Shown here: positions 1-64,000 of the stretch, one piece after another
Layout: every line of letters begins with the position of its first letter
Position numbering within the stretch: the first letter of the stretch is position 1
Virus record (IMG/VR): IMGVR_UViG_2585428000_000009
Location: 25,030-89,029 of that record
Strand: one strand, 5' to 3'
Source of the DNA: a virus
Lineage: Duplodnaviria > Caudoviricetes
Length of the DNA: 64,000 bases
Notes under the pieces: model-generated
The model's database searches: none
Told to the model about the DNA's origin: nothing
Seen by the model: only the letters and a program-made list of their open reading frames with translations
Program-made: the position numbers and the translations under genes

Positions 1-82
1 CCTGGCAGACGGTGAGGGCGTGGGAGCCTGCCCCGCGCGCGGCCAGGAACACGCGCGGGGCGGCTGCTCGGGTACGCGCGGG

Positions 83-991
83 TTACGCGTAGGTGAGGTT
101 GACCGGAGCCGAGGCGCCGGTCGCGTTGGTGACGACCACCGGGTAGGAGCCCGCGGCCTTCGCCGGCGAGATGAGCGCCAGCGTGGTGTCGGAGATGACG
201 TTGAACGCCACCGAGGCGCCGTCGACGGTGACGCCGGTGGTGCCGGTGAAGTGCTGGCCCATGACCTCGATGACCTCACCACCCGCCGCGGCGGCGGTGG
301 CCGGATCGAAGGAGGTGATGGTGGGTGCCGACGCGGTGGCGGTGAAGCCCATGTCGGCGAGCAGGCCAGCGACGCCGGGACCGCAGATGACGTTCTTCAG
401 CGAGTAGCCGAGGTCTTCGTCGATCTTCGCGCTCCAGGTGACGTTGTAGGACAGGCTGCCGTCCTGCGACCAGGTTTGCTCGCCGACCTGGGTGACGGTG
501 GCGCGCGGCAGAATACGCAGAATCCAGATCTGATCTGCGCCGGAGCCGTCGACCATGCCGAAAATCAGGCGGTGGTAGCGGGTTTCGGGAGCGGTCGGGT
601 CGGCGTACTGGATTTCCGACGTGGTGGCGTCGGCGGTGATCGCCGACAGGTCGATACCCGAATACAGCTCGAGGGCACGACGCCGCGTCTCCAGCAGGGT
701 CGTGGACACGGTCACCTTGCGGGAGATGATGTCAGTGCGCGGCGGCTCAAGAGCACCCCAGGCTTCCACGTCGCTCGATTCGATCTCGGGCGAGAAGGCG
801 GGCGGTGCGTCCTTGGCGGTGAAGCCGAGGGAGTCGAAGCCGGTGAGGGCCTGGAATTCGGCGGACACACCGCTTGTGAAGGCTGCGGGGATGACCGCGC
901 TCATGTCGCCGATCAAGACAAAGCCTTTGTTCGGGCGGCGAATGAGCGACGGCTTCCAGTCCGCGACCTGGTCGAAAGTGACAGCAGGCAT
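83..991 (-). CDS. Major tail protein with C-terminal IPT/TIG Ig-like domain
   Basis: Follows connector genes; actinophage MTP-like motifs (LGFT.KD, EAWG..EP.R.DI); C-terminal APTITSFDP...GQHFTGTTGVTVDG is IPT/TIG-like. Confidence 0.9.
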   Translation of the reverse strand: MPAVTFDQVADWKPSLIRRPNKGFVLIGDMSAVIPAAFTSGVSAEFQALTGFDSLGFTAKDAPPAFSPEIESSDVEAWGALEPPRTDIISRKVTVSTTLLETRRRALELYSGIDLSAITADATTSEIQYADPTAPETRYHRLIFGMVDGSGADQIWILRILPRATVTQVGEQTWSQDGSLSYNVTWSAKIDEDLGYSLKNVICGPGVAGLLADMGFTATASAPTITSFDPATAAAAGGEVIEVMGQHFTGTTGVTVDGASVAFNVISDTTLALISPAKAAGSYPVVVTNATGASAPVNLTYA

Positions 992-1074
992 GTGGTTTGG
1001 TCCTTATTTCAGACACACCCAGAAACCCGCGGCCAGCACATGGGCGGCGGGTGGTGTGCGAGAGGTGAAGAGGG

Positions 1075-1452
1075 TTAGGCGCGTGGTCGGCGGTAGGACA
1101 GCCGGACCGTGGCGGTGACACCGCGCGCGTCGCGTTGGACGGGCGGAATGTATTGCCCGCCGGTGCGTTCCTCGGCTGTGTCGATCAGGTATCCGCCTGG
1201 CGCGGTGTTGCCTGCGGCGCGGATACGTTCCTGCCCAGCGGTTTTCAGCAGCTTGGATTCGGCGCGGCTGGCGGCGACGTATTCGACGTCGATCACGGGA
1301 TTGTCGGCGATGCCGTCTTCGGTGCCGCCGACACGGGTCACGTAGATGTAGGGCGGGTCGATCTCGTCGCTTTCGAACGTCACGACGGGGGCGATGTCGT
1401 CGAGTAGCGCGCGCATGACGTCGTCGAATTCGGGATACGGCGGCAGCGCCAT
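1075..1452 (-). CDS. Tail terminator
   Basis: Immediately upstream of MTP; PYIYVTRVGG motif; ATG overlaps upstream TGA. Confidence 0.75.
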   Translation of the reverse strand: MALPPYPEFDDVMRALLDDIAPVVTFESDEIDPPYIYVTRVGGTEDGIADNPVIDVEYVAASRAESKLLKTAGQERIRAAGNTAPGGYLIDTAEERTGGQYIPPVQRDARGVTATVRLSYRRPRA

Positions 1453-1748
1453 CAGTCGCTCACATCCTGGATGAAGTCGTGCATGACATGCTCGGCTCGG
1501 TTCCATCTGGTGCCGTGTTCGCGGAAGCGTGCGTAGTGGCCGGAGGCGTAGACGATGCCTTCCTGGACGCCGTCCTCGCCGGGCATGACGTCAGCCTCCA
1601 CGTGGGTGGCGTTGAAACCCGTTCGCCATTTGGAGCGCAGCGCCCACCGGTCGGAGCCTTGTTCGGCGAGTTCTTTTAGGAAGTCCCGCAGCTCAGGGCT
1701 TTCACGAAGCAGCTTGTCGAGGTCGTTGTCAGTTCCGTCGTATTCCAC
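1452..1748 (-). CDS. HK97 gp10-like neck protein
   Basis: RTG...YA.F.EHGT motif; position in the connector block; GTG start with GAAGGA RBS. Confidence 0.75.
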   Translation of the reverse strand: MEYDGTDNDLDKLLRESPELRDFLKELAEQGSDRWALRSKWRTGFNATHVEADVMPGEDGVQEGIVYASGHYARFREHGTRWNRAEHVMHDFIQDVSD

Positions 1749-2103
1749 TGCCGCCGTCCTTCGCGATACGGAAGCGGACCCCGCTGCTCCAGCCGGTGAA
1801 GCTGTTCGGGGTGTCGCGGACTTGGCCGTCGATGACGAACTCACGCCCATCCGACAGTCGAATCCGGTCGGAAGCAAGCACATCCGAGCCAGCCGGGGCG
1901 GTCACCTGAGCGACAAGCACCAGCAGTTCACCGCTGGTGTTGTCCTCGGAATCGGTCACCCACTTCAGGTCACACGGACCGATCTGATGCGTAGCTTCCG
2001 CGCCGATCGGGTCGCCCTGCCAGTCCTTGGCGTTCGCGGTGCCGCGGCGCACGACGGTCAGCATCGTGCCGTACGGGTAGCTGGGCGGCTGGTAGTTCAC
2101 CAT
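1729..2103 (-). CDS. Head-to-tail stopper
   Basis: D..GDP and DV...DRI...DG.EF.IDG motifs; synteny. Confidence 0.75.
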   Translation of the reverse strand: MVNYQPPSYPYGTMLTVVRRGTANAKDWQGDPIGAEATHQIGPCDLKWVTDSEDNTSGELLVLVAQVTAPAGSDVLASDRIRLSDGREFVIDGQVRDTPNSFTGWSSGVRFRIAKDGGSGIRRN

Positions 2104-2108
2104 CGTCG

Positions 2109-2531
2109 CTACCGCCGCCTCGTGCGTGGCCTTGTCGACGCCAAGCCCGCATTGCGCAGGATCAGTAGCGCCGCCGACGACAGGGTCTTGAGCGAGGCGT
2201 CGATTTCCTGCGCGCTGGGCGCGTCGGCGTAGGTGACCGATCCGCCGTCAGCGGTTTGGGTCTTGATCGCGACGTCGCGTCCGACCGTGCCTGCGGCCGG
2301 GTCGATGCCGGCGAGGTGCCATTGCGCGGCCTGCGCGCAGGTGGCGTTCTTCAGGGCTTCGGCGATGTCCAGGTCTACTGGTAGTCCCGCCGGGTCGGTG
2401 TCGTAGAGGTCGCAGCGTGTCGCGGAGCGTACGAGCTGGGAGGCGAAGCGGATGAGCTGGATTGCCGCGGCCGTGGTGGGGAGGTCGGTGAGCCAGTCAG
2501 CCAGATCATCCGGGACGGCATAGACCAGCAC
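2109..2531 (-). CDS. Head-to-tail adaptor
   Basis: YA...DL..W and ATCAQ motifs; downstream of capsid. Confidence 0.75.
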   Translation of the reverse strand: MLVYAVPDDLADWLTDLPTTAAAIQLIRFASQLVRSATRCDLYDTDPAGLPVDLDIAEALKNATCAQAAQWHLAGIDPAAGTVGRDVAIKTQTADGGSVTYADAPSAQEIDASLKTLSSAALLILRNAGLASTRPRTRRR

Positions 2532-2534
2532 GGC

Positions 2535-2762
2535 TTACTCCTTGGTACGTGTGCGCCGGACGGCCTTGGTCGCAGGCTTGGCGAGAGCTTCCGGCTCGGG
2601 TTCCGGCTCGGGTTCCGGCTCGGGTTCCGGCTCGGGTTCCGGTTCGGGTTGGGGCACTTCGGATTCGGGGATCTCCGACCAGTACGCCCACTCCAAGAGG
2701 TCTGGGCGAGGCTTCTCGGAGGCGATCACCCAGTCCGAATGCAGGTACTTGTAATAGTGCAC
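2535..2762 (-). CDS. Small capsid-associated hypothetical protein with (PE)n linker
   Basis: GTG start with GGAGA RBS; PEPEPE tract and basic C-terminus. Confidence 0.65.
   Translation of the reverse strand: MHYYKYLHSDWVIASEKPRPDLLEWAYWSEIPESEVPQPEPEPEPEPEPEPEPEPEPEALAKPATKAVRRTRTKE
2589..2648. repeat. 12-bp tandem repeat TTCCGGCTCGGG x5 (last copy has 1 mismatch)
   Basis: Read directly; encodes the Pro-Glu tract. Confidence 0.95.
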
Positions 2763-2792
2763 GTGTCTCCGAAAGTGGTTGAAGCACAAACG

Positions 2793-2825
2793 GTATCCGG
2801 CAACCAAGAGGCGGCTGCCGGATAC
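2793..2825 (-). terminator. Hairpin/terminator after major capsid gene
   Basis: GTATCCGGCA...TGCCGGATAC inverted repeat followed on the minus strand by CGTTTGTGCTT. Confidence 0.6.
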
Positions 2826-2837
2826 GCAGGCCAGTGA

Positions 2838-3758
2838 CTACGGGGCCAGAGCGCCGCGCAGCAGCACGCCGCGATCAGCGTCGAGGGTCTTGGTGCCGTA
2901 CAGGATGTCCAGAGACATCACCTCGGCCTTTTCCTGCATGTCGTACTGCTTGACCAGACGCAACGACAGGCCCTTGTACGACACGACGGTCGCCCAGGTG
3001 TTGTCGGTCGGCAGCGCCAACGTCGCCGACGCGAACGCGACAGCGGTCTTGTGGAACGCGAGACCGACCTCGGTGGTGGGCTGACCCGACGCCGGGCTGC
3101 CCGCAGGCTGCACGATGTTCTGGGTCATGAACGTTTCGAAGCCGAAGATGTCGCGGCCCAGCGAGCCCTTGCGCAGTGCCTCGGTCGAGCCGGACTTGTC
3201 GGCATGCTTCAGCATGTCCGTGTTCAGCCACGGCGCACGAGTGCTAGGACCGATGACCGCAGACCGCTCCGACGCCGGAACGTTCTTGATGTTCAGCTGG
3301 CGGTCGGCCTCGATCAGCACCTCCGGCTTGTTCCACTCGTACCCGGTCTGCGTGCCCGCGACCTGAGTGAAGTCAGCCTTCGCCTGCGCGATAATCGACC
3401 GGTCGACGGCCTGAGCGATAGCTTCCGCTGCCGGGGTCAGGAACTGGCTGTCGAAGTCCTCCAGGTGCAGAGTCAGATCCTCTGCGGTGACCTGGAACGA
3501 CACATCTTTGTGCGTGTCGAGGGTGACCGGGATACCGGTCTCGGTGGCGTTCTGGATGGTGATGCCGGGGTTCTGGCGATCGAAATCCTGCGCGGTGAAC
3601 GTCGCGGGCTGCCGGATGGTGACGGTGGCGCCGACCTTCTGGCCGCGCCATTCCTGGCTGACGTCGGTGTAGACCAACGGCACCATGCACAGCTTTTCGT
3701 ACAGGTTCGCCAGCGCCTGCTTGGCGATCACATCGGGAGTGAGAAGAGTGTTAGCCAT
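2838..3758 (-). CDS. Major capsid protein (P22 coat-like family)
   Basis: MANTLLTPDVIAKQAL N-terminus, G.TV.I..P, C-terminal SLDILYG.K; follows scaffold. Confidence 0.92.
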   Translation of the reverse strand: MANTLLTPDVIAKQALANLYEKLCMVPLVYTDVSQEWRGQKVGATVTIRQPATFTAQDFDRQNPGITIQNATETGIPVTLDTHKDVSFQVTAEDLTLHLEDFDSQFLTPAAEAIAQAVDRSIIAQAKADFTQVAGTQTGYEWNKPEVLIEADRQLNIKNVPASERSAVIGPSTRAPWLNTDMLKHADKSGSTEALRKGSLGRDIFGFETFMTQNIVQPAGSPASGQPTTEVGLAFHKTAVAFASATLALPTDNTWATVVSYKGLSLRLVKQYDMQEKAEVMSLDILYGTKTLDADRGVLLRGALAP

Positions 3759-3779
3759 GTGGGCGTGCTCCTATGAGCA

Positions 3780-4517
3780 TCAGATGCCGTCGCGTTCACG
3801 CTTTGCGCGCATCTCGCGACGAATGTCATCGATGGACTTGGCGGCGTTCGGCTTAGGGGCCGCGTTGCCGCCGGTGAGGTCACCGCCGCTACGAGGGGCA
3901 GACACCCGGTCTTGCGCCTTCTTGAGCTTTGGATTGAATTCGACTGCCGCAGAAACGATCTGCTCCACCTGGGAGGCGAAATCGTCGGCAGAAGGGTCGA
4001 GGTTCTTCAGCGCCCCGGTACCGGCGAGGTAGGGGACGAGGATGGTGGTGTCGCCGTCGCATTTGTCGGCGGCAGCGTTGAGCGCTTTCTCGATACGCAG
4101 CGAGCGCAGTTCCTGGGCGGCGGCGTCGCGTTCGGCTGCCAATTGGGCTTCGCGATCCTGCGCCTGCTTCAGCAGCTCAGCCGGGTCGGGCGGGGTGTCG
4201 TCCTTGATCAGCCCGAGTGCGCGACCGATCTGCTCGGACAGGTCCCGCTGGGCCTTCTCCGCTGCCTCTTTCGCGGCCTGTTCGGCGGCTTCTTTGCCTT
4301 TGACTCGGGCGGCGGCGGCTTCGTCGCGCAGTTTCTTGACATACTTTTCGTCGTATGTCTTCTCGACAGGCTTCTCGGGTTCCGGCTTGGGATCGGTGTC
4401 GCCTGCGGGGGTTTCGGTTTCGGTGGCCTGTACATCGCCACCGGGTTCCGGTGCCGGATCGGCGGGGGTGTCAACGGTGTCGTTGACGGTTTCCTGGACG
4501 TTGGCTTCCTCAGCCAT
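3780..4517 (-). CDS. Capsid scaffolding protein
   Basis: Acidic Pro-rich N-terminus, coiled coil (KKLRDEAAAAR), directly upstream of capsid. Confidence 0.88.
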   Translation of the reverse strand: MAEEANVQETVNDTVDTPADPAPEPGGDVQATETETPAGDTDPKPEPEKPVEKTYDEKYVKKLRDEAAAARVKGKEAAEQAAKEAAEKAQRDLSEQIGRALGLIKDDTPPDPAELLKQAQDREAQLAAERDAAAQELRSLRIEKALNAAADKCDGDTTILVPYLAGTGALKNLDPSADDFASQVEQIVSAAVEFNPKLKKAQDRVSAPRSGGDLTGGNAAPKPNAAKSIDDIRREMRAKRERDGI

Positions 4518-4585
4518 GAATGTGCCTCCTGGACACGGAGAAACACCCGTCGGCGACCTGGCCAGACAGGGTGTTGAAATGACGA

Positions 4586-4620
4586 AACCCCCAGGGCCAC
4601 AGGCCAGAACTTGGGGGTTG
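4586..4620 (-). terminator. Hairpin/terminator downstream of tRNA-Gln
   Basis: AACCCCCA...TGGGGGTT stem followed on the minus strand by TCGTCATTTC. Confidence 0.55.
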
Positions 4621-4657
4621 GTGAATTCCGCTTGGCGCGGAAGTGTCAGGTGCTCAG

Positions 4658-4730
4658 ATCTCTCGCCAGGACTCGAACCTGGACTCGAAGAACCAAACTC
4701 TTCGGTGCTGCCGGATTACACCACGAGAGA
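4658..4730 (-). tRNA. tRNA-Gln(UUG), no encoded CCA
   Basis: TCTCTCG/CGAGAGA acceptor, GTGT/GCAC D stem, GAAGA-GTTTGGT-TCTTC anticodon arm, CCAGG-TTCGAGT-CCTGG T arm. Confidence 0.92.
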
Positions 4731-4734
4731 GTGT

Positions 4735-5703
4735 CTACCTGTTGGTGGCGTACCGAATTCGGTGCAGCCGCCGCGCTTTTCGCTGCTGAGCATTCGCGGC
4801 GCGGCGCTGCTCACGTACCGGTTCGGGTACGCGAACCGCGTGCGGTGGGCTCGGGTCGTCCGGAGTCCACACGCGGATGGTGTGGCGGCAACCACGATGG
4901 AACAAGCCGCGTTCACGAGCCTGCACCAGCGAGGCCATCACCGTCGCCGACACGAGACGACCCGTGCTCGATTCCTCGATGACAGTGCCCGTGGTGCGGC
5001 CGGAGATGGACAGCACTTGGCCTTCGAACGGTCGGCACAGGGGGCAGGAACCGACGACGTCGGAGACGACGAACAGGTCGTGGCCAGCTGCGGCGAGCTG
5101 TGCGCAATAGCCGTCGATCTCAGCGCGGGTCACTGCGGACCGAACTACCATTTCCGCGTAGGAGACGAACTCGTAACGGCGGCCGTGCGCGTCGACCTGG
5201 CCGGTGAAGCCGCGGCGCGCGGTGCGAGCCAACACCTCACGCAGGAGTTGGTCCAGCGAGTCGTCGTCGGTGACACGGCGGTCGTGGGCAACCTGTTCGA
5301 CTGTCTCCCGGTAGATCGCTTCCGCCGCTCTCGGGATGTGCCGGTGCACGACAGTCAATGCTTCGATGACCTGGTCGGCGAGGCGTTGTGCCGCGCTGTC
5401 GTCGATGAGGTCCGCATGGCCGGTGAGGTCGTCGCGGGCGGCGTCCGCCCCGCGCCGGAACGCTGCAAGGACAATCCCCACCACGATCACGGCCGCCTGC
5501 GTGCTCAATCCGAGCATGATGCGCGCGATCCTGTTGCGGAATCCGGGCAGTCGCAGCAGGATTCGCGCCAGCCACGATGCCCCGGTCCAGCGTTCACCGA
5601 ACAAGGTGCGGGCGATCAACCGCCACAGGGCGCGTTCGGCGGTGAGGTACAGGCGCGTGATCGCGCCGGTGTGGCCGTCGCCGTAGCTGGGTGTGAGCGG
5701 CAT
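4735..5703 (-). CDS. Minor capsid protein (phage minor capsid 2 / MuF-like)
   Basis: D..GR....SYAEM..R, CPLCRPFEG..LS and GLFH.GCRH motifs; follows portal. Confidence 0.88.
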   Translation of the reverse strand: MPLTPSYGDGHTGAITRLYLTAERALWRLIARTLFGERWTGASWLARILLRLPGFRNRIARIMLGLSTQAAVIVVGIVLAAFRRGADAARDDLTGHADLIDDSAAQRLADQVIEALTVVHRHIPRAAEAIYRETVEQVAHDRRVTDDDSLDQLLREVLARTARRGFTGQVDAHGRRYEFVSYAEMVVRSAVTRAEIDGYCAQLAAAGHDLFVVSDVVGSCPLCRPFEGQVLSISGRTTGTVIEESSTGRLVSATVMASLVQARERGLFHRGCRHTIRVWTPDDPSPPHAVRVPEPVREQRRAANAQQRKARRLHRIRYATNR

Positions 5704-7289
5704 CAGGCCGCCTCCTCCAACCCGCCTTCGACCGGTGCCTCACCGAAGTCGCCGGGTTCGTCCACCTCGACATCCTCGCGGGACATCTCGTCGAGAATCC
5801 GCGCGACTTCGTCATCGACCTCGGGATTGCTCCAGTTCGGGTGGTACATCCGCACCGCAGTCTCCACCGACAGCGCATGCGCCGCGCGCAGGTTCGCGAT
5901 CGCGGTCGACAGCGCGACCGGGTCTTGGTCGACACGGACGGGGAAGTCCATTTCCGGGTCGGCGGTCACCCCGTAATCGGGTCCGCCGAACACGACCCGG
6001 TCGAGGTCGAGCATGGTGCGAGCCAGCGGTTGCGCGGCGGCCTGCCAGTACAGGATCTTGCGGTTGCGGGTCTGGTTCGACTTGTCCTTGCGGGCCGATA
6101 CCTCGGTCGCGGTCATCGTCACCGCATCCGAGTCGTCGAAATCCGCAGCGGAGTAACCGCAGGCACGCAAGATCTGCTTGAGCAGCTTCTCGCAAGTTTT
6201 CGCGTGTTCTTCGACGCGGATCGCGAACTGCTGCGGCTGCACCAGACGCGCGCCGTGCTCGTCGGTCATGCCCATGCTGTCCGACGGCACAGGCGTGAAG
6301 ATCGCCTGTTCCGGATCGAAGGACGCGCCCTTGCCGGGGCCTTGGTCCTCAAGCAGTTCTTGTGCGACGAACAACCTAGCCTTCGCCAGATCGAGGTCAC
6401 GCATCCACGACGACCACGCCTCATCGAGCGAGTCGAACAGCGGCTCGACACCTTCGAAGTCGCTGCGCCCCAACGCCGACAGCTTCGGAATGTTGCGCCA
6501 CTTACGGGCTGGCCTGACGTTGGGAACGTAGGCGGCCGTCAGCCCGTCGACGCCGGTTTCGATGGAGGAGTTCTCGTCCACCAGTTCGGCAGCCCATTCG
6601 GTGGCTGCGAGGCTGTCCAACGGCATGCGCCGCCCGATCGTGCCCTCGTCGCCCAGGAACAGAGCGTGCTCGATGCTGCCAGCCTCGTGATGCTCGAGAT
6701 GGCGCCACACGCCCTGCTTGTCTTCGGCGACGATCGTCCAGAACGTCACCGCCGACAGGCGCCCGTACCGCCATTCCGGGATCGCGCAGTCGGGGCTGAC
6801 CGCGGACAACATCACCTTGTCGGTGGCTTCCTTGTCCCACCACAGCCGCAGGAACACCCCGCCCAGGGCGGCTTGGATTTCGGCGGCTTCCAAGAACGCG
6901 GCGACGCTGCCGGCGTCGTCGAGCAGTTCGTTCAACCTCTGCTGCGCGCCTTCCACGTCGCGGGCGTCGCCTTCGCTGAACAGCCAGCTCGGCGGCTGCC
7001 CGAACAGCAGGTCCGCTGATGTGGTCGCGATGTCGGCGGCGGCTGGGACGTGCAGGCGTTTGGTGTCCTGGAAGACCGGGCGCCCCCACCACAAGCGGGA
7101 CAGCATCCCCACGATGCCGCCGCGCAGCTGTGAGGCGCGTGGTGTCGGGAGCTGGTAGTTGCTGCCGCTGTAGATGGATTGCAGAGCGATGGTGTCGCCG
7201 GACCACCAGGCGCTGTAGGTGGCGAAGTCGTCGTAGGCGGTGTCGTGGGGCTTGGGCGGCCATGCGCCTGCGTACTCGGGCATCGCCAC
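5703..7289 (-). CDS. Portal protein (SPP1/A118 type)
   Basis: 528 aa; LHVP.AADIA, LGRSDF, IRVEEH, TATEV motifs. Confidence 0.93.
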   Translation of the reverse strand: MAMPEYAGAWPPKPHDTAYDDFATYSAWWSGDTIALQSIYSGSNYQLPTPRASQLRGGIVGMLSRLWWGRPVFQDTKRLHVPAAADIATTSADLLFGQPPSWLFSEGDARDVEGAQQRLNELLDDAGSVAAFLEAAEIQAALGGVFLRLWWDKEATDKVMLSAVSPDCAIPEWRYGRLSAVTFWTIVAEDKQGVWRHLEHHEAGSIEHALFLGDEGTIGRRMPLDSLAATEWAAELVDENSSIETGVDGLTAAYVPNVRPARKWRNIPKLSALGRSDFEGVEPLFDSLDEAWSSWMRDLDLAKARLFVAQELLEDQGPGKGASFDPEQAIFTPVPSDSMGMTDEHGARLVQPQQFAIRVEEHAKTCEKLLKQILRACGYSAADFDDSDAVTMTATEVSARKDKSNQTRNRKILYWQAAAQPLARTMLDLDRVVFGGPDYGVTADPEMDFPVRVDQDPVALSTAIANLRAAHALSVETAVRMYHPNWSNPEVDDEVARILDEMSREDVEVDEPGDFGEAPVEGGLEEAA

Positions 7290-7366
7290 GGGCAGCCTCC
7301 GAGAGGGTGTCGAGCGCGCGAAGTCCGTTGCAGCGCTGTGAAGTTAGAAGAGTGAGGAGAGCGGGC

Positions 7367-8509
7367 CTATACGAGGCTCATCGCTGAGATCTCGCCCGCG
7401 CGGGTGAGGTAGACCAGGCCGCCGCGTCTGGCTTCGGCGCCGGTGAGGTCGCGGTAATAGTTGCTGCCGCCGTCGAAGGTCGGTGAGCAGATACGGGTGC
7501 GGGTCTTCGCGGTTTCGACCGCCCACGAATGGAAGTGGCCGTGCGCGAGGATGTGCGCGCCCGCTGGATTCTGTTGATGGAACGCTTGATCCGACCACCA
7601 CGTGAACGCGTGCGAGTGTTTAGCGGTGGCGCCGCCCTTCCACTGGTGGCCGTGGGCGATGGTGAAGACGGTGTCGCCGCGGGCGACGGTCATGAACCCT
7701 TGCTCGGGATCGGGCACTTCGACGCTGACATGCCCGAACGCGGCCTCGTTCATCTTCAACGCGTCGGCGACGCTGATGGCGCACTCGGTGGCCCAGCCAT
7801 CGCCAGGGTTCGTGTTCTGGAACCGTTGCGCCTGATCATGATTACCGTTCACGACCGACACCCACATCGTGTCGGTGAGCGGCGCGAACTGCTCGATGGT
7901 GTGCAGCATCAGGCGGCGCAGAATGCGGGTCTGGGTAGTGACTCCGTACTCGGTGCGCCACCAGTTGCGGCCGTCTTGGGAGACGTTGCCCTCGATGCAG
8001 TCACCCGGGAACAGGATGTGCACGCCCGCGACGCCGCGGATCTGAAGGACCCGATACTCACGGACTGCGCGGTCGACGGTGTCGAGGAACTTGTCGACGA
8101 TGGTGTCGGTGCCGCCGTTGTCGGCCTTCGCGATCTGAAGGTCCGAGCATTGGAGGTTGAACACGTGCGGGCCAGACGACACGGCGGGCTGATGCGCCGC
8201 CCAGCCGTCGATGCGAGCGATCAGTTCGCCGAGGTTCGAGTCGGGTCGGCGGGGCGCGATCCGGAACCGGTACGCCGCGAGCCAGCGTTCATCGTAAGTC
8301 TGCCACCGCGAGACGCGCGGATGCCCGACGATCTGCACCTCATCCGGGTCGTACCCGAACTGCCGCAACAGCTCGATGTAGGAGGCTGGTGGATCGTGCA
8401 GTGCGCCGGTTTGGATGAATCCGCCTGTGACAGCATCGTATTCGGTGCGGGGCCGGTACTCGGGTTCTTGCGCGGTCGGTTGTGCGGCGAGGTCATCGGC
8501 GAGGCTCAT
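7367..8509 (-). CDS. Calcineurin-like metallophosphoesterase
   Basis: SDLQ, GDCIE, GNHD, AHGH and GHFH motifs. Confidence 0.85.
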   Translation of the reverse strand: MSLADDLAAQPTAQEPEYRPRTEYDAVTGGFIQTGALHDPPASYIELLRQFGYDPDEVQIVGHPRVSRWQTYDERWLAAYRFRIAPRRPDSNLGELIARIDGWAAHQPAVSSGPHVFNLQCSDLQIAKADNGGTDTIVDKFLDTVDRAVREYRVLQIRGVAGVHILFPGDCIEGNVSQDGRNWWRTEYGVTTQTRILRRLMLHTIEQFAPLTDTMWVSVVNGNHDQAQRFQNTNPGDGWATECAISVADALKMNEAAFGHVSVEVPDPEQGFMTVARGDTVFTIAHGHQWKGGATAKHSHAFTWWSDQAFHQQNPAGAHILAHGHFHSWAVETAKTRTRICSPTFDGGSNYYRDLTGAEARRGGLVYLTRAGEISAMSLV

Positions 8510-8763
8510 GCAGCCTCCGCCGCTTCTGTTGCCGCATAGCATGAGCATTCGCGGCGGCAGTGTTTGCGAAATCGGGTTTCGCCCGCCTCGCAGCCGTGCC
8601 GAGAGGCGATGCGGTGCAAGTTAGCGACGTTCCGGCTCGCATTGGAGATCGCTTGCTCCACGAGGGTTCGATTCTCCTGATCCAGAGCCGCCAGCCACTC
8701 GCCTGTCTTACAGAGACGAACGGGCTTGTGATTGGCTGCCGCGAGGTCGTCGGCGAGGGACAT
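8506..8763 (-). CDS. Small Cys/His-rich protein coupled to the phosphoesterase
   Basis: AGGAGA RBS; C...W.., H.RRECSC; ATGA overlap with next gene. Confidence 0.75.
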   Translation of the reverse strand: MSLADDLAAANHKPVRLCKTGEWLAALDQENRTLVEQAISNASRNVANLHRIASRHGCEAGETRFRKHCRRECSCYAATEAAEAA

Positions 8764-8833
8764 ACGATGTCTCCTAGATCATTGTGCCTAGTAACTATCG
8801 TATTGCTGCAAGTCAAACATGATCGTGGCGTCC

Positions 8834-10144
8834 CTACGCGGCGTCCACAAGATCAGCCTTCGAGCGGCCCGCCAGTTTAATGCGGCGCCGCCACTTCCGT
8901 TCGGTCGTGGTGATGCTGTAGCGGAGGCTGTCGCACGAGTGGTCGTTGAGCTTGATCGGCTGATCCTTGCCCTCTTCGGTGGCTTTGGTGTCCCACACGT
9001 AGCCGGGGATCTCTTTCAACAGAGCCGTGCACCGATCGGCGATCTTCAGTTTGTCGACGCTGAAAAGCGCTGACACCGTCCGGATTCCGTAGAGAACATC
9101 GTTCATGGCCGGGACCGTGCTGAGACCGTCTTGCTTCAGCTGGACGCGGTAGTCGGCGGCGGAAGGGTCCACGGCCACAGGGCACGTGATGCGCGGTGGG
9201 TTGTCTGGGTCGTCGCTGGGGTGGTGAGGTCCAGTCAGCCACTCGCGCAGCCCCTCCGAGAGTTGCACGTTGGTGCGGCGCGCTTCCCGGTTCGACGGCT
9301 CGTACCGCCACTCGTCGACGGCATACAGCACGTTGTCGACACCGAGCCCGAGCATTGTCGCCGCGGTGGGGTTGGTGGTGCCGTGGTCGACGCCGACACC
9401 GATGTACCACTGCATTTCCGGCAGGTCCGCCCATGCGATGACGTGGCGGGACTGGTCGAAGCAGTCGTAGACGGCGCCGTCGGCGGCGACCCACTGTCCG
9501 AGGATGTTCCGCAGATAGAACAGGCCCTGGTTCTCGGCCTTCAGCGACGCGACATAGTCCGGATGCAGTGATGGGTTGTCGTCGAGGGTGAAGTCCCAGG
9601 CACCCAACCGCATGTCGGGCTCGCCCGCGCGGTCGATGAAGTTGACCTTCAGGTAGTGCTGCGGGTTGTCGGGGTTCGTCGTGGCCAGGCAGCGGGCGCC
9701 GGGGACGGACAGGCGCGCCAGGAGTTGGTTCCAGAAGTTCTCCGGCAGCAGTGTCGCTTCGTCGACCAGCGCGAGGCAGGCGGTGAGGCCGCGGAGTTTG
9801 CCTTCTGCGCGGACGTCGGAGGCGCCGATCAAATGGACGGTGCGGCCGAAGATGACGGCGATGTTGGAGCCGCGCGTGTGGTGCACTTCGCGTGCCCAGG
9901 GACCGAACACGGCCTCGTCCTGCATCGGTTCGAGGATGTTGCGTTCGATCGTTTGCAGGGTGCGCCCGCAGATGAGGATGAGGCCGGTGTTGGGTGCTTC
10001 GACGACGGCGCCGTAGAACGCGAGAATGCTCGCGATCGTCTTGCCGGAACGCACGGCGCCGGACCAGATGCTGATGCGGTGCCGCTGAGATTCGACAATC
10101 GAGGCGATCTGCTTGCGCGACAGCGGAAGCGAGTCGACGTTCAC
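8834..10144 (-). CDS. terL: Terminase large subunit (PBSX family)
   Basis: Walker A GAVRSGKT, Walker B LVDEA, TTNP coupling motif, nuclease GVDHG and DHSCDSLRY. Confidence 0.96.
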   Translation of the reverse strand: MNVDSLPLSRKQIASIVESQRHRISIWSGAVRSGKTIASILAFYGAVVEAPNTGLILICGRTLQTIERNILEPMQDEAVFGPWAREVHHTRGSNIAVIFGRTVHLIGASDVRAEGKLRGLTACLALVDEATLLPENFWNQLLARLSVPGARCLATTNPDNPQHYLKVNFIDRAGEPDMRLGAWDFTLDDNPSLHPDYVASLKAENQGLFYLRNILGQWVAADGAVYDCFDQSRHVIAWADLPEMQWYIGVGVDHGTTNPTAATMLGLGVDNVLYAVDEWRYEPSNREARRTNVQLSEGLREWLTGPHHPSDDPDNPPRITCPVAVDPSAADYRVQLKQDGLSTVPAMNDVLYGIRTVSALFSVDKLKIADRCTALLKEIPGYVWDTKATEEGKDQPIKLNDHSCDSLRYSITTTERKWRRRIKLAGRSKADLVDAA

Positions 10145-10617
10145 GCGGCGTCGCGGTCCTCGCTCGCGGCGTCAGCCTCGTGCAGGGTTTCCAGCATCCT
10201 GAAGAACGTGCCGACCATGGACGTCGTCTCGGTGGACACGGTTCCCTTGGCGTCGGCGATGGCCTTGAGTTCAGCGGCTTTGTAGGTGCCGGTGAGTTTG
10301 GCTCGCTGGTCCATGATGGCCAGCGCTCGGTCAATCTTCCATTCCGCGCCTCGCTCGCCGGCGACGATGTCGGGCCAGATCGCGGCGAGCATGGCGTCGA
10401 GGCGTTGGAGTTCGAGTTCTAGGTACTCTTCGGCCTTTTCGCGGGTGACGTCGGCGAGTGCGTCTTGGATGTAGCTGGAGATGGTGGACTTGTGTAAGCC
10501 CATGATCTCTGCGATTTCGTACTGCTTCTTTCCGGCGAGGCGTAGTTCGAGGGCGCGTTTGCGGCGCTGCTGAACCTCGAGCGATTCTTCGACGGGCTTG
10601 GATTTCTTGCGTGCCAT
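10141..10617 (-). CDS. terS: Terminase small subunit (HTH)
   Basis: RALELR.AG..Y.EIAE HTH; overlaps terL start. Confidence 0.8.
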   Translation of the reverse strand: MARKKSKPVEESLEVQQRRKRALELRLAGKKQYEIAEIMGLHKSTISSYIQDALADVTREKAEEYLELELQRLDAMLAAIWPDIVAGERGAEWKIDRALAIMDQRAKLTGTYKAAELKAIADAKGTVSTETTSMVGTFFRMLETLHEADAASEDRDAA

Positions 10618-10659
10618 TGGGCGGAACCTCCGTACACGGCGGCTCCTGGCCGTCCGCGA

Positions 10660-10830
10660 TCAGGTGGTGATGGGGTCGGCTGCCACCTGGGCGAGCCGAT
10701 TGAGGGGCACGATGCGTGCCGGACCGGAGATGAGGGGCGTGATCAGGGCGCGACCGTGGCGTACACGCGTGACGCGATACCGCGACGGCGTGCCGGTGAC
10801 GGTCACGATGTCGCCGACCGTGATGGCCAT
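10660..10830 (-). CDS. Hypothetical protein (56 aa)
   Basis: GGAGG RBS + ATG (MAITVGDIVTV...); not in the ORF track. Confidence 0.55.
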   Translation of the reverse strand: MAITVGDIVTVTGTPSRYRVTRVRHGRALITPLISGPARIVPLNRLAQVAADPITT

Positions 10831-10854
10831 AACCAGACCTCCGGAGACGAGGGG

Positions 10855-11100
10855 CTACGTGCGGGCGAGACGTGTGACGAGACGCGCGACCCAGGTGAAC
10901 AGATCCACCTGGGGCGGAAGGTCGTTCATCAGGTGGCGCGCGGTGTACTCGATCGCCACCCGCGTCAGCAGCGGGTGCTGCTCCAGGGCGCGATCGACGC
11001 CCTCCGACAGCAGCTCCCCCGGCGGCGCGACCAGTTCCGCGACGACGACCGCGGCGCCGACGAACACCCACAAATGCCACGCTTTGATGCGGGATCTCAT
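10855..11100 (-). CDS. Small membrane protein
   Basis: N-terminal hydrophobic helix; GELLSEGVDR motif typical of actinophage proteins. Confidence 0.7.
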   Translation of the reverse strand: MRSRIKAWHLWVFVGAAVVVAELVAPPGELLSEGVDRALEQHPLLTRVAIEYTARHLMNDLPPQVDLFTWVARLVTRLART

Positions 11101-11270
11101 GGCGGCTCGCTAGTCGGCTTCGTCGTCGCCGTCGACGACCATGACGTGCTCGACCATGCCTGTGTTGGTCATGGCCGACCAGATCGCGGCAGCGACATCG
11201 GACGGCGACACCTGCACGGGTTCGGGGGTTTCGATCGCGAGTTCGAACAACCACAGTTTCAACCGGAATT

Positions 11271-11477
11271 TCATGATGGCTCCTGTGGTCGTTCGGTGTG
11301 CTCGCGGCCGTCGAGGCTGTGGTGGATGATCAGCCAGCCGCGTGGATGCAGTTCGGTCCGCGGCCCGCACACGCAGTCAGCGCCGGTGAAGGTATGCGCG
11401 ACAGCATCATCGAGCGGATGGATGTGGTACTCGCTCGGTCTGGTCAGGCTGTATCCGGCTGACCACTTGCCTGCCAT
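11271..11477 (-). CDS. Small His/Cys metal-binding protein
   Basis: H..P.DD...H....CVCGP...H.SLDGRE. Confidence 0.65.
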   Translation of the reverse strand: MAGKWSAGYSLTRPSEYHIHPLDDAVAHTFTGADCVCGPRTELHPRGWLIIHHSLDGREHTERPQEPS

Positions 11478-11713
11478 GCTGCGACCGCCTCCGTGATCCG
11501 GTCCGGCGAATACCCCGCCCAATGCTCGCCACCTGCGACGACCACGGGGGCTTGGAGGTAGCCGAGGGACTTGATGTAGTCGAGCGCTTCCGCGTCCTCG
11601 GTAACGTCGACCTTGCGGTAGTCGGCTCCGAGGGAGTTCAGCTTCTTGATAGTCGCTTTGCACGGCTGACAGCCCGGACGCGAGTAGACGGTGATCTCTG
11701 GTGTCGAGGTCAA
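11444..11713 (-). CDS. NrdH-like glutaredoxin
   Basis: ITVYSRPGCQPC...LGY.QAPVV....HW.G; TTGA coupling. Confidence 0.9.
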   Translation of the reverse strand: MTSTPEITVYSRPGCQPCKATIKKLNSLGADYRKVDVTEDAEALDYIKSLGYLQAPVVVAGGEHWAGYSPDRITEAVAAWQASGQPDTA

Positions 11714-12690
11714 GGCAGGCGAATCCCCAAGTCGGGCAGCGACGGAAGCTCGATGACGGGCATCGGCGGCGGCACGAAGTCGGCGATCTCCGGAGGCAAG
11801 GCGTGCTCCACAAAATCGGGCACGAACTCCTTCACCGGAGTCGGCGTATAGGTCGGGCTCGGCGCCCACGCCGCGGCCATGTCGTCGAAGTCCGCCAGCG
11901 ACGGCAGCGGGCCGGGCGTCCATTCCGGCAACGGCAGAGTCTGTTCGACCGGTGGCAGCCCGGTCGGGGTGTGCTCGGGCAGGTTCGGGTTCGGTGACGG
12001 CATGTCCACGAGATGCTGGCCCGGCTCTAGGCCGTCGGCTTCGCCGGGCGCGTACCCGTGCCAGCCGGTCAGGTAGCCCTGCACAGCGAGCCCGAAGTGG
12101 ACGGGGTCCACCCACGGTGCGGGCGCATCGCAGACGACGTCGTATTCGTGGCACACCGAGACCGTGTTCGGCCCGAGTTCGCGTTCGCCGGGCGAGGAGA
12201 TACCGGGCACGATGCCGGGCAGCGCGTCGTAGATACCGCCCTCTGCGCGCGGGTCGCCGTAGAGGATGGTGTGGTCGGCTTGGTCCTGGATGTTGCCGGC
12301 CACTTCGGCACCGAGGGAGTGCCCGAGCACGGTCACTTCCCCGTTGGGGCATTCGGCACGGTAGGCGTCGATCTTCGCAGTCGCCGCGGCTTGACCGTCA
12401 CGGACGGACTCGTCCTTGGTGTACGGGCCGGTTGGCCAGATCGAGGACGGATAGTCGAGCGATTCGGTGCGGTAGCCGTCGCCGTAGGCGGCGAGGTGAT
12501 CACCGAGCATGGTGGGCTGGCCTGCTTGTTCGGCTGCTCGCTGGCCGGTGCCGCCGATGCCGAGAACGTATGGGCGGCAATCAGGTTCCGCTGACGCGAG
12601 CGGGGTAGCGGCGGGGAAGCCGAGCGGCCCGAGATAGACGACACCGAGCGCGGACACAGTGAGGGCGCCTGCGCGGAGACGACGGGACAT
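11710..12690 (-). CDS. Secreted cutinase / PE-PPE-like alpha/beta hydrolase
   Basis: Signal peptide, GHSLG nucleophile elbow, YGDP, C..YD.VC, catalytic His, Pro-rich tail. Confidence 0.85.
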   Translation of the reverse strand: MSRRLRAGALTVSALGVVYLGPLGFPAATPLASAEPDCRPYVLGIGGTGQRAAEQAGQPTMLGDHLAAYGDGYRTESLDYPSSIWPTGPYTKDESVRDGQAAATAKIDAYRAECPNGEVTVLGHSLGAEVAGNIQDQADHTILYGDPRAEGGIYDALPGIVPGISSPGERELGPNTVSVCHEYDVVCDAPAPWVDPVHFGLAVQGYLTGWHGYAPGEADGLEPGQHLVDMPSPNPNLPEHTPTGLPPVEQTLPLPEWTPGPLPSLADFDDMAAAWAPSPTYTPTPVKEFVPDFVEHALPPEIADFVPPPMPVIELPSLPDLGIRLP

Positions 12691-12734
12691 GAGGGGCCTC
12701 CTGGCAGGCCGGAACAAAGGGGGGGAACTCCTGG

Positions 12735-12987
12735 AGCCCGCCGCGCGCCCGGGGGTAGCGAGGCCGGGGCGCGGCGGGCTATGGTCGCGGCGCACACAAC
12801 AGGGCTGCTGCGCGACCGGACGCCACCTAGATGCCCTGCAACTCGCGTGAGATCGAGTGCGAGCGGCCCCGAGCCGAATGGGGCACGAGGGTGGTGGCGA
12901 AATTTCGCGGTAGGCGTTCTCTGGGCAGCACCGCCACTACCACTGCGTTACCTCGAATACCGAGGTCGCACTACGCAATACGCGCAG
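12735..12987 (-). ncRNA. Putative structured RNA (multi-hairpin intergenic element)
   Basis: At least six stems in about 250 nt, including a perfect 12-bp stem (12735-12746/12769-12780); no convincing ORF. Confidence 0.45.
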
Positions 12988-13521
12988 CTAAGACTTGATC
13001 TCCAGCCAGACCAGATCCATCCGCTTGTCCTCAGCCTCTTTGACGATCTCGTACGCGTTGAGACCGTAGGTCGCGCGATGGGGACCGTTATCCTCGGTGA
13101 GCACGAACCTGCCCGGATCTGGGGTGTTCATAATGTGCTTTGCCAAGTGGTCGGCAAGGGGAATGCTCACGAATGGCGGTTCGCCGCTACGGAGCGTGAC
13201 CACCAGCGTGTTATCCGTCAGGTCCCAGACCGACCAGCGCTTCGTCGGCGCATCGGGGCTTTCAGATGTCTGTTCGTGGCGGATGCTGACCGAGCGCGCG
13301 AACACTGTCAGGGTGACAAGAACCGGTTCGTGAGAGCCGATCTCGATCTCGTGAATCTTCGGCGGATGATCCTTCGGCATGAGAACGGGCTTGCCGTTGA
13401 TACGAACTTCTCGCGGAATCAGAATTCCGTTGCCGCCATCGAGACTGCCGCCGTCGAGACTATCGCTTTCCCGGTGTTCGATGATCTCGATGTCCGCACA
13501 GTCGGGCAGGTCTCTGGGCAC
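12988..13521 (-). CDS. Hypothetical protein
   Basis: AGGAG RBS, globular composition. Confidence 0.7.
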   Translation of the reverse strand: MPRDLPDCADIEIIEHRESDSLDGGSLDGGNGILIPREVRINGKPVLMPKDHPPKIHEIEIGSHEPVLVTLTVFARSVSIRHEQTSESPDAPTKRWSVWDLTDNTLVVTLRSGEPPFVSIPLADHLAKHIMNTPDPGRFVLTEDNGPHRATYGLNAYEIVKEAEDKRMDLVWLEIKS

Positions 13522-13542
13522 GTCGTTCTCCTGGCTTCGGGT

Positions 13543-13764
13543 TCAAGATTTCCGCGTTCCACCACCAGGCCAGCGGTGAAAGACGGCCCGGTAGTACCGG
13601 GCTGCGAGCCCGGATGCTTCGCGTAGCGACATGTGTTGCAGCAGAAGCGTTTGCAAGGTCCGGAATGGGTGTTCGGAATTGGCCCAGCGTGCCAAACCTT
13701 CGCCGCGGGTCCAGTACTCGTTGAGCTGGCGGCTCGCGCCGGTCTTGCCGTCAGGGTCAGCCAT
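13543..13764 (-). CDS. Hypothetical protein (YW.RGEG.A.W motif)
   Basis: L..YW..GEG..RW...HPF motif recurrent in actinophage head-associated proteins. Confidence 0.7.
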   Translation of the reverse strand: MADPDGKTGASRQLNEYWTRGEGLARWANSEHPFRTLQTLLLQHMSLREASGLAARYYRAVFHRWPGGGTRKS

Positions 13765-13810
13765 ACGCACCGCCGTTTACATCTGAAAAAGAAGACCGCA
13801 GGTCAGGGCG

Positions 13811-13984
13811 TCACTCCTTGAGCAGCGCGGGATGCGTCACAAAGAACAGCGCTGCGGCGGCGTCCTCGTAGACAGGCCACAGCACCGCGTCCACCGCATC
13901 GGCGAACGACGGCATGCCGAGACACGCGCTGAGGCGATCAGCGACGGCACGAACCTCAGCCGACAGGGATTCCGGACGGATCAC
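13811..13984 (-). CDS. Hypothetical protein (57 aa)
   Basis: GAGGAG RBS + GTG; open frame to TGA. Confidence 0.5.
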   Translation of the reverse strand: MIRPESLSAEVRAVADRLSACLGMPSFADAVDAVLWPVYEDAAAALFFVTHPALLKE

Positions 13985-14001
13985 GGGGTGCTCCTCGTTG
14001 G

Positions 14002-14193
14002 CTAAGTCAGCACAGTCGGTTCGCCGATCACGCCGCCGTCGATGTCGCGGCTACCCCAGAACAGTTCCGGGGAACCGTCAGCGTTGACGAACAGAATCCA
14101 GGAGGTGCCGTCGTTGCGGACGCCCTCGACCAGACCTGACCAGTCCTTCGTGATGGACGGGTGCTCGTAGCGTTCGATGTTGATGTTGCGCAT
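14002..14193 (-). CDS. Hypothetical protein
   Basis: AGGAG RBS + ATG (MRNINIERY...). Confidence 0.65.
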   Translation of the reverse strand: MRNINIERYEHPSITKDWSGLVEGVRNDGTSWILFVNADGSPELFWGSRDIDGGVIGEPTVLT

Positions 14194-14269
14194 GGATGCT
14201 CCTGAAAAGTGTTGCCGGAACATCCATCCGGACGAGTTAAGCCTGAAGCCACAGACGACGGGCGGGTTG

Positions 14270-14344
14270 TTCGGGTGGCGAGACTCGAACTCGCAACTTC
14301 CCGCTCCCAAAGCGGGTGCTCTGACCAAATTGAACTACACCCAA
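14270..14344 (-). tRNA. tRNA-Pro(UGG)
   Basis: CCCGC-TTTGGGA-GCGGG anticodon arm, GCGAG-TTCGAGT-CTCGC T arm, TTGGGTG/CACCCGA acceptor. Confidence 0.93.
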
Positions 14345-14532
14345 AGACCCGCCGATTTGAGGAAGTCGAAGCTCTAGCCTTGGCGGGGTTGCTCCACGGA
14401 ATAGATGTGCGCACATTTCCGCTTCGCTCCGTGTACGGGGTGGCGGTCCGGTCTATTCACTCCACTGGGTACCTCCGGGCGTGCCCGGCTTCCTAACCCT
14501 GCGACCGCTCTTACCTAGCGCAAGACCCATCG
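14345..14532 (-). ncRNA. Putative structured RNA inside tRNA array
   Basis: GGTCT/AGACC-closed three-way junction, CACGGA...TCCGTG arm, CCCGCC...GGCGGG arm containing TTCGACT. Confidence 0.45.
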
Positions 14533-14605
14533 TTGCGGTGCCGCGATTCGAACGCGGGACTCCGGCATATGAAACCGGCAGGGTACCGAACTCCCCCACA
14601 CCGCA
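14533..14605 (-). tRNA. tRNA-Met(CAU), fMet-like acceptor sequence
   Basis: TGCGGTG/CACCGCA acceptor, CCGGT-TTCATAT-GCCGG, CCGCG-TTCGAAT-CGCGG. Confidence 0.9.
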
Positions 14606-14670
14606 ATGCGCACGGCGGGGAGTGCATGCCCCTGTTGCCCCGACGACTCCCTGTCGCCGGACCGCGCTCG

Positions 14671-14742
14671 CACAGGCGGAGAGAATCGAACTCCCGACAC
14701 GCGGCTTTGGAGACCGCTGCTCTACCACTGAGCTACGCCCAT
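14671..14742 (-). tRNA. tRNA-Trp(CCA)
   Basis: GCTC-AGTGGTA-GAGC D arm, GCGGT-CTCCAAA-GCCGC, GGGAG-TTCGATT-CTCTC. Confidence 0.95.
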
Positions 14743-14769
14743 TCGGTTCCGCCACGAGGCGAAACACCG

Positions 14770-14856
14770 CGGAAGACAGAGGACTCGAACCCCAGACACT
14801 TTCATGCCCGAACGCGCTAGCAACGCGGCTCGACCTCCATGGCCGATTTGTCTTCC
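14770..14856 (-). tRNA. tRNA-Ser(GCU), 8/4 architecture
   Basis: 8-bp acceptor GGAAGACA/TGTCTTCC, 6-bp D stem, TTGCTAG loop, long variable arm, 4-bp T stem, G73. Confidence 0.88.
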
Positions 14857-14901
14857 AGTGAAGAACGGCCCTGGACTCGATGAGCGGAACCGTTCATAGC
14901 G

Positions 14902-14987
14902 CGGAAAGTTGAGGAGTCGAACCCCCGGGACGCGATGCCCGCCTCCGGCTTTCGAAACCGGCTGGCCTCCACAGACCGGAACTTTCC
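14902..14987 (-). tRNA. tRNA-Ser(CGA), 8/4 architecture
   Basis: 8-bp acceptor GGAAAGTT/AACTTTCC, 5-bp D stem with 4-nt loop, TTCGAAA loop, long variable arm, 4-bp T stem, G73. Confidence 0.88.
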
Positions 14988-15075
14988 ATCACCGCCGCCG
15001 TTCAGCGTGCGGTACAACTAGATTCGCAGGAGCGCAGTAGCGCTGCAACTGATTTTCCGACGTGCAGATACGCGA

Positions 15076-15112
15076 AACCCGGTACGCCGACCGTCCGGAC
15101 GGCTACCGGGTT
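15076..15112 (-). terminator. Hairpin upstream of tRNA array (terminator/attenuator)
   Basis: AACCCGGTA...TACCGGGTT stem followed by TCGCGTAT on the minus strand. Confidence 0.55.
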
Positions 15113-15215
15113 CACTTCCGCAGCCTAGAGGCCGCTACCAGACATCAGATCGGAGACTGGTTTTGGATACACGTGTAACGACGATCCTGATCTTACAGGT
15201 AGGGCCTATGCGGAA

Positions 15216-15917
15216 TCAGGCGGCGATTGTATCGTTTTGATAACGACGCATTGACTTCTCGGCGCTCGTACGCATCCGCTCGATATGCGCCACCAGCTCT
15301 GGCGTTATATGGAACCACTCCCCCGAGTGCCGATCCATGCCGAACTGCATGTGCCGCTTCAACTCAACGCTACGAGCACCCGGCTCAACGGCGGCGATCT
15401 CGTCATACGGAATATGACGTACCCGATTCCGCAGGTTGCCTGTCCAGCCGATCTTTACGTACGGCCCGAACCGCACGTAGTAGACGACTGGTCCGGCAGC
15501 AGACAGTCCTTCGAATATCGCAGTCCACTTCGCCTGGTGCTCGACCTCGTTACGCGCGTAGAAGCACCCGGGATGCTGGCATCGCACACGCTCGCCCTGT
15601 CGATCAGTCCAGAGGCAGTCGTCATTTCGGCAGCTGGGGCATCGCCAGAAGAGTTTGCGGCTCCCCGCTGGAAGCGCATCGCGTACCGCATCTTCGAGCG
15701 CGTAAGCGTTCATGTGCAGGGTTTCCGCAGCGAGCCCGAAGTCGCGCACCGCAGTCCGCCAGTGGTCAGCGCAGAGCCGAACGTCGGAAAGAATGGCATC
15801 GGACGCAGGCGAATCGCAATCAGATTGACCGCAGGAGGTTGCGAGCGCGCGTGTTGCAGTGTCGTTGGAGAAGTGGGTTGTCGAGTAGTAGAGCGGCGAG
15901 AACTTGGGCCGATCCAA
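15216..15917 (-). CDS. Zn-finger + GIY-YIG-like (T5orf172-type) protein
   Basis: VVYYVRFG..VKIGWT..L..R, E..RH.QF...R..GEWF; Cys pairs in the N-terminal half; start uncertain. Confidence 0.75.
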   Translation of the reverse strand: MDRPKFSPLYYSTTHFSNDTATRALATSCGQSDCDSPASDAILSDVRLCADHWRTAVRDFGLAAETLHMNAYALEDAVRDALPAGSRKLFWRCPSCRNDDCLWTDRQGERVRCQHPGCFYARNEVEHQAKWTAIFEGLSAAGPVVYYVRFGPYVKIGWTGNLRNRVRHIPYDEIAAVEPGARSVELKRHMQFGMDRHSGEWFHITPELVAHIERMRTSAEKSMRRYQNDTIAA

Positions 15918-15959
15918 ACCAGGGTCTCCTTGTATCGAGTGGTTACGGATTGCGTTGGG

Positions 15960-16229
15960 TCATTCCGGTGTCTCCAGGGCGAATCCGCCGTACACCGAGC
16001 CTTCTTGGCCCGGTTCGTTGCTGCGGGTGCATGCGTGGTCGTGGTACGTGGCGCGTGGGCAGCGTTTGTTGCCGCAGTCCGGGCAGACGATGAACGGAAC
16101 GCACCACAGTTCGCGCGCGTCCGGGTCGATGTCTTCGACGGTCTTCCGCCATTCGTGATGGCAGAAGTGGCAGCCGCACAGATCTATCGGGAAGCGGGAG
16201 AACACGACGAACGCGAGCTTGGCCTTCAT
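15960..16229 (-). CDS. Cys-rich hypothetical protein
   Basis: CGCHFC...CPDCGNKRCPRAT.H.HAC. Confidence 0.7.
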   Translation of the reverse strand: MKAKLAFVVFSRFPIDLCGCHFCHHEWRKTVEDIDPDARELWCVPFIVCPDCGNKRCPRATYHDHACTRSNEPGQEGSVYGGFALETPE

Positions 16230-17056
16230 GCCGCATCTCCCAGTTCGAACGCTTCTTGCGCGCCGACCGGTATCGGGATCGGCTCCGGCATGGCGGCAGC
16301 GGCGGTGAAGTCCGCGGTGACGATCTCGACGCGTGGGGAGACGCCATGCCATTCGCCGTCGTAGTAGGAGGTGTCGATACCGCAGTTCGCGTCCAGGACA
16401 ATGCCTGTCGCCTTGCTGAACTTCTGGTATTCGCGGTCGCCGCCGTGGCCGTCATAGCAGGGCTGGCCGCTGTATCGGAACGGTGCTGAGGTCTGCGGGA
16501 TGATGAAAACCCCGTAGCGGGCCACCTGGGCGGCGACGGCGATGGCGTGGTATTCGAACTTGCGGCCCGTGTATCCGCCGGGCGCGTCCTTGCTGCGTTT
16601 GATGGCACCGAAGGGCGGGTTTCCGATAGCGACGTCGAACCGCCCGAGTCCCATGCCCGGCACGTCGAGGATGTCGCCACACACCCACTGCGCTTCGGGC
16701 ATGATCTTCTTCCCGATTCGCACATAGTCGGGGTTGCGTTCCACGCACACGAACTCGCGCAATGGGTCGCCATCCCATCTGTGCCCGAACAGGTTTCGGC
16801 ACCCGAACGACAGGCGACCGATACCGGCCCCGAGGTCGATGATTCTGCGGACACCGTCTGGGACTTCGATGGAGAAGTCTCGCGCTAGCCCGAGCGGGGT
16901 GAAGAACGCGCCGTGGGTGGAGTTGCTGGCGGTGGATGCTTCCTGAAAGTGCTCCAGCACATGGAGCTTCTCGTCTTCGGTGAGGTTTCGTTCGAGGTCG
17001 ACGAGCGCGAGCGCTTCAGCGTGCAGCTTCTCTTCGGCCTTCGTGAGTTTCGCCAT
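16226..17056 (-). CDS. SAM-dependent amino-methyltransferase (N6A/N4C DNA MTase-like)
   Basis: FFTP, IIDLGAGIG (motif I) and GNPPF (motif IV). Confidence 0.88.
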   Translation of the reverse strand: MAKLTKAEEKLHAEALALVDLERNLTEDEKLHVLEHFQEASTASNSTHGAFFTPLGLARDFSIEVPDGVRRIIDLGAGIGRLSFGCRNLFGHRWDGDPLREFVCVERNPDYVRIGKKIMPEAQWVCGDILDVPGMGLGRFDVAIGNPPFGAIKRSKDAPGGYTGRKFEYHAIAVAAQVARYGVFIIPQTSAPFRYSGQPCYDGHGGDREYQKFSKATGIVLDANCGIDTSYYDGEWHGVSPRVEIVTADFTAAAAMPEPIPIPVGAQEAFELGDAA

Positions 17057-17814
17057 CAGGCCGCCGTCGCTTCCGTGATGCGCCTGTACTCCGCGTCTGA
17101 GAGCCGCTGCATATCAGGATGACCGACACCCCCAAGACGTACGCCGACACGGTTGCATGCCAGGCATTGACGCCGACCGGCACGCATCCCGGATGCCACG
17201 AGATTCGGCGCAGCGAGCAGGTGCCCACGGGGACAACACTCAATCGAGGGTTTCCCACTCATGATCTTCTCGTAGTACCAATCGGCAGTCGCCTTCAGAT
17301 CCCAATGGGCATTCTTCGGGATTCGCAATCTGGCGCGCGCCCTGCTGCATGCTAGACAGGATCGATGATTGAAGGCGCTAGCGTGGTACTCGCGAAGATT
17401 CGGAGCTGCCAGAATGTGACCGAGTGGACAATGCGTTCGGTTCACGAATATGTTCGTGCCGTGCACCAGTTTGTCGCGTTCGTTCTCGGACTTGCTCCCC
17501 CAGACAAGGTTTGATACACGATTGTCGACCCGAACACCGTTGAGGTGTCGCATTTCCTGCCCCTCGCCGGGCACGCCGAAGAATGCTAACCCTACCAGCT
17601 TATGGACCGTAAACACCTTCGCCTGTCCGAATTTACTAAGACTGACGTAAGCATAGCCGCAGCGATTTGTTCTCTGCTTCACAATGATCGTACGCGAACG
17701 TCCGACGCGACCGAGACCACGATTGACGGGCCGGGCCAAGGATTTTATCCTGCCTTGATCAGAGACTTCATAGAAACCTTCGTATCCAGGTATTGCGCGC
17801 CAATTCTCGGTCAT
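17056..17814 (-). CDS. NUMOD4-HNH homing endonuclease
   Basis: ENWRAIPGYEG.YEVS..GRI, VH.LV..AF, H.NG...DN...NL; two CPxGH...CxxC repeats. Confidence 0.92.
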   Translation of the reverse strand: MTENWRAIPGYEGFYEVSDQGRIKSLARPVNRGLGRVGRSRTIIVKQRTNRCGYAYVSLSKFGQAKVFTVHKLVGLAFFGVPGEGQEMRHLNGVRVDNRVSNLVWGSKSENERDKLVHGTNIFVNRTHCPLGHILAAPNLREYHASAFNHRSCLACSRARARLRIPKNAHWDLKATADWYYEKIMSGKPSIECCPRGHLLAAPNLVASGMRAGRRQCLACNRVGVRLGGVGHPDMQRLSDAEYRRITEATAA

Positions 17815-18428
17815 GCTGCCGCCTTCCAGCCATAGCTGGCGAGCACGCCCGCGATGTCAGGGGGCTGCCACCCTTCAGGCTTCACTATTTTGTTCGTCAC
17901 GGGATGCCGTACAACATTGCCGTCAACCGCTTTTTGCATGTTTGAGAAATGCACCGCAGCCCACACGGAGGCCATCGGTAGGTGCAGCAGCGCCCCCAGT
18001 GCCGCGGTGGCGCTGATCAGTAGGTCGATGTACGCGGTCGTCAGCCGGAGATCCCGCCCTTCGGCAGCCGCCGTGAGCCGGTTGCGGTAGAGGTCGAGGC
18101 GGTGCGGCCACGAGTGCGGTGCTTCGCGGCGGTAGGTGTCCCAGGTCGGCGGCCAGTTCACGTCCCGCAGTACGGGTGTGTCCGCCTCCAACTGGTGTGC
18201 GACACCGATTCGCAGCGCGAGTCCTGCCGTGACGTACAGGGTGTCGGCGATGCCGTCGGCGGCGCCGGTCATGTCGCGGGCTTCGAGCGCTTCCCGGAGT
18301 TCGTCGACTTCTTCGCTGATGAGCCGCAATGCCAGCGTCAGGTCTTCGCTGCTGGGCCAGCCGGGGTGGTCGCGTAGCGCGACGCCGCAGGCACGGTTGA
18401 ACGTGGCGACGTCCCGGTAGACGCTCAT
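17811..18428 (-). CDS. MazG-like all-alpha NTP pyrophosphohydrolase
   Basis: LISEEVDEL...DGIADTLYV, VH.SNM.K, KIVKPEGW.PPD. Confidence 0.87.
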   Translation of the reverse strand: MSVYRDVATFNRACGVALRDHPGWPSSEDLTLALRLISEEVDELREALEARDMTGAADGIADTLYVTAGLALRIGVAHQLEADTPVLRDVNWPPTWDTYRREAPHSWPHRLDLYRNRLTAAAEGRDLRLTTAYIDLLISATAALGALLHLPMASVWAAVHFSNMQKAVDGNVVRHPVTNKIVKPEGWQPPDIAGVLASYGWKAAA

Positions 18429-18708
18429 GCTGCGATTCCTTCGTCCGCGCGCGCATGCATGTACGCCTTCGCGCGCGTCACCTTGTCGTGCAGGTCTTCG
18501 AGCAGCAGGTAGGTGGAGAGCCAATCCCGGGCGTCGTAGGCGACCTGCACTTGCTGCCCGAGCGCGTCGATCTCGTGTATGACGACCGCGACATCGGTGT
18601 CAGTGGGATGCCGCCAGAGCCGATGCTCTTCCACCTGGTCGGCGGTGACCGGGCCGTCGAAAGACAGGAGTTGCCCGCATTCAGTGCATGTCGCCACGGT
18701 GAAGCCTC

Positions 18709-19464
18709 CTACAGGTCGGCGAGATTGAGGATGGCGGTGTTGTCGCTGACCGGCGCGGAGTCGTCGGCGAGGATGTCGACGACGGTCCGGTAGTGGCCGC
18801 CGTTCAGGTCGGCGGTGAGACGGCAGTGGTAGTGGCCGGCGAACAGCCGCCGCGGCATGACTTGGTCGACGACGCGGCGCAGCAGTTGCCGGTGTTGTTC
18901 GGCGGTGGCGATCTCTTGCTGCGAGAAACCGAACGGGTTGCCTTCGATGCAGGGGATGCGAACACCTGCGGGTACGTCGTGGCAGATCATCACGTCGGCG
19001 CGTCCGTCGTCGGTGGCTTTCTGAGCTTGGGCGATGCTGATCGTTTCGCCGCACCACCATTCGCGGCCGGGCGTGCGCCAGGGGCGGTCTACGGAGTGGG
19101 CGCCTCCGAGCGCCAGGAACCGCACACCGTTCCAGGTCCACCGGTAGGTGCGGGGGAGATAGAAGATGTTGGGGCGCAGCGGTATCGCCGTGCAGCCGTG
19201 TTCGGCGACCTTCTTGCCGAGGTAGGCGTGGTCGTCGTGGTTGCCGTCTACGAAGCCGAGCACGAGCCCGGTTCGCTGTAGGGCGTTCTGCACGCGCGCC
19301 ATGAACTTCGGGTCGAACCGGTAGGCGAAGTCTCCGACGTGCAGGATCGCTTGCGCGCCATGTGCTGCCGCGTGCTCGATGCCGCCGATAGCGGCGGCGC
19401 TCCATCCGTGCCAGTCCCCCGCAATAGCGACGTGGGCCGGGTTGAGGGCTTCCCAGGTAGTCAC
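18709..19464 (-). CDS. Calcineurin-like metallophosphoesterase
   Basis: GDWHG, VGDF, DGNHD, GGA.SVDR, CHD.P, GHYH. Confidence 0.92.
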   Translation of the reverse strand: MTTWEALNPAHVAIAGDWHGWSAAAIGGIEHAAAHGAQAILHVGDFAYRFDPKFMARVQNALQRTGLVLGFVDGNHDDHAYLGKKVAEHGCTAIPLRPNIFYLPRTYRWTWNGVRFLALGGAHSVDRPWRTPGREWWCGETISIAQAQKATDDGRADVMICHDVPAGVRIPCIEGNPFGFSQQEIATAEQHRQLLRRVVDQVMPRRLFAGHYHCRLTADLNGGHYRTVVDILADDSAPVSDNTAILNLADL

Positions 19465-19823
19465 GGCCGATCGTCCTGTTCATCGTTGTCGCCGCCTAGA
19501 AGCAGGTGCACGATGCGGCGGACGTCGTCGGGTTCCCATACGAGGTAGCGGGTGTCGGGGTCGTAGTAGCCTTCGCGGTCCACGTTCAGGTCGACTGGGT
19601 AGGACACACCGGTTGTGTCCATGGCTCGTTCGCGCTCGAGCATTTCGTCCGAGCTTCGCGCGTCGGGGGTGTTGATGCTGCGGTAGTAGAAGTCGTCGAT
19701 GTAGCCGCAGTCACCGACCAGGATGTCGAATCCGTCCGGCCAGCGGGAGCCTTCGCCGCCATACAGGACGAAGGGCGTTCCTTTGGGCATCTTCTTCAGT
19801 TCGCTCTTGCTGACTATCTTCAT
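19461..19823 (-). CDS. Hypothetical protein
   Basis: AGGAGG RBS, coupled to next gene. Confidence 0.75.
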   Translation of the reverse strand: MKIVSKSELKKMPKGTPFVLYGGEGSRWPDGFDILVGDCGYIDDFYYRSINTPDARSSDEMLERERAMDTTGVSYPVDLNVDREGYYDPDTRYLVWEPDDVRRIVHLLLGGDNDEQDDRP

Positions 19824-19853
19824 CCGCGCCTCCTGGCGTTCGGTCTCGGGCGT

Positions 19854-20516
19854 TCACGCCGCCTCATGCTGGGCGTCGGTGATGGGTGGTGCGCCGATCA
19901 GTCGCCCGAGTAGCGCGAACTGTTCTGGCCCCCAGCTGGTTTCACACGCCGCGCACCACGCCGCGGTCTGGGTGGCTTGCAGTACGTACCGGCGCACCAT
20001 CTCCCCCGCTCCCCCATCCACGAGCATGGTCGTTTCTCCGCAGGCGGGGCAGGCGGCGCGTAGTTCGTAGGTGTGGGTGATCTCGGTGGGCAGGAGCGCG
20101 CGGGCGCGGTCCACCCACGCTTCGAGTTCACGGGTCATACGCCGGAGTTCGGCGACGTCGTGCGGGCGCCACGGGTGGTCGGCGAGCGCGTAGAGGCGGC
20201 GGACGGTGACGGGTTTGCCGGCTGGTTCGGTGGGGGTGTCGGGCCACCAGACGCTGACGCGGGTGTCGATGCGGACGATGAGGGAGAGCGCTTCGGTCCA
20301 GCCGGGTGTCGAGGAGGCGGGTGCGGAGCGGGCGTAGGTGTCGCCTTGGTCTTCGCCGTGCCGGGCGTCGAGGAGTTCGGTGTAGAGGCTGTCGCGGATG
20401 ATGGCTTCGGGGCCGTCGTCGCGGTCGATGGTGTCGGGGCGCAGGCCGACGAGGCCGTGCACGGCATCGGTGAATGCTGTGTGGGCGCCGCGGACCAGCT
20501 CAACAACTTCACTCAC
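19854..20516 (-). CDS. Zn-ribbon protein, possible transcription regulator
   Basis: SLY.EL, C-terminal CPACG...CAAC..W; GGAGG RBS + GTG. Confidence 0.7.
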   Translation of the reverse strand: MSEVVELVRGAHTAFTDAVHGLVGLRPDTIDRDDGPEAIIRDSLYTELLDARHGEDQGDTYARSAPASSTPGWTEALSLIVRIDTRVSVWWPDTPTEPAGKPVTVRRLYALADHPWRPHDVAELRRMTRELEAWVDRARALLPTEITHTYELRAACPACGETTMLVDGGAGEMVRRYVLQATQTAAWCAACETSWGPEQFALLGRLIGAPPITDAQHEAA

Positions 20517-21132
20517 GCTGCGCGGCCTCCCGGCTGTCACGGCGAGCCGCGAACTCATTCTTGATCCACTGCGGCATACGCGCACCGACTGGGAGGTCGG
20601 CCATTGCCCGGTTCAGATCGGTCGGCGTCTTTCGCCATGCGCGACGGCCGCCGCAGATGCGGCATGTGCCGTAGTCGCCGTGGTCCAGGTCGGGTGTGTC
20701 GCAGTAGCAGAGGATGTGGGAGTGCCAGACCGTGAGGCAATCGCGGTGATAGAGACCAGACTCGCCACGCCACCACGGCCCCCGCTCACGATCCCATTGG
20801 CTGGATACATTGACTGGGTCGGCGTTGCGGCTGTTGCCGCCGCACCATTCGCAGCGGGTGAGCAAGTAGCGCCGCAGGTCTTGCAGCGGTGGTACCTGAA
20901 TCCACCAGTGGTGCGGGTGTCGCGCCCACGTCGAGGGCTTGCATACGGTGCCGGAATCGTGGCCGCCTGGTTCTCGATGCCAGATGGTCACAATCGACGG
21001 GAAGTACAGTTCCCACGATCCGAGGTACCAGTAGCACCGCCAGCCGATCTGGCGGGTGTGTGGACGTTTCGTGCGGGTGATGTGGGGCCATGGCCGCCGG
21101 ATGTCGGCGACGACGACGTCCGGATCATGCAT
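20509..21132 (-). CDS. Cys/Trp-rich hypothetical protein
   Basis: MHDP..V, TIWH.EP.G.DSG..C, several CxxC. Confidence 0.75.
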   Translation of the reverse strand: MHDPDVVVADIRRPWPHITRTKRPHTRQIGWRCYWYLGSWELYFPSIVTIWHREPGGHDSGTVCKPSTWARHPHHWWIQVPPLQDLRRYLLTRCEWCGGNSRNADPVNVSSQWDRERGPWWRGESGLYHRDCLTVWHSHILCYCDTPDLDHGDYGTCRICGGRRAWRKTPTDLNRAMADLPVGARMPQWIKNEFAARRDSREAAQRE

Positions 21133-21785
21133 TTCTGGTGTCTCCGTTGTGCTCGTGTTCTTCTCGGACGCAGCGCATTTGGCGGTCGAAGACGCATTCG
21201 TCGGGGCGCAGAACGGCAGGAAACCATTCGCCGCGTATGCCGCCTGCGTCGTAGGGCTTCGGTTTGGTGCGGTGTTCGCGGTTGCGCCGCTTCCAGAGGG
21301 TCACTCGCGCTCCTGGTCGCCGAACAGGTCGACCGGTCTGACGGGTCGGTTGTGGTGGATGAGGGCGTGCGCGCGGGCGAGGTCCACCAGTTCAGCGGGG
21401 GTGAGTGGCCGGGCTTCGCTGACGTGGTCGGTGATCTCGCCCCACAGCAGGCAGGCGTGGGAGACGCAATAGAACTTCGGGGGCACAGACGCTCGTTTAG
21501 GCATCGTTGATGTCTCCGGCCGAGTGCGCTGTCCGAGCCATCGCAGCAAGCGCCCCCACATAGGCCGCCACCATCGCGAGAACGGTGGCAGCACTAATCG
21601 CAGTCCGGTTCATCAGGCTCGTCCTCCTCGAGAAATTCCCACGCGAGGTCTGTGTCTGAAGGCTCCGTATTCCGGGGATCGTCGGGCATTTGCTGACTCC
21701 TTGCCGCGTTTGATCTCAGAGTATCGACGGAGTCAAACACGGTTTCAGAGCACAAGAATTCATGGATAGCCGGATAGTCGCGGTA

Positions 21786-22259
21786 CTACACGGATATGTC
21801 GTCGGGGCCGCTTCGTCGCAATGCCCGCTTCACGACCGCGACTTTCTCATCCCAGCCGTCGGGCTTGGCGAAGAAGTCCGGGTCGATCGCATACGTGATC
21901 TCGTCACTGCTCATCGCGACCACGACCGCACGGTTCCTTGCCTGCTCGTACAAGCACAGGTCTTCGATCAGCTTCAACCGTCGTTCCGCGTCGAGGGCGC
22001 GCGTCTGCCAGTGCCTGCGTGAATCCCACAGGCACCGAATCAGCTTCGCCTGTTTCACGCGGGCGTTGCGGTTGGCGTCGCGGCGTGTCTTGATCGCACC
22101 GAGTTCGGTTTCGCTGTCGAGCGCACGGTTCTGCCACCAGCGCCTCGATATCCATACGACGCGCACCACTTTGTTCGCGCGGATACGGGCGTGCTTCTCA
22201 CCGAACAACACGGCGTTGTACAGGCGCGCCTGATACGGGGTGATGTCATCCTTGGTCAT
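21786..22259 (-). CDS. Hypothetical protein
   Basis: Coupled ATG; internal repeat W.SRR.WQ.RALD.E x2. Confidence 0.65.
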   Translation of the reverse strand: MTKDDITPYQARLYNAVLFGEKHARIRANKVVRVVWISRRWWQNRALDSETELGAIKTRRDANRNARVKQAKLIRCLWDSRRHWQTRALDAERRLKLIEDLCLYEQARNRAVVVAMSSDEITYAIDPDFFAKPDGWDEKVAVVKRALRRSGPDDISV

Positions 22260-22615
22260 TGGTCCTCGAGACGGGTTTTGATGTGCGCCAACTGGTCTTG
22301 CCATGTCGGCGCGGGGGCTGAGGCATCTGCTGGGGGTGCCACCGAGGGACGTCTGTTCTCGCGCCGCTTCCGGGCCGCGGCCCGTTCAGCCTTACTGCGC
22401 CCCTTCCCCGGTTTCGGGCGCAACGGCCCGGAGATGCGGGCAAGGTCAGATTCGGCGTTGAACAACGGAAAACTGGGCGACGACGGCACCGTCAACACCT
22501 GCCCGGTCGGCGGCCATCTGAGCCGGTGATGGCAGGACCCGGACCGGCCGAGATATTCCCACCCGACCGCCTGGGCGCGGGCGATGAGTTCCCGTGCTTC
22601 CTTCTGGCTGGTCAT
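22256..22615 (-). CDS. HicA-like (dsRBD-fold) protein
   Basis: ELI..A...GW......S.H..L..P.G..LTVP.SPS pattern. Confidence 0.55.
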   Translation of the reverse strand: MTSQKEARELIARAQAVGWEYLGRSGSCHHRLRWPPTGQVLTVPSSPSFPLFNAESDLARISGPLRPKPGKGRSKAERAAARKRRENRRPSVAPPADASAPAPTWQDQLAHIKTRLEDQ

Positions 22616-23276
22616 GCCGGCTCCCCGAAAGGGATCTCGTCGACGCCGCGGTTGTGCTGGATAGCCCATTCGGCGAGGCACGGCATTGAGCAGAAGTGGT
22701 GTTCGTCGTCCCAGCCGGGGAAGCGGAGGATCAGCCAGCCGGCGGTGTCGGTTTTCGTGCGTGTCCAGGTGCCGCAGTCGTCGCGGTCGCAGTGCATCGC
22801 GAGGCTCATGCGGCGTCCTCGATTCCGTTGATCCTGTCGACGCCCCAGTCGATGAAGTTGTCGAGGTCGAACTGTGCGAATCGCGCGATGGTCACGGTCA
22901 GCACAGCCAGGGACGCCAGTGTTTCGACGGGTGCTGCGTTTTCGGCGATCACGCGGGCACCGCGTTCGTCACCGTCCAGGGCCGCGCGGAGCAGGGCGTA
23001 CGAGTCCCGCACGGCGTCCTGTTCGACGTCGTTCAGTTCACCGCGCGCGCGATCGAATTCGGGGCTGCTCATGCGGCGGCTCCCATGTGGTCGATGACTT
23101 TCCATGGGCTGTCGGCGTCGGCGCGCGCTTCGGTGGTGACGTGGTAGCCGGCTTTGTAGAGCGCGTACCGTTGTTCTTCCCAGTCGCTGCCGCGGGTGCG
23201 GATCGTGTACGCCTCATCGGTGGCGGGGTCGCGGTAGGTGATGCGCCATTCGGCGAGGCTGCTGCGTGGAATGTCG

Positions 23277-23861
23277 TCAGGCGACGGCATCGGCGAAGCC
23301 TTCGGGGAGGGCGAGCCTGTCCAGGGCGGAAATGCGAAGCGCGGGATGCGGATCATCGATGGGTGCTCCGAGAAGTCGGCAGCCGATGCGGGTGAGTCCT
23401 ACGGCGTCGGCGATGTTGTTGTCGTTGATGGGGAGGTTCGGGAATTGGCGGACGGTGGCGGCGAGGACAGCGTCTTTGTGCGCGTTTCCGGAGCCGGTCA
23501 CGTACTTTTTGAGGGTGTTGGGTGGGACGGGGACGATCCAGTAGCCCGCGCTGGTGAGGGCGTCGTAGGTGAGCCACCAGAGTCCGTGCCGGTCCATGGC
23601 GGAACCGGTGGTGGACGCGTAGGCGGGTGCTTCGGTGACGATGAGTGGGTAGTCGTCTTCGGGGATGAGGCTGGTGATTTGTGCGACGAGGTGGTTGAGG
23701 CGTTTCCAGCGGTCGTCCCAGGTGTCGGTTTTCGAGCCCTTGGATTCGACGAGTTCGGTCCATACACGCGGGTCGCCGGGGCGGGTGCTGGCGAATCCTG
23801 TTGCGGTGAGGGAGATGTCGAGGCCGACGACGGACCCGAACTGGGTGTTGCTGACGGTCAC
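23277..23861 (-). CDS. RuvC-like Holliday junction resolvase
   Basis: VVGLDISLTATG, VTE.P, P..LKKYVTG.GNA.K, NNIADA. Confidence 0.92.
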   Translation of the reverse strand: MTVSNTQFGSVVGLDISLTATGFASTRPGDPRVWTELVESKGSKTDTWDDRWKRLNHLVAQITSLIPEDDYPLIVTEAPAYASTTGSAMDRHGLWWLTYDALTSAGYWIVPVPPNTLKKYVTGSGNAHKDAVLAATVRQFPNLPINDNNIADAVGLTRIGCRLLGAPIDDPHPALRISALDRLALPEGFADAVA

Positions 23862-24809
23862 AGCGGCATCACCGTGGCCCAGGCGTCGAACGACCGGAAC
23901 GGTTGGCTGCAATACCCGCAACGGAACATGCCGCAGATTTCGAGCCGGTCAGCGACAGCGATCCGTGCCTTGGTGACGCATCCCGGGCAGACGAAGACTT
24001 CGTGGCAGCCGCCGTGTACCCGCAGCAGGAACGCTGCGGGCGCGTCGCCGACGTGACGGCAGGACCCGCATTCCGGTTCGTGGTCGAGGTGTTCGATGCT
24101 CGACATGTCGGGGGCGAGGGCGGTGGTCATGCGGCCCGCCTTTCACGGTAGGGATGTTTCGTGGTGTGCCAGTGCTGACCCGAAGGGCAGCGATAAGCGC
24201 GGATCGGCCGCGGCCCTGGGGAGGGTGTGCGCCAGAAGTTCCGGATCGCGTTCTCGGCTTCGAATCGTGTGCCGTACTTCGTTTTCGACGGGGTGGGGCA
24301 GGGGTGTGCGCGGTCGATGGTGTGCTTGTAGACGAGCGCTACAGCTGTGCCGCGTTCGTGGTGGCTGGTGTGCCATCCGCACAGGCAGTAAGCGGTGACA
24401 CTGTTCCCGCTGGTGTGGCGGACACCGGCGAGACGGTGCAGGTCAGTCATCGCCGTTTACCTCCTCGGGCAGGCGCGTCCACGCGGGGATCGGAAGGATA
24501 GGCCGCGACACGAGGTGTGCGTCGGCGCCACGCGACCGCATCGCGTCGACCACATGAGCGGCGTCAGCTTCGCTGTTTGCCGCCCACGTCTGCCGTTCAC
24601 CGTCGGTACCGATGAAGCTGTAGCCGTATGCCGTGTCGGTGATGTCGCTGCGCGGAACCATCAGGAGTTCGGAGGCGATTACGTCGGCCACATGTTCGGC
24701 ATGCTGGTGGCTGTTCATGAACTCCAGGTCTGGGCATGCACGGCATCCGATGCAGCTGCGGCCGGTCTTCTGGTGCTGATACAGCAGGCGTGTCAACGCT
24801 TCTCGCGCG

Positions 24810-25289
24810 CTATTCACCGCGCACCTCCTTGTCGACGGCGTCCATAGCTTCCGCGACCTCCCACAGGGTCATTCGCGGCCTATAGGACGGCGTCTGGATC
24901 TCCACTGGAATCCCGGCCGCCCGGGCACGGTCTACGCAGTCCCAGGTGCCACGCGACCGCTCCCGCGAGCCTTCGAGCGGGAAGGCCAGAACGAGATCCG
25001 CTCCGAGCGCAACCATCTCAGCGTTACGGCGCGGCCCGGCGGCCTTGCCGAACAGCCGCCACTCAGCGGGGTACCGCTCCTCGAGGAACGTGACGCCGGA
25101 CCCGCCGTCAGGCAGCCGAAACCACGAAGCCGCATGGGCGTCGGCTCCGGTGGGGCAGGCGCCGTGAACGACGGTGAACGTGTCGCCCGCATCGCAGTGT
25201 TCAGCTATCGCCATGGCGAGGGCTTCCCACACGTCGTCCTCACACGGGTAGGAGCGTGACCCGGTGACGATCACACGGAAGTCGCTCAT
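24810..25289 (-). CDS. SLOG-family (DUF2493/YspA-like) protein
   Basis: RVIVTGSR, VVHGACPTGAD, AGPRRN.EMV, LAFP, SRGT. Confidence 0.88.
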   Translation of the reverse strand: MSDFRVIVTGSRSYPCEDDVWEALAMAIAEHCDAGDTFTVVHGACPTGADAHAASWFRLPDGGSGVTFLEERYPAEWRLFGKAAGPRRNAEMVALGADLVLAFPLEGSRERSRGTWDCVDRARAAGIPVEIQTPSYRPRMTLWEVAEAMDAVDKEVRGE

Positions 25290-25614
25290 CCGTCGCCCTC
25301 CTCGATGAACTCCCACTCCACGTAGTCGCCGGTGAAGTGGGTCTTGATCGGCCCCGACATTCCGGGGGTGATGTCGCCCTCGGACAGGTACTCGGGCATC
25401 GGTTCGACACCACCGTCGTCGGCGTTGTCGAACCACGACACCAGCCAGCACTCGTCATGCGAAACGAACGGATGCTCATGCTCGCCGCGAACCCAGGACT
25501 CGCACCGACAGTCCGGGTATTGGTGGCACTCCGCGGTGCGGTCTCCGGCGCATCGGAACTCGATGCGGGGCCGGTCCTCGGTGCCGGTGATGGTCGCGGT
25601 GTGCAGATGCTCGG

Positions 25615-26028
25615 TCATCGGGCGTCGCCCTCCTTCGGCTCCCGCAGAACCGTCGCGGGCAGCGGAATGTTGCTGGAGTCGAAGTCATCGCGCTCCGAAC
25701 CCGTCCTCCACCACCCCGCGTGCGGCAGATTCCCGTGCACCTCTTCGTCGACGTTGTCGGTGTCGCGTTCGTAGACATCTCCGAACCGGTCCGCGATGAC
25801 GGCGGGAGTGACCGGGTATCCGTGTTCACGGGCAGCGGCGAGGGCCGCAGACGATTGCAGGGCGTCCAGAGCGCGTACTGTCTCGATCACCCGGACGGGA
25901 GGACGCACGCCCGCAGCGAGAAGCGCGTCCGCGCAGCAGTCGTACTCGTCACCGGGATAGCCGACATTGGGCAGCGGCGAGCGATGGTCACGCATGATCT
26001 GCGCCAGGGTGTCGCGGTCACTGGCCAT
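25615..26028 (-). CDS. Hypothetical protein (paralog of 26018-26353)
   Basis: Shares DALLAAGVRPPVRVI and the D..GD.Y.R motif. Confidence 0.75.
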   Translation of the reverse strand: MASDRDTLAQIMRDHRSPLPNVGYPGDEYDCCADALLAAGVRPPVRVIETVRALDALQSSAALAAAREHGYPVTPAVIADRFGDVYERDTDNVDEEVHGNLPHAGWWRTGSERDDFDSSNIPLPATVLREPKEGDAR

Positions 26029-26267
26029 CGGTGGCCTCCTTGCTGGTCGGAGGGATATGCACGACAGTCAGCCGCTTGCAGAGTTCAACCAATCCCTGGC
26101 TGTCGCGCTTCGTGTCCGCTCCCGCGAGCCACCAGTACGTGAAGTAGCGTTGCCAGGCGTCCCCGTCGGCGTCGATCACTACGGATTCGATAGGCAGCGC
26201 ATCGAGTTCGGCAGGGTCGCTGATCACCCGGACGGGAGGACGCACGCCCGCGGCGAGCAGTGCGTCC
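25885..26267. repeat. 46-bp direct repeat (25885-25930 and 26222-26267; 30 bp identical, 3 mismatches)
   Basis: GATCACCCGGACGGGAGGACGCACGCCCGC read twice. Confidence 0.95.
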
Positions 26268-26353
26268 ACGGCGGTCTCGTGTTCGTGGTCTCGATAGTTG
26301 ATGTGCTCGCTCAGCAGGGCGTTGAGCTGGGCGCGGAAGTCGTTGTCAGCCAC
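26018..26353 (-). CDS. Hypothetical protein (paralog of 25615-26028)
   Basis: LDALP..SVVIDADGDAWQR motif. Confidence 0.75.
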   Translation of the reverse strand: MADNDFRAQLNALLSEHINYRDHEHETAVDALLAAGVRPPVRVISDPAELDALPIESVVIDADGDAWQRYFTYWWLAGADTKRDSQGLVELCKRLTVVHIPPTSKEATDGQ

Positions 26354-26885
26354 GGTTGCCCGCCTCTCGGTTCCGGTTGCGGGGGTCGTTGATCGGGCAC
26401 TGCTCTCGGTCTGCCAGGACAGCCCGCAGGCGCGGCCCCACATCAGCGCCGTCCTCGATGCCCAACAGGCACGCGATCTCCTGGGCGTCACGCTCGAGCA
26501 GCGCGTATGCCTCGTCCCACTGCTGGCACGTTCCTCGCAGGTCGTCGATGTAGCGGCGATCCTGAGCCAGAGTCAGTTCCGCGTTCGCCTTCCAGGTGCG
26601 TAGTTGCTCCAGCTCGTCGAGCAGTTGCCCGTACGTGTTGCGCATGTGCGCGATCAGCTCGGCGTCAGCCCACGTATGGCCCATCTGGTCGCACCGCGTG
26701 ACGTCCTTGCCGTCAGCCGGAATGTCTTCGCACGCCACCATGTTCGATGTCCACGACACGGTGGGACTGTCGTGGCAGCACAGGCACCGGCAGCCCTTTT
26801 CGAGATGGCTGTGCGGGTCTATGTCCCACGGCCCTGGCGTTGCGGCGGCGAGCAGCTTCCGCCCTTCGGTGATGAGGTCAGGCAC
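26346..26885 (-). CDS. Ead/Ea22-like protein
   Basis: AATPGPW...DAELIA..R.....LLDELE.LR. Confidence 0.65.
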   Translation of the reverse strand: MPDLITEGRKLLAAATPGPWDIDPHSHLEKGCRCLCCHDSPTVSWTSNMVACEDIPADGKDVTRCDQMGHTWADAELIAHMRNTYGQLLDELEQLRTWKANAELTLAQDRRYIDDLRGTCQQWDEAYALLERDAQEIACLLGIEDGADVGPRLRAVLADREQCPINDPRNRNREAGNRG

Positions 26886-27286
26886 CGCCGGTCACCGCCT
26901 CGTCCAGGGCGTGCTGCAAGTCGGCCACCGCGCGCTTCCAGCCGCACGAAATCGGGTCGCCGTCGGGGTGGACGTCGCAGCGTGGGTGCGCGGCGAGGGC
27001 CGTCCGGATGGCCGCAACGGTGGCCTCCAGTTCGGCGATGCGGGCGCGAGCATCGTCGCGAGCCTGGCTGGCGCTATCGCGTTCGTCAGACAGCCGCCCG
27101 TAATCCTCGGCCCACAGGCGGTTGAGATCCCGCGCGGTCTGACGGAGATTCGCGAGTTCGGTGCGGGCGTCGGCGAGCTGTTCCTCAGTGTGGTCGAGTG
27201 TGCTGGTCAGCCGAGTGACGTTCTCCCGCAACTCGTTACGCTCGCGCATGAGTTCGTCGTAGGTCGGCACGCCGATGAGGTCGCGG

Positions 27287-27589
27287 TCAGGCATGGTCGC
27301 CTCCGTCGGGGATGGGTGCGCTGGGTGTCCAGTTCTTCAGCGCCACTTCGAGTTGTTGGATCTTGTCGAGCTGGAATCCCGACCAATGCATGTCGCCCAC
27401 CACGACCACGGGCAGCGACCGGTAGCCGAGATCGCGCACGCGCGCCGCAGCGTTCGCGTCAACCGAGACATCGACCTTCACGAACGGAATACCGCGCGCG
27501 GTGAGCGCTTTCGCCGTCGCCACGCACTGGCCACAGCCGGGCTTGCTGTAGAGGACGATCGTCGGGGCGTCCGGGTGAATCTCGGTCAT
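27287..27589 (-). CDS. NrdH-like glutaredoxin (second copy)
   Basis: LYSKPGCGQC...LGYRSLPVV....HWSGF. Confidence 0.92.
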   Translation of the reverse strand: MTEIHPDAPTIVLYSKPGCGQCVATAKALTARGIPFVKVDVSVDANAAARVRDLGYRSLPVVVVGDMHWSGFQLDKIQQLEVALKNWTPSAPIPDGGDHA

Positions 27590-27984
27590 CGCGGGATCTC
27601 CTCCAACGCGAGCGCTTCCACGAACCGCGGCGGCGGATTCGTGATACCGAGGTCGGCGAACACGCGCGCAGCATCCCGGAGCGCGCCGCGATACACGTCG
27701 TGCTGGCGGGCGTACCGCTGCTGCTTGGCAGCGATCGCGGCATTGTTCATTCGAGTCTCTTGCCGCAATCCGTCCCACCGGATCAGCAGGTCAGGCAGAT
27801 AGCGAGCCGCCCACTCCATCACTTCGAACAGCGAATCAGACACCCAATTCGCTTCCAGCGCAGCGAGTTTCGCTCGTCCTTGCGCGATCAGCTCGTCATC
27901 GGTCAGCGGCGGCATCAACGGTCCGCCGTCGCCGAACTCGCCGTGTTCATCGTTGGATGCGAATATCGACATTGCGTTGTCCTT

Positions 27985-28293
27985 TCACACCGCTAACGGC
28001 AAGAAGTCGGGGCGGTCTTCGTCGTCGCGGTCAGCGAACGGTTTGCCACCCCAGATGCCGGACACCCGGAACGGGCTCACTGCGGCGAGGGCGTCGTGGA
28101 GTTCGCGGCACTGTGCACGCAGCGGGCACGAGTAGCAGATACCGGTGGCTTTGAAGTGCCGGGCCTTCTGCTGGGCTTGTGTTTCGCAGTCGATGCGCCA
28201 GTCCCACATGGACGCGCGATGCGCGCGCATCCATTCTTGGTGTTGGGGTTCGCGGCATTTGGCGTCTGCCCACGGGTCGTCGCGCCGCTTCAC
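27985..28293 (-). CDS. WhiB-family transcription factor
   Basis: W..A.C...ICYSCP...QC...GIWGG. Confidence 0.85.
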   Translation of the reverse strand: MKRRDDPWADAKCREPQHQEWMRAHRASMWDWRIDCETQAQQKARHFKATGICYSCPLRAQCRELHDALAAVSPFRVSGIWGGKPFADRDDEDRPDFLPLAV

Positions 28294-31200
28294 GACGTCA
28301 CCGTGTCGTCGTCGCTGTTGGTGACGAGGCGCAGGTGACGCGCCTTCTCCCCCAGTTCGCCCCACACGTGGACGGCGTCGCCGATGAGGGTGCGCAGCTG
28401 GTCGCGGGTGATGAGTGCGTGGGTGACGCCGTGGCCGGGGAGGTCTATGACGAGCAGCGCTTCGTCATTGTGGCGTTGGATTCCGATGCTGGTGCCGGAG
28501 CGGCTGCGGATCACTGGTGGCTCGCTTTCGTGCAGGGGGGTGATGCTGTGGCCCGTGGTGGCGCTGCCCTTGAAGCGCCGGAACGGGCGGCGGTTAGGCG
28601 GCTTTCACGTAGGTGCGGCGCTTGTACGGCTTCCGCTTCCGTTTCCGCTTGCTGCTCTTGGCTTTTTCGCCGTCGATGACGCGTGCGACGAAGTTGTCCA
28701 ACGCGCGTTCTTCCTGCCGCTTCTTCCGGTCGATCTCACGCAGGGCACGTTCATGCTGAATGCGGTCGTCGACGGTCCGCTTGGCGGTGATGGCGTTGAG
28801 TGCCTTCACGTAGTCGGTGACGGCGGTATCGAGTTGGTTCTTCGGTGCCGTCCACAGGTGGTCGCTGAAGACCTCTATGGACCGGTACATGACGGATTCG
28901 TATCCGCCGTAGCTGCTCATGCCGCGACCGCCTCGTCGACGCGCTGGGCGAGCTGGTCGAGGGTCTTGGTCTGGTGGGTGACGATGATGTCTTCCAGCCA
29001 GTGCACGGCGTCGGTGTCCGTGGCGGCGAACAGCCCTTTGGCTTCTTCGTCCCACAAGCCGAGCAGGCGGGCGGCGACGGTTTCGATGTCTTCGACCGTG
29101 CCCGTGGCGGTGTTGAGGACTTCGATGCCGTCACGCAGACTGCCGGGCTCGCGGCGGAAGACGTACCCGCCTGCGAGCCGGACTGCCCAGCCTGCGATGC
29201 AGTTGCACCACGTGGACTGGTCGTGGGTGTCGGGGTGCCGCGTGATCTGGTCGAGGACACGGGCCATGAGGGGGATGTTGTGTTCCATTGGGGGTCACCA
29301 GGTTTCGGTGTTGAAGGGTCGTCTCAATAGGGCGTCAAGCCCAAGTCGCACAGAGGTGCCAGTCAGGCCCGGTCTCTGGGATGGGGATTTCTAGCAGCTC
29401 GCAGAAGCGGGCGAGCTGATCGGCCCAATCGGGAGAGACATCGAGGGGCTTCAGCGGTTGGGCACCTGAATCACAGCTCTGCACGGATGCTTTGATCCGC
29501 ACCGACCGGGCGTCGTATTCGTAGCCGTACAGGTCGATCTCCACGCCGATGCTCTTGACCAGCTCGCGCAGCTGATCACGGTTCGCCGACCATGCCCGGT
29601 ACTCCGGTGTCGCACGAAGCTCCTGACGCAATCGGTCGGGTTCGGCGGCTGGTATGCGCCAGTCGTCCAATGCCGCAGGCGCCAGCTCCTTGGGAAAGGG
29701 CACGTCGACCCACCCAAGGCGGCCCGCAAGTACCTCCTCCCAGTTCTCGCCGTCCTGCCACCACAGCGGCATCTGGTTGTCGTCGATGTCCTCGCCGTAT
29801 CCGAGGTCGAATCCCCAGAACACGTCAGCGCTCAGGCTCATCCCCATGAGCGGTCCTCTCGTTCGAATGTTGTTGTGCGGGTATTGCATTGGTAGGGGCG
29901 GGCGGTCCGGGCCGATGTCATCTCGGACCGCCTGCCCCTCCTTCGCGGCTGCCGTCAGCGCGTGTGCGTGTGGGTCGCTGCGGTCAGTCGGGAAGGTCTG
30001 GTGTGGTTCGGTCGACGGTCGCGGTGATGTCGAGTAGGTCGCGTTCGACCTGCTTGCTGTCGTGCGCGCGGGCGTATTCCTCGACGAGCCGCCGCAACTG
30101 CTGGTATTTCTGCCAGGTCTCGCGGTGCAGCTGCTCAAGCCGTTCGTGAGGGCTCATGTCGGCCCAGGGCTCCAGCGGATCAGGCGGCATCGCGCACCTC
30201 CACCCAGCCGTGTTCGTTGCGCCAGTAGCGGTCGACTTCGCTGGTGGTGTAGATGGCGGGGTTGTCGGGGTAGTCGTCGACGACGCAGTCTTCGGCGAAC
30301 CGGATGAACGTCGCGTCGGATGCGTTTCCGCCTTGCCGGAATCGGGTACCGTCAGGCACTTGGCTGGCGTAGTCCCAGCACCTCGCGGTCACGACAGCAC
30401 CTCAACGAAGCCGTCGGGCCAGTCGGAGTCGACGACGGCCGCTGAGTAAAGGTCGCCGCGAGTTCCGCTCGGCCAGATGACCCGGAACTCGTCGCCTTCA
30501 CGGAGGAACGACACCACTCCGGCCGCCACCTGTGGGCGGATGCGCACACCCTGGGGGACGTCGGCCGCCGACTGCCAAGTGCGTGGTCGAAGCGGACCCG
30601 ACAGCACTTCCACGAAGCCCTCCGGCCAAGCCTTAGTGACTGAATCCGGGCCGGTGAGACCGTCGTACCGTTCGCCGTACCACTGCTTCAAAGCACCGAT
30701 GTCGTAGACCTGCCATCGGAAAGAACTCGGTGTCCTGGTCGTGAAGACGACGTCATCGGGAATCTGCGACACAGTCTTCCACGTGCGCGGCACAGTAACG
30801 CCAGCGATCTCGGCTTCCATGATCGGTTCGTCGCCGACGATTCGCCGAAGCTCCGTTATCAGCGTCGGGATACTGATCGGGCCACCTGGGTCGTGCTGCT
30901 CGACTTCCTCGAGCAGGCCGATGATGCTACGCACGCGCGCGGCGAGAGGCGACGTGTCCGGTGTTGTGTCTTCGACGATGGGCGCGTCCACGATGCCGTC
31001 GTCGGCGAGGTCCCAGAGTTCGGTCGTGGTGATGGTCTGTACACGTACGCGGACGATCCGCGCGTTCTCCTCGAAGTAGGTCCGCAGCCCTAACGGGGAG
31101 ATGTCGGCGGCCAGGCGCTGAATGAGGAGGCGCGCGGAGTCCGGGTTCTCCCACAGGTACGCGTGACTTCCATCTGAGAGCTTCCCGGGTACACCGCCAT

Positions 31201-32775
31201 CGCTGTCCCATCCGTTCAAGTCGGCGGCGAGTTCGCCATTCGGGAGACGGATCGCGTAATGCTCTGTCACAGAGCGTGTCTCGGACATCGGTTAGTCCTC
31301 GCTGTCGCAGTTGTGGCCGTATACGACGGCGCGGGCGGCGGATTCACCGAACGGTCCGGTGCCCCACAGGTCGTAGGCCATGCCGGTGGTGAAGCCGCAC
31401 GGTTCGTGTGTGAGGTGGTGAATTTCGAACCAGCCGGGGGCGCGTTCGGCGGTCCAGTCGGAGGGGAGTCTCATCGATGGGTTCCTTCGTTGAGGCAGGA
31501 CTGCATGTAGGCGGTGAGGCCCTGGAAGCAGGTGGGGTCGTTGCGGCGCAGCCACTCGATGATGTGGAGGGTGAGGGTGCGCATAGAGTCGCGGTCGTGG
31601 TCGGCTTCCCATTCGATGAGGCGGGCGACGACTTCGCGGACGCCGGTCGCGGGGAGGTCGACGCGGAGTTTCGCGGCGCGGCCCCTCGCGTTGGTCGCTA
31701 CCCGGACTTGGCAGATGTCTCGGACGCGTCGACCGAAGCGGCGTTCGATGATGGGGTCGCCGATTTCGATGCTGTAGCCGTGCGGGTCGACGACGGGCGC
31801 GGCACCGTAGTAGACGACCTGGTCGACACCGTCCTCGCGAGTGATCATGCCGCACCTCGCTGAACATCCTTTTCGCGCGCCTCAGCGCTGCGCAGCATGC
31901 ATTGCGCGTGTTCCCAGCGCTTCCGCAAGGCGACGTACCTGGCGAGTCGGCCGTCTTCTCTGGCCTGAATACGCGCTGTCCGCTTACGCCCGAGGGCTAC
32001 GCCGCCCGCTGCCGCACGGTCCGAGATGAGGGGTTCCGTCAGCGGCGCCATCAAGCTCTCGAGACGCTGGATCTCGTTCCGCCAGTACGAGGCTGGCCGG
32101 TAATAGCGGGCTTTCCGTTCCCGTTCCGGTTTCGGCGCCTGCTCGGGCAGCTCGACCATGTCCTCGTCGCCGTCGCGAATGAACCATTCGAGGAGTGGCG
32201 GGAACCTGAGATTGGGTTTGGTCTGCGCGGCCGTCCATTCGTCGGCGCGCTGCTTCAGGACGAGCATGTATTCGTCGAGGGTCATGCGCTCGGTGCCGCT
32301 CATGCCGCCGCCTTCGATGCGGGGGCGGCGTAGATGCTCCACCAGTAGTTGATGGTGACGGTGGTGTCGTGGTCGGTGGACCGGTCGGCGCGGTCGAGGA
32401 TCGCGCGGACGCCTTCGCAGGCGCAGTCGCCGCACAGGCTGGTGTCGGTAGCTATCCAGCCCTCCCCCGGCTCGTTCACCGTGTATTCGATGTAGACGGC
32501 GGCGGGTTGGTCGCATTCGTCGCAGTGGCTGCCGCGGAACTGGTGGGCATCGCGGTCGATGGCGCCGGTGAAGTTCGGCGCCCATTCGGGGATGTTGAGG
32601 AGGCTGCGCACGGTGAGGGTTTCGGTGCTCATGCGGCGGCCTCCAGGTCGAAATCGTTGCTGGTGTATATGAATTCGCACACGGCGGTGGTGCATTCTTC
32701 GTGCCCGCAGAGGGTCTGGTCGGCGTCGATGGCGTCGCAGCGCGCCTCGTAGAGGGCGTCGTATCCGGGGTTCAT
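28290..32775 (-). other. Leftward run of about 12 small coupled hypothetical CDS (e.g. 28594-28920, 28917-29288, 29335-29847, 30180-30392, 30389-31288, 31471-31848, 31845-32303, 32300-32632)
   Basis: Abutting ORFs with ATGA/GTGA overlaps and globular composition. Confidence 0.75.
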
Positions 32776-32834
32776 GGGTGTCGCTTTCGGGTTGAACCGG
32801 TGCCAGCCGGTTTGTGATGACTCGAATCTATCTT

Positions 32835-32850
32835 GTTGATTCCCATCAAC
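32835..32850. promoter_or_regulatory. Operator GTTGAT-TCCC-ATCAAC over the probable leftward promoter
   Basis: Perfect palindrome; minus strand TTGTGT-N18-TAGATT overlaps it. Confidence 0.75.
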
Positions 32851-32938
32851 ACAAGAGGGGCACGATCCAGCGTGACCCAATCGTTACACCATCACTGAAC
32901 CGCCGACCGCCTGCCAATCAAGGGCATCGAACAGGCAG

Positions 32939-32987
32939 ATTCACTACAGTCAGCACTATTGATTCGCATCAACATTAGATGTAGTGT
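32939..32987 (+). promoter_or_regulatory. Rightward promoter (TTGATT-N17-TAGTGT) with tandem operators
   Basis: ATTCAC-TACA-GTCAGC (32939) and ATTGAT-TCGC-ATCAAC (32958); AGGAGGAG RBS downstream. Confidence 0.75.
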
Positions 32988-33026
32988 CGAACGCATCACC
33001 CCAACCCAGGCAAGGAGGAGACCCGG

Positions 33027-36000
33027 ATGTTCAACACGATCCAGCACACGGTCCCCCGCGACTTCCGGATGGACGCCGTCCGCGTCATCGAGACCTACGC
33101 CACGAACCGCGGGTGGGCCACGGTCGAAGCCTGGGACACGCCCGACGGGCGCCTGTTCTACGCCCTCGACGAGACCGACAACCTGCTCGCGCCCGCCACG
33201 CAGCGGAAGGTGAGCGCCATCCTCGCTGTCCGCCGGTACGTCGACGCTGGTGAGGAACCAGTGGGTGTCGGCTGGCACGGTCGCGTCTGCGATCGCGACA
33301 TCGACGACCTTCCCGAGGACTGACCAGCCGTCCCACCAGACCTACACCGACACGGAGAGATTCACGATGAACGCCACTAACACGGGCCTGCTCGAATGGA
33401 TCACGGCCGCGAAAGCGGAGCGACGCGCCTACCGGGCATGGCAGCGCGCTTTACCCCTCGCGCCGATCCGCCGTGGACCCGACCAGTACGCGCAGCCATG
33501 GGTTGGCGTTGTTGACCGCCTCCGCGCCGAACACGCCGCCGCTCGCGACGCGCTCCACGCTGCTGCCCGCGCTGCTCGCAACGTCACTCTCGACCCTGTC
33601 GACGAGTACGGCTGGCAGCGTATCCGCGTCGAAGGCATCGAATGCGGCGCGGCTTTGCGGGTTACGCCTAGCGGCTACGTCGTGCTCTCGAGCCGGAACG
33701 AAAAGTCCGTGCATCGGAATGTTGAGAGTGCGCTCGGTTCGTGGAACTTCGTCGGGATGCTCCTGGACTTCAACGCCTAGCCGTTTGCGTCGCGCCCGGA
33801 CTCCCGGGCGCGGTGTTGACCGCTAGATCGTGGGCCGGTTCAGGGCACAACGGCGTGCCCAGCAGGACAACGGCGTCCAGCGCCGAACCGGCCCACCCCA
33901 AACCCGATTCACCCCTCCGCAACCCTCCGATGTCCGGAAGGATCACCGCATGCCCCGCACTATCGACCACATCGTCGCGACACACCAGCTCGCCGCTGAT
34001 CGCCGCCGACAGGGCCGCCCGATCTGGGACGAGACCATCGACGTGTCGGACGTCTTCCACAACGAGGACATGTCGTTCGAGGAGATCCGTGACGTGGTCG
34101 TCGCCAAGATCAAGGCGTCACGTTGGTACCGCAAGGCCGATCCTCACGACTTCAACGGGGTCCGCGAGATCACCGACGACCATCTCGCGCACGCCGACGA
34201 CGTCGATGAGTTCGACGGCTGGTGGGACGAGCTGTACGACCTCGCCGATTACGCCCGCGTCTGGATCAAGACCGTATAGGACCTGGAATGACCGAACCCA
34301 CTGGCCTGGAATGGCTGGCCGAAGGCGCGACGGCCGCTTACATCTATGGCGGTGTCCACAATCAGCGGGTCAGTGACGCCGTCGTTCAGAAGATCGGCAA
34401 ACGCGACGTCGTCGTGGTCGTCAACGGCCGGACCGAGAAGTTCAACATCAATCGCACGTGGCGCCGGGGCGAATGGACACAACTGCGCCGAAGCGGCAAC
34501 TCGACCTGGGATGCCGGTGTCGAACTTGCTGCCGCCGACGATCCCGCGGTTGCCGAGCTGCGTACACGCCAGACCCGAGACGACGCGGCTTCCGACGTCG
34601 TTGCCGCGGCCGACCGGTTCCGAAGCAGCCGCGACGTCGAGAACGCGAAGAAGCTGCGTGCCGCCATTGATGCATTCCTGGACCTGCACGACCGCGATGA
34701 CGATGCCGGATCAGTCACCTGACCGCCCGGAGCTGGTTGCGTGGCGTCGCCGTCACGCATTGCGGAAGTCGAATGCCGCGCAGCCGATCCCGTCCGGGAA
34801 GCAGTACCAGAGGAACCAAAACACGAGCAGGAACGAGAACAACGCGATGGACGCTGACACCCTCGCACGGCTGATTGACCCGGACGCATGGCGGGCGCGG
34901 GAAGAGGACCAGCACACGATGGGCGCGCAATGGCAGCTTTACGAGCGGCGCTGCGAGTCCGCGAAGGCCGCCGAACGCATCCTCGACAGCGGGTACGCGG
35001 TCGTGAAGCTGCCGGACATGGTTGTCGACCAATCCGACACCCCGACCTGGCCGGTGCCGGACATCAGCCGTTGGACGGAGGTATTCATCCGGCACTCGGA
35101 CCGCCGCATCGCGATGGACGCGATGGCTACCCCGCTCGACCGGCCTGAGCATGCACTCGCCGTCGGCGCAGCATTGATCGCCGCGGCACAATACGTGCTG
35201 GCGGTCCGCGATGCATGACCCGGATGTGATGGGCGAGTTCGTAGCCGCGCGAGAGCAGTTGGCGCACGCTGCCCTCTGCTACGTGCAGGCGCAGATCGAT
35301 CCGCGTGAGCACGCGCATTCGGCCGCGCAGGTGGAATACACCGAGGAACTGATGTGCCTCGCGGCGCGGCGGCTGACGCAAGCCGTAGAAGCGTTGCCGG
35401 AAGACAAGCAACCGATCGGATGGGTTGCGGTCCGCGACGAAACTGAAGCACCAGCAAGAGCAGGAGAAGCGTGATGGCTGAACTGCGAGTGGTCGAGTCG
35501 CGGCACAGCACGTGGACCTATCACCTCAGCGACAGCGGCGACCTGGTCGCATTGTGTGGAGCGTTGACGATGAGCAGTCCGGCAACGCTCGAACATTGGG
35601 GCACAACCACTCTCGGCGAACGATACTGCTGGGCGTGTGAAGTGCTGGCGAGCAAAAACTTGGAGCAGGAACGAGAGAAGCGAGATGAGTAGATACCTGC
35701 CGTTGACGATGGTCGTCACGCCCACCACGACAGCGGAATGGGTGCTGGCTTTGCAGCGCGCACCAGTCGGCACAGTCGTGTCCGATCGCGACGGCGACAT
35801 CTGGACGAAGCGGCACGGCTACACCGAAGACGGTCTGACTTGGATACGCACGAATGGCGGCTGGTCCCGTCCAGAGGAGATGGTCCGGTATGTGCCGTTC
35901 TTCGAGATGGAGCGGCGCGATGCCTGAGCAGTGGCATTACGTCATCACGCTCACCTGGCGCACGGGCGTCAGAGGTGTGGAAACCTTCACGGTCGATGGC

Positions 36001-36141
36001 CTCCTCGAACAGGCAGGTGATTCACGAATGGAGGCGTTCCAGGCCATCCTGCGCTACGCCCGCGAGTTGAAGGGCATTCCGGAGTCCAGTGACTCCTATG
36101 TCGGGTTCTTCTCACTCGAACCGAACCGGCTGCCCTCGTGA
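33027..36141 (+). other. Rightward early operon of about 9 small hypothetical CDS (33027-33323, 33367-33780, 33950-34279, 34288-34722, 34703/34847-35218, 35211-35474, 35471-35692, 35685-35927, 35920-36141)
   Basis: RBS and overlaps; bracketed by a promoter and a terminator. Confidence 0.8.
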
Positions 36142-36158
36142 ACACTGCCGGACGTGGC

Positions 36159-36191
36159 GAAGCCCCAGCCTGAAGGGGTCGCTGGGGCTTC
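36159..36191 (+). terminator. Terminator of rightward operon
   Basis: GAAGCCCCAGC...GCTGGGGCTTC 11-bp stem. Confidence 0.7.
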
Positions 36192-36402
36192 TCGGTCAAG
36201 TATGCGCCGCAGGGTTGCTGATGTCACCGGGCAACGCGAAGCCCTGACGTACAGGGGATTCCACGCCAGGGCTTCACGCCCTGTATGTCGGCTACGTCCG
36301 TCGTTCGTTACGTCGGTGTGCCGACACTCGAAAATCAACTGCGCGCTGCCCGACCGTGTGCCGTAGTCTGTCCTGTTCTGCTCACCTGACGACAGGAAAG
36401 CG

Positions 36403-37890
36403 ATGCTCTACTACCGAGAGCTGATGACCGACGACCCCAAACGCTGTGCCGCGCACCAGAACGGCGAGTTCACCGGCGGCTACCTGTACGGCCCCAGCCC
36501 CCGCAGCCGATTGCTGCGAGTATTACTCGACCTCGACAGCCTGAAGGATCTGCGCGGCACGCCACAGTGGAAGCAGTTCGAGCAGCTATGCGGATATGAC
36601 CTCGTAGTCGTTTGGAAGATCTCACTGTCCAGAATGGAGCCCCCGCCTCCCCATCCGGAAGCTGGAACGCTCTACCTATACGACACCACGGAGGCCAAAG
36701 GACCGTTCGGACTCTATGGCGCCCAATACAGCTGGCACCTAGGGGATCGCGGTGGGGTCGTGAGCCCCAGCACCCGCGAGGAGCAGGCTTTCGTTCACCA
36801 CATTGACAGTGGGGGCGAGATCGGAACGGGAATTTCTGCGCCCGATGTCCAGCGAGCTGTGCTGCTCTCGGAAACTGCTCGCGCAGTGGGCGCCGACATT
36901 GTGGTGTCGGCGTTGCCGACCGTCGGCAGAACAGACGTCGCAGCGAACTACGCTGCGAATTTCTTCACACCGGCAGACATCCCGCCGATTGTCTGCCACT
37001 ACCTCCGAACACAGCATGTATACCCGCTTCCCGGAAGTCGCGCGACAACGAGTCGGCAAAACTTCTATGAGATGGCTCTTGGAGCCACCGCTTCCGGCGT
37101 GTTCGACTGGCATGAGAAGTGCAGAAGAGACTTTTGTCAGGCGCCATCGAGAGCGGATGGTTCCATCCACCTCGATTCGAGCACCGAAATGATAATACGC
37201 TTGGTCCGGGCGCTGAAGACTTGGGATGAACTACTCTTCCTGGTCGGCGGCCCGCCGAGCAACGAGTCGTCCGACGACACCGCAGATGCCCTCGACCACA
37301 TACTCCTGATGCTCTGCGGCGCCGTCGATGTACTCGCTCGGTCGCTGCACAAAGCCCTTGATCTCGCAGGCAAGCCGAGCAGTGCCAAGCTCCATATTCG
37401 AGAATGGTATGACAACAAGTTCCGACCACACTTTGAGGCCCACAACGAAATTCATCGCCTCGACGCACTACAAGAATCAGTGCAAGTTGTCTTCGATCTT
37501 CGCAACACTATTCACAATCTTGCCCTCAAAGCGGTTGGTGGGTTCATTGTCCCGAACCCCTTCGTAGGAGCAGAGAAGGGACGACGAACGTTACTCATTC
37601 CTCCCGATTCTGGAGAGAAATTGCGCAATCTTGATACAGCCAGTCAGCGGAGGTGGGGTCTGCTAACAAGCGGCCAACTCACATCCGCCGACCTCGCGCA
37701 GTTGACCGCAATGTCGATCAGCAGCGTATGCGCGTTTCTCGGCCAGATCTGCCGTATTCTTGCCTCAACTGACGTCCAGGACAAAGACACCGTCTTGGAA
37801 GGCACAGCGTCCTGGCCCAACCCGGTGGTGAACCAGAGAAGCATTGAGATCATCGGCAGCTGGGTAGCACTACCCGACCCGCTGGCGTAA
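36403..37890 (+). CDS. Putative defence protein: PIN-like N-terminal part + HEPN-like C-terminal domain
   Basis: RVLLDLDS...ADIVVS (PIN-like); DHILL.L.GA.D.LAR...DLRNTIHN (HEPN-like); visibly lower GC; own terminator. Confidence 0.6.
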   Translation: MLYYRELMTDDPKRCAAHQNGEFTGGYLYGPSPRSRLLRVLLDLDSLKDLRGTPQWKQFEQLCGYDLVVVWKISLSRMEPPPPHPEAGTLYLYDTTEAKGPFGLYGAQYSWHLGDRGGVVSPSTREEQAFVHHIDSGGEIGTGISAPDVQRAVLLSETARAVGADIVVSALPTVGRTDVAANYAANFFTPADIPPIVCHYLRTQHVYPLPGSRATTSRQNFYEMALGATASGVFDWHEKCRRDFCQAPSRADGSIHLDSSTEMIIRLVRALKTWDELLFLVGGPPSNESSDDTADALDHILLMLCGAVDVLARSLHKALDLAGKPSSAKLHIREWYDNKFRPHFEAHNEIHRLDALQESVQVVFDLRNTIHNLALKAVGGFIVPNPFVGAEKGRRTLLIPPDSGEKLRNLDTASQRRWGLLTSGQLTSADLAQLTAMSISSVCAFLGQICRILASTDVQDKDTVLEGTASWPNPVVNQRSIEIIGSWVALPDPLA

Positions 37891-37895
37891 CCAAT

Positions 37896-37931
37896 CGAGC
37901 CCCGTACCGGTGTGAGTCGGCGCGGGGCTCG
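37896..37931 (+). terminator. Terminator
   Basis: CGAGCCCCG...CGGGGCTCG stem just after the stop. Confidence 0.65.
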
Positions 37932-38030
37932 TTCGGGGGTAGTCGGACCGTGCTGATCGCATCAGCGTGGTTGACGCTCGAACCTTACAAGATGGTGCTG
38001 TCGGGGCGCTGACTGCTCTTCCCATCCACG

Positions 38031-38074
38031 ATGTAAACCCTAGGGTTGACATGCGGCTGATTCGGGCGCACACT
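38031..38074 (+). promoter_or_regulatory. Promoter TTGACA-N17-CACACT with 22-bp palindrome over the -35
   Basis: ATGTAAACCCTAGGGTTGACAT (1 mismatched pair). Confidence 0.75.
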
Positions 38075-38109
38075 GAAACCACCAGCCCAACAAGCGAAAG
38101 CAGACTCCG

Positions 38110-38292
38110 ATGCTCACCAACCTCGACGCCCGCGACGCCATCATCACCGCCATCGAAGCCGGGGACGCCTCCCGCGACGACTTCAACATCGACGCCATCG
38201 TCGACGACATCTACGCCGCCACCGGCGACTACAACACCGAGGACGTCGAGCCGGCCGAATTCTGGACCATCGTCGAGCGCCACGCCCTGTGA
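38110..38292 (+). CDS. Small acidic protein
   Basis: GAAAG RBS; 15 D/E versus 3 R in 60 aa. Confidence 0.8.
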   Translation: MLTNLDARDAIITAIEAGDASRDDFNIDAIVDDIYAATGDYNTEDVEPAEFWTIVERHAL

Positions 38293-39068
38293 CCACCTGC
38301 GCGGCAACCGACAAGGGCTGCGGCACGACATCAGGATGGCGGCGCGGCGGACGGTGCGCTGCTTGCCGGGCCGCCCACACCGCCCAAACAAACCACTGGC
38401 GCGGCGTCGGAGAGCTGTCCAGCGATGACCGCCTGGTGGTGCTGACCGCGCTCCGCGAAGGTAACTCAGTCGATGAAGCCGCTGAACTGATCGGCCGTAC
38501 CGCTGCCGGACTGCACAGTCGCGCCCGCTCCGACTCCGAACTGCGCCTGGCACTCGCCGGAGCCGACGTCCACCACCAGCACACCGCCCGCATGGGTGAC
38601 TACCTCGCCGCGCTTACCCGCCACCAGGGCGACACCGTCCGTGCCGGGGCAGAGATCGGCGCCACCGACATGCTCGATCGGTGGCGCAGCGACCCAGCAT
38701 TCGCCACCGCCGAAAAGGCTGTGATGACCCTCGCGACTTCTGCGTCGACTCGACGAGTTCGCCTGGACCAGGTAGCCGACAGGATCAAGGCCATGTGGGA
38801 AGCGGGCTACACCACCGCACAGATCGCCGACGACATCGGGGCGCCCATCGGCACCGTCAGCACGTGGGTACGGCGGCTGGCCCTGCCGAAACGGCATCCC
38901 GGTACCCGCGGCTCCCAACTAGAGGAGTTGGAGCCGCTCATCCGTCAGGCGTGGTCGGCCGGGCTGACCCATCGACAGATCGCCGCGATCTTCGACGTTA
39001 CGGTGGGCACGGTCGGGAGTTGGGTCCGCACGCTGCACCTTCCCCGACGACGAGAGAAGCAACAATGA
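38289..39068 (+). CDS. Zn-finger + multi-HTH DNA-binding protein
   Basis: CxCxxC-like N-terminus; three HTH-like units (G.T..QIA...G...GTV..WVR twice). Confidence 0.8.
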   Translation: MTTCAATDKGCGTTSGWRRGGRCAACRAAHTAQTNHWRGVGELSSDDRLVVLTALREGNSVDEAAELIGRTAAGLHSRARSDSELRLALAGADVHHQHTARMGDYLAALTRHQGDTVRAGAEIGATDMLDRWRSDPAFATAEKAVMTLATSASTRRVRLDQVADRIKAMWEAGYTTAQIADDIGAPIGTVSTWVRRLALPKRHPGTRGSQLEELEPLIRQAWSAGLTHRQIAAIFDVTVGTVGSWVRTLHLPRRREKQQ

Positions 39069-39412
39069 GCCATGACCCCCTGAACGCTGTCATAGACGGT
39101 GAGGTCACCCCACCGTCAGCATGGGAATCCCTAGCGCAGCAGGCCCGGTGGCTGGCAGAGGTCGCCGACCGATACGCACGCACGGACCCGAAAGAACTCG
39201 CCCCGTCAGGCAGCGACGACGACCCTCATGACCCGCTCGCGGAGATGGATGCGCGCGCACTCGCGATCCGTGGCGCCGTCGCAGCATGCCGACGCAGCAC
39301 ATGGCAGGCACTAGCCGATAGCGGCCTCACCGCGGCGGAGATCGGCCGGCTATGGGGTGTCTCCCGCCAGGCCGTCAGTCAAGCCCTCGTGCGTCCGAAC
39401 CGTCCGCGCTGA
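39065..39412 (+). CDS. HTH DNA-binding protein
   Basis: GLTAAEIGRLWGVSRQAVSQ; ATGA coupling. Confidence 0.8.
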   Translation: MSHDPLNAVIDGEVTPPSAWESLAQQARWLAEVADRYARTDPKELAPSGSDDDPHDPLAEMDARALAIRGAVAACRRSTWQALADSGLTAAEIGRLWGVSRQAVSQALVRPNRPR

Positions 39413-39666
39413 GCGGCGGAGCCCCAGCATTCTGGGGTCGCCGCCGCGGTAGGTGATCTCTCGCCACAGCAGATACCTGATCCACGCCAAATCCAACTGG
39501 ATGCTCGAATCGTCTGGGTCGTAGCCCATGTCGCGCAGCTCACGGCGACGGTGTTGGTCCATGCCCGTTTGGACGCGGCACCTCGGGACCGGGTTCCGCT
39601 GTTGGCCGTCGCGCACCGCGAGTGCGCCTTCGGTGACGTGTCACCTTCGCTGGCTACTATCTCGCT

Positions 39667-39807
39667 GTGGCCGATGATGACGCGAGACTATGCACCAAGT
39701 GCGGCGCCAGGCTGGACGCCGACCGGTGGATGCTGTGCCCTGACTGCCAGGCGAAGATCGAGGCGTACAACCGCGAACACTGGAGCGGGACGCTCAACCA
39801 GGAATAG
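39667..39807 (+). CDS. 46-aa Zn-ribbon protein, probably leaderless
   Basis: CTKC...LCPDC; GTG lies 6 nt after TACTAT; not in the ORF track. Confidence 0.6.
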   Translation: MADDDARLCTKCGARLDADRWMLCPDCQAKIEAYNREHWSGTLNQE

Positions 39808-39874
39808 ACTTCGAGTATTGGGTTGGAGTAGTGGCTTGGAACGGGATTTGAGCTCAAGTCGACTGGGTGAGCAC

Positions 39875-40939
39875 TTGGTTGGATTCAACTACGACTACTG
39901 GATGAACTGCGAGTGCGGGCAACGAAGCTTGGTGACCGCCGCGCACTACCACGAGCAGTCCACCGTAGACGCTCTCGCGCCTTGCCAGCACTGCGGCCGT
40001 GATATCCACTACGGCACCTACGTGACCGCTATTCGCGACACCGCTGATCCGTCTCTGTCAAACGAGGCAGTCAATACGCTCGCTTGGTACCACACGAGCA
40101 CTCAGGCGGATTGGCCCTCTTCCTCCTTTGCACAGACTCGGGCAAAGGAACTTCAGAGTCTCCGCGAGATACTCCCAGGCCAGCTCGATTCCATCGTTGA
40201 CCGCGAAACCACACTGGCACTGCATGTCGGCACGTACGAGGCTGCCATCGAGAATATGCTCCGAAGAATGCGGTATCAAGATGATCACGACAGGACGTTC
40301 TATCTTCACCGCGTCACGCTGCGGCTGAAACCGAATGAGATCGAACCTGGATACCGCGATGAGAACGATGCGCCCGCTTCGAGATTGAGCGTGAATGATC
40401 TAAGATCCGCCGACTATCTTGCCGTTCGATATTTGAACGTCCACGAGTCCCCAGGATCACTGTCCCTCGCGATCGACCCAACCGCGATCGAGGCAATTCA
40501 GTCTGTAGCACTCCCGCCCCCGGGCGTTGTACCGGATGCTAGACCGACTGTGCCATCTAAGCTCGCTCCTTTGCAGATCGCACTTGATACGGCTATGCGA
40601 GCGGTAGAGGAGAGAACTGAGCACCTGAATCGGTTGCCCGACAACGATGCAGTTCTCAACGACGATGAAGCCGTCGAGAAGCTCATCGGACCCAACAGAT
40701 CCTCCGTTTACGAGGTATGGCATTACGTTGGCCAAATACTATCGGAGGAGTATCTACCAGGGATAAATCCGGTCGTTCGCGAGAACTTCATATCTGCCAT
40801 AGATCGGTGGCGTGAGCATACTTCTCCGAGTGTCGATTCGTACCATCGGAAGTTTTCTCAACTGGCGCTCCTACTTACACGACAATCGGACATCGCAGGT
40901 GGCGCGTCTCTAGCTCCCACCCGAAGATTCGCTCCATAA
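39875..40939 (+). CDS. Zn-ribbon + ADP-ribosyltransferase-like protein
   Basis: CECG...CQHC; WYHTS, LHVGT..AA, YLNVHESPGSLSLAI.P..I; visibly lower GC; start uncertain. Confidence 0.6.
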   Translation: MVGFNYDYWMNCECGQRSLVTAAHYHEQSTVDALAPCQHCGRDIHYGTYVTAIRDTADPSLSNEAVNTLAWYHTSTQADWPSSSFAQTRAKELQSLREILPGQLDSIVDRETTLALHVGTYEAAIENMLRRMRYQDDHDRTFYLHRVTLRLKPNEIEPGYRDENDAPASRLSVNDLRSADYLAVRYLNVHESPGSLSLAIDPTAIEAIQSVALPPPGVVPDARPTVPSKLAPLQIALDTAMRAVEERTEHLNRLPDNDAVLNDDEAVEKLIGPNRSSVYEVWHYVGQILSEEYLPGINPVVRENFISAIDRWREHTSPSVDSYHRKFSQLALLLTRQSDIAGGASLAPTRRFAP

Positions 40940-41653
40940 CCGTTGCCGTGCACGGTCGATCGCGGCATCGAGTAGCCGGGGCGGAAGGTTGCCGCTGTCC
41001 CGCATCGCTTCCAGCTCCTCCAGCGTCACCTTGCGGCCGGTCCGCTCCACCCGCATCGGCACGGTCAACGCTGTCGGAACGCCCGCGGCAATACGTTCCT
41101 CCACCCACTTCAGCGGCACCGGGGTCAGGTCGTGTGCATCGACACCGACGTGCAGCTGGCGTCCGCGCTGCTGGATCGGTGAATGGGTGTGGCCGTGGAG
41201 GAGCCATTGTCCAGTGTCGGGCATCCGGTATTCGAGGTGCCGGAGTACGGCGGTGTGGTCGCCGTCGGGGTCGTTGGCGTAGGGGAAGTGGGACAGCAGG
41301 ACGCGGGCTCCACTGATTTTTCGGGTCGCGGTCTGCATGACGGTGGCGAACACGTCCAGGTAGGCGCGCATCGCTTTGTGGGCGCCGGTGTGCATGCCGT
41401 GGACGGGGTCGTGGTTGCCGGCGATGAGGTGTTTGGTGCCGGGCCGGATGGCGATCCATTCGAGTCCGGCGGGTTCGGTGCCGCGGCGTCCGGTGACGTC
41501 TCCGAGCACCCAGACGTGGTCGTCGGGGCGGATGGCGGCGTCCCACCGGCGGGCGAGTTCGGTGTCGTGCTCAGCCGTGGTTGGGAATCCGCGTAGTTCA
41601 GCGACTCTCACGTGGCCGACGTGGAGGTCGGAGGTGAACCAGATGCCGGTCAT
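40910..41653 (-). CDS. Calcineurin-like metallophosphoesterase (third)
   Basis: WFTSDLHVGH, VLGDV, GNHD, SHFP, LHGHTH, VGVD. Confidence 0.93.
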   Translation of the reverse strand: MTGIWFTSDLHVGHVRVAELRGFPTTAEHDTELARRWDAAIRPDDHVWVLGDVTGRRGTEPAGLEWIAIRPGTKHLIAGNHDPVHGMHTGAHKAMRAYLDVFATVMQTATRKISGARVLLSHFPYANDPDGDHTAVLRHLEYRMPDTGQWLLHGHTHSPIQQRGRQLHVGVDAHDLTPVPLKWVEERIAAGVPTALTVPMRVERTGRKVTLEELEAMRDSGNLPPRLLDAAIDRARQRLWSESSGGS

Positions 41654-42719
41654 GCGGCGTGCACGCCTTTGTCGCGGCCGAATCGGTCGATCGCTTCCAT
41701 CATGGTGAGGTCGGTGACGACGGTGTCGCTGTAGTTCCCGGTGGTCGCGTACGCGCCGACGTCGATGGCGGCGAAGTAGCGCAGCGGCGCGGGCAGGCGA
41801 TGCGCGAGCCACTGATAGGTGCCGGTGCGTGCTCGGTAGCGCCAGCAGCTGAAGCCGAGGATGGCCTGTTCGATGCGGTCGTTGAGGGTCATGCTGTTTC
41901 GGTTCCTTCAATCGGCCGCCAGGCGGTGACGTAGCGTCTGACGGTGTAGGTCGGCGGGTAAGTCCCGTTGTCGATGTCCGACCAGGTGTGCACACCGGGC
42001 ACGAAGCCGCCTGCGAGTTCTTCTTCCGCTTTGGTCGGCAGCAGATCACCGAGGGCGTCGACATCGGCAGCATGGCTTCGCCGCCACCGATCCCGGCCCC
42101 ACTCGCCGTCGTCAGGTGCCTCATCCCACGCCTTGTGCTCGCATGCCTCGCCCCATTCAGCTGCCTTCGCGCGGACACGCTCCAGCCAGTTGGTGTAGTC
42201 GGCGCGTGCGATGCGTTCGATGGCTAGTTCGCGGATCTGGGTGGCGTCCAACCCTCGATCACTCTCCCTGTGATGGCGTCGCGCATCTGGTCGCAGAACG
42301 CGCAGACGATGTACGGGTCGTCGCCCCAGAACGCCCACGAATGCCGCGGGCCGTCGACGTGACGAGACTTCGGGCAGTTCTCGCGATCGGTCATTCCTGA
42401 TCGGCTTCGACCGTGTGTGCGTCCAGCGCCGCGAGGATCTGGGCCGGTGTTTCCCGGCATTCGAAGACCGCCCCACCGACTTGCACGACGGTGTGCACGC
42501 TGCCGTATGCGCTGGGGTCGTATACGGCTTGGATCTTGTCGACGTCGACGTACCGGAAGCCTTCCTCGGCGTCGGCGAGGCGAATGAAGGTGCGCGGGTG
42601 AGCCATAGGGTCTCGCTTTCTCGGTGCGGGATCGTCGTCTGCGCGTACGAATCTGCGTGGCCGTCGCACCGCTTCCGCGAGTGCGGGTGCGTCGTCGGGT
42701 AGGTCGTCAACCCAGTCGG

Positions 42720-43199
42720 TCATTCCGCGTACCCCCGTACTCCGAGTCGGGTCATGAGCTTGTCGTGCCATTCCTGATCGCTCGAATACCCTTCAGCTTC
42801 AACGGCTTCGATCGCGGCGAAGATGCCGGTGGTGATGCGCTGTTCGTCGGCTAGAGCTGCGTGACGACGAGCGGCATGTTCGGCTTCGCGTTCAGCTTGC
42901 CGCCGCGGTTCGTCCAGCCACGCCGTGAACTCAGCCTCGTCGTGGCCGCGTCCCGTGTGAACGTAGACGTCGTGGTCGCCGCACTCGATGCGTGTCCGGT
43001 ACTCGATGTCGGGTCCGCAGCAGTCGCATGGGCTGGCGAAGGCTTCGACGTCCTCGGTGAGGTAGACCGCGGCGTGCCGTCCGGAGTTGAGCCGCTTGCG
43101 GATCTGGTCGGCGAGGTCACCGACCGCTTGGGCGCGGCCCGCAGTTCGTTCCGCGTAGTCCGCCCATTCGGCAAACGTGGACACGGTCGCGTCGCTCAT
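42720..43199 (-). CDS. Hypothetical protein
   Basis: Coupled start; CDCC motif. Confidence 0.7.
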   Translation of the reverse strand: MSDATVSTFAEWADYAERTAGRAQAVGDLADQIRKRLNSGRHAAVYLTEDVEAFASPCDCCGPDIEYRTRIECGDHDVYVHTGRGHDEAEFTAWLDEPRRQAEREAEHAARRHAALADEQRITTGIFAAIEAVEAEGYSSDQEWHDKLMTRLGVRGYAE

Positions 43200-44596
43200 G
43201 CGGCTTCCTCCGAGGTGTCAGGGTTTAGGAGGCGGGGGTCGGCCAGGGACGGCGCGTTCAGCATGAGTTCGCGGCTGCGTTCTCTGGCGGTGTCCCATTC
43301 GGCGCGGAGTTCGTGTTGGCAGCGCCAGCACAGGGAGTGGAAATTCACGCGCGTGTGCTGCTCGCAGTACGAGCACACGCCGTGCGTCCAGCCGACGGTC
43401 GGTACCGCCCAGCCTGGCACTCCCCCATTGCGGTGCGCGTCTTTCGGTTCGAACACCCACGCGTTGGTGACCGTGTTCCAGCCGGACCGCACGTACTCGA
43501 CGGTGTCGACGGTGGGTGTGACCGGCCCGTCGAAGTCGCGTAAGGAGAGCCGAACAGGCTGCGGGACACAGATCTCGTCGAATCGAGCAATGGCGATACC
43601 GTGTCGTGTCTGCCCGTGCGCGGGTCCGCCTCGGAACTCGATTGTGTCGGAGTTCGGCTGTTGCCAACGCAGTTCGAAACGCGCCGCAGGCTGGCCGAGG
43701 TCTCGGGAGCGACCGACCCTGCGAACCAGAATGTCGGCGCTCGACACCCACAGTTCAGGCCGCCACTCGCGCACCTGACTGCGGAAGCACTCGAGGTGGC
43801 TCAAATCTGCATATTGTTGTTCGACAGCAACCTCATTCGCCACTGCCACGGTGACGCGGAGGTTCTGCAACTGCTGCAACTCGTGCAGGTTGAGGATCGC
43901 TGAAGTGTCGCGCAGGTACCAGCCGTCGCCGGGTGGCCGTTCCTCGCAATGGACTTCCATCCAGCGGGCACCGTTGTCACTGAACCCTATGCGGGCGCTC
44001 ATGTTGACGGTCCGATCGACGAGCAACGGGATCTCCCGGCCGTCGATGTACAAGACGTCGCGGCGCCGGAAGGGCAGGCCAGCAAGCGGACTATCTGACC
44101 ATCCAGTGTCGTAGGCTCTGCCGTCGCGCAAGTCGATGCGTCGTCGCCGGACATCGTCGCAGCGCCACCAGCGCGGGCCAGGTGAGTCATCGATTGCGGC
44201 GAGGCGCCGTTCATTGCTCGACAGGTCATGGTGGCTGAGGGGCGGCAGGCCGGCGACCGCCGCCATGCTGTCGAGCAGACCGTGGGCGACGCGAAGGTAG
44301 TCGTCGGCGGCTGCCGCGGGTGGCTCGAATTCGCCGTCGAACGTGGAGCCGGGGCAGAGGACGGGTGAGTTGTCTTCGCCGTACCGGTAGTCGGGATCGA
44401 CCCGACCCCTGAGGCGCATGGCGCGCATTCGCCTGGTGATCGGTAGCCCGTGAAAGTCGGCGTCGCACCATTGGTGTGGGCATGCCGTCTGATTGACGTT
44501 GAAATCGTAGCCGCTGCGGTCACCGTATTTAGACAGCTGCCAGTCGACGAGTGCGTCGATTTCGTCGACTATGTCGCGACTGCCGGGTTCACTCAC
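43196..44596 (-). CDS. Hypothetical protein with conserved N-terminal Cys/His domain
   Basis: First ~90 aa align with 47564-48592. Confidence 0.75.
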   Translation of the reverse strand: MSEPGSRDIVDEIDALVDWQLSKYGDRSGYDFNVNQTACPHQWCDADFHGLPITRRMRAMRLRGRVDPDYRYGEDNSPVLCPGSTFDGEFEPPAAAADDYLRVAHGLLDSMAAVAGLPPLSHHDLSSNERRLAAIDDSPGPRWWRCDDVRRRRIDLRDGRAYDTGWSDSPLAGLPFRRRDVLYIDGREIPLLVDRTVNMSARIGFSDNGARWMEVHCEERPPGDGWYLRDTSAILNLHELQQLQNLRVTVAVANEVAVEQQYADLSHLECFRSQVREWRPELWVSSADILVRRVGRSRDLGQPAARFELRWQQPNSDTIEFRGGPAHGQTRHGIAIARFDEICVPQPVRLSLRDFDGPVTPTVDTVEYVRSGWNTVTNAWVFEPKDAHRNGGVPGWAVPTVGWTHGVCSYCEQHTRVNFHSLCWRCQHELRAEWDTARERSRELMLNAPSLADPRLLNPDTSEEAA

Positions 44597-44681
44597 ATAC
44601 TGATTGTCTCCGGCAGGTCAAACACGATTTCAAGTCTTCCGGCCTCGTAACGATTGGGTGTGGTCGGGCGACAGTGTGGGC

Positions 44682-45071
44682 ATGAAGCGTGCCGTAGGGT
44701 GGGCATTATTGATCTTGTTCGCGTGGCCGATCGCGTTGATTGTCTGGATTGTGAAATACCCGGACCAAGCCAAACGCACCTGGAACACTCTGCGCGACTT
44801 CGTCCGCAAGCATCCGCGCGGGTGCGCCATCGGCGGCACGATCTTCGGAGCGATCGGTGTACCCGCCGGAATCTCCGAGGGCGACCTCGGGATGATCGTC
44901 TTCTACGCCGGGATAATGATCGCGTGCGCCGTGTGGCTGCTGATACAGAGGAAACAGGCAAGAAGCTCGGAAGCCGCGGCTATCGCTGCCCGCGCTGACG
45001 CTCAACATCATGCATACCTGAACGGTGACGACTTCGGCTTGTACGGAACTCGCGACATGCCGCAGATTTAG
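44682..45071 (+). CDS. Membrane protein (about 3 TM), moron-like
   Basis: Hydrophobic helices; opposite strand to its neighbours; ARADAQH...GD..G.YG C-terminus. Confidence 0.8.
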   Translation: MKRAVGWALLILFAWPIALIVWIVKYPDQAKRTWNTLRDFVRKHPRGCAIGGTIFGAIGVPAGISEGDLGMIVFYAGIMIACAVWLLIQRKQARSSEAAAIAARADAQHHAYLNGDDFGLYGTRDMPQI

Positions 45072-45299
45072 TGGGGCGAGTCATCGCCGTAGCGCTCCAG
45101 AAGCATCGCGATGTCGTCGTCTGACGGTGGAACGATTTGGATGTACTCCGGATTCAGGCGGCCGTCAGGTAGATAGAGTTCGTTCAGTGGAATTTCTTCG
45201 TCGTCTGGGTCGTTCGGCATCTTCTGATGGTAGCTACGCATCGAGACACAGCGGAGCAGCTTAGAGCCACCGCAACGATGTGGCCTTAAACGGCGACGC

Positions 45300-46927
45300 T
45301 CACGCGATCCGTTCCTTGCCGCCGAACCGCACGAGGAAACCGGCATCCGCCAGTCGACCGATGTCGATCGCCTTGTCCGCGAGGATCAACGCCTTCGCTC
45401 TGCGGGAGGGGTAGGTGACCCAGCGTTCGCGCGGGAACTGCGGCCAGTCGTCGGGTAGCGGCGGGACGCCGCGCCATTGACTCTCCGCGGGCATCAGGTC
45501 CGGTGGTAGGTCCCACTGCGGGAGTGCAGCATTCAGCTTCGCGGTGACCCGCTGCTCCAGCTCCGACAGGAGGTCGCGGCCGTCCTCGCTCATGGCGTTG
45601 ATCCTGCCTCCTTCGAGTCCCAGACTCCCGGGCGTACGCAGATGGACTCGAAACGGTCGAACTCGTCCACCTCCACCTCGAGCACAGCTGGATACCGCTT
45701 TCCGTCGTAAGGGTCGATCACCGTTACCAGGACGTCGCCATGAACCGACTGGAGCTGTCCCAGGGAACTGATCAGGTCCGATACCCGCGTGGCGCTGTTA
45801 CGCGTCGACACGAACGGGTTATCCGGCAGCGTGATCCTCGTGAGGAACTCGTCGTCCCGCGTCAACTCGCCCTTGAAAACCCGGCCGGACCACCGCCCGT
45901 TGGGGTAGTCGATTGTGAGGTTGCGGCCGTCGATGATCTCGTCAGCGGGCAGTCTGTCCAGCCATTCGCCGATCAGCCGGTATTCGGTGTCCCAGAGTCG
46001 GTACCGCAGACGTGGGGTTTCCTGCTCGATGTCGCTCATGGTGTTGGTCCTCCCCGACGGACGGCGGCCAGCACTGCCGCCACTATTGCTGGGCGTGCCT
46101 GCGGGAGCGTCGCTCCGGGCCAACGATCATCCAGCTCAGCGAGCGCCTCGACTGCGGAAAGCGGCACCTCGCGGCCGTCAGCGAGATACAGCGTGTCCTC
46201 GCTCATGGTGTTGATCCTCCCGCGATTTCGACGGGCTCGGTGACCGAGTACTCGACCTCGAGATGGACGAACCACCCGACATGTGATTCCAACTCCGCCA
46301 ACAGATCATGACCGCCGACTTGCAGGTCGGCGTCTGTCCACAGGTACCCGGTGTATTCGGAATAGCACTGGGTGTAGTCGGCGTCGACCGCGCCGACGCA
46401 GATCTTCGCGAGGTTGGCGTCAAGCTCCTCGCGGTCCTGGTCGGTGTCGGTAATCCAGTAGCGAACTGTCGCGAATCTGCCATGCAGGTCCAGATCGGTT
46501 TCGATCCGCTCGGCCAACGGCTCGGAGTCATCCGACAGGATCAGCGCGTCGTCGTCTAGGCCGTAGGAGCCGACTTGGATGCGGCCCCGATAGATCTGCA
46601 TTACGTCGCCGCTCACCGTGTCGATCCTCCCGCATCGACAGCCATTGATCCTCCGGCTTCGGTGATCCACCGATCGAGAATGTCGCCCATGTGGTCAGGC
46701 CACTCATACTCGCCGTCCTCCAGCCACTTGCCGCACTTGCAGTCCGCATCGAAATCATCTCGTGCGTAAACGGCATCGTGCCGGTCGATCTCCGCCGCCA
46801 CCGCGTCACGGTCGGTGCCGAGTATGTAGCCCGCCCCCGCCAGCGTGTCCGCGAGGGCTCCGGCGTCGAGGAACCGGTGCTCGTTCATGAGCCTTTCGGC
46901 CCTGGACCAGTACTCCCATGCGCTCAT
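45300..46927 (-). other. Five small CDS joined by a conserved junction motif (45300-45593, 45590-46039, 46036-46206, 46203-46616, 46613-46927)
   Basis: GGAGGATCAACACCATGAGCG-like sequence at four consecutive junctions. Confidence 0.8.
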
Positions 46928-47358
46928 GAGTCGACAGCCCACGACGGGTCATAGTCGGGGTGCAATTCCCACACGGTCGCGAGCGTGGAGATGGTCTCGC
47001 AGGGCCACCGTTCCGCGTCGTGGCGCTCATAGTCATGGCAGGTCTCGCAGTGCCAGAACCCCTCGCCGCCGCCTCGGGGATGCAGCTCGGCTACGCGCCG
47101 CAGCGCCGCGCACTGCCGCAGCACCCGAGCCGGGTCGTGGCGCGCCATGTGTTCGCCGACCGGCCGACCTACGGCACCCTCGCCGTTTCTCTCGGAGGTC
47201 AGCACCACCCCGGCGAAATTGTGCACCCAGCCCTGCCCTGGATCGGCGTATTCCGCAGTTCCATAGTGCCAATCACTTCCATCTGCCCCGCTGACGGCGT
47301 CCCGCGCGATCTGCTCGTCTTCGGCCAAACGAGCGGCGATGAACTCTTCGATCGTCAT
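46924..47358 (-). CDS. DUF6221-like hypothetical protein
   Basis: EFIAARL.EDE, H.ARHDPARVL..C, HPDYDP.W. Confidence 0.75.
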   Translation of the reverse strand: MTIEEFIAARLAEDEQIARDAVSGADGSDWHYGTAEYADPGQGWVHNFAGVVLTSERNGEGAVGRPVGEHMARHDPARVLRQCAALRRVAELHPRGGGEGFWHCETCHDYERHDAERWPCETISTLATVWELHPDYDPSWAVDS

Positions 47359-47563
47359 GCCGCGCGGTATCCAGCGTCGATCGCGGATTGGACCAGGTAT
47401 CGCCCGATGCGGTACCGGTCTTCGGGCGGCATTTCCAGGATGGCGTCGGCTAGGTGGGTGCCGTCGTAGATCTCGCCGTAGGAGGCATCCCCAGCGGTCC
47501 AGATCACGTCGGCCAGCTCATCTCGGATGCTCACGCCCGACTCTCGCGGCTTCGCGACGTCGC

Positions 47564-48592
47564 TCATTGCCGTGCCCGCTTCCGTTGTCCGCGCCGGTCG
47601 AACCCGCGCTCACGTACCCATGGCCGCGGCTGGTCGATACGGCTCGGACGCTCGCACCGGTAGGTCGGGGTCAGCACGATCTCACGACGTGCCGGCGGCG
47701 TAGCGACGGTGACGTGCAAGACGCTGGGCGCGCCGACAGATACCTCCCAACGCCAGGACGAGTCCGGCCAGCGCACCGAAATCGAATGGTAGGCCCTGCC
47801 GCTGTCGTCGCGCCTGGCGAGTGTTGGCCGTCCCTGCCGAGGTGCCCGCGGTTTGTTGGTGTTCGGGCGGGCCGACACCGACAGGGCAAACGGTCCTGCC
47901 TGGTGTTTCTGTGTCGCGAGGGCTCCGAAGCCGTGGCCGTTGTCGACCCAGACGATGCCGTTGCTGTACTCGGTGTCGGGATCGAGCAGGGACGGCGGCA
48001 GCGGGCTGGTCTGCATGGCTCGGTCGATGATCGGGTCGGGGTCGACGGGTGTGTCGTCGATGGGCGACTGTTCGGGCAGCAGCGGGTTGGGCGGCATCTC
48101 CCGGCGGCGCAGGGTGAACAGTTCCGGAGTTTGCCAGGAGCCGAAGGGGGCAGGCCAATCGGTTACACGCGCCATCGCTTCACGCAGGCTCGCGGTGAAT
48201 CCCTCGAACAGTGGCGTCATCGAGAGCAGAGGTCGGGGAAACTGCACCTCCACTGCGGGGAGAGCCCATTCCCTCACAGTCCACGGTGACTCCCCTGCGT
48301 GTAGCGATGCGCGACGTGGGGCGGGCGGTCCGACGAAATCGCCGCCTGGGCAGATGACTTCGCTGTTGTCGTCGCGGTATCGGTAGTCGTCGTCGAGCGC
48401 GCCCCGCCACCGCATTTCGTGCATGCGGCGGGTGATCTTCAGCCCGTGCCAGTCTTCCCAGCAGCCGGGCCACAGGCATTTGGGGAAGTCGGGGTCGTCG
48501 TAGTCGTAGCCGCCGATCGGTTCCCCGGCGTCCAGCTGCTGAGTGATCAGCGCGTCGATACCGGCGAGAACGTCCGTGGCGGAAGTCGTCAT
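47564..48592 (-). CDS. Hypothetical protein with conserved N-terminal Cys/His domain
   Basis: N-terminus paralogous to 43196-44596. Confidence 0.75.
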   Translation of the reverse strand: MTTSATDVLAGIDALITQQLDAGEPIGGYDYDDPDFPKCLWPGCWEDWHGLKITRRMHEMRWRGALDDDYRYRDDNSEVICPGGDFVGPPAPRRASLHAGESPWTVREWALPAVEVQFPRPLLSMTPLFEGFTASLREAMARVTDWPAPFGSWQTPELFTLRRREMPPNPLLPEQSPIDDTPVDPDPIIDRAMQTSPLPPSLLDPDTEYSNGIVWVDNGHGFGALATQKHQAGPFALSVSARPNTNKPRAPRQGRPTLARRDDSGRAYHSISVRWPDSSWRWEVSVGAPSVLHVTVATPPARREIVLTPTYRCERPSRIDQPRPWVRERGFDRRGQRKRARQ

Positions 48593-49217
48593 TCGTTCCA
48601 TCCCAGTGTGTTCCGTGTCTCGGGCCAGCTCGGGTACTCAGTGTGCACTTGTACGGGCTGTTCCTGGCCGAAGCGTCGGATCTCGTGACGTTCGGCGCTT
48701 TCGACTGCGTACAGGTAGGCGCGGATGGCGTCGCGGAGGCGGCCTGCGTTGCTGGTGGCGGGTGATTCGATGAACGCCATGTCGGCGCTGGCGAGTGCGG
48801 TGTCGTCGAGTTCGATCACAGCAGCGCCGCCACCGCGAGGATGCTGCCCGCGAGGAGACCGCCGATGATGGCGCCCGCGGTGGTGCGGGCTGCCCATCGT
48901 CGTGCTTCGACGGTCGGTGCGAAGAGGGTGACGAACATCAGGGTTCCGAGGATTCCGATGCTGAGGTAGAAGCCGCCTGGCATTGTGGGTCTCCGTTTCG
49001 CGAACGGTCGGGGTTTGCTCGTTCGCCTGGAACCATTCTCGAGGGCGCGTCAAACACGGTTTCGGTGCCGGTTGGGTCGGGTGGTGTCTGGGGTGGTTGT
49101 TGGTTCTCTGGTGGTGTGTGACGTGCTGCGATGTGGTTGCTACCCCTGAGCAAGAATCAGACCGGTCGTAACGTTTCCGGTACCTATCCAAGCAGTAGCC
49201 ACACATACGCTGACCCG

Positions 49218-50171
49218 ATGGCCGTCCCCACACCCATGCTCGCCACCGCCGGGCAACCACCCGACAACACCAACTGGGCCATCGAAATGAAATGGGACGG
49301 CGCCCGCATCATCGCCACCATCCGCGACAGCCGCCCCCGCCTCTACAGCCGCAACCAACGCGACCTGTCCGCCAGCTTCCCAGAGATCGTCACCGCCCTC
49401 GCCGACCAATGCCGCGGACGCGACATGACCATCGACGGTGAGATCGTCGCCCAAGACCCGACCGGCGCACCCTCGTTCGGGCTGCTCCAGCAACGCCTAC
49501 ACGTCGCCAACCCGACCGCGGAACTCCTGCGGACGGTGCCGGTGCAGCTGTTCGTGTTCGACGTCCTCGCTGTCGACGGCGATCCCGCCACCGCTCTCCC
49601 CTACCGTGCGCGGCGCGAGCTGCTCGACCACCTCAAACTCGATACTCCCCCGCTGCACACCCCGCCGTACTGGCACGACATGCCAGCTGCCGACCTCCTT
49701 CAGGTCAGTGGCCAACATGGCCTCGAAGGCATCGTGTCCAAACGACTCGACTCCACCTACACATCCGGGCGCTCGCGCGCGTGGATCAAAACGGTACTTC
49801 GGCAGGAAATCGATGCCGTCGTCATCGGGTGGCTGCCAGGCTCGGGCAGGTTCGCGGGCACGTTCGGGTCACTGCTGCTCGCAGGCCGTGACGAAACCGG
49901 GGACCTGGTGTTGATCGGCGCCGTCGGGACAGGGTTCACCGCGGCTGTCCGCCGGTCGCTGCGCCTCCAGCTCGACGAACTCGCCGTCTCCGAGCCACCC
50001 GTGGTTGGGGTGGTGCCGCGCCCGATTGCCGCGCTGGCACGGTGGGTCACGCCGGTGTTGGTGGGCACGGTCGAGTATCGCGAGTTCACGGGCGGCAGTC
50101 TGCGGCATCCGAGTTGGCGGGGGCTTCGCGTCGACAAGACCGTCGACGAGGTCGAGTTCCCCGTACTGTGA
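49218..50171 (+). CDS. ATP-dependent DNA ligase (stand-alone LigD ligase domain)
   Basis: PMLAT, EMKWDG, IDGEIV, FDVL, EGIVSK, WIK, LRHP.W.GLR.DK; TACGCT 6 nt before ATG (leaderless). Confidence 0.95.
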   Translation: MAVPTPMLATAGQPPDNTNWAIEMKWDGARIIATIRDSRPRLYSRNQRDLSASFPEIVTALADQCRGRDMTIDGEIVAQDPTGAPSFGLLQQRLHVANPTAELLRTVPVQLFVFDVLAVDGDPATALPYRARRELLDHLKLDTPPLHTPPYWHDMPAADLLQVSGQHGLEGIVSKRLDSTYTSGRSRAWIKTVLRQEIDAVVIGWLPGSGRFAGTFGSLLLAGRDETGDLVLIGAVGTGFTAAVRRSLRLQLDELAVSEPPVVGVVPRPIAALARWVTPVLVGTVEYREFTGGSLRHPSWRGLRVDKTVDEVEFPVL

Positions 50172-50317
50172 ACGACCGGCGGGGCGAGGCCGAAGCCACA
50201 AAGTAGGAAACCCCGCCGGTCACACCGACAACCACAAAGGAGGTCGACGACATCCTATCGCCAGACCCGCTCGGGCACTGGCGATTAGAGGTCCGCCGCG
50301 CTGACGCTCCGCTGGGC

Positions 50318-50509
50318 TCAGGTGGTGGCGTCGGCGAGGTCGACGATGGTGGCGCCGGCGGCGTTGGTTTGGACGGACGCGATACCTTTCTTCGCGGCGT
50401 CTTTGCTGGCATAGGCTTGGCTTTGGGCGATGACTTCGCCGTTGCCCGCTTTGAGCCGCCACCGGTACTTGTTCGCGGCGTCGCTGAAGATCTCGAACTT
50501 CCCTGCCAT
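50318..50509 (-). CDS. YegP / DUF1508 family protein
   Basis: FEIF.D...YRWRLKAGNGEVIA.SQ.Y.SK..A..GI.SV..NA. Confidence 0.93.
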   Translation of the reverse strand: MAGKFEIFSDAANKYRWRLKAGNGEVIAQSQAYASKDAAKKGIASVQTNAAGATIVDLADATT

Positions 50510-50580
50510 GACCACTCCGTCTCGTTGCTGGGAAATCGCTACCTCACTACAGGGTAGAGCGAACAGAGCCCCTTCAAGGA

Positions 50581-51297
50581 CTATTCGCCGGACTTGTCCC
50601 TCCCACCAGCCGTCTGCCCGAAGAAGAACCCGAGGATCAGCAGGAAGCCGCTCGACACGATCTCAGGCGCCTCGATGCGCGTGAACATGCCGACGAGCAG
50701 TGCCCCGGTGATCACGACCAGCAGCAGACCGCCGATCAGCACCGCGGCAGGCTCGCGCTCCAAGATCGACTTACGCATCTTCCACTTGCGCTCCGACAAT
50801 TCGACGCGTCGAATCTCCTGAGACTCGACATCTTGCTGCTCTCGCAGCTTCGCATCCAACTCCTCCTGCTGCTTCTGAATCGCAGAAACCATGTCGGATA
50901 GTTCTTTTCGAACCTCAGGATTATCTACCTTCTCCTCCACCGCCCCTTTGATCTCAGCCATCTCGTCTTGCAAAATCTGCGCCGTGACCCGGTGCCTAAT
51001 CGCGTTTCGCCGAAGGACAACGTAGGGGTACACCTGCGAGTAGCTTGTTCGCGACCCGTCGGAGAGAACAAGCTCCTCACCACGCTTCGAACCGCACGTG
51101 CCAATCAGCTCTTCAAGCCGTTTTAGCGCAATCCCCAGCTCCTTGCTTGTCATACCCTCGATATCAGCGCGAACACCGTGGTCCTCCATGAACCGGTTAG
51201 CCCGCGCGGCTGCAATTGGGTTCTTCGGCTGCATGTAGTAGCGAGTTCCAGGGTTCATGAAAACGATGTCGAATTCGGGCTTCTTCTCATCCACCAA
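50581..51297 (-). CDS. Coiled-coil protein with two C-terminal TM helices
   Basis: Helical core, LIGGLLLVVI...LLILGFFFGQ; visibly lower GC. Confidence 0.75.
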   Translation of the reverse strand: MVDEKKPEFDIVFMNPGTRYYMQPKNPIAAARANRFMEDHGVRADIEGMTSKELGIALKRLEELIGTCGSKRGEELVLSDGSRTSYSQVYPYVVLRRNAIRHRVTAQILQDEMAEIKGAVEEKVDNPEVRKELSDMVSAIQKQQEELDAKLREQQDVESQEIRRVELSERKWKMRKSILEREPAAVLIGGLLLVVITGALLVGMFTRIEAPEIVSSGFLLILGFFFGQTAGGRDKSGE

Positions 51298-51467
51298 GCA
51301 ATCCTCCCCACTCGACTTCTACTATCCCCACCTCGGTCGTACCAGTAGGTATGGAGCAGAAGTCATGGCTGCGTGCGCATTTCGCTCGAAGCCTCCCACA
51401 CTCAAGCCCCCTGGCGGTAGCGCCCTGGAGATCCTTTGCCACAAGAGGCAGTTACGGTCGTCGCCGC

Positions 51468-53081
51468 TCATGCAACTGCCTCTACGGAGTGGAGCACGGC
51501 GCGAAGCCGTCGTCCGATCCACTCCCCGACCGCAGGCGAGACGGCGTTGCCGAATCCGTCGCACTGGCTGCGGGCGCTGCCCCACACGATGAAGGTTCCC
51601 TTGTGTCCGGGGAAGTCGGTGTCGAAGCCGCAGCCGCGGCCGACCTCGTGCTTGCCCAGCATCTTGAAGTAGCAGTCTTCAATGGCGATATCGGCCAGAG
51701 CCGGAACCATGTCGGCGCTCAGCATGCCTGGCACTTGCTCGGCCGTCACGGTCGGCATCGGCTCCGAACCGAGCACCGGACGCGTGTTCTTCCGGAACGG
51801 GACCACCCCGGTCACCAAGCCCAGCGTCTCCGACCCGGCCTGCGTCGGCAGCGCCTCATCGACTGGCCGCGGCGCCCCCTGATAGTTGTTGATCGCCGCG
51901 AACAGCAACGCCCGTTCATGCGTGGACGTGATCGTGTCCATCGGGCGCGTGAGGTGCTGACCGTCGCCGTTGTGGCGGTGAGCGAACATCACCATCCCGG
52001 TCGACAGCAAGGCCGCTTCCTGCTGGCTGGTCTGCGTAGCCATGGGCTGATGTAGCAGCTTCTCCGTGCCGTGCACGGACTTGGCGGGCATCAGCACGGC
52101 CGGGAATTCGGCGAATCGCTTCCGGCAGCGCTCGATCCGGGCCATCGTCGACGGCAGCAACGGCTTGGCCCGGTCACCGATCCGCGTACCCAGGTTCGTC
52201 AGGTCCAGCGCGTACAGCGACGGAGTCATAGGCGGCACAACCTCCCGACGACACCGCGGGCACCGGTAGTTGTATTGCGTTCCGTACCTAACGGTGCCGC
52301 TCGCTGGAATGCCCGTCTTCCACGACCACACCGCAGGAACTACCTCGTCACACGACGCGCACCACGACGGCGGCCGATGCTCCAGATCCGGGGCGGGCAC
52401 ATGACGCAGCCAGAACACGATGTAGATCCGATCCCTACTCTGCGGTACACCGAAGAACATCGAGTTCAGATACAGAACCCGGTACCGGTAGCCCTCGTTC
52501 TCCAGTTGCTTCAGCCAGTACCGGTACGTGGACCCATCCCCCACTTTCGTCCGGCCCGGCAGCGCAGGCCCCCAGGACGTCAGCTCGGTGGTGCACTCGA
52601 TCAGCATCATCAGCGGGTGGTGCCGCTGCGCGTAATGAAGTACGCAATTCGCTGTCGCCCGATCACGCTCCGAGCGAGTAACGCGCGCATCGAAATCCGG
52701 GTCTTCCAGATCGAACAGCGACAAGCCCTGCTCGTACGCCTTCTGCGTATTCGCGATCGTATGGTTCGTGCAGGTCACGCCCGCCACGAGAATGTCGCCG
52801 GCGGGCAGATCCCGCGCCGAATGATAGTCCGACGACTCCGGATTGATCAGGTCCGCGATCCAGTGTTCGGCGTGCGGATGGTTGGCTTCGTGGACCTCGA
52901 CTTTGTAGGTGTTGTGGTTCGCCGCCATGATCGTGGTGAACCCTGCCGCCTCAATGCCCTGAGTCAGGCCGCCGAAGCCGGAGAACAGGTCGACGGCGAC
53001 GAGGTCGTCATGCCGATACCGCCGTTGCCGGGTCGCGGGCCGATGCGTAGCAACGCGCCGAATCTGCGTGGGTTTGCTCAT
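51468..53081 (-). CDS. C5 cytosine DNA methyltransferase (divergent motifs)
   Basis: VDLFSGFGG, GVPQSRDRIY, GNAV; motif IV reads GVTC and motif VI reads IECT. Confidence 0.9.
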   Translation of the reverse strand: MSKPTQIRRVATHRPATRQRRYRHDDLVAVDLFSGFGGLTQGIEAAGFTTIMAANHNTYKVEVHEANHPHAEHWIADLINPESSDYHSARDLPAGDILVAGVTCTNHTIANTQKAYEQGLSLFDLEDPDFDARVTRSERDRATANCVLHYAQRHHPLMMLIECTTELTSWGPALPGRTKVGDGSTYRYWLKQLENEGYRYRVLYLNSMFFGVPQSRDRIYIVFWLRHVPAPDLEHRPPSWCASCDEVVPAVWSWKTGIPASGTVRYGTQYNYRCPRCRREVVPPMTPSLYALDLTNLGTRIGDRAKPLLPSTMARIERCRKRFAEFPAVLMPAKSVHGTEKLLHQPMATQTSQQEAALLSTGMVMFAHRHNGDGQHLTRPMDTITSTHERALLFAAINNYQGAPRPVDEALPTQAGSETLGLVTGVVPFRKNTRPVLGSEPMPTVTAEQVPGMLSADMVPALADIAIEDCYFKMLGKHEVGRGCGFDTDFPGHKGTFIVWGSARSQCDGFGNAVSPAVGEWIGRRLRAVLHSVEAVA

Positions 53082-53334
53082 CTGTCCGACACCTCCACCG
53101 AACCGGCACACGCATCGGCGACCGTGGAACTCTCACCGACTGCCAGAATCGCCCGCACAAACGTTCGAAACCCTCGAACCGATACCAACCCACCCAAAGC
53201 CAGCAAACGACGCCCAGCGTTCAAACCAGATGCCACTACGGGCGTCTCGCGAACGGATAGGCCGCCAGCAAACACAGGGAGGGTCGGATCAAACTGCGTC
53301 GCAGCCATCCGGACCATGGTCCGTTTATGTGTTG

Positions 53335-53760
53335 TCATGCGATTCTGCGTCCGTTGCGTCGTTGTGGTGGGTGGGCTACGGGTCGGCCGAGGAGTCGGCT
53401 GATGTGTGGTGCGGCTTTTTGCTGGTTGTCGGTGTCGGTGCAGAATTCGCCGGCGGGTGCTCCGCAGTCGGTGCAGGGGTCGTTGAGTGCGCCTGTCACC
53501 GTGTAAGCCCCGGTGCGTGCTCGTCGCATGGGGTGTTGTGTGGTTGTGCGGGCGGGGATTTGGGCGGCGAGTTCGAGGATGGCTTCGGGTGTGCAGCGCC
53601 AGGGGTTCACTTTGTGGTGAATGGCGACGGCTTCCCGGGCGATGGCGGGGTCGAGGTGGCCGATGTGGTGGTGCCAGTGGGTGATGGTGTCGGCGTCGAT
53701 GGCGCGCTGGTCGTATTCGGCTATGTAGGCGAGGATCTGGGCGGTGTCGGCGCGGTTCAT
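53335..53760 (-). CDS. Replication accessory protein (helicase loader/inhibitor-like + Zn finger)
   Basis: IL......DQR......W......D...A..AV..H; CTDCGA..GE.C. Confidence 0.6.
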   Translation of the reverse strand: MNRADTAQILAYIAEYDQRAIDADTITHWHHHIGHLDPAIAREAVAIHHKVNPWRCTPEAILELAAQIPARTTTQHPMRRARTGAYTVTGALNDPCTDCGAPAGEFCTDTDNQQKAAPHISRLLGRPVAHPPQRRNGRRIA

Positions 53761-54284
53761 GACGGGATGGCTTTCTGGTCCGCTACGCGGGTAAGGAGGC
53801 GATGGAACGGGTTGATGCGTGGGTCGACGGGGGCGGCTGCGAGTTCGGCTCGGGCGGCGAGGCGCTGGTTGAGTTCGTCGCGCTGCTCGCGGGTGAGGTC
53901 GATGTCGGGTGTGTGTCCGAGTGCGAGAGCGCGGGTGTAGTGGTGGGCTTGGTTGGGGGTGAATCCCATGTCTTGGAGGACGTGGCAGGCGTCGTCCATG
54001 CGGCGGCGTCTATCCGCGGGGATGTTGTTCAGCCGCTCCTGGCGCGCGTTCTTGGCGGCACGGATGACGTCGGCGGGCATGGGCCGGAAGTCGCCGCCGC
54101 TGGCGTTGAGTGCCAGGTGCAGCACGCCCGCGCGGATTTCGTCTTCGGTGAGGCCGGAGTGGGCGAAGGTGTCGGCCCAGGACAGGACCGTGGTGTCGCC
54201 TGCGTTGGGGAAGTAGAGCTGGTCGCCGGAGAACTTGCCGAGTGCGTATCCGGCGACGGCGATGAAGTCTTCGGTGTTGTTCAT
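53757..54284 (-). CDS. Replication accessory protein
   Basis: Coupled to initiator; RPMPADVI.AA motif. Confidence 0.6.
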   Translation of the reverse strand: MNNTEDFIAVAGYALGKFSGDQLYFPNAGDTTVLSWADTFAHSGLTEDEIRAGVLHLALNASGGDFRPMPADVIRAAKNARQERLNNIPADRRRRMDDACHVLQDMGFTPNQAHHYTRALALGHTPDIDLTREQRDELNQRLAARAELAAAPVDPRINPFHRLLTRVADQKAIPS

Positions 54285-55363
54285 GCGACACCTGTTTCGC
54301 GGGATCGGTGGTCGTCGACGTCGCCATCGATGACGTTCAGGAGCGGGCTTTGCTGTGGGGGCTGGTTTCGTTCGCGGAGAAGGCGTTCGGTTCGGGCGGC
54401 GAGGTCCATGAGCTTCTGGTCGGCTTTCGGAATGTTGTTGTTCGCGCGTGGTTTGGCTCGCCCGAGCCAGGTGTGGAAGGCGGCGTTCCAGTCGACTTGT
54501 GTGCGGCCGTTAGCGAGGGCGTGGTGCCGGAACTGATCGGCTTCGTGATCGAGGTCGATACCTGACCGGTTCGCCTTGTGGCGGTGCGCGTCGTTGGGTT
54601 GCCAGTCGCTGGGGATCGTGGTCGATTCGCGCGCGCCGGGTCGGCTCGTGGTGGCGGGGATGTCCGCCGCAGCGACAGCCCGCGCTTGCGCGGGCTGTGG
54701 CTGCGGGTTGTAGGTATGCGGGTTGCTGTATGCGGTATGCAGGTAGGAAGTGGACCGATCCGCATTACCAATGTGATTGGTATCGGGATCGGTGATCTGG
54801 ACCGGATCGCTATCACCAATCGCGACCGGATCGGCATTACCAATCTGATTACCAATCTGATTGGTAATCCGGTTGGTGTAACCAACCGAGTCGAGGCCCG
54901 GTTTGGCGAGGAGCCGCGCCAACGGCTCGCCCGAGATCTGCGACGACCACGACGAGTACTCCGGGTGTTCGCAGTGCACGCGGACGACTTCGGTGACGAC
55001 GGCCGCCCGCAGGGTCCGCGAGGCGACGGAACCGTAGGCTTTGACGACTGACACACCCATTTTCGGGTTGCGGAGCAGTTCATCGCTGCGTATGAAGGCG
55101 CGCACTAGCGCTTCTTCGGTGTCGGGATCGAACAAGACGAACCGCCCCTGCTCAAGCTCGGTCGCCGCGGTGTCGATCGCGGCGCGGCTCCATCCGGCGG
55201 CCCGGGTGGTGAGGCGTGCTGGACGCCAGTCGACGCGTCCGCAGTAGGACATGCTGGGGTCGGTCGCGAGCACGAAATAGAGGTGCTGCGCGGCGGGGCT
55301 CAGGTCGAGGAAGTCGTCGTCTTCCCAGATGCTCAACTGAAAGCGAGCGTATTCACGTGGCAT
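54281..55363 (-). CDS. Replication initiator (RepA-like)
   Basis: REYAR...SIW.D.DF.DLS..AQ.LYF.L; C-terminal IP.DW.P...DW.AAF..W; internal iterons. Confidence 0.85.
   Translation of the reverse strand: MPREYARFQLSIWEDDDFLDLSPAAQHLYFVLATDPSMSYCGRVDWRPARLTTRAAGWSRAAIDTAATELEQGRFVLFDPDTEEALVRAFIRSDELLRNPKMGVSVVKAYGSVASRTLRAAVVTEVVRVHCEHPEYSSWSSQISGEPLARLLAKPGLDSVGYTNRITNQIGNQIGNADPVAIGDSDPVQITDPDTNHIGNADRSTSYLHTAYSNPHTYNPQPQPAQARAVAAADIPATTSRPGARESTTIPSDWQPNDAHRHKANRSGIDLDHEADQFRHHALANGRTQVDWNAAFHTWLGRAKPRANNNIPKADQKLMDLAARTERLLRERNQPPQQSPLLNVIDGDVDDHRSRETGVA
54752..54888. repeat. Iterons / probable replication origin
   Basis: ATTACCAAT at 54764, 54836 and 54848, inverted at 54860; GACCGGATCG x2; CGGTTGGTGTAACCAACCG palindrome. 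Confidence 0.8.
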
Positions 55364-55406
55364 TTGTGTGCCCTCTCGCCGTCGTGCGGCTGGTAGATGA
55401 GGCGGG

Positions 55407-56000
55407 TTAGACGGTTCCGTGCTTCTCGCCGGTACGCCGCGGGCGCGTGTCGGGGTGGTCGATGTCGCGGCCGTACCAGGCGAGCGGGGCTGCGAGCCCG
55501 CGGTTGCGGGCGCGGACCATGGTGTTGCGGCCTGGTCCGGGTGTGCCGGACAGTTCGTTGTAGAGGTCCCGGATCGCCGCCCAGGTCGCGTATCGGATGC
55601 GGGGTTGTTTGATCATTTGCTGGAGGCGGACGCGGCCGTAGATCCCGAGTCGTTCGGCGAGGTATTCCGACTGCCAGCCGAGCGCGTTCAACGCTTCGAT
55701 GCGGCGGCGAGCACCGACCGCGAGGGCGAACCACTGGCCGGGGCGAGGGTGGTGGTCGACGGCTCGTATCCGTCGCGCGAGATCAGCCTTGACGCGAGGG
55801 AAGGCACCCTGGTTGATGTAGGTGATGGCTTGTCCGGAGCAGCCTGCGGCTTGCCCGATCATGCCGACAGTCATGCCCCAGCTCATAAGTAGCGCGATGT
55901 GTTCACGGACGGGCTCCGGGTCGGTGTAGACCTCGATGTTGTTCGCGCGCCGCCACCTGTGCAGCTTCTGTTGGCGGCTGCGGACCGTGAGACCGCTCAT
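55407..56000 (-). CDS. HTH DNA-binding protein (paralog 1)
   Basis: PVREH..L...G.T...I..AAG; GARRRI.AL.ALG; DIDHPD. Confidence 0.75.
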   Translation of the reverse strand: MSGLTVRSRQQKLHRWRRANNIEVYTDPEPVREHIALLMSWGMTVGMIGQAAGCSGQAITYINQGAFPRVKADLARRIRAVDHHPRPGQWFALAVGARRRIEALNALGWQSEYLAERLGIYGRVRLQQMIKQPRIRYATWAAIRDLYNELSGTPGPGRNTMVRARNRGLAAPLAWYGRDIDHPDTRPRRTGEKHGTV

Positions 56001-56812
56001 GCTGCCGCCTGGTCGCGGAGCTTCTTGCGGTGCCGGACGAGCGCACGGTCCCCGGCCTCCTTCTTGAGGTTCAACAGGCGGGCGACATGGCTTCCGCTCC
56101 AGCCTTTTTCGACGGCGATGTTGAGGACGGCGAGCCGTTCGGGAGCTGGGACTTTTCCGGCGTATTCGCCCGCGAGGACGCGTTCGAGAAGTACGGCGTC
56201 GATGTCGCCGACTTCGCTGTCGGTGCCGACGGCCGGTTGTTGGTCGGGATGGTCGATGTCGAGCCCGTACCAGGCCATCGGGGTTACGAATCCCCGGTTA
56301 CGGGCCTTTGTCGCGGTCAGTGACGAAGGGCCGACAGTGGCATTGAGGCGTTCATACAGTTCGGCGACTCGGAGCCAGTTCCGGCCTTGTATCTGGCGGA
56401 CTTGGGTGAATCGGTGAAAGGACTCTTTAGGGAGCGACAATTCCGCGCTGAGGTGGGCGTAGGTGTAACCCAGTGCCTGAAGAGCGCGGATTCGTCGGGC
56501 AGCGCCGAACGCGGGGACGAACAAGTCGGCTTGTGCGGGGACTGGGACATGAGTTACCTGCTTGAGGCGGGAGGCGTGCTCGATGCGCGTCTGGCTGTAT
56601 GTCCCGTTACGGACCAGCCATACCGAACGTTGCGGCAGTCCTGCCGCGGCGCCGATGGAGCCGTCGGTAAACCCGATCTCCCACAGCCATGTCACGTGTT
56701 CGCGGATCGGGCGTGAGTCGACGAGCCCCGGAATTCCGTGAGCGGCCCGGATCTTCCGGAGTTTTCGGCTCTTGTAGTCGCCGAGCACGGGCACTTTTGT
56801 ACGACGCGTCAC
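55997..56812 (-). CDS. HTH DNA-binding protein (paralog 2)
   Basis: PIREHV..L...G.T...I.AAAG; GAARRI.AL.ALG; DIDHPD. Confidence 0.75.
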   Translation of the reverse strand: MTRRTKVPVLGDYKSRKLRKIRAAHGIPGLVDSRPIREHVTWLWEIGFTDGSIGAAAGLPQRSVWLVRNGTYSQTRIEHASRLKQVTHVPVPAQADLFVPAFGAARRIRALQALGYTYAHLSAELSLPKESFHRFTQVRQIQGRNWLRVAELYERLNATVGPSSLTATKARNRGFVTPMAWYGLDIDHPDQQPAVGTDSEVGDIDAVLLERVLAGEYAGKVPAPERLAVLNIAVEKGWSGSHVARLLNLKKEAGDRALVRHRKKLRDQAAA

Positions 56813-57231
56813 GCTACGGCCTCGCTGATGGCTTTGTTGACGGCGGTGCCGGACATGCTGAGGGCGTCGGCGATTCGGCCGCTACCCCATCCGTAGGTGC
56901 CGTGCAGGGTGCGGGCGTAGGCGGGTTTGTCTTTCGCCAGCGGCGGCGTGCAGGGTTCGCCATCGACGATGCGTTCCAGAAGTGCCGGGTCGATGGCGGG
57001 TTTGTAGACGGCGTCGGCGTCGGCGACGGTCGTGCTAGTGATGATCGCGGCGATGTCGGGGTCGGCGAAGCTGGTGTTGCCGTTGACGATTCGCCCCAAC
57101 GTGGTCGTGTTGACGCCGGTCAGCTTGTGCAGCTGATAGAGGGAGTACTTGGCGTCGAGGAATTCGCGGATGCGCTTGCGGACGGGTGCTGCGTCGACGA
57201 AGCCGCGGGAGACGAGATGCTGTGTGGTCAT
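56809..57231 (-). CDS. HTH DNA-binding protein (truncated paralog 3)
   Basis: VDAAPVR..I; ID..LLER..G shared with paralog 2. Confidence 0.65.
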   Translation of the reverse strand: MTTQHLVSRGFVDAAPVRKRIREFLDAKYSLYQLHKLTGVNTTTLGRIVNGNTSFADPDIAAIITSTTVADADAVYKPAIDPALLERIVDGEPCTPPLAKDKPAYARTLHGTYGWGSGRIADALSMSGTAVNKAISEAVA

Positions 57232-57917
57232 GCTGCGTGGGCTTTCGGTGTGTAGAGGGGCCACGAGGTCTGCACGTCGGTGAACGGTTTGTCGTGGCGG
57301 CGGAGGTAGTCGATGAAGCTGTATGCCTGCTCGCGGTACCAGTCGGCTTGCGCGGCCATCAGCTCGCCCGGGGTGTAGTCGGCGAGTGCGGGGTAGACGC
57401 GCGGGAGTTTCCAGGCGAGGCGGGCGGCAGCGTGAGCGTCGGATTGGGCGTCGTGAGCGTCATCCAGCCGCATCCCGTAATGAATCATCACCGCTGACAA
57501 CTTCCGAGAACCCTTCCGCCAACGGTCGTAGTGCTTATCGAGAACGAAGGGGTCCACGATCAGGCCAGATGGGATGAAAGTCTGATCATGCGCTGCCAGG
57601 AGTGTGGCGTCGAACCCTGCGTTGTATATGCACAGGGCGCGTTCTTCATCGAACACAGCCCGTACCTCTGCGGATACCTCGGCTACCACCTGGTCGTGCG
57701 GCTTCCCATGCTTCGCAACGTATTCATCGGTGTAGCCATGGATCGCGGTTGCTTCCTGCGGAATTGGCACGCCAGGGTCTGCGATCCAATTACGCACCTG
57801 GACGTCCCGGCCGACGACTCGAAGGAGGCAGGCGGTGACTATCCGCGCGGTGAGCGGATCGGCGGAGGTTGTTTCGAAATCGAGCGCAGCCAAGGGCATT
57901 TCTGTCCAGGAACTCAT
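57228..57917 (-). CDS. DnaQ-like (DEDDh) 3'-5' exonuclease
   Basis: LDFETT, YNA.FD, AHDA.SD. Confidence 0.93.
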
Positions 57918-58891
57918 GACTCTGAATACCCCGTCCTTTTTCGCGCGTGACGCCTTCGCTCGGACTCGCGATGACAAGTTCGGCATCGTCGGCCGCCGCG
58001 CCTTTTATCCGTGTTTTTCTCGTCGTACGGATGCCCCTGTGGGCAGCGCGTTTTCGCACGGTTAGCGTTGCCGGTGCTGTGTCGTTGCGCAGCGGCTTGT
58101 TCCTTTAGGCAGGTGCGACACCTTCGAACGCCCCGGACAAGCCGAGTGTTCGCTTCGGAGAACTCGTGGCCGCGTTTACAGCGCGACTTCAGCCGCTTGT
58201 TTTGTGCCTGTTCGTGCGCTGTAGCCCATCGACAGTTGTCCGGCGAGTACGGACCGTCGTTGTCGACGCGATCGATGCTCGCGCCGTCCGGGCGTTCTCC
58301 CATGTCGGTCACGAAGGCCCAGAAGTCGTTGCGCCATCGATCACATACATAGATGCCGCGTGCACCGTAATTGTGGTATGCGGAGGACGTCTCCAAGTGG
58401 CACCGAGCCTTCATCGACTGCCATACCCGATACAATGGGTGCGAGACCATACCGCCTTTCCAGTTCACGGCACGCTCACCGATCGCTTTCGGAGCGGCCT
58501 CCAGATGATCTGGTGCTGCGCATAGCGGATTCCCGCATGTCGAACGCACTTCCAGACCGTCTGCTACTGGTCCGACAAAGCACTCAAATGCCGCTCGCTG
58601 AACCGGAACCGAACGCACACCCCGATTCCCGATGCGCGGGCTCCCTTGACCATTGACAAACCCAGTCCATACGAGACAACCCGTGCCAGAGTCGACGACG
58701 AGCTTTGCGCGTAGCCGTTCTTCCAGCGTTGGAGTGACATACCGACGCGCGCATGCCCGGTCGCAGAACCGCTTCCTATCGGATGGCCTTTCGACGGAAA
58801 ACTCGGCACCACAGTAGAAGCACTGGCGATCCACCACTCGCGGAATCGGCGGTACCGGGCGGAGCGCTGTCTTGCGGACGGTCTGGTTCAT
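57914..58891 (-). CDS. Multi-domain HNH endonuclease
   Basis: GCLVWTG...CGNPLC..P.HL, YGARGI.VC.RW, SIDR.DNDG.Y.P.NCRWAT; CxxGH repeats. Confidence 0.88.
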
Positions 58892-59109
58892 TCGCGGTGC
58901 CCTTCCGCTTCGAGGACCGATTCGCCTTCGGCCATGTAGACGGCCCTGAAACCTTCGTGGTCGTTTGCATAGCGGAGCGCTTTCAGTTCGGACTCCTCGG
59001 AGTTGCCGAAGTAGCGGGTTTCGTAGGCGTCGCCGCCTTCCCCGGCCCGCTCCCCCGCGACGGGGTAAGCGAGCCAGGCACCCTTGTCGAGTCGAGTGGT
59101 GGCCACCGA

Positions 59110-59979
59110 TCACGCCTCCGGGTCGGGCGGGAACATGCCGCCGTCGGACCGCTCGGCTGGCATGTCCTGGATCGGCTCCGTGTCGACGGTTTCGCTGTCG
59201 ATGACGGTGGGGTCGACGTGAATGGGGTGGTCGATGGCGTCGGGTGAGAGGTCGACTCGGATTGCTTCGTCGGCTTCGATGGCACGTGCGAAGTCGGTGG
59301 ACTTCGGCATCCACTTCGACAGTTGGCGCACAGTGGTTTTCAGCGCCATGCCTTCGAAGTTGTCGACCCATGGGCCGAAGATTTCGCCCTTGGCGTTGCG
59401 GGCCTTGGCGTGCAGCTGCCGGTATTCGATCATCTCGTCGTAGGTCATGACCCAGAAGGCATGGCCGCCGGTCGTGAACTTCGCGATGGCGTAGAAGGCG
59501 ACCATGTCACCGCGCGTGCCCTTCAACGCTGGCTTGTGGACGAGGTTGTCGGCGAGGCCGTAGTCGACATCGAAGACATCGTTCTCGTAGACGGTGCGCG
59601 CGATGAGGGACGAGATCTTGCCGGAGCGGTGCGCCAACTCGACGAGACCCTGATAGCCGATGACGAGTTGGGCTTTGTAGCCGCGGCCCTTGCCGTCCCA
59701 GAACGGGAGCAGCCAAGCATGACCGAGAACGCCGGGACGAAGCCCGAGCTGGGCGCAGGTCATGAGGCTTCCAAGAACGCTGACCTGTTCACACTGGGCG
59801 AGCTTCGGGTTCTGCTTGAGGCAGGTGATCGCGTCGCGGACAAGCTGCGCGGCTTCCATGCCTCGGGGCATCGCCATCGCGAACTGCTGCTCCATGCGCT
59901 CGATGTTCGAGCGCAGATCGTCCTTCTTCGCGGGTGCGTTCTGGTTGGCTTCGATGCGGTCGACAAGGTTGCGGGCCAT
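59110..59979 (-). CDS. recT: RecT single-strand annealing protein
   Basis: [35 protein letters not shown]. Confidence 0.95.
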
Positions 59980-60971
59980 CAGGCCACCTCTTTCAGGTCG
60001 AGGGAGAATGAGCGGTAGCGGGCGTAGACGTCGGGGTGGTCTTCGCGCAGCTCGTGGGTGTCGAGTCCGGGCCGGGTGAGGTATTCGGCGTAGAGGTCCG
60101 GTTCCGCGTCACGGAATGCCTTGGTTCGGAAGGGTCCGTTCTTGCGCGTCACCCACACGTCGTCGCCGACGAGGAGCCGGTCGTGTCCGGCCATGAGTGC
60201 GCGGATCTTGTTGCCTGCGGCGTGCTTTCGCTTCGCGGCGGCGGTTTCTGCCTGCTGGGCGAGCGTGTATTCGGCGTGCAGGGCCGCGATCTGGTCGCGG
60301 GTCACATGCAGGTCTCCCCCGACGGGTGGATGCAGCTCGTCGACGGCGGCACGGTCGGCGCTCGTCCCGGTAATGGGTGGTTCGATGTCGGTGAGGACAT
60401 GGCCGCGCCAGAACCGTTCGCAGGCGTCGACGACCAAGTCGACCAGGCGTTCGTCGCGTTCGATCCGGACGACTTCGAGGCGGTTGCCGCCGATCAGCCC
60501 CGCCGCGTAGGCGTGGGTGGCGCCGGTGACGTACATGCCGTGGTGCAGCTGGAGTTCGGCATGGTCGGGGATCTGCCCGGTCCACCGGTTCGCCATGAAC
60601 CACGCGGTGTTCTTGCATTCCAGGAGGCCGCCATCAGACAGCAGTCCATCGGGGGAATACAGCATGTGCGGGCGCTGCATCGAACGCAGTGTGCCGGGCG
60701 TGCGGACGGTCAGCCCGAGCCGCTCGCAGGCGACCTGCCGGATGACCGGTTCCAGCATGCGGCCCCAGAACATCGATTCCGTGTCGACGCCTGAGTCTGC
60801 GGGGACGCGGCGGGTTTTGCGCAGCCAGATCGAGTACGCGGAGTCCCAGTCGACCAGGCCGAGCAGCCCGGACACTTCGCTGGAGCCGATGCCGGCGAGG
60901 CGTGCTTCGAGCCATTCGGGGCTTCCGTGTTCGGTGGGTGGAAGCTCCTGGTACAGGGCAGGTTTCGTCAC
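59979..60971 (-). CDS. YqaJ/RecE-like exonuclease
   Basis: EWL.AR..GIGSSE, WG..LEP, SPDG, LECK, Q..H.M.VTG. Confidence 0.93.
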   Translation of the reverse strand: MTKPALYQELPPTEHGSPEWLEARLAGIGSSEVSGLLGLVDWDSAYSIWLRKTRRVPADSGVDTESMFWGRMLEPVIRQVACERLGLTVRTPGTLRSMQRPHMLYSPDGLLSDGGLLECKNTAWFMANRWTGQIPDHAELQLHHGMYVTGATHAYAAGLIGGNRLEVVRIERDERLVDLVVDACERFWRGHVLTDIEPPITGTSADRAAVDELHPPVGGDLHVTRDQIAALHAEYTLAQQAETAAAKRKHAAGNKIRALMAGHDRLLVGDDVWVTRKNGPFRTKAFRDAEPDLYAEYLTRPGLDTHELREDHPDVYARYRSFSLDLKEVA

Positions 60972-61117
60972 AGGACGCAGCTCCAGTCGAGCAGCCAGGC
61001 GAGAGCGCCCAGCACTACTCCGAAGCTGACCACGATGCCGTAGGCGGCAAGGGTGTAGAGGCAGCCGCGGAAGGCGCTGGTGTCGGGAGGGTCGGGTGTA
61101 TGTTGAGGCATGGCCAT
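60968..61117 (-). CDS. Small membrane protein
   Basis: AAAGGAA RBS; C-terminal TM helix. Confidence 0.55.
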   Translation of the reverse strand: MAMPQHTPDPPDTSAFRGCLYTLAAYGIVVSFGVVLGALAWLLDWSCVL

Positions 61118-61216
61118 GCCACGGGTTCCTTTCATCGCTTTGGGTTGCCGTGCGTGGTCGGCCCGTCCCCATGCCAGTGGGGGCGGGCATTTTTGTTTCC
61201 CAGAGAACCAACCAAC

Positions 61217-61251
61217 GTTGACTACAGTCATCCGTGTTGATTCAAGTCAAC
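61217..61251. promoter_or_regulatory. Tandem operators between repressor and leftward lytic operon
   Basis: GTTGAC-TACA-GTCATC (61217) and GTTGAT-TCAA-GTCAAC (61236). Confidence 0.8.
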
Positions 61252-61479
61252 ACGATACCGCGCGCATGATGCGATCGCAACAATGTCGTTGAGGTATTGA
61301 TTCAACTCGCAGAGAAAACCGGCGTTGACCTGCGCAGAACGCCGAGTCGCCTAGCAGCGGACACTAATCGAGTCAACGCGGCAGGTTTCCAGTCAAGTCA
61401 ACAACCGATACCATCAGAGGCACCAGAGAACCGCCAGCACGCCCAATAAGGGCCACACGCCACTCGAAGGGTGTCTTCC

Positions 61480-61935
61480 GTGTCTCCCAGGACGACTAGT
61501 AGCGAGGCCACTGCCGGACAATGGCCGCGATACATCAACGCCCTCATGGACCTGCATGAGATGACTCAACGACAGATGGCAACGGAGATCGGCCTCAATC
61601 CATCGACGATTACGCTGTGGTTCAGCGATACCGGTCGCGTTCCCGACCGCAAGGCGGTCCGCGCGATCGCCGAGAAGTTCAACCGCCCGATCTCCGAAGT
61701 ACTCATCAAGGCCGGATACGCCACAGCCGAGGAGTTGGGTATGTCCGCGGACCCGATCGACCCCCTGACCGACGCGGAACTTCTCCAGGCATTACGCGAA
61801 CGACTCGACCGCCTGCACGTGCTCGAGAAACAAGCGACGGGCGGCGGCGACCACGCGACAGACCAGACCCGGCCGGCGCAGGATCAGCCCCCCACAACAG
61901 TCAAAACGCGACGAGCTGTACCCCGCCGCGACTGA
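61480..61935 (+). CDS. XRE-family HTH immunity repressor
   Basis: TQRQMATEIGLNPSTITLW...P....V.AIA..F...I.EVL..AGY; divergent from recombination genes. Confidence 0.88.
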   Translation: MSPRTTSSEATAGQWPRYINALMDLHEMTQRQMATEIGLNPSTITLWFSDTGRVPDRKAVRAIAEKFNRPISEVLIKAGYATAEELGMSADPIDPLTDAELLQALRERLDRLHVLEKQATGGGDHATDQTRPAQDQPPTTVKTRRAVPRRD

Positions 61936-61948
61936 CTCCCCTGCTGAT

Positions 61949-62431
61949 TTAGACGGCCTGATCCAGATCGAGATCATGGGCGCGGCCGCGGTCGAGGCGA
62001 CGCTGGAACGCGGCGGTCTGCATTCCCTGCTTGGACCGTGGTTGGCGGAACGTGCGATAGACCGGGTCAGCAGGATCGAGGGCCTTGCTGACGATGACGC
62101 ATTCGTAGTAGCCGCCGCGAGCCTTACTACGGCCGCGGTACCAGTCTTTGTGAGCTCGTCGATGAGGGCGCATCGCCCAGGCTTGCCAGCAGTTGCCGAG
62201 CAGGGCGCCCATGTCGCGATCGGTGAGGTCACGGTAGGGCTGCACTTGGAAGCAGCCGGAGTCCCACACGTAGATCCGGCCTATTTCCTTAGCCCATCTG
62301 CCGTCGGGTTCGCGCCAGTAGGTGGGGACACCTTCTGCTGGCAGGGTTTCGATTCCCAATGAGCGCAGATCGTCGACAGCATGCCCCGTGATGCTGGTGA
62401 CGTCCTCATACTCTGGCTCTCGTGGTGGCAT
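61949..62431 (-). CDS. Hypothetical protein
   Basis: GAGGA RBS; globular composition. Confidence 0.65.
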   Translation of the reverse strand: MPPREPEYEDVTSITGHAVDDLRSLGIETLPAEGVPTYWREPDGRWAKEIGRIYVWDSGCFQVQPYRDLTDRDMGALLGNCWQAWAMRPHRRAHKDWYRGRSKARGGYYECVIVSKALDPADPVYRTFRQPRSKQGMQTAAFQRRLDRGRAHDLDLDQAV

Positions 62432-63074
62432 CCTGGTGTCCTCTTGCTGGGTGACGCGTCGACCTCTGGCTCGCTGCGGGTGCTCGGTGTCACGGGGTGG
62501 CGATGGGGCGGGACAAGGGACGGGTGTCGTCGTAGCACTCCCGCAAGGCCCTGTGTCGCGGTGTCAGCGAGTCTTGGGCCATCTCCACGAGAGGAGTCAC
62601 ACGGCGGGTCGGATGGCCCAATTGTGCTACTCCGGTGTGGCATGGCGCTGACTCTAATCCATTCCGCGTGGTTTGTCCCACTCTGTTCCTTTAAATGTTT
62701 CGCACTTGTTGTGGGTGTGCCCTTTACGATCCGGCGGGCACTCGAGATCGCCCAGTCAGCTAACCTTTAGCAAAGTGTGGACAGTTATCCGATGCACAAT
62801 TCCAGACGAATTGCACATGACACGACCGGCCAGTTCATGACATGGCGTGCCAACATACTCGGGACCTATTGCCCAACGACCCCGACGCACACCACCCACG
62901 GCCACACCGTGCCACGACCACGCCCCGCCACGCGCTGGCAAGCCGCGCGTACACCGCCGCGACGAACCTGCCAGCCAGGGCGATCCGAACCCCTCGATTC
63001 CGCCCCTGGATGCGAGAACGCCCGTCTCACCAGGCTTTACTTCGGCCACATCCTTACATCCTCCACTCGCGGAC

Positions 63075-63096
63075 ATCATATCGAACGCATGTGCTA
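63075..63096 (-). promoter_or_regulatory. Possible LexA (SOS) box abutting a -10 TATGAT
   Basis: TCGAAC-GCAT-GTGCTA versus actinobacterial TCGAAC-N4-GTTCGA (2 mismatches). Confidence 0.4.
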
Positions 63097-63694
63097 ATAC
63101 TACCGCGCAGCGCCACCCGCGCCAGGAGCTAACGATCCGCGTGTCCAACACTCCACCACCCGGGCCGCCCACGACCCGGTCGCCAACGCCGCGGCGCGCG
63201 GAGAGCGTCAGGAGCCGTCGGACATACGACCGTTGCACAGCCCGCCTTCGTGCGCCGGAACCGAGCCGGAGGCAGCATCGAGCACGAGCAGCCCTGGCGA
63301 CTGCTCGGCATTCGATACATCGGTCCCACTCGCCCCGATGTGACACACCTTCATTACGGAATTATGGAATGAATGCATGACGGAATTACTGCATGCATGC
63401 ACTTCCCCACTGACGGCTATCGGGAGCGAATGAACCGGTGGCGCCATTCCCTAGCACAGGCAACGATCGTCGCGGCAGCTACCACGCTGCAATCACATAG
63501 GCGTCGCCGGTTCCATTCACAATGCAGATGCATATGCAAAGTCATTTCACGTGGTAACCCACCAATTCCCGGAGCACCCCGGATTCACCCCAGACCCGAC
63601 CGACTCACGACCGTCGCTCCACACGGTCACCCACACCATGCGTCAGCACCGGCACCAGGCGGCGCAGTCAACGCCCGAGCGCCCTTCGATCTAC

Positions 63695-63729
63695 GTTGCT
63701 TTCAATCAACAATGTTGATTACAATCAAC
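63695..63729. promoter_or_regulatory. Tandem operators upstream of Xis-like gene
   Basis: GTTGCT-TTCA-ATCAAC (63695) and GTTGAT-TACA-ATCAAC (63714). Confidence 0.8.
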
Positions 63730-63793
63730 GCGCCGATGATCTGGCGGGACCTGACCAGAACCAGCGGGACCGCCAACCCACCCTGGAGACACC

Positions 63794-64000
63794 ATGCCCA
63801 ACACCACCGCCTGGCTGACCCGCCACGAGCTTGCCGCACGCACCAAGCTCTCCCCCAAGACCCTCGCCAACTGGGCCGCGGCGACCCCACCGAAGGGGCC
63901 GCGCTTCACCCGATTCGGCAACCGCGTCCGCTACCGCCTCGACGACGTAGTCGCCTGGGAGAACGAGCAAACCGACAACGCTGAGCAGCGGGTTGCCTGA
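63794..64000 (+). CDS. Excisionase / AlpA-like HTH protein
   Basis: LT..ELA.R......TLANW.....GPRF.RFG.RVRY...DV.AW. Confidence 0.88.
   Translation: MPNTTAWLTRHELAARTKLSPKTLANWAAATPPKGPRFTRFGNRVRYRLDDVVAWENEQTDNAEQRVA

Follow-up and report, generated by a model that had tools for sequence, protein, structure and literature searches.

Two adjacent serine tRNA genes of a phage tRNA cluster are likely supernumerary isoacceptors of the known 8/4 tRNA-Ser lineage (8-bp acceptor stem, 4-bp T stem), carried by a siphovirus-type phage whose host is probably Nocardia. The window, by which we mean the whole stretch of 64,000 nucleotides that was analyzed, lies in an 89,029-bp virus record with a G+C content of 64%. 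The fold is not new: Mukai et al. (2017) described (8/4) tRNA-Ser from bacteria as well as phages and placed it in the allo-tRNA group, and the two window genes are further members of that published kind, adding members and not a principle to what has been known since 2017. New here is the wide spread of the lineage among actinobacteriophages; Bxz1-type mycobacteriophages also carry it, for the most part without annotation. The main practical importance of the 8/4 shape is that standard tRNA finders often miss it.

Structure of the two serine tRNA genes

ARAGORN finds six tRNA genes in the window, all on the minus strand (Table 1), and calls the two serine genes as tRNA-Ser(gct) at 14769-14856(-) and tRNA-Ser(cga) at 14901-14987(-). 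All of the features on which the original prediction was based, namely an 8-bp acceptor stem, a 4-bp T stem, an extended D stem, a long variable arm and G73, can be seen in the minus-strand sequence. Ser(GCU) parses as GGAAGACA / AA / UCGGCC-AUGGA-GGUCGA / G / CCGCG-UUGCUAG-CGCGU / variable / GGGG-UUCGAGU-CCUC / UGUCUUCC / G, and Ser(CGA) as GGAAAGUU / CC / GGUCU-GUGG-AGGCC / AG / CCGGU-UUCGAAA-GCCGG / variable / GGGG-UUCGACU-CCUC / AACUUUCC / G. The acceptor strands (GGAAGACA/UGUCUUCC and GGAAAGUU/AACUUUCC, respectively) form eight Watson-Crick pairs in each gene and are followed by G73, with CCA encoded in neither, and the connector after the eighth pair is 2 nt long (AA in GCU, CC in CGA). 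Both T stems are GGGG/CCUC, 4 bp including one G.U, and close a canonical UUCGAnU loop, giving an acceptor/T coaxial helix of 8+4 = 12 bp in both tRNAs. The D stem of Ser(CGA) has 5 bp around a 4-nt loop; the 5-nt D loop of Ser(GCU) departs slightly from the tetraloop of 8/4 tRNA-Ser, and GG is present in the D loop of both. Between the anticodon and T stems lies a variable region of ~18-19 nt, with a stem of 5-6 bp under constrained folding. Ser(GCU) carries a C:U mismatch at its outer anticodon-stem pair.

Table 1. Coordinates of the tRNA genes in the window and of the structural elements of the two serine tRNAs
Feature	Position in window	Strand	Details
tRNA-Ser(CGA)	14902..14987	-	86 nt; G1 = 14987, G73 = 14902; 8/4 fold
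tRNA-Ser(CGA) acceptor stem	14987-14980 with 14910-14903	-	
tRNA-Ser(CGA) D arm	14977-14964	-	
tRNA-Ser(CGA) anticodon arm	14961-14945	-	anticodon 14954-14952
tRNA-Ser(CGA) variable region	14944-14926	-	
tRNA-Ser(CGA) T arm	14925-14911	-	
Spacer between serine tRNA genes	14857..14901	-	~44 nt
tRNA-Ser(GCU)	14770..14856	-	87 nt; G1 = 14856, G73 = 14770; 8/4 fold
tRNA-Ser(GCU) acceptor stem	14856-14849 with 14778-14771	-	
tRNA-Ser(GCU) D arm	14846-14830	-	6 bp + 5 nt
tRNA-Ser(GCU) anticodon arm	14828-14812	-	anticodon 14821-14819
tRNA-Ser(GCU) T arm	14793-14779	-	
tRNA-Trp(CCA)	14670..14742	-	canonical 7/5; RF00005 59.6 bits
tRNA-Met(CAU)	14532..14605	-	canonical; 55.3 bits
tRNA-Pro(UGG)	14269..14344	-	canonical; last of cluster; 60.7 bits
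tRNA-Gln(UUG)	~4657-4730	-	UCUCUCG acceptor strand, odd; 47.2 bits in sensitive mode

A 7/5 reading of the two genes would require a 49:65 pair of U:U in GCU or G:A in CGA, the mismatches that had been predicted, and a connector of 3 nt instead of 2. Of the two, ARAGORN gives the CGA gene an 8/4 fold and renders the GCU gene as 7/5, with t:t mismatched. Cloverleaf energies favor the 8/4 over the 7-bp reading by only ~1 kcal/mol, and unconstrained folding of the single sequences returned no cloverleaves (z-scores -2.8 and -0.9). A single additional pair in two sequences could arise by chance and little energy is gained, so support for the fold has to come from homologs.

Covariation of the eighth acceptor pair

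Homologs were collected with the search pattern GGGGTTCGANTCCTCNNNNTTCCG, in which the T arm and the last four acceptor pairs are fixed and pairs 5-8 are free. This single fixed 3'-end pattern matches at least 121 stretches of IMG/VR viral contigs and at least 120 stretches of bacterial contigs (one genome per species), numbers that do not sit with the rarity that had been ascribed to 8/4 tRNA-Ser. Among the matches listed, 98 unique viral tRNAs divide into 73 that can form only the eighth acceptor pair, 17 that can form either pair, six that form only 49:65 and two that form neither; the corresponding figures for 124 bacterial tRNAs, again among the matches listed, are 82, 18, 23 and one. Position 8 is T and the D arm is standard in the 7/5-only sequences caught by the pattern; in the 8/4 sequences, the D stem is long and the connector measures 2 nt. 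A large subfamily on viral contigs consists of 88-92-nt 8/4 tRNA-Ser(UGA) with a very long, bulged D stem (GCAGnGGGG...CCnGCG). A MAFFT alignment (A1, n=105), in which the 5' ends of the 89-nt subfamily were shifted by three columns, was left unused for pair counts.

For the CGA/UGA type, we aligned 74 sequences (A2): the window gene, those of prophiGD54-2 and Shigella phage B2, and 71 pattern matches chosen from the 214 unique matches listed by a 5'-end rule on positions 9-12 and a length of 81-88, criteria that are independent of the columns tested. The eighth pair (columns 8-82) is formed in 70 of the 74 (GC 49, UA 10, AU 6, CG 4, UG 1), with 21 double-sided changes, and the rival 49:65 pair forms in 13 and fails in 61. 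Double-sided changes also occur in four of the five D-stem pairs and all five anticodon-stem pairs, and in slid controls the share of paired cells falls from 96% to 36-56%. The T-stem pairs say nothing about the fold, because the pattern fixes the T arm and they therefore never vary. The GCU-type alignment (A3, n=65) came from a second scan that gave 66 stretches, 61 of them unique; six with poor or misparsed ends were dropped and the remaining 55 were joined by 10 others, with about nine canonical 7/5 genes included. Here, the eighth pair forms in 58 of 65 (GC 32, AU 19, and four minor types) and 49:65 in 19, failing in 46. The nearest relative of the GCU gene among the matches listed, in Nocardia sp. 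CC227C, has G-C at the eighth pair where the window gene has A-U.

Parsimony on FastTree trees built without the tested columns gives at least 14 switches among paired states in A2 and at least 23 in A3, counts that are rough because trees on ~85-nt sequences are poorly resolved. The covariation check proposed with the original prediction has thus been run and came out in its favor, with all four Watson-Crick types at the eighth pair. At the level of comparative sequence evidence, the 8/4 fold of both window tRNAs is confirmed as real and well supported.

A covariance model built from A2 (R1) scores the window Ser(CGA) at 79.7 bits and Ser(GCU) at 40.1 bits. Phage tRNA-Tyr genes score 30-35 bits with this model, one of them in Gordonia phage GodonK (positions 7-77 of the fetched stretch; 1893-1969 of the other stretch), and might have non-canonical stems as well.

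Relationship to tRNA-Sec and to canonical tRNA-Ser

In Rfam gathering mode, only the Pro, Trp and Met genes of the window are reported, with no RF00005 match for the serine genes. This silence is partly a filter effect, because the whole-window gathering run also missed tRNA-Gln(UUG) through its speed filter. In sensitive mode, the best family for both serine genes is tRNA-Sec (RF01852), at 33.6 bits for CGA and 30.4 bits for GCU against a gathering score of 47, and RF00005 scores lower than the Sec model and is dropped by clan competition. With standard and Sec models, as had been suggested, tRNA-Sec is the best family, both scores falling short of the threshold. The likeness to tRNA-Sec and allo-tRNAs claimed for the two genes does hold in the 8-bp acceptor stem, the long D stem and the choice of Rfam family. 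A GGAAG 5' end, which had been offered as a hallmark of tRNA-Sec, is no such thing: the canonical tRNA-Ser(UGA) of Nocardia also starts with GGAAGCG.

The genes agree closely with published 8/4 tRNA-Ser. Both have the 12-bp branch divided as 8+4, the long variable arm, G73 and serine anticodons, as well as the tRNA-Sec-like D arm with its long stem and tiny loop, the GCU pentaloop aside. Like the genes of Mukai et al. (2017), which surfaced as false positives of the Rfam tRNA-Sec model and were placed in the allo-tRNA group by means of Y20, they lie in a phage tRNA cluster and are found by a tRNA-Sec covariance model below its threshold. Apart from the 5-nt D loop of the GCU gene, they differ in their carriers, which here are actinobacteriophages and prophage-like loci of Nocardia; those named by Mukai et al. 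(2017) are alpha-proteobacterial and unknown marine phages, Proteobacteria and rumen Clostridia, and the main text of that paper does not contain "mycobacteri" and has "actinobacteri" once, for tRNA-Sec. The scaffold that had been called unusual is already published for phages.

Two other identities have to be weighed against membership in the 8/4 tRNA-Ser lineage. Bacterial tRNA-Sec has an acceptor/T helix of 13 bp (8/5), which directs it to SelB, and a UCA anticodon. That the window genes are selenocysteine tRNAs would account for the best-scoring Rfam family, and selC resembles them in its 8-bp acceptor stem, extended D stem with a loop of 4-5 nt, long variable arm, G73 and SerRS-type acceptor pairs; with a helix of 12 bp, anticodons GCU and CGA, and scores below the Rfam threshold, there is next to no chance that this is what they are, and we reject the identity. 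We also regard it as highly unlikely that they are ordinary 7/5 tRNA-Ser merely mismatched at the first T-stem pair (49:65). Canonical class II tRNA-Ser shares with them the serine anticodons, long variable arm, G73, GGA.../...UCC ends and canonical T loop, the drawing of the GCU gene by ARAGORN and the small energy difference speak for such a reading, and among the matches listed, 17 viral family members (n=98) and 18 bacterial ones (n=124) could form either pairing. The canonical genes, as seen in four serine tRNAs each of Nocardia and Cylindrospermum, differ in their 7/5 stems, in U8 and in a D stem that is short and closes a large loop. The 7-bp acceptor stem, 5-bp T stem and U8 are absent from the window genes, in which a 7/5 fold would leave a 3-nt connector with no U8-type geometry; 49:65 fails in most homologs of both alignments while the eighth pair covaries; and the true 7/5 sequences caught by the same pattern are recognizable by T at position 8 and the standard D arm.

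The phage, its tRNA cluster and its probable host

The phage origin that had been claimed for this DNA is borne out by genes for tail tube, tail terminator, P22-type coat, minor capsid, SPP1-type portal and terminase in the window, along with a RecT/YqaJ recombinase, a DNA ligase and a C5 methylase. Gordonia phages of 87 kb have portals with 48% identity to the one encoded here; a megablast search of cultured phages with 20 kb of the window gave no match. An actinobacterial host with mycolic acids is indicated by a LysB-like cutinase (11710-12795) and a WhiB protein (27985-28365). Together with these, a DUF1508 gene at 50318-50515 (-), which has 78% DNA identity to a gene ~2.5 kb from the 8/4 tRNA pair of Nocardia sp. 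CC227C (positions 6989-7199 of the fetched stretch), suggests a Nocardia-like host. The host of this siphovirus-type phage is thus a mycolic-acid actinobacterium, probably Nocardia, as judged from gene content, the portal identity and the nearest tRNA relatives, which lie in Nocardia genomes.

The spacer between the two serine genes (Table 1) compares with 3-9 nt in Nocardia sp. CC227C and Bxz1 and 88 nt in a provirus (G005). A scan for promoters and terminators around the tRNA cluster gave nothing above shuffles, and a search of sequencing runs for the locus returned no RNA run and two DNA runs with small shares. Directly 5' of tRNA-Pro, a hairpin at 14347-14387 (-) matches the Rfam abiF RNA motif at 30.9 bits (gathering score 37; E 0.002 in a 901-nt search), with no abiF-like gene seen nearby.

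Distribution in actinobacteriophages and their hosts

The nearest relatives of the CGA gene among the matches listed are in six Nocardia genomes (N. jejuensis, N. otitidiscaviarum, N. niigatensis, N. niwae and two further species), ~92% identical and with a UGA anticodon. An IMG/VR record classed as a provirus contains a sequence identical to that of N. niwae. Nocardia sp. CC227C has the same tandem arrangement, with UGA followed by GCU, and a second IMG/VR provirus has CGA followed by GCU; ARAGORN missed both genes of this provirus. An 8/4 Ser(UGA) also lies on a phage contig whose portal is 73% identical, three 8/4 serine genes (UGA, CGA and GCU) occur in Gordonia phage GodonK, and Mycobacterium phage prophiGD54-2 has an unannotated 8/4 Ser(CGA). 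The tRNA/tmRNA cluster of prophiGD54-2 also contains a GOLLD RNA (196 bits; positions 2200-2643 of the fetched stretch) that encloses an annotated "tRNA-OTHER" at 2286-2357.

In mycobacteriophage Bxz1, an 8/4 Ser(CGA) with encoded CCA (AY129337 32956-33038; 88.7 bits with R1) directly follows Ser(GCU); it is absent from the GenBank annotation and missed by ARAGORN. Genes of this type are found in 140 mycobacteriophage records, in 111 of them at 99% identity or above, and among 60 records listed, 40 have no feature at the gene, 15 have tRNA-Ser, four have tRNA-OTHER and one has a CDS. The suggestion that the pair is maintained agrees with the recurrence of tandem or neighboring 8/4 serine isoacceptors in a Nocardia genome, an IMG/VR provirus, Bxz1 and GodonK.

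Where we looked at whole host genomes, the 8/4 genes come on top of a canonical set. Nocardia sp. CC227C has 73 matches to the general tRNA model, including canonical 7/5 serine tRNAs for UGA, CGA, GCU and GGA, and its 8/4 UGA and GCU pair is extra, not being among the 73. A PHROG scan of 20 kb around this pair matched three of 15 ORFs to phage families, all without an assigned function, which leaves the locus a putative prophage; two related records are listed as proviruses in IMG/VR. Cylindrospermum sp. NIES-4074 has the same four canonical serine tRNAs elsewhere in its genome and one 8/4 Ser(UGA) within an array of 26 tRNAs in ~2.7 kb (C1:5193700-5196700). Cyanobacterial accessory tRNA arrays may be mobile. 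The Cylindrospermum array resembles the phage setting in that an 8/4 tRNA-Ser(UGA) stands in a dense array beside canonical copies elsewhere, and differs in being chromosomal and not on a phage. The 8/4 gene of both host genomes examined is therefore surplus to the canonical set and sits in a densely packed group of tRNA genes or in a locus that looks mobile. The lineage probably travels on mobile tRNA gene sets (phages, prophages and arrays), while the two hosts examined keep canonical 7/5 serine tRNAs. Its abundance in actinobacteriophages, apparently as an accessory beside a full canonical host set, sharpens the question of why phages keep this geometry.

Probable role of the two tRNAs

From what is known of related tRNAs, the window genes most likely act as ordinary serine decoders charged by the host SerRS. 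As tRNA biology and the E. coli tests of Mukai et al. suggest, RNase P, the CCA-adding enzyme, EF-Tu and the ribosome would accept both tRNAs; processing and acceptance by EF-Tu and the ribosome are to be expected because the acceptor/T helix has 12 bp, as in a normal 7/5 tRNA. CCA, encoded in neither gene, would be added after transcription. The host SerRS would charge them through the long variable arm, G73 and the acceptor pairs G1-C72, G2-C71 and A3-U70, all three of which are present in both, with the anticodon not being read. Allo-tRNAs insert serine in E. coli (Mukai et al., as summarized in the available part of PMC7609411). Once charged, the two tRNAs would read UCG and AGC/AGU, the most used serine codons of the phage. 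Crude gene calling (121 ORFs, with 86% of the genome covered) gives 474 TCG, 399 AGC and 96 AGT codons, such that the two tRNAs cover 969 of 1591 serine codons. The serine genes thus read abundant codons, in contrast to Gln(UUG) and Pro(UGG), which follow the classic compensation pattern in reading A-ending codons that are enriched in the phage relative to a host codon sample consisting of a 20-kb region, itself possibly mobile.

A role outside translation, as regulatory allo-tRNA-like molecules, decoys or decaying pseudogenes, is quite unlikely for these genes. Such a role has been proposed for some allo-tRNAs with non-serine anticodons, inactive allo-tRNAs being found near toxin-antitoxin and transposon genes (Mukai et al. 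2017), and the C:U mismatch in the GCU anticodon stem would fit it; the window genes, however, have genuine serine anticodons that match the most used serine codons of the phage, intact and covarying helices, a canonical T loop, GG in the D loop and G73, and are clustered with canonical tRNAs. The original prediction had suggested that host tRNA nucleases or modifying toxins may not recognize the scaffold. In such an anti-defense role, the 8/4 geometry (no free U8, Sec-like D arm) and changes in the anticodon loop would make the tRNAs hard for these enzymes to attack, and phage translation would continue when the host serine tRNAs are destroyed. This is compatible with ordinary decoding, and we consider it doubtful without being far-fetched. 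Phage and prophage copies do differ in scaffold from the canonical serine tRNAs of a Nocardia genome, and the anticodon loops UUCGAAA and UUGCUAG differ from CUCGAAA and CUGCUAA in Nocardia sp. CC227C, at position 32 in both and at position 38 in GCU; the reading of abundant and not rare codons fits replacement better than codon compensation. According to the available part of PMC5175351, mycobacterial VapC28/30 cleave tRNA-Ser(UGA/CGA) and VapC29/37 cleave tRNA-Trp, and that of PMC10264068 proposes that phage tRNAs evade such enzymes through anticodon-loop changes. The phage tRNAs of the latter source are likewise extra copies of nuclease-target tRNAs with loops differing from those of the host, but in what is available of it the changes lie on otherwise canonical scaffolds and not on an 8/4 geometry. 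Further against an anti-defense scaffold, the VapC cuts mapped in PMC5175351 are in the anticodon loop, with no role reported for acceptor/T geometry in the part available, and the window yielded no genes for tRNA repair. Nor can any one host nuclease account for a scaffold that is shared by cyanobacterial tRNA arrays and many phyla.

Consequences for tRNA annotation

ARAGORN finds 76 of 148 8/4-only sequences, compared with 25 of 27 7/5-only sequences. In Rfam gathering mode, none of 26 8/4 serine genes is reported as tRNA. Phage tRNA-repertoire, codon-compensation and nuclease-evasion analyses may be biased for serine, because the annotated tRNAs on which they draw often omit 8/4 genes. Cluster C1 mycobacteriophages, for instance, are said in the available part of PMC10264068 to avoid Ser(gga/tga/cga/aga) and to carry Ser(gct) instead, and in what can be seen of its supplementary table the second yes/no column is marked for GCT but apparently not for CGA. 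The Bxz1-type 8/4 Ser(CGA) suggests that the reported C1 avoidance of Ser(CGA) partly reflects missed genes.

A broader and rather speculative proposal, to which we give a low probability, is that 8/4 tRNA-Ser is a scaffold specific to mobile elements, a good substrate for SerRS and EF-Tu that escapes host enzymes, and that misses by tRNA finders distort phage serine repertoires, the C1 avoidance of Ser(CGA) being one example. Errors in the other direction may also occur: the tRNA-Ser(GCU) of Gordonia phage GodonK (positions 4298-4384 of the fetched stretch), the only one of the 26 genes reported as tRNA-Sec in gathering mode, scores 55.1 bits, above the tRNA-Sec gathering score of 47, despite its GCU anticodon and 8/4 stems, which carries a risk of false selC calls.
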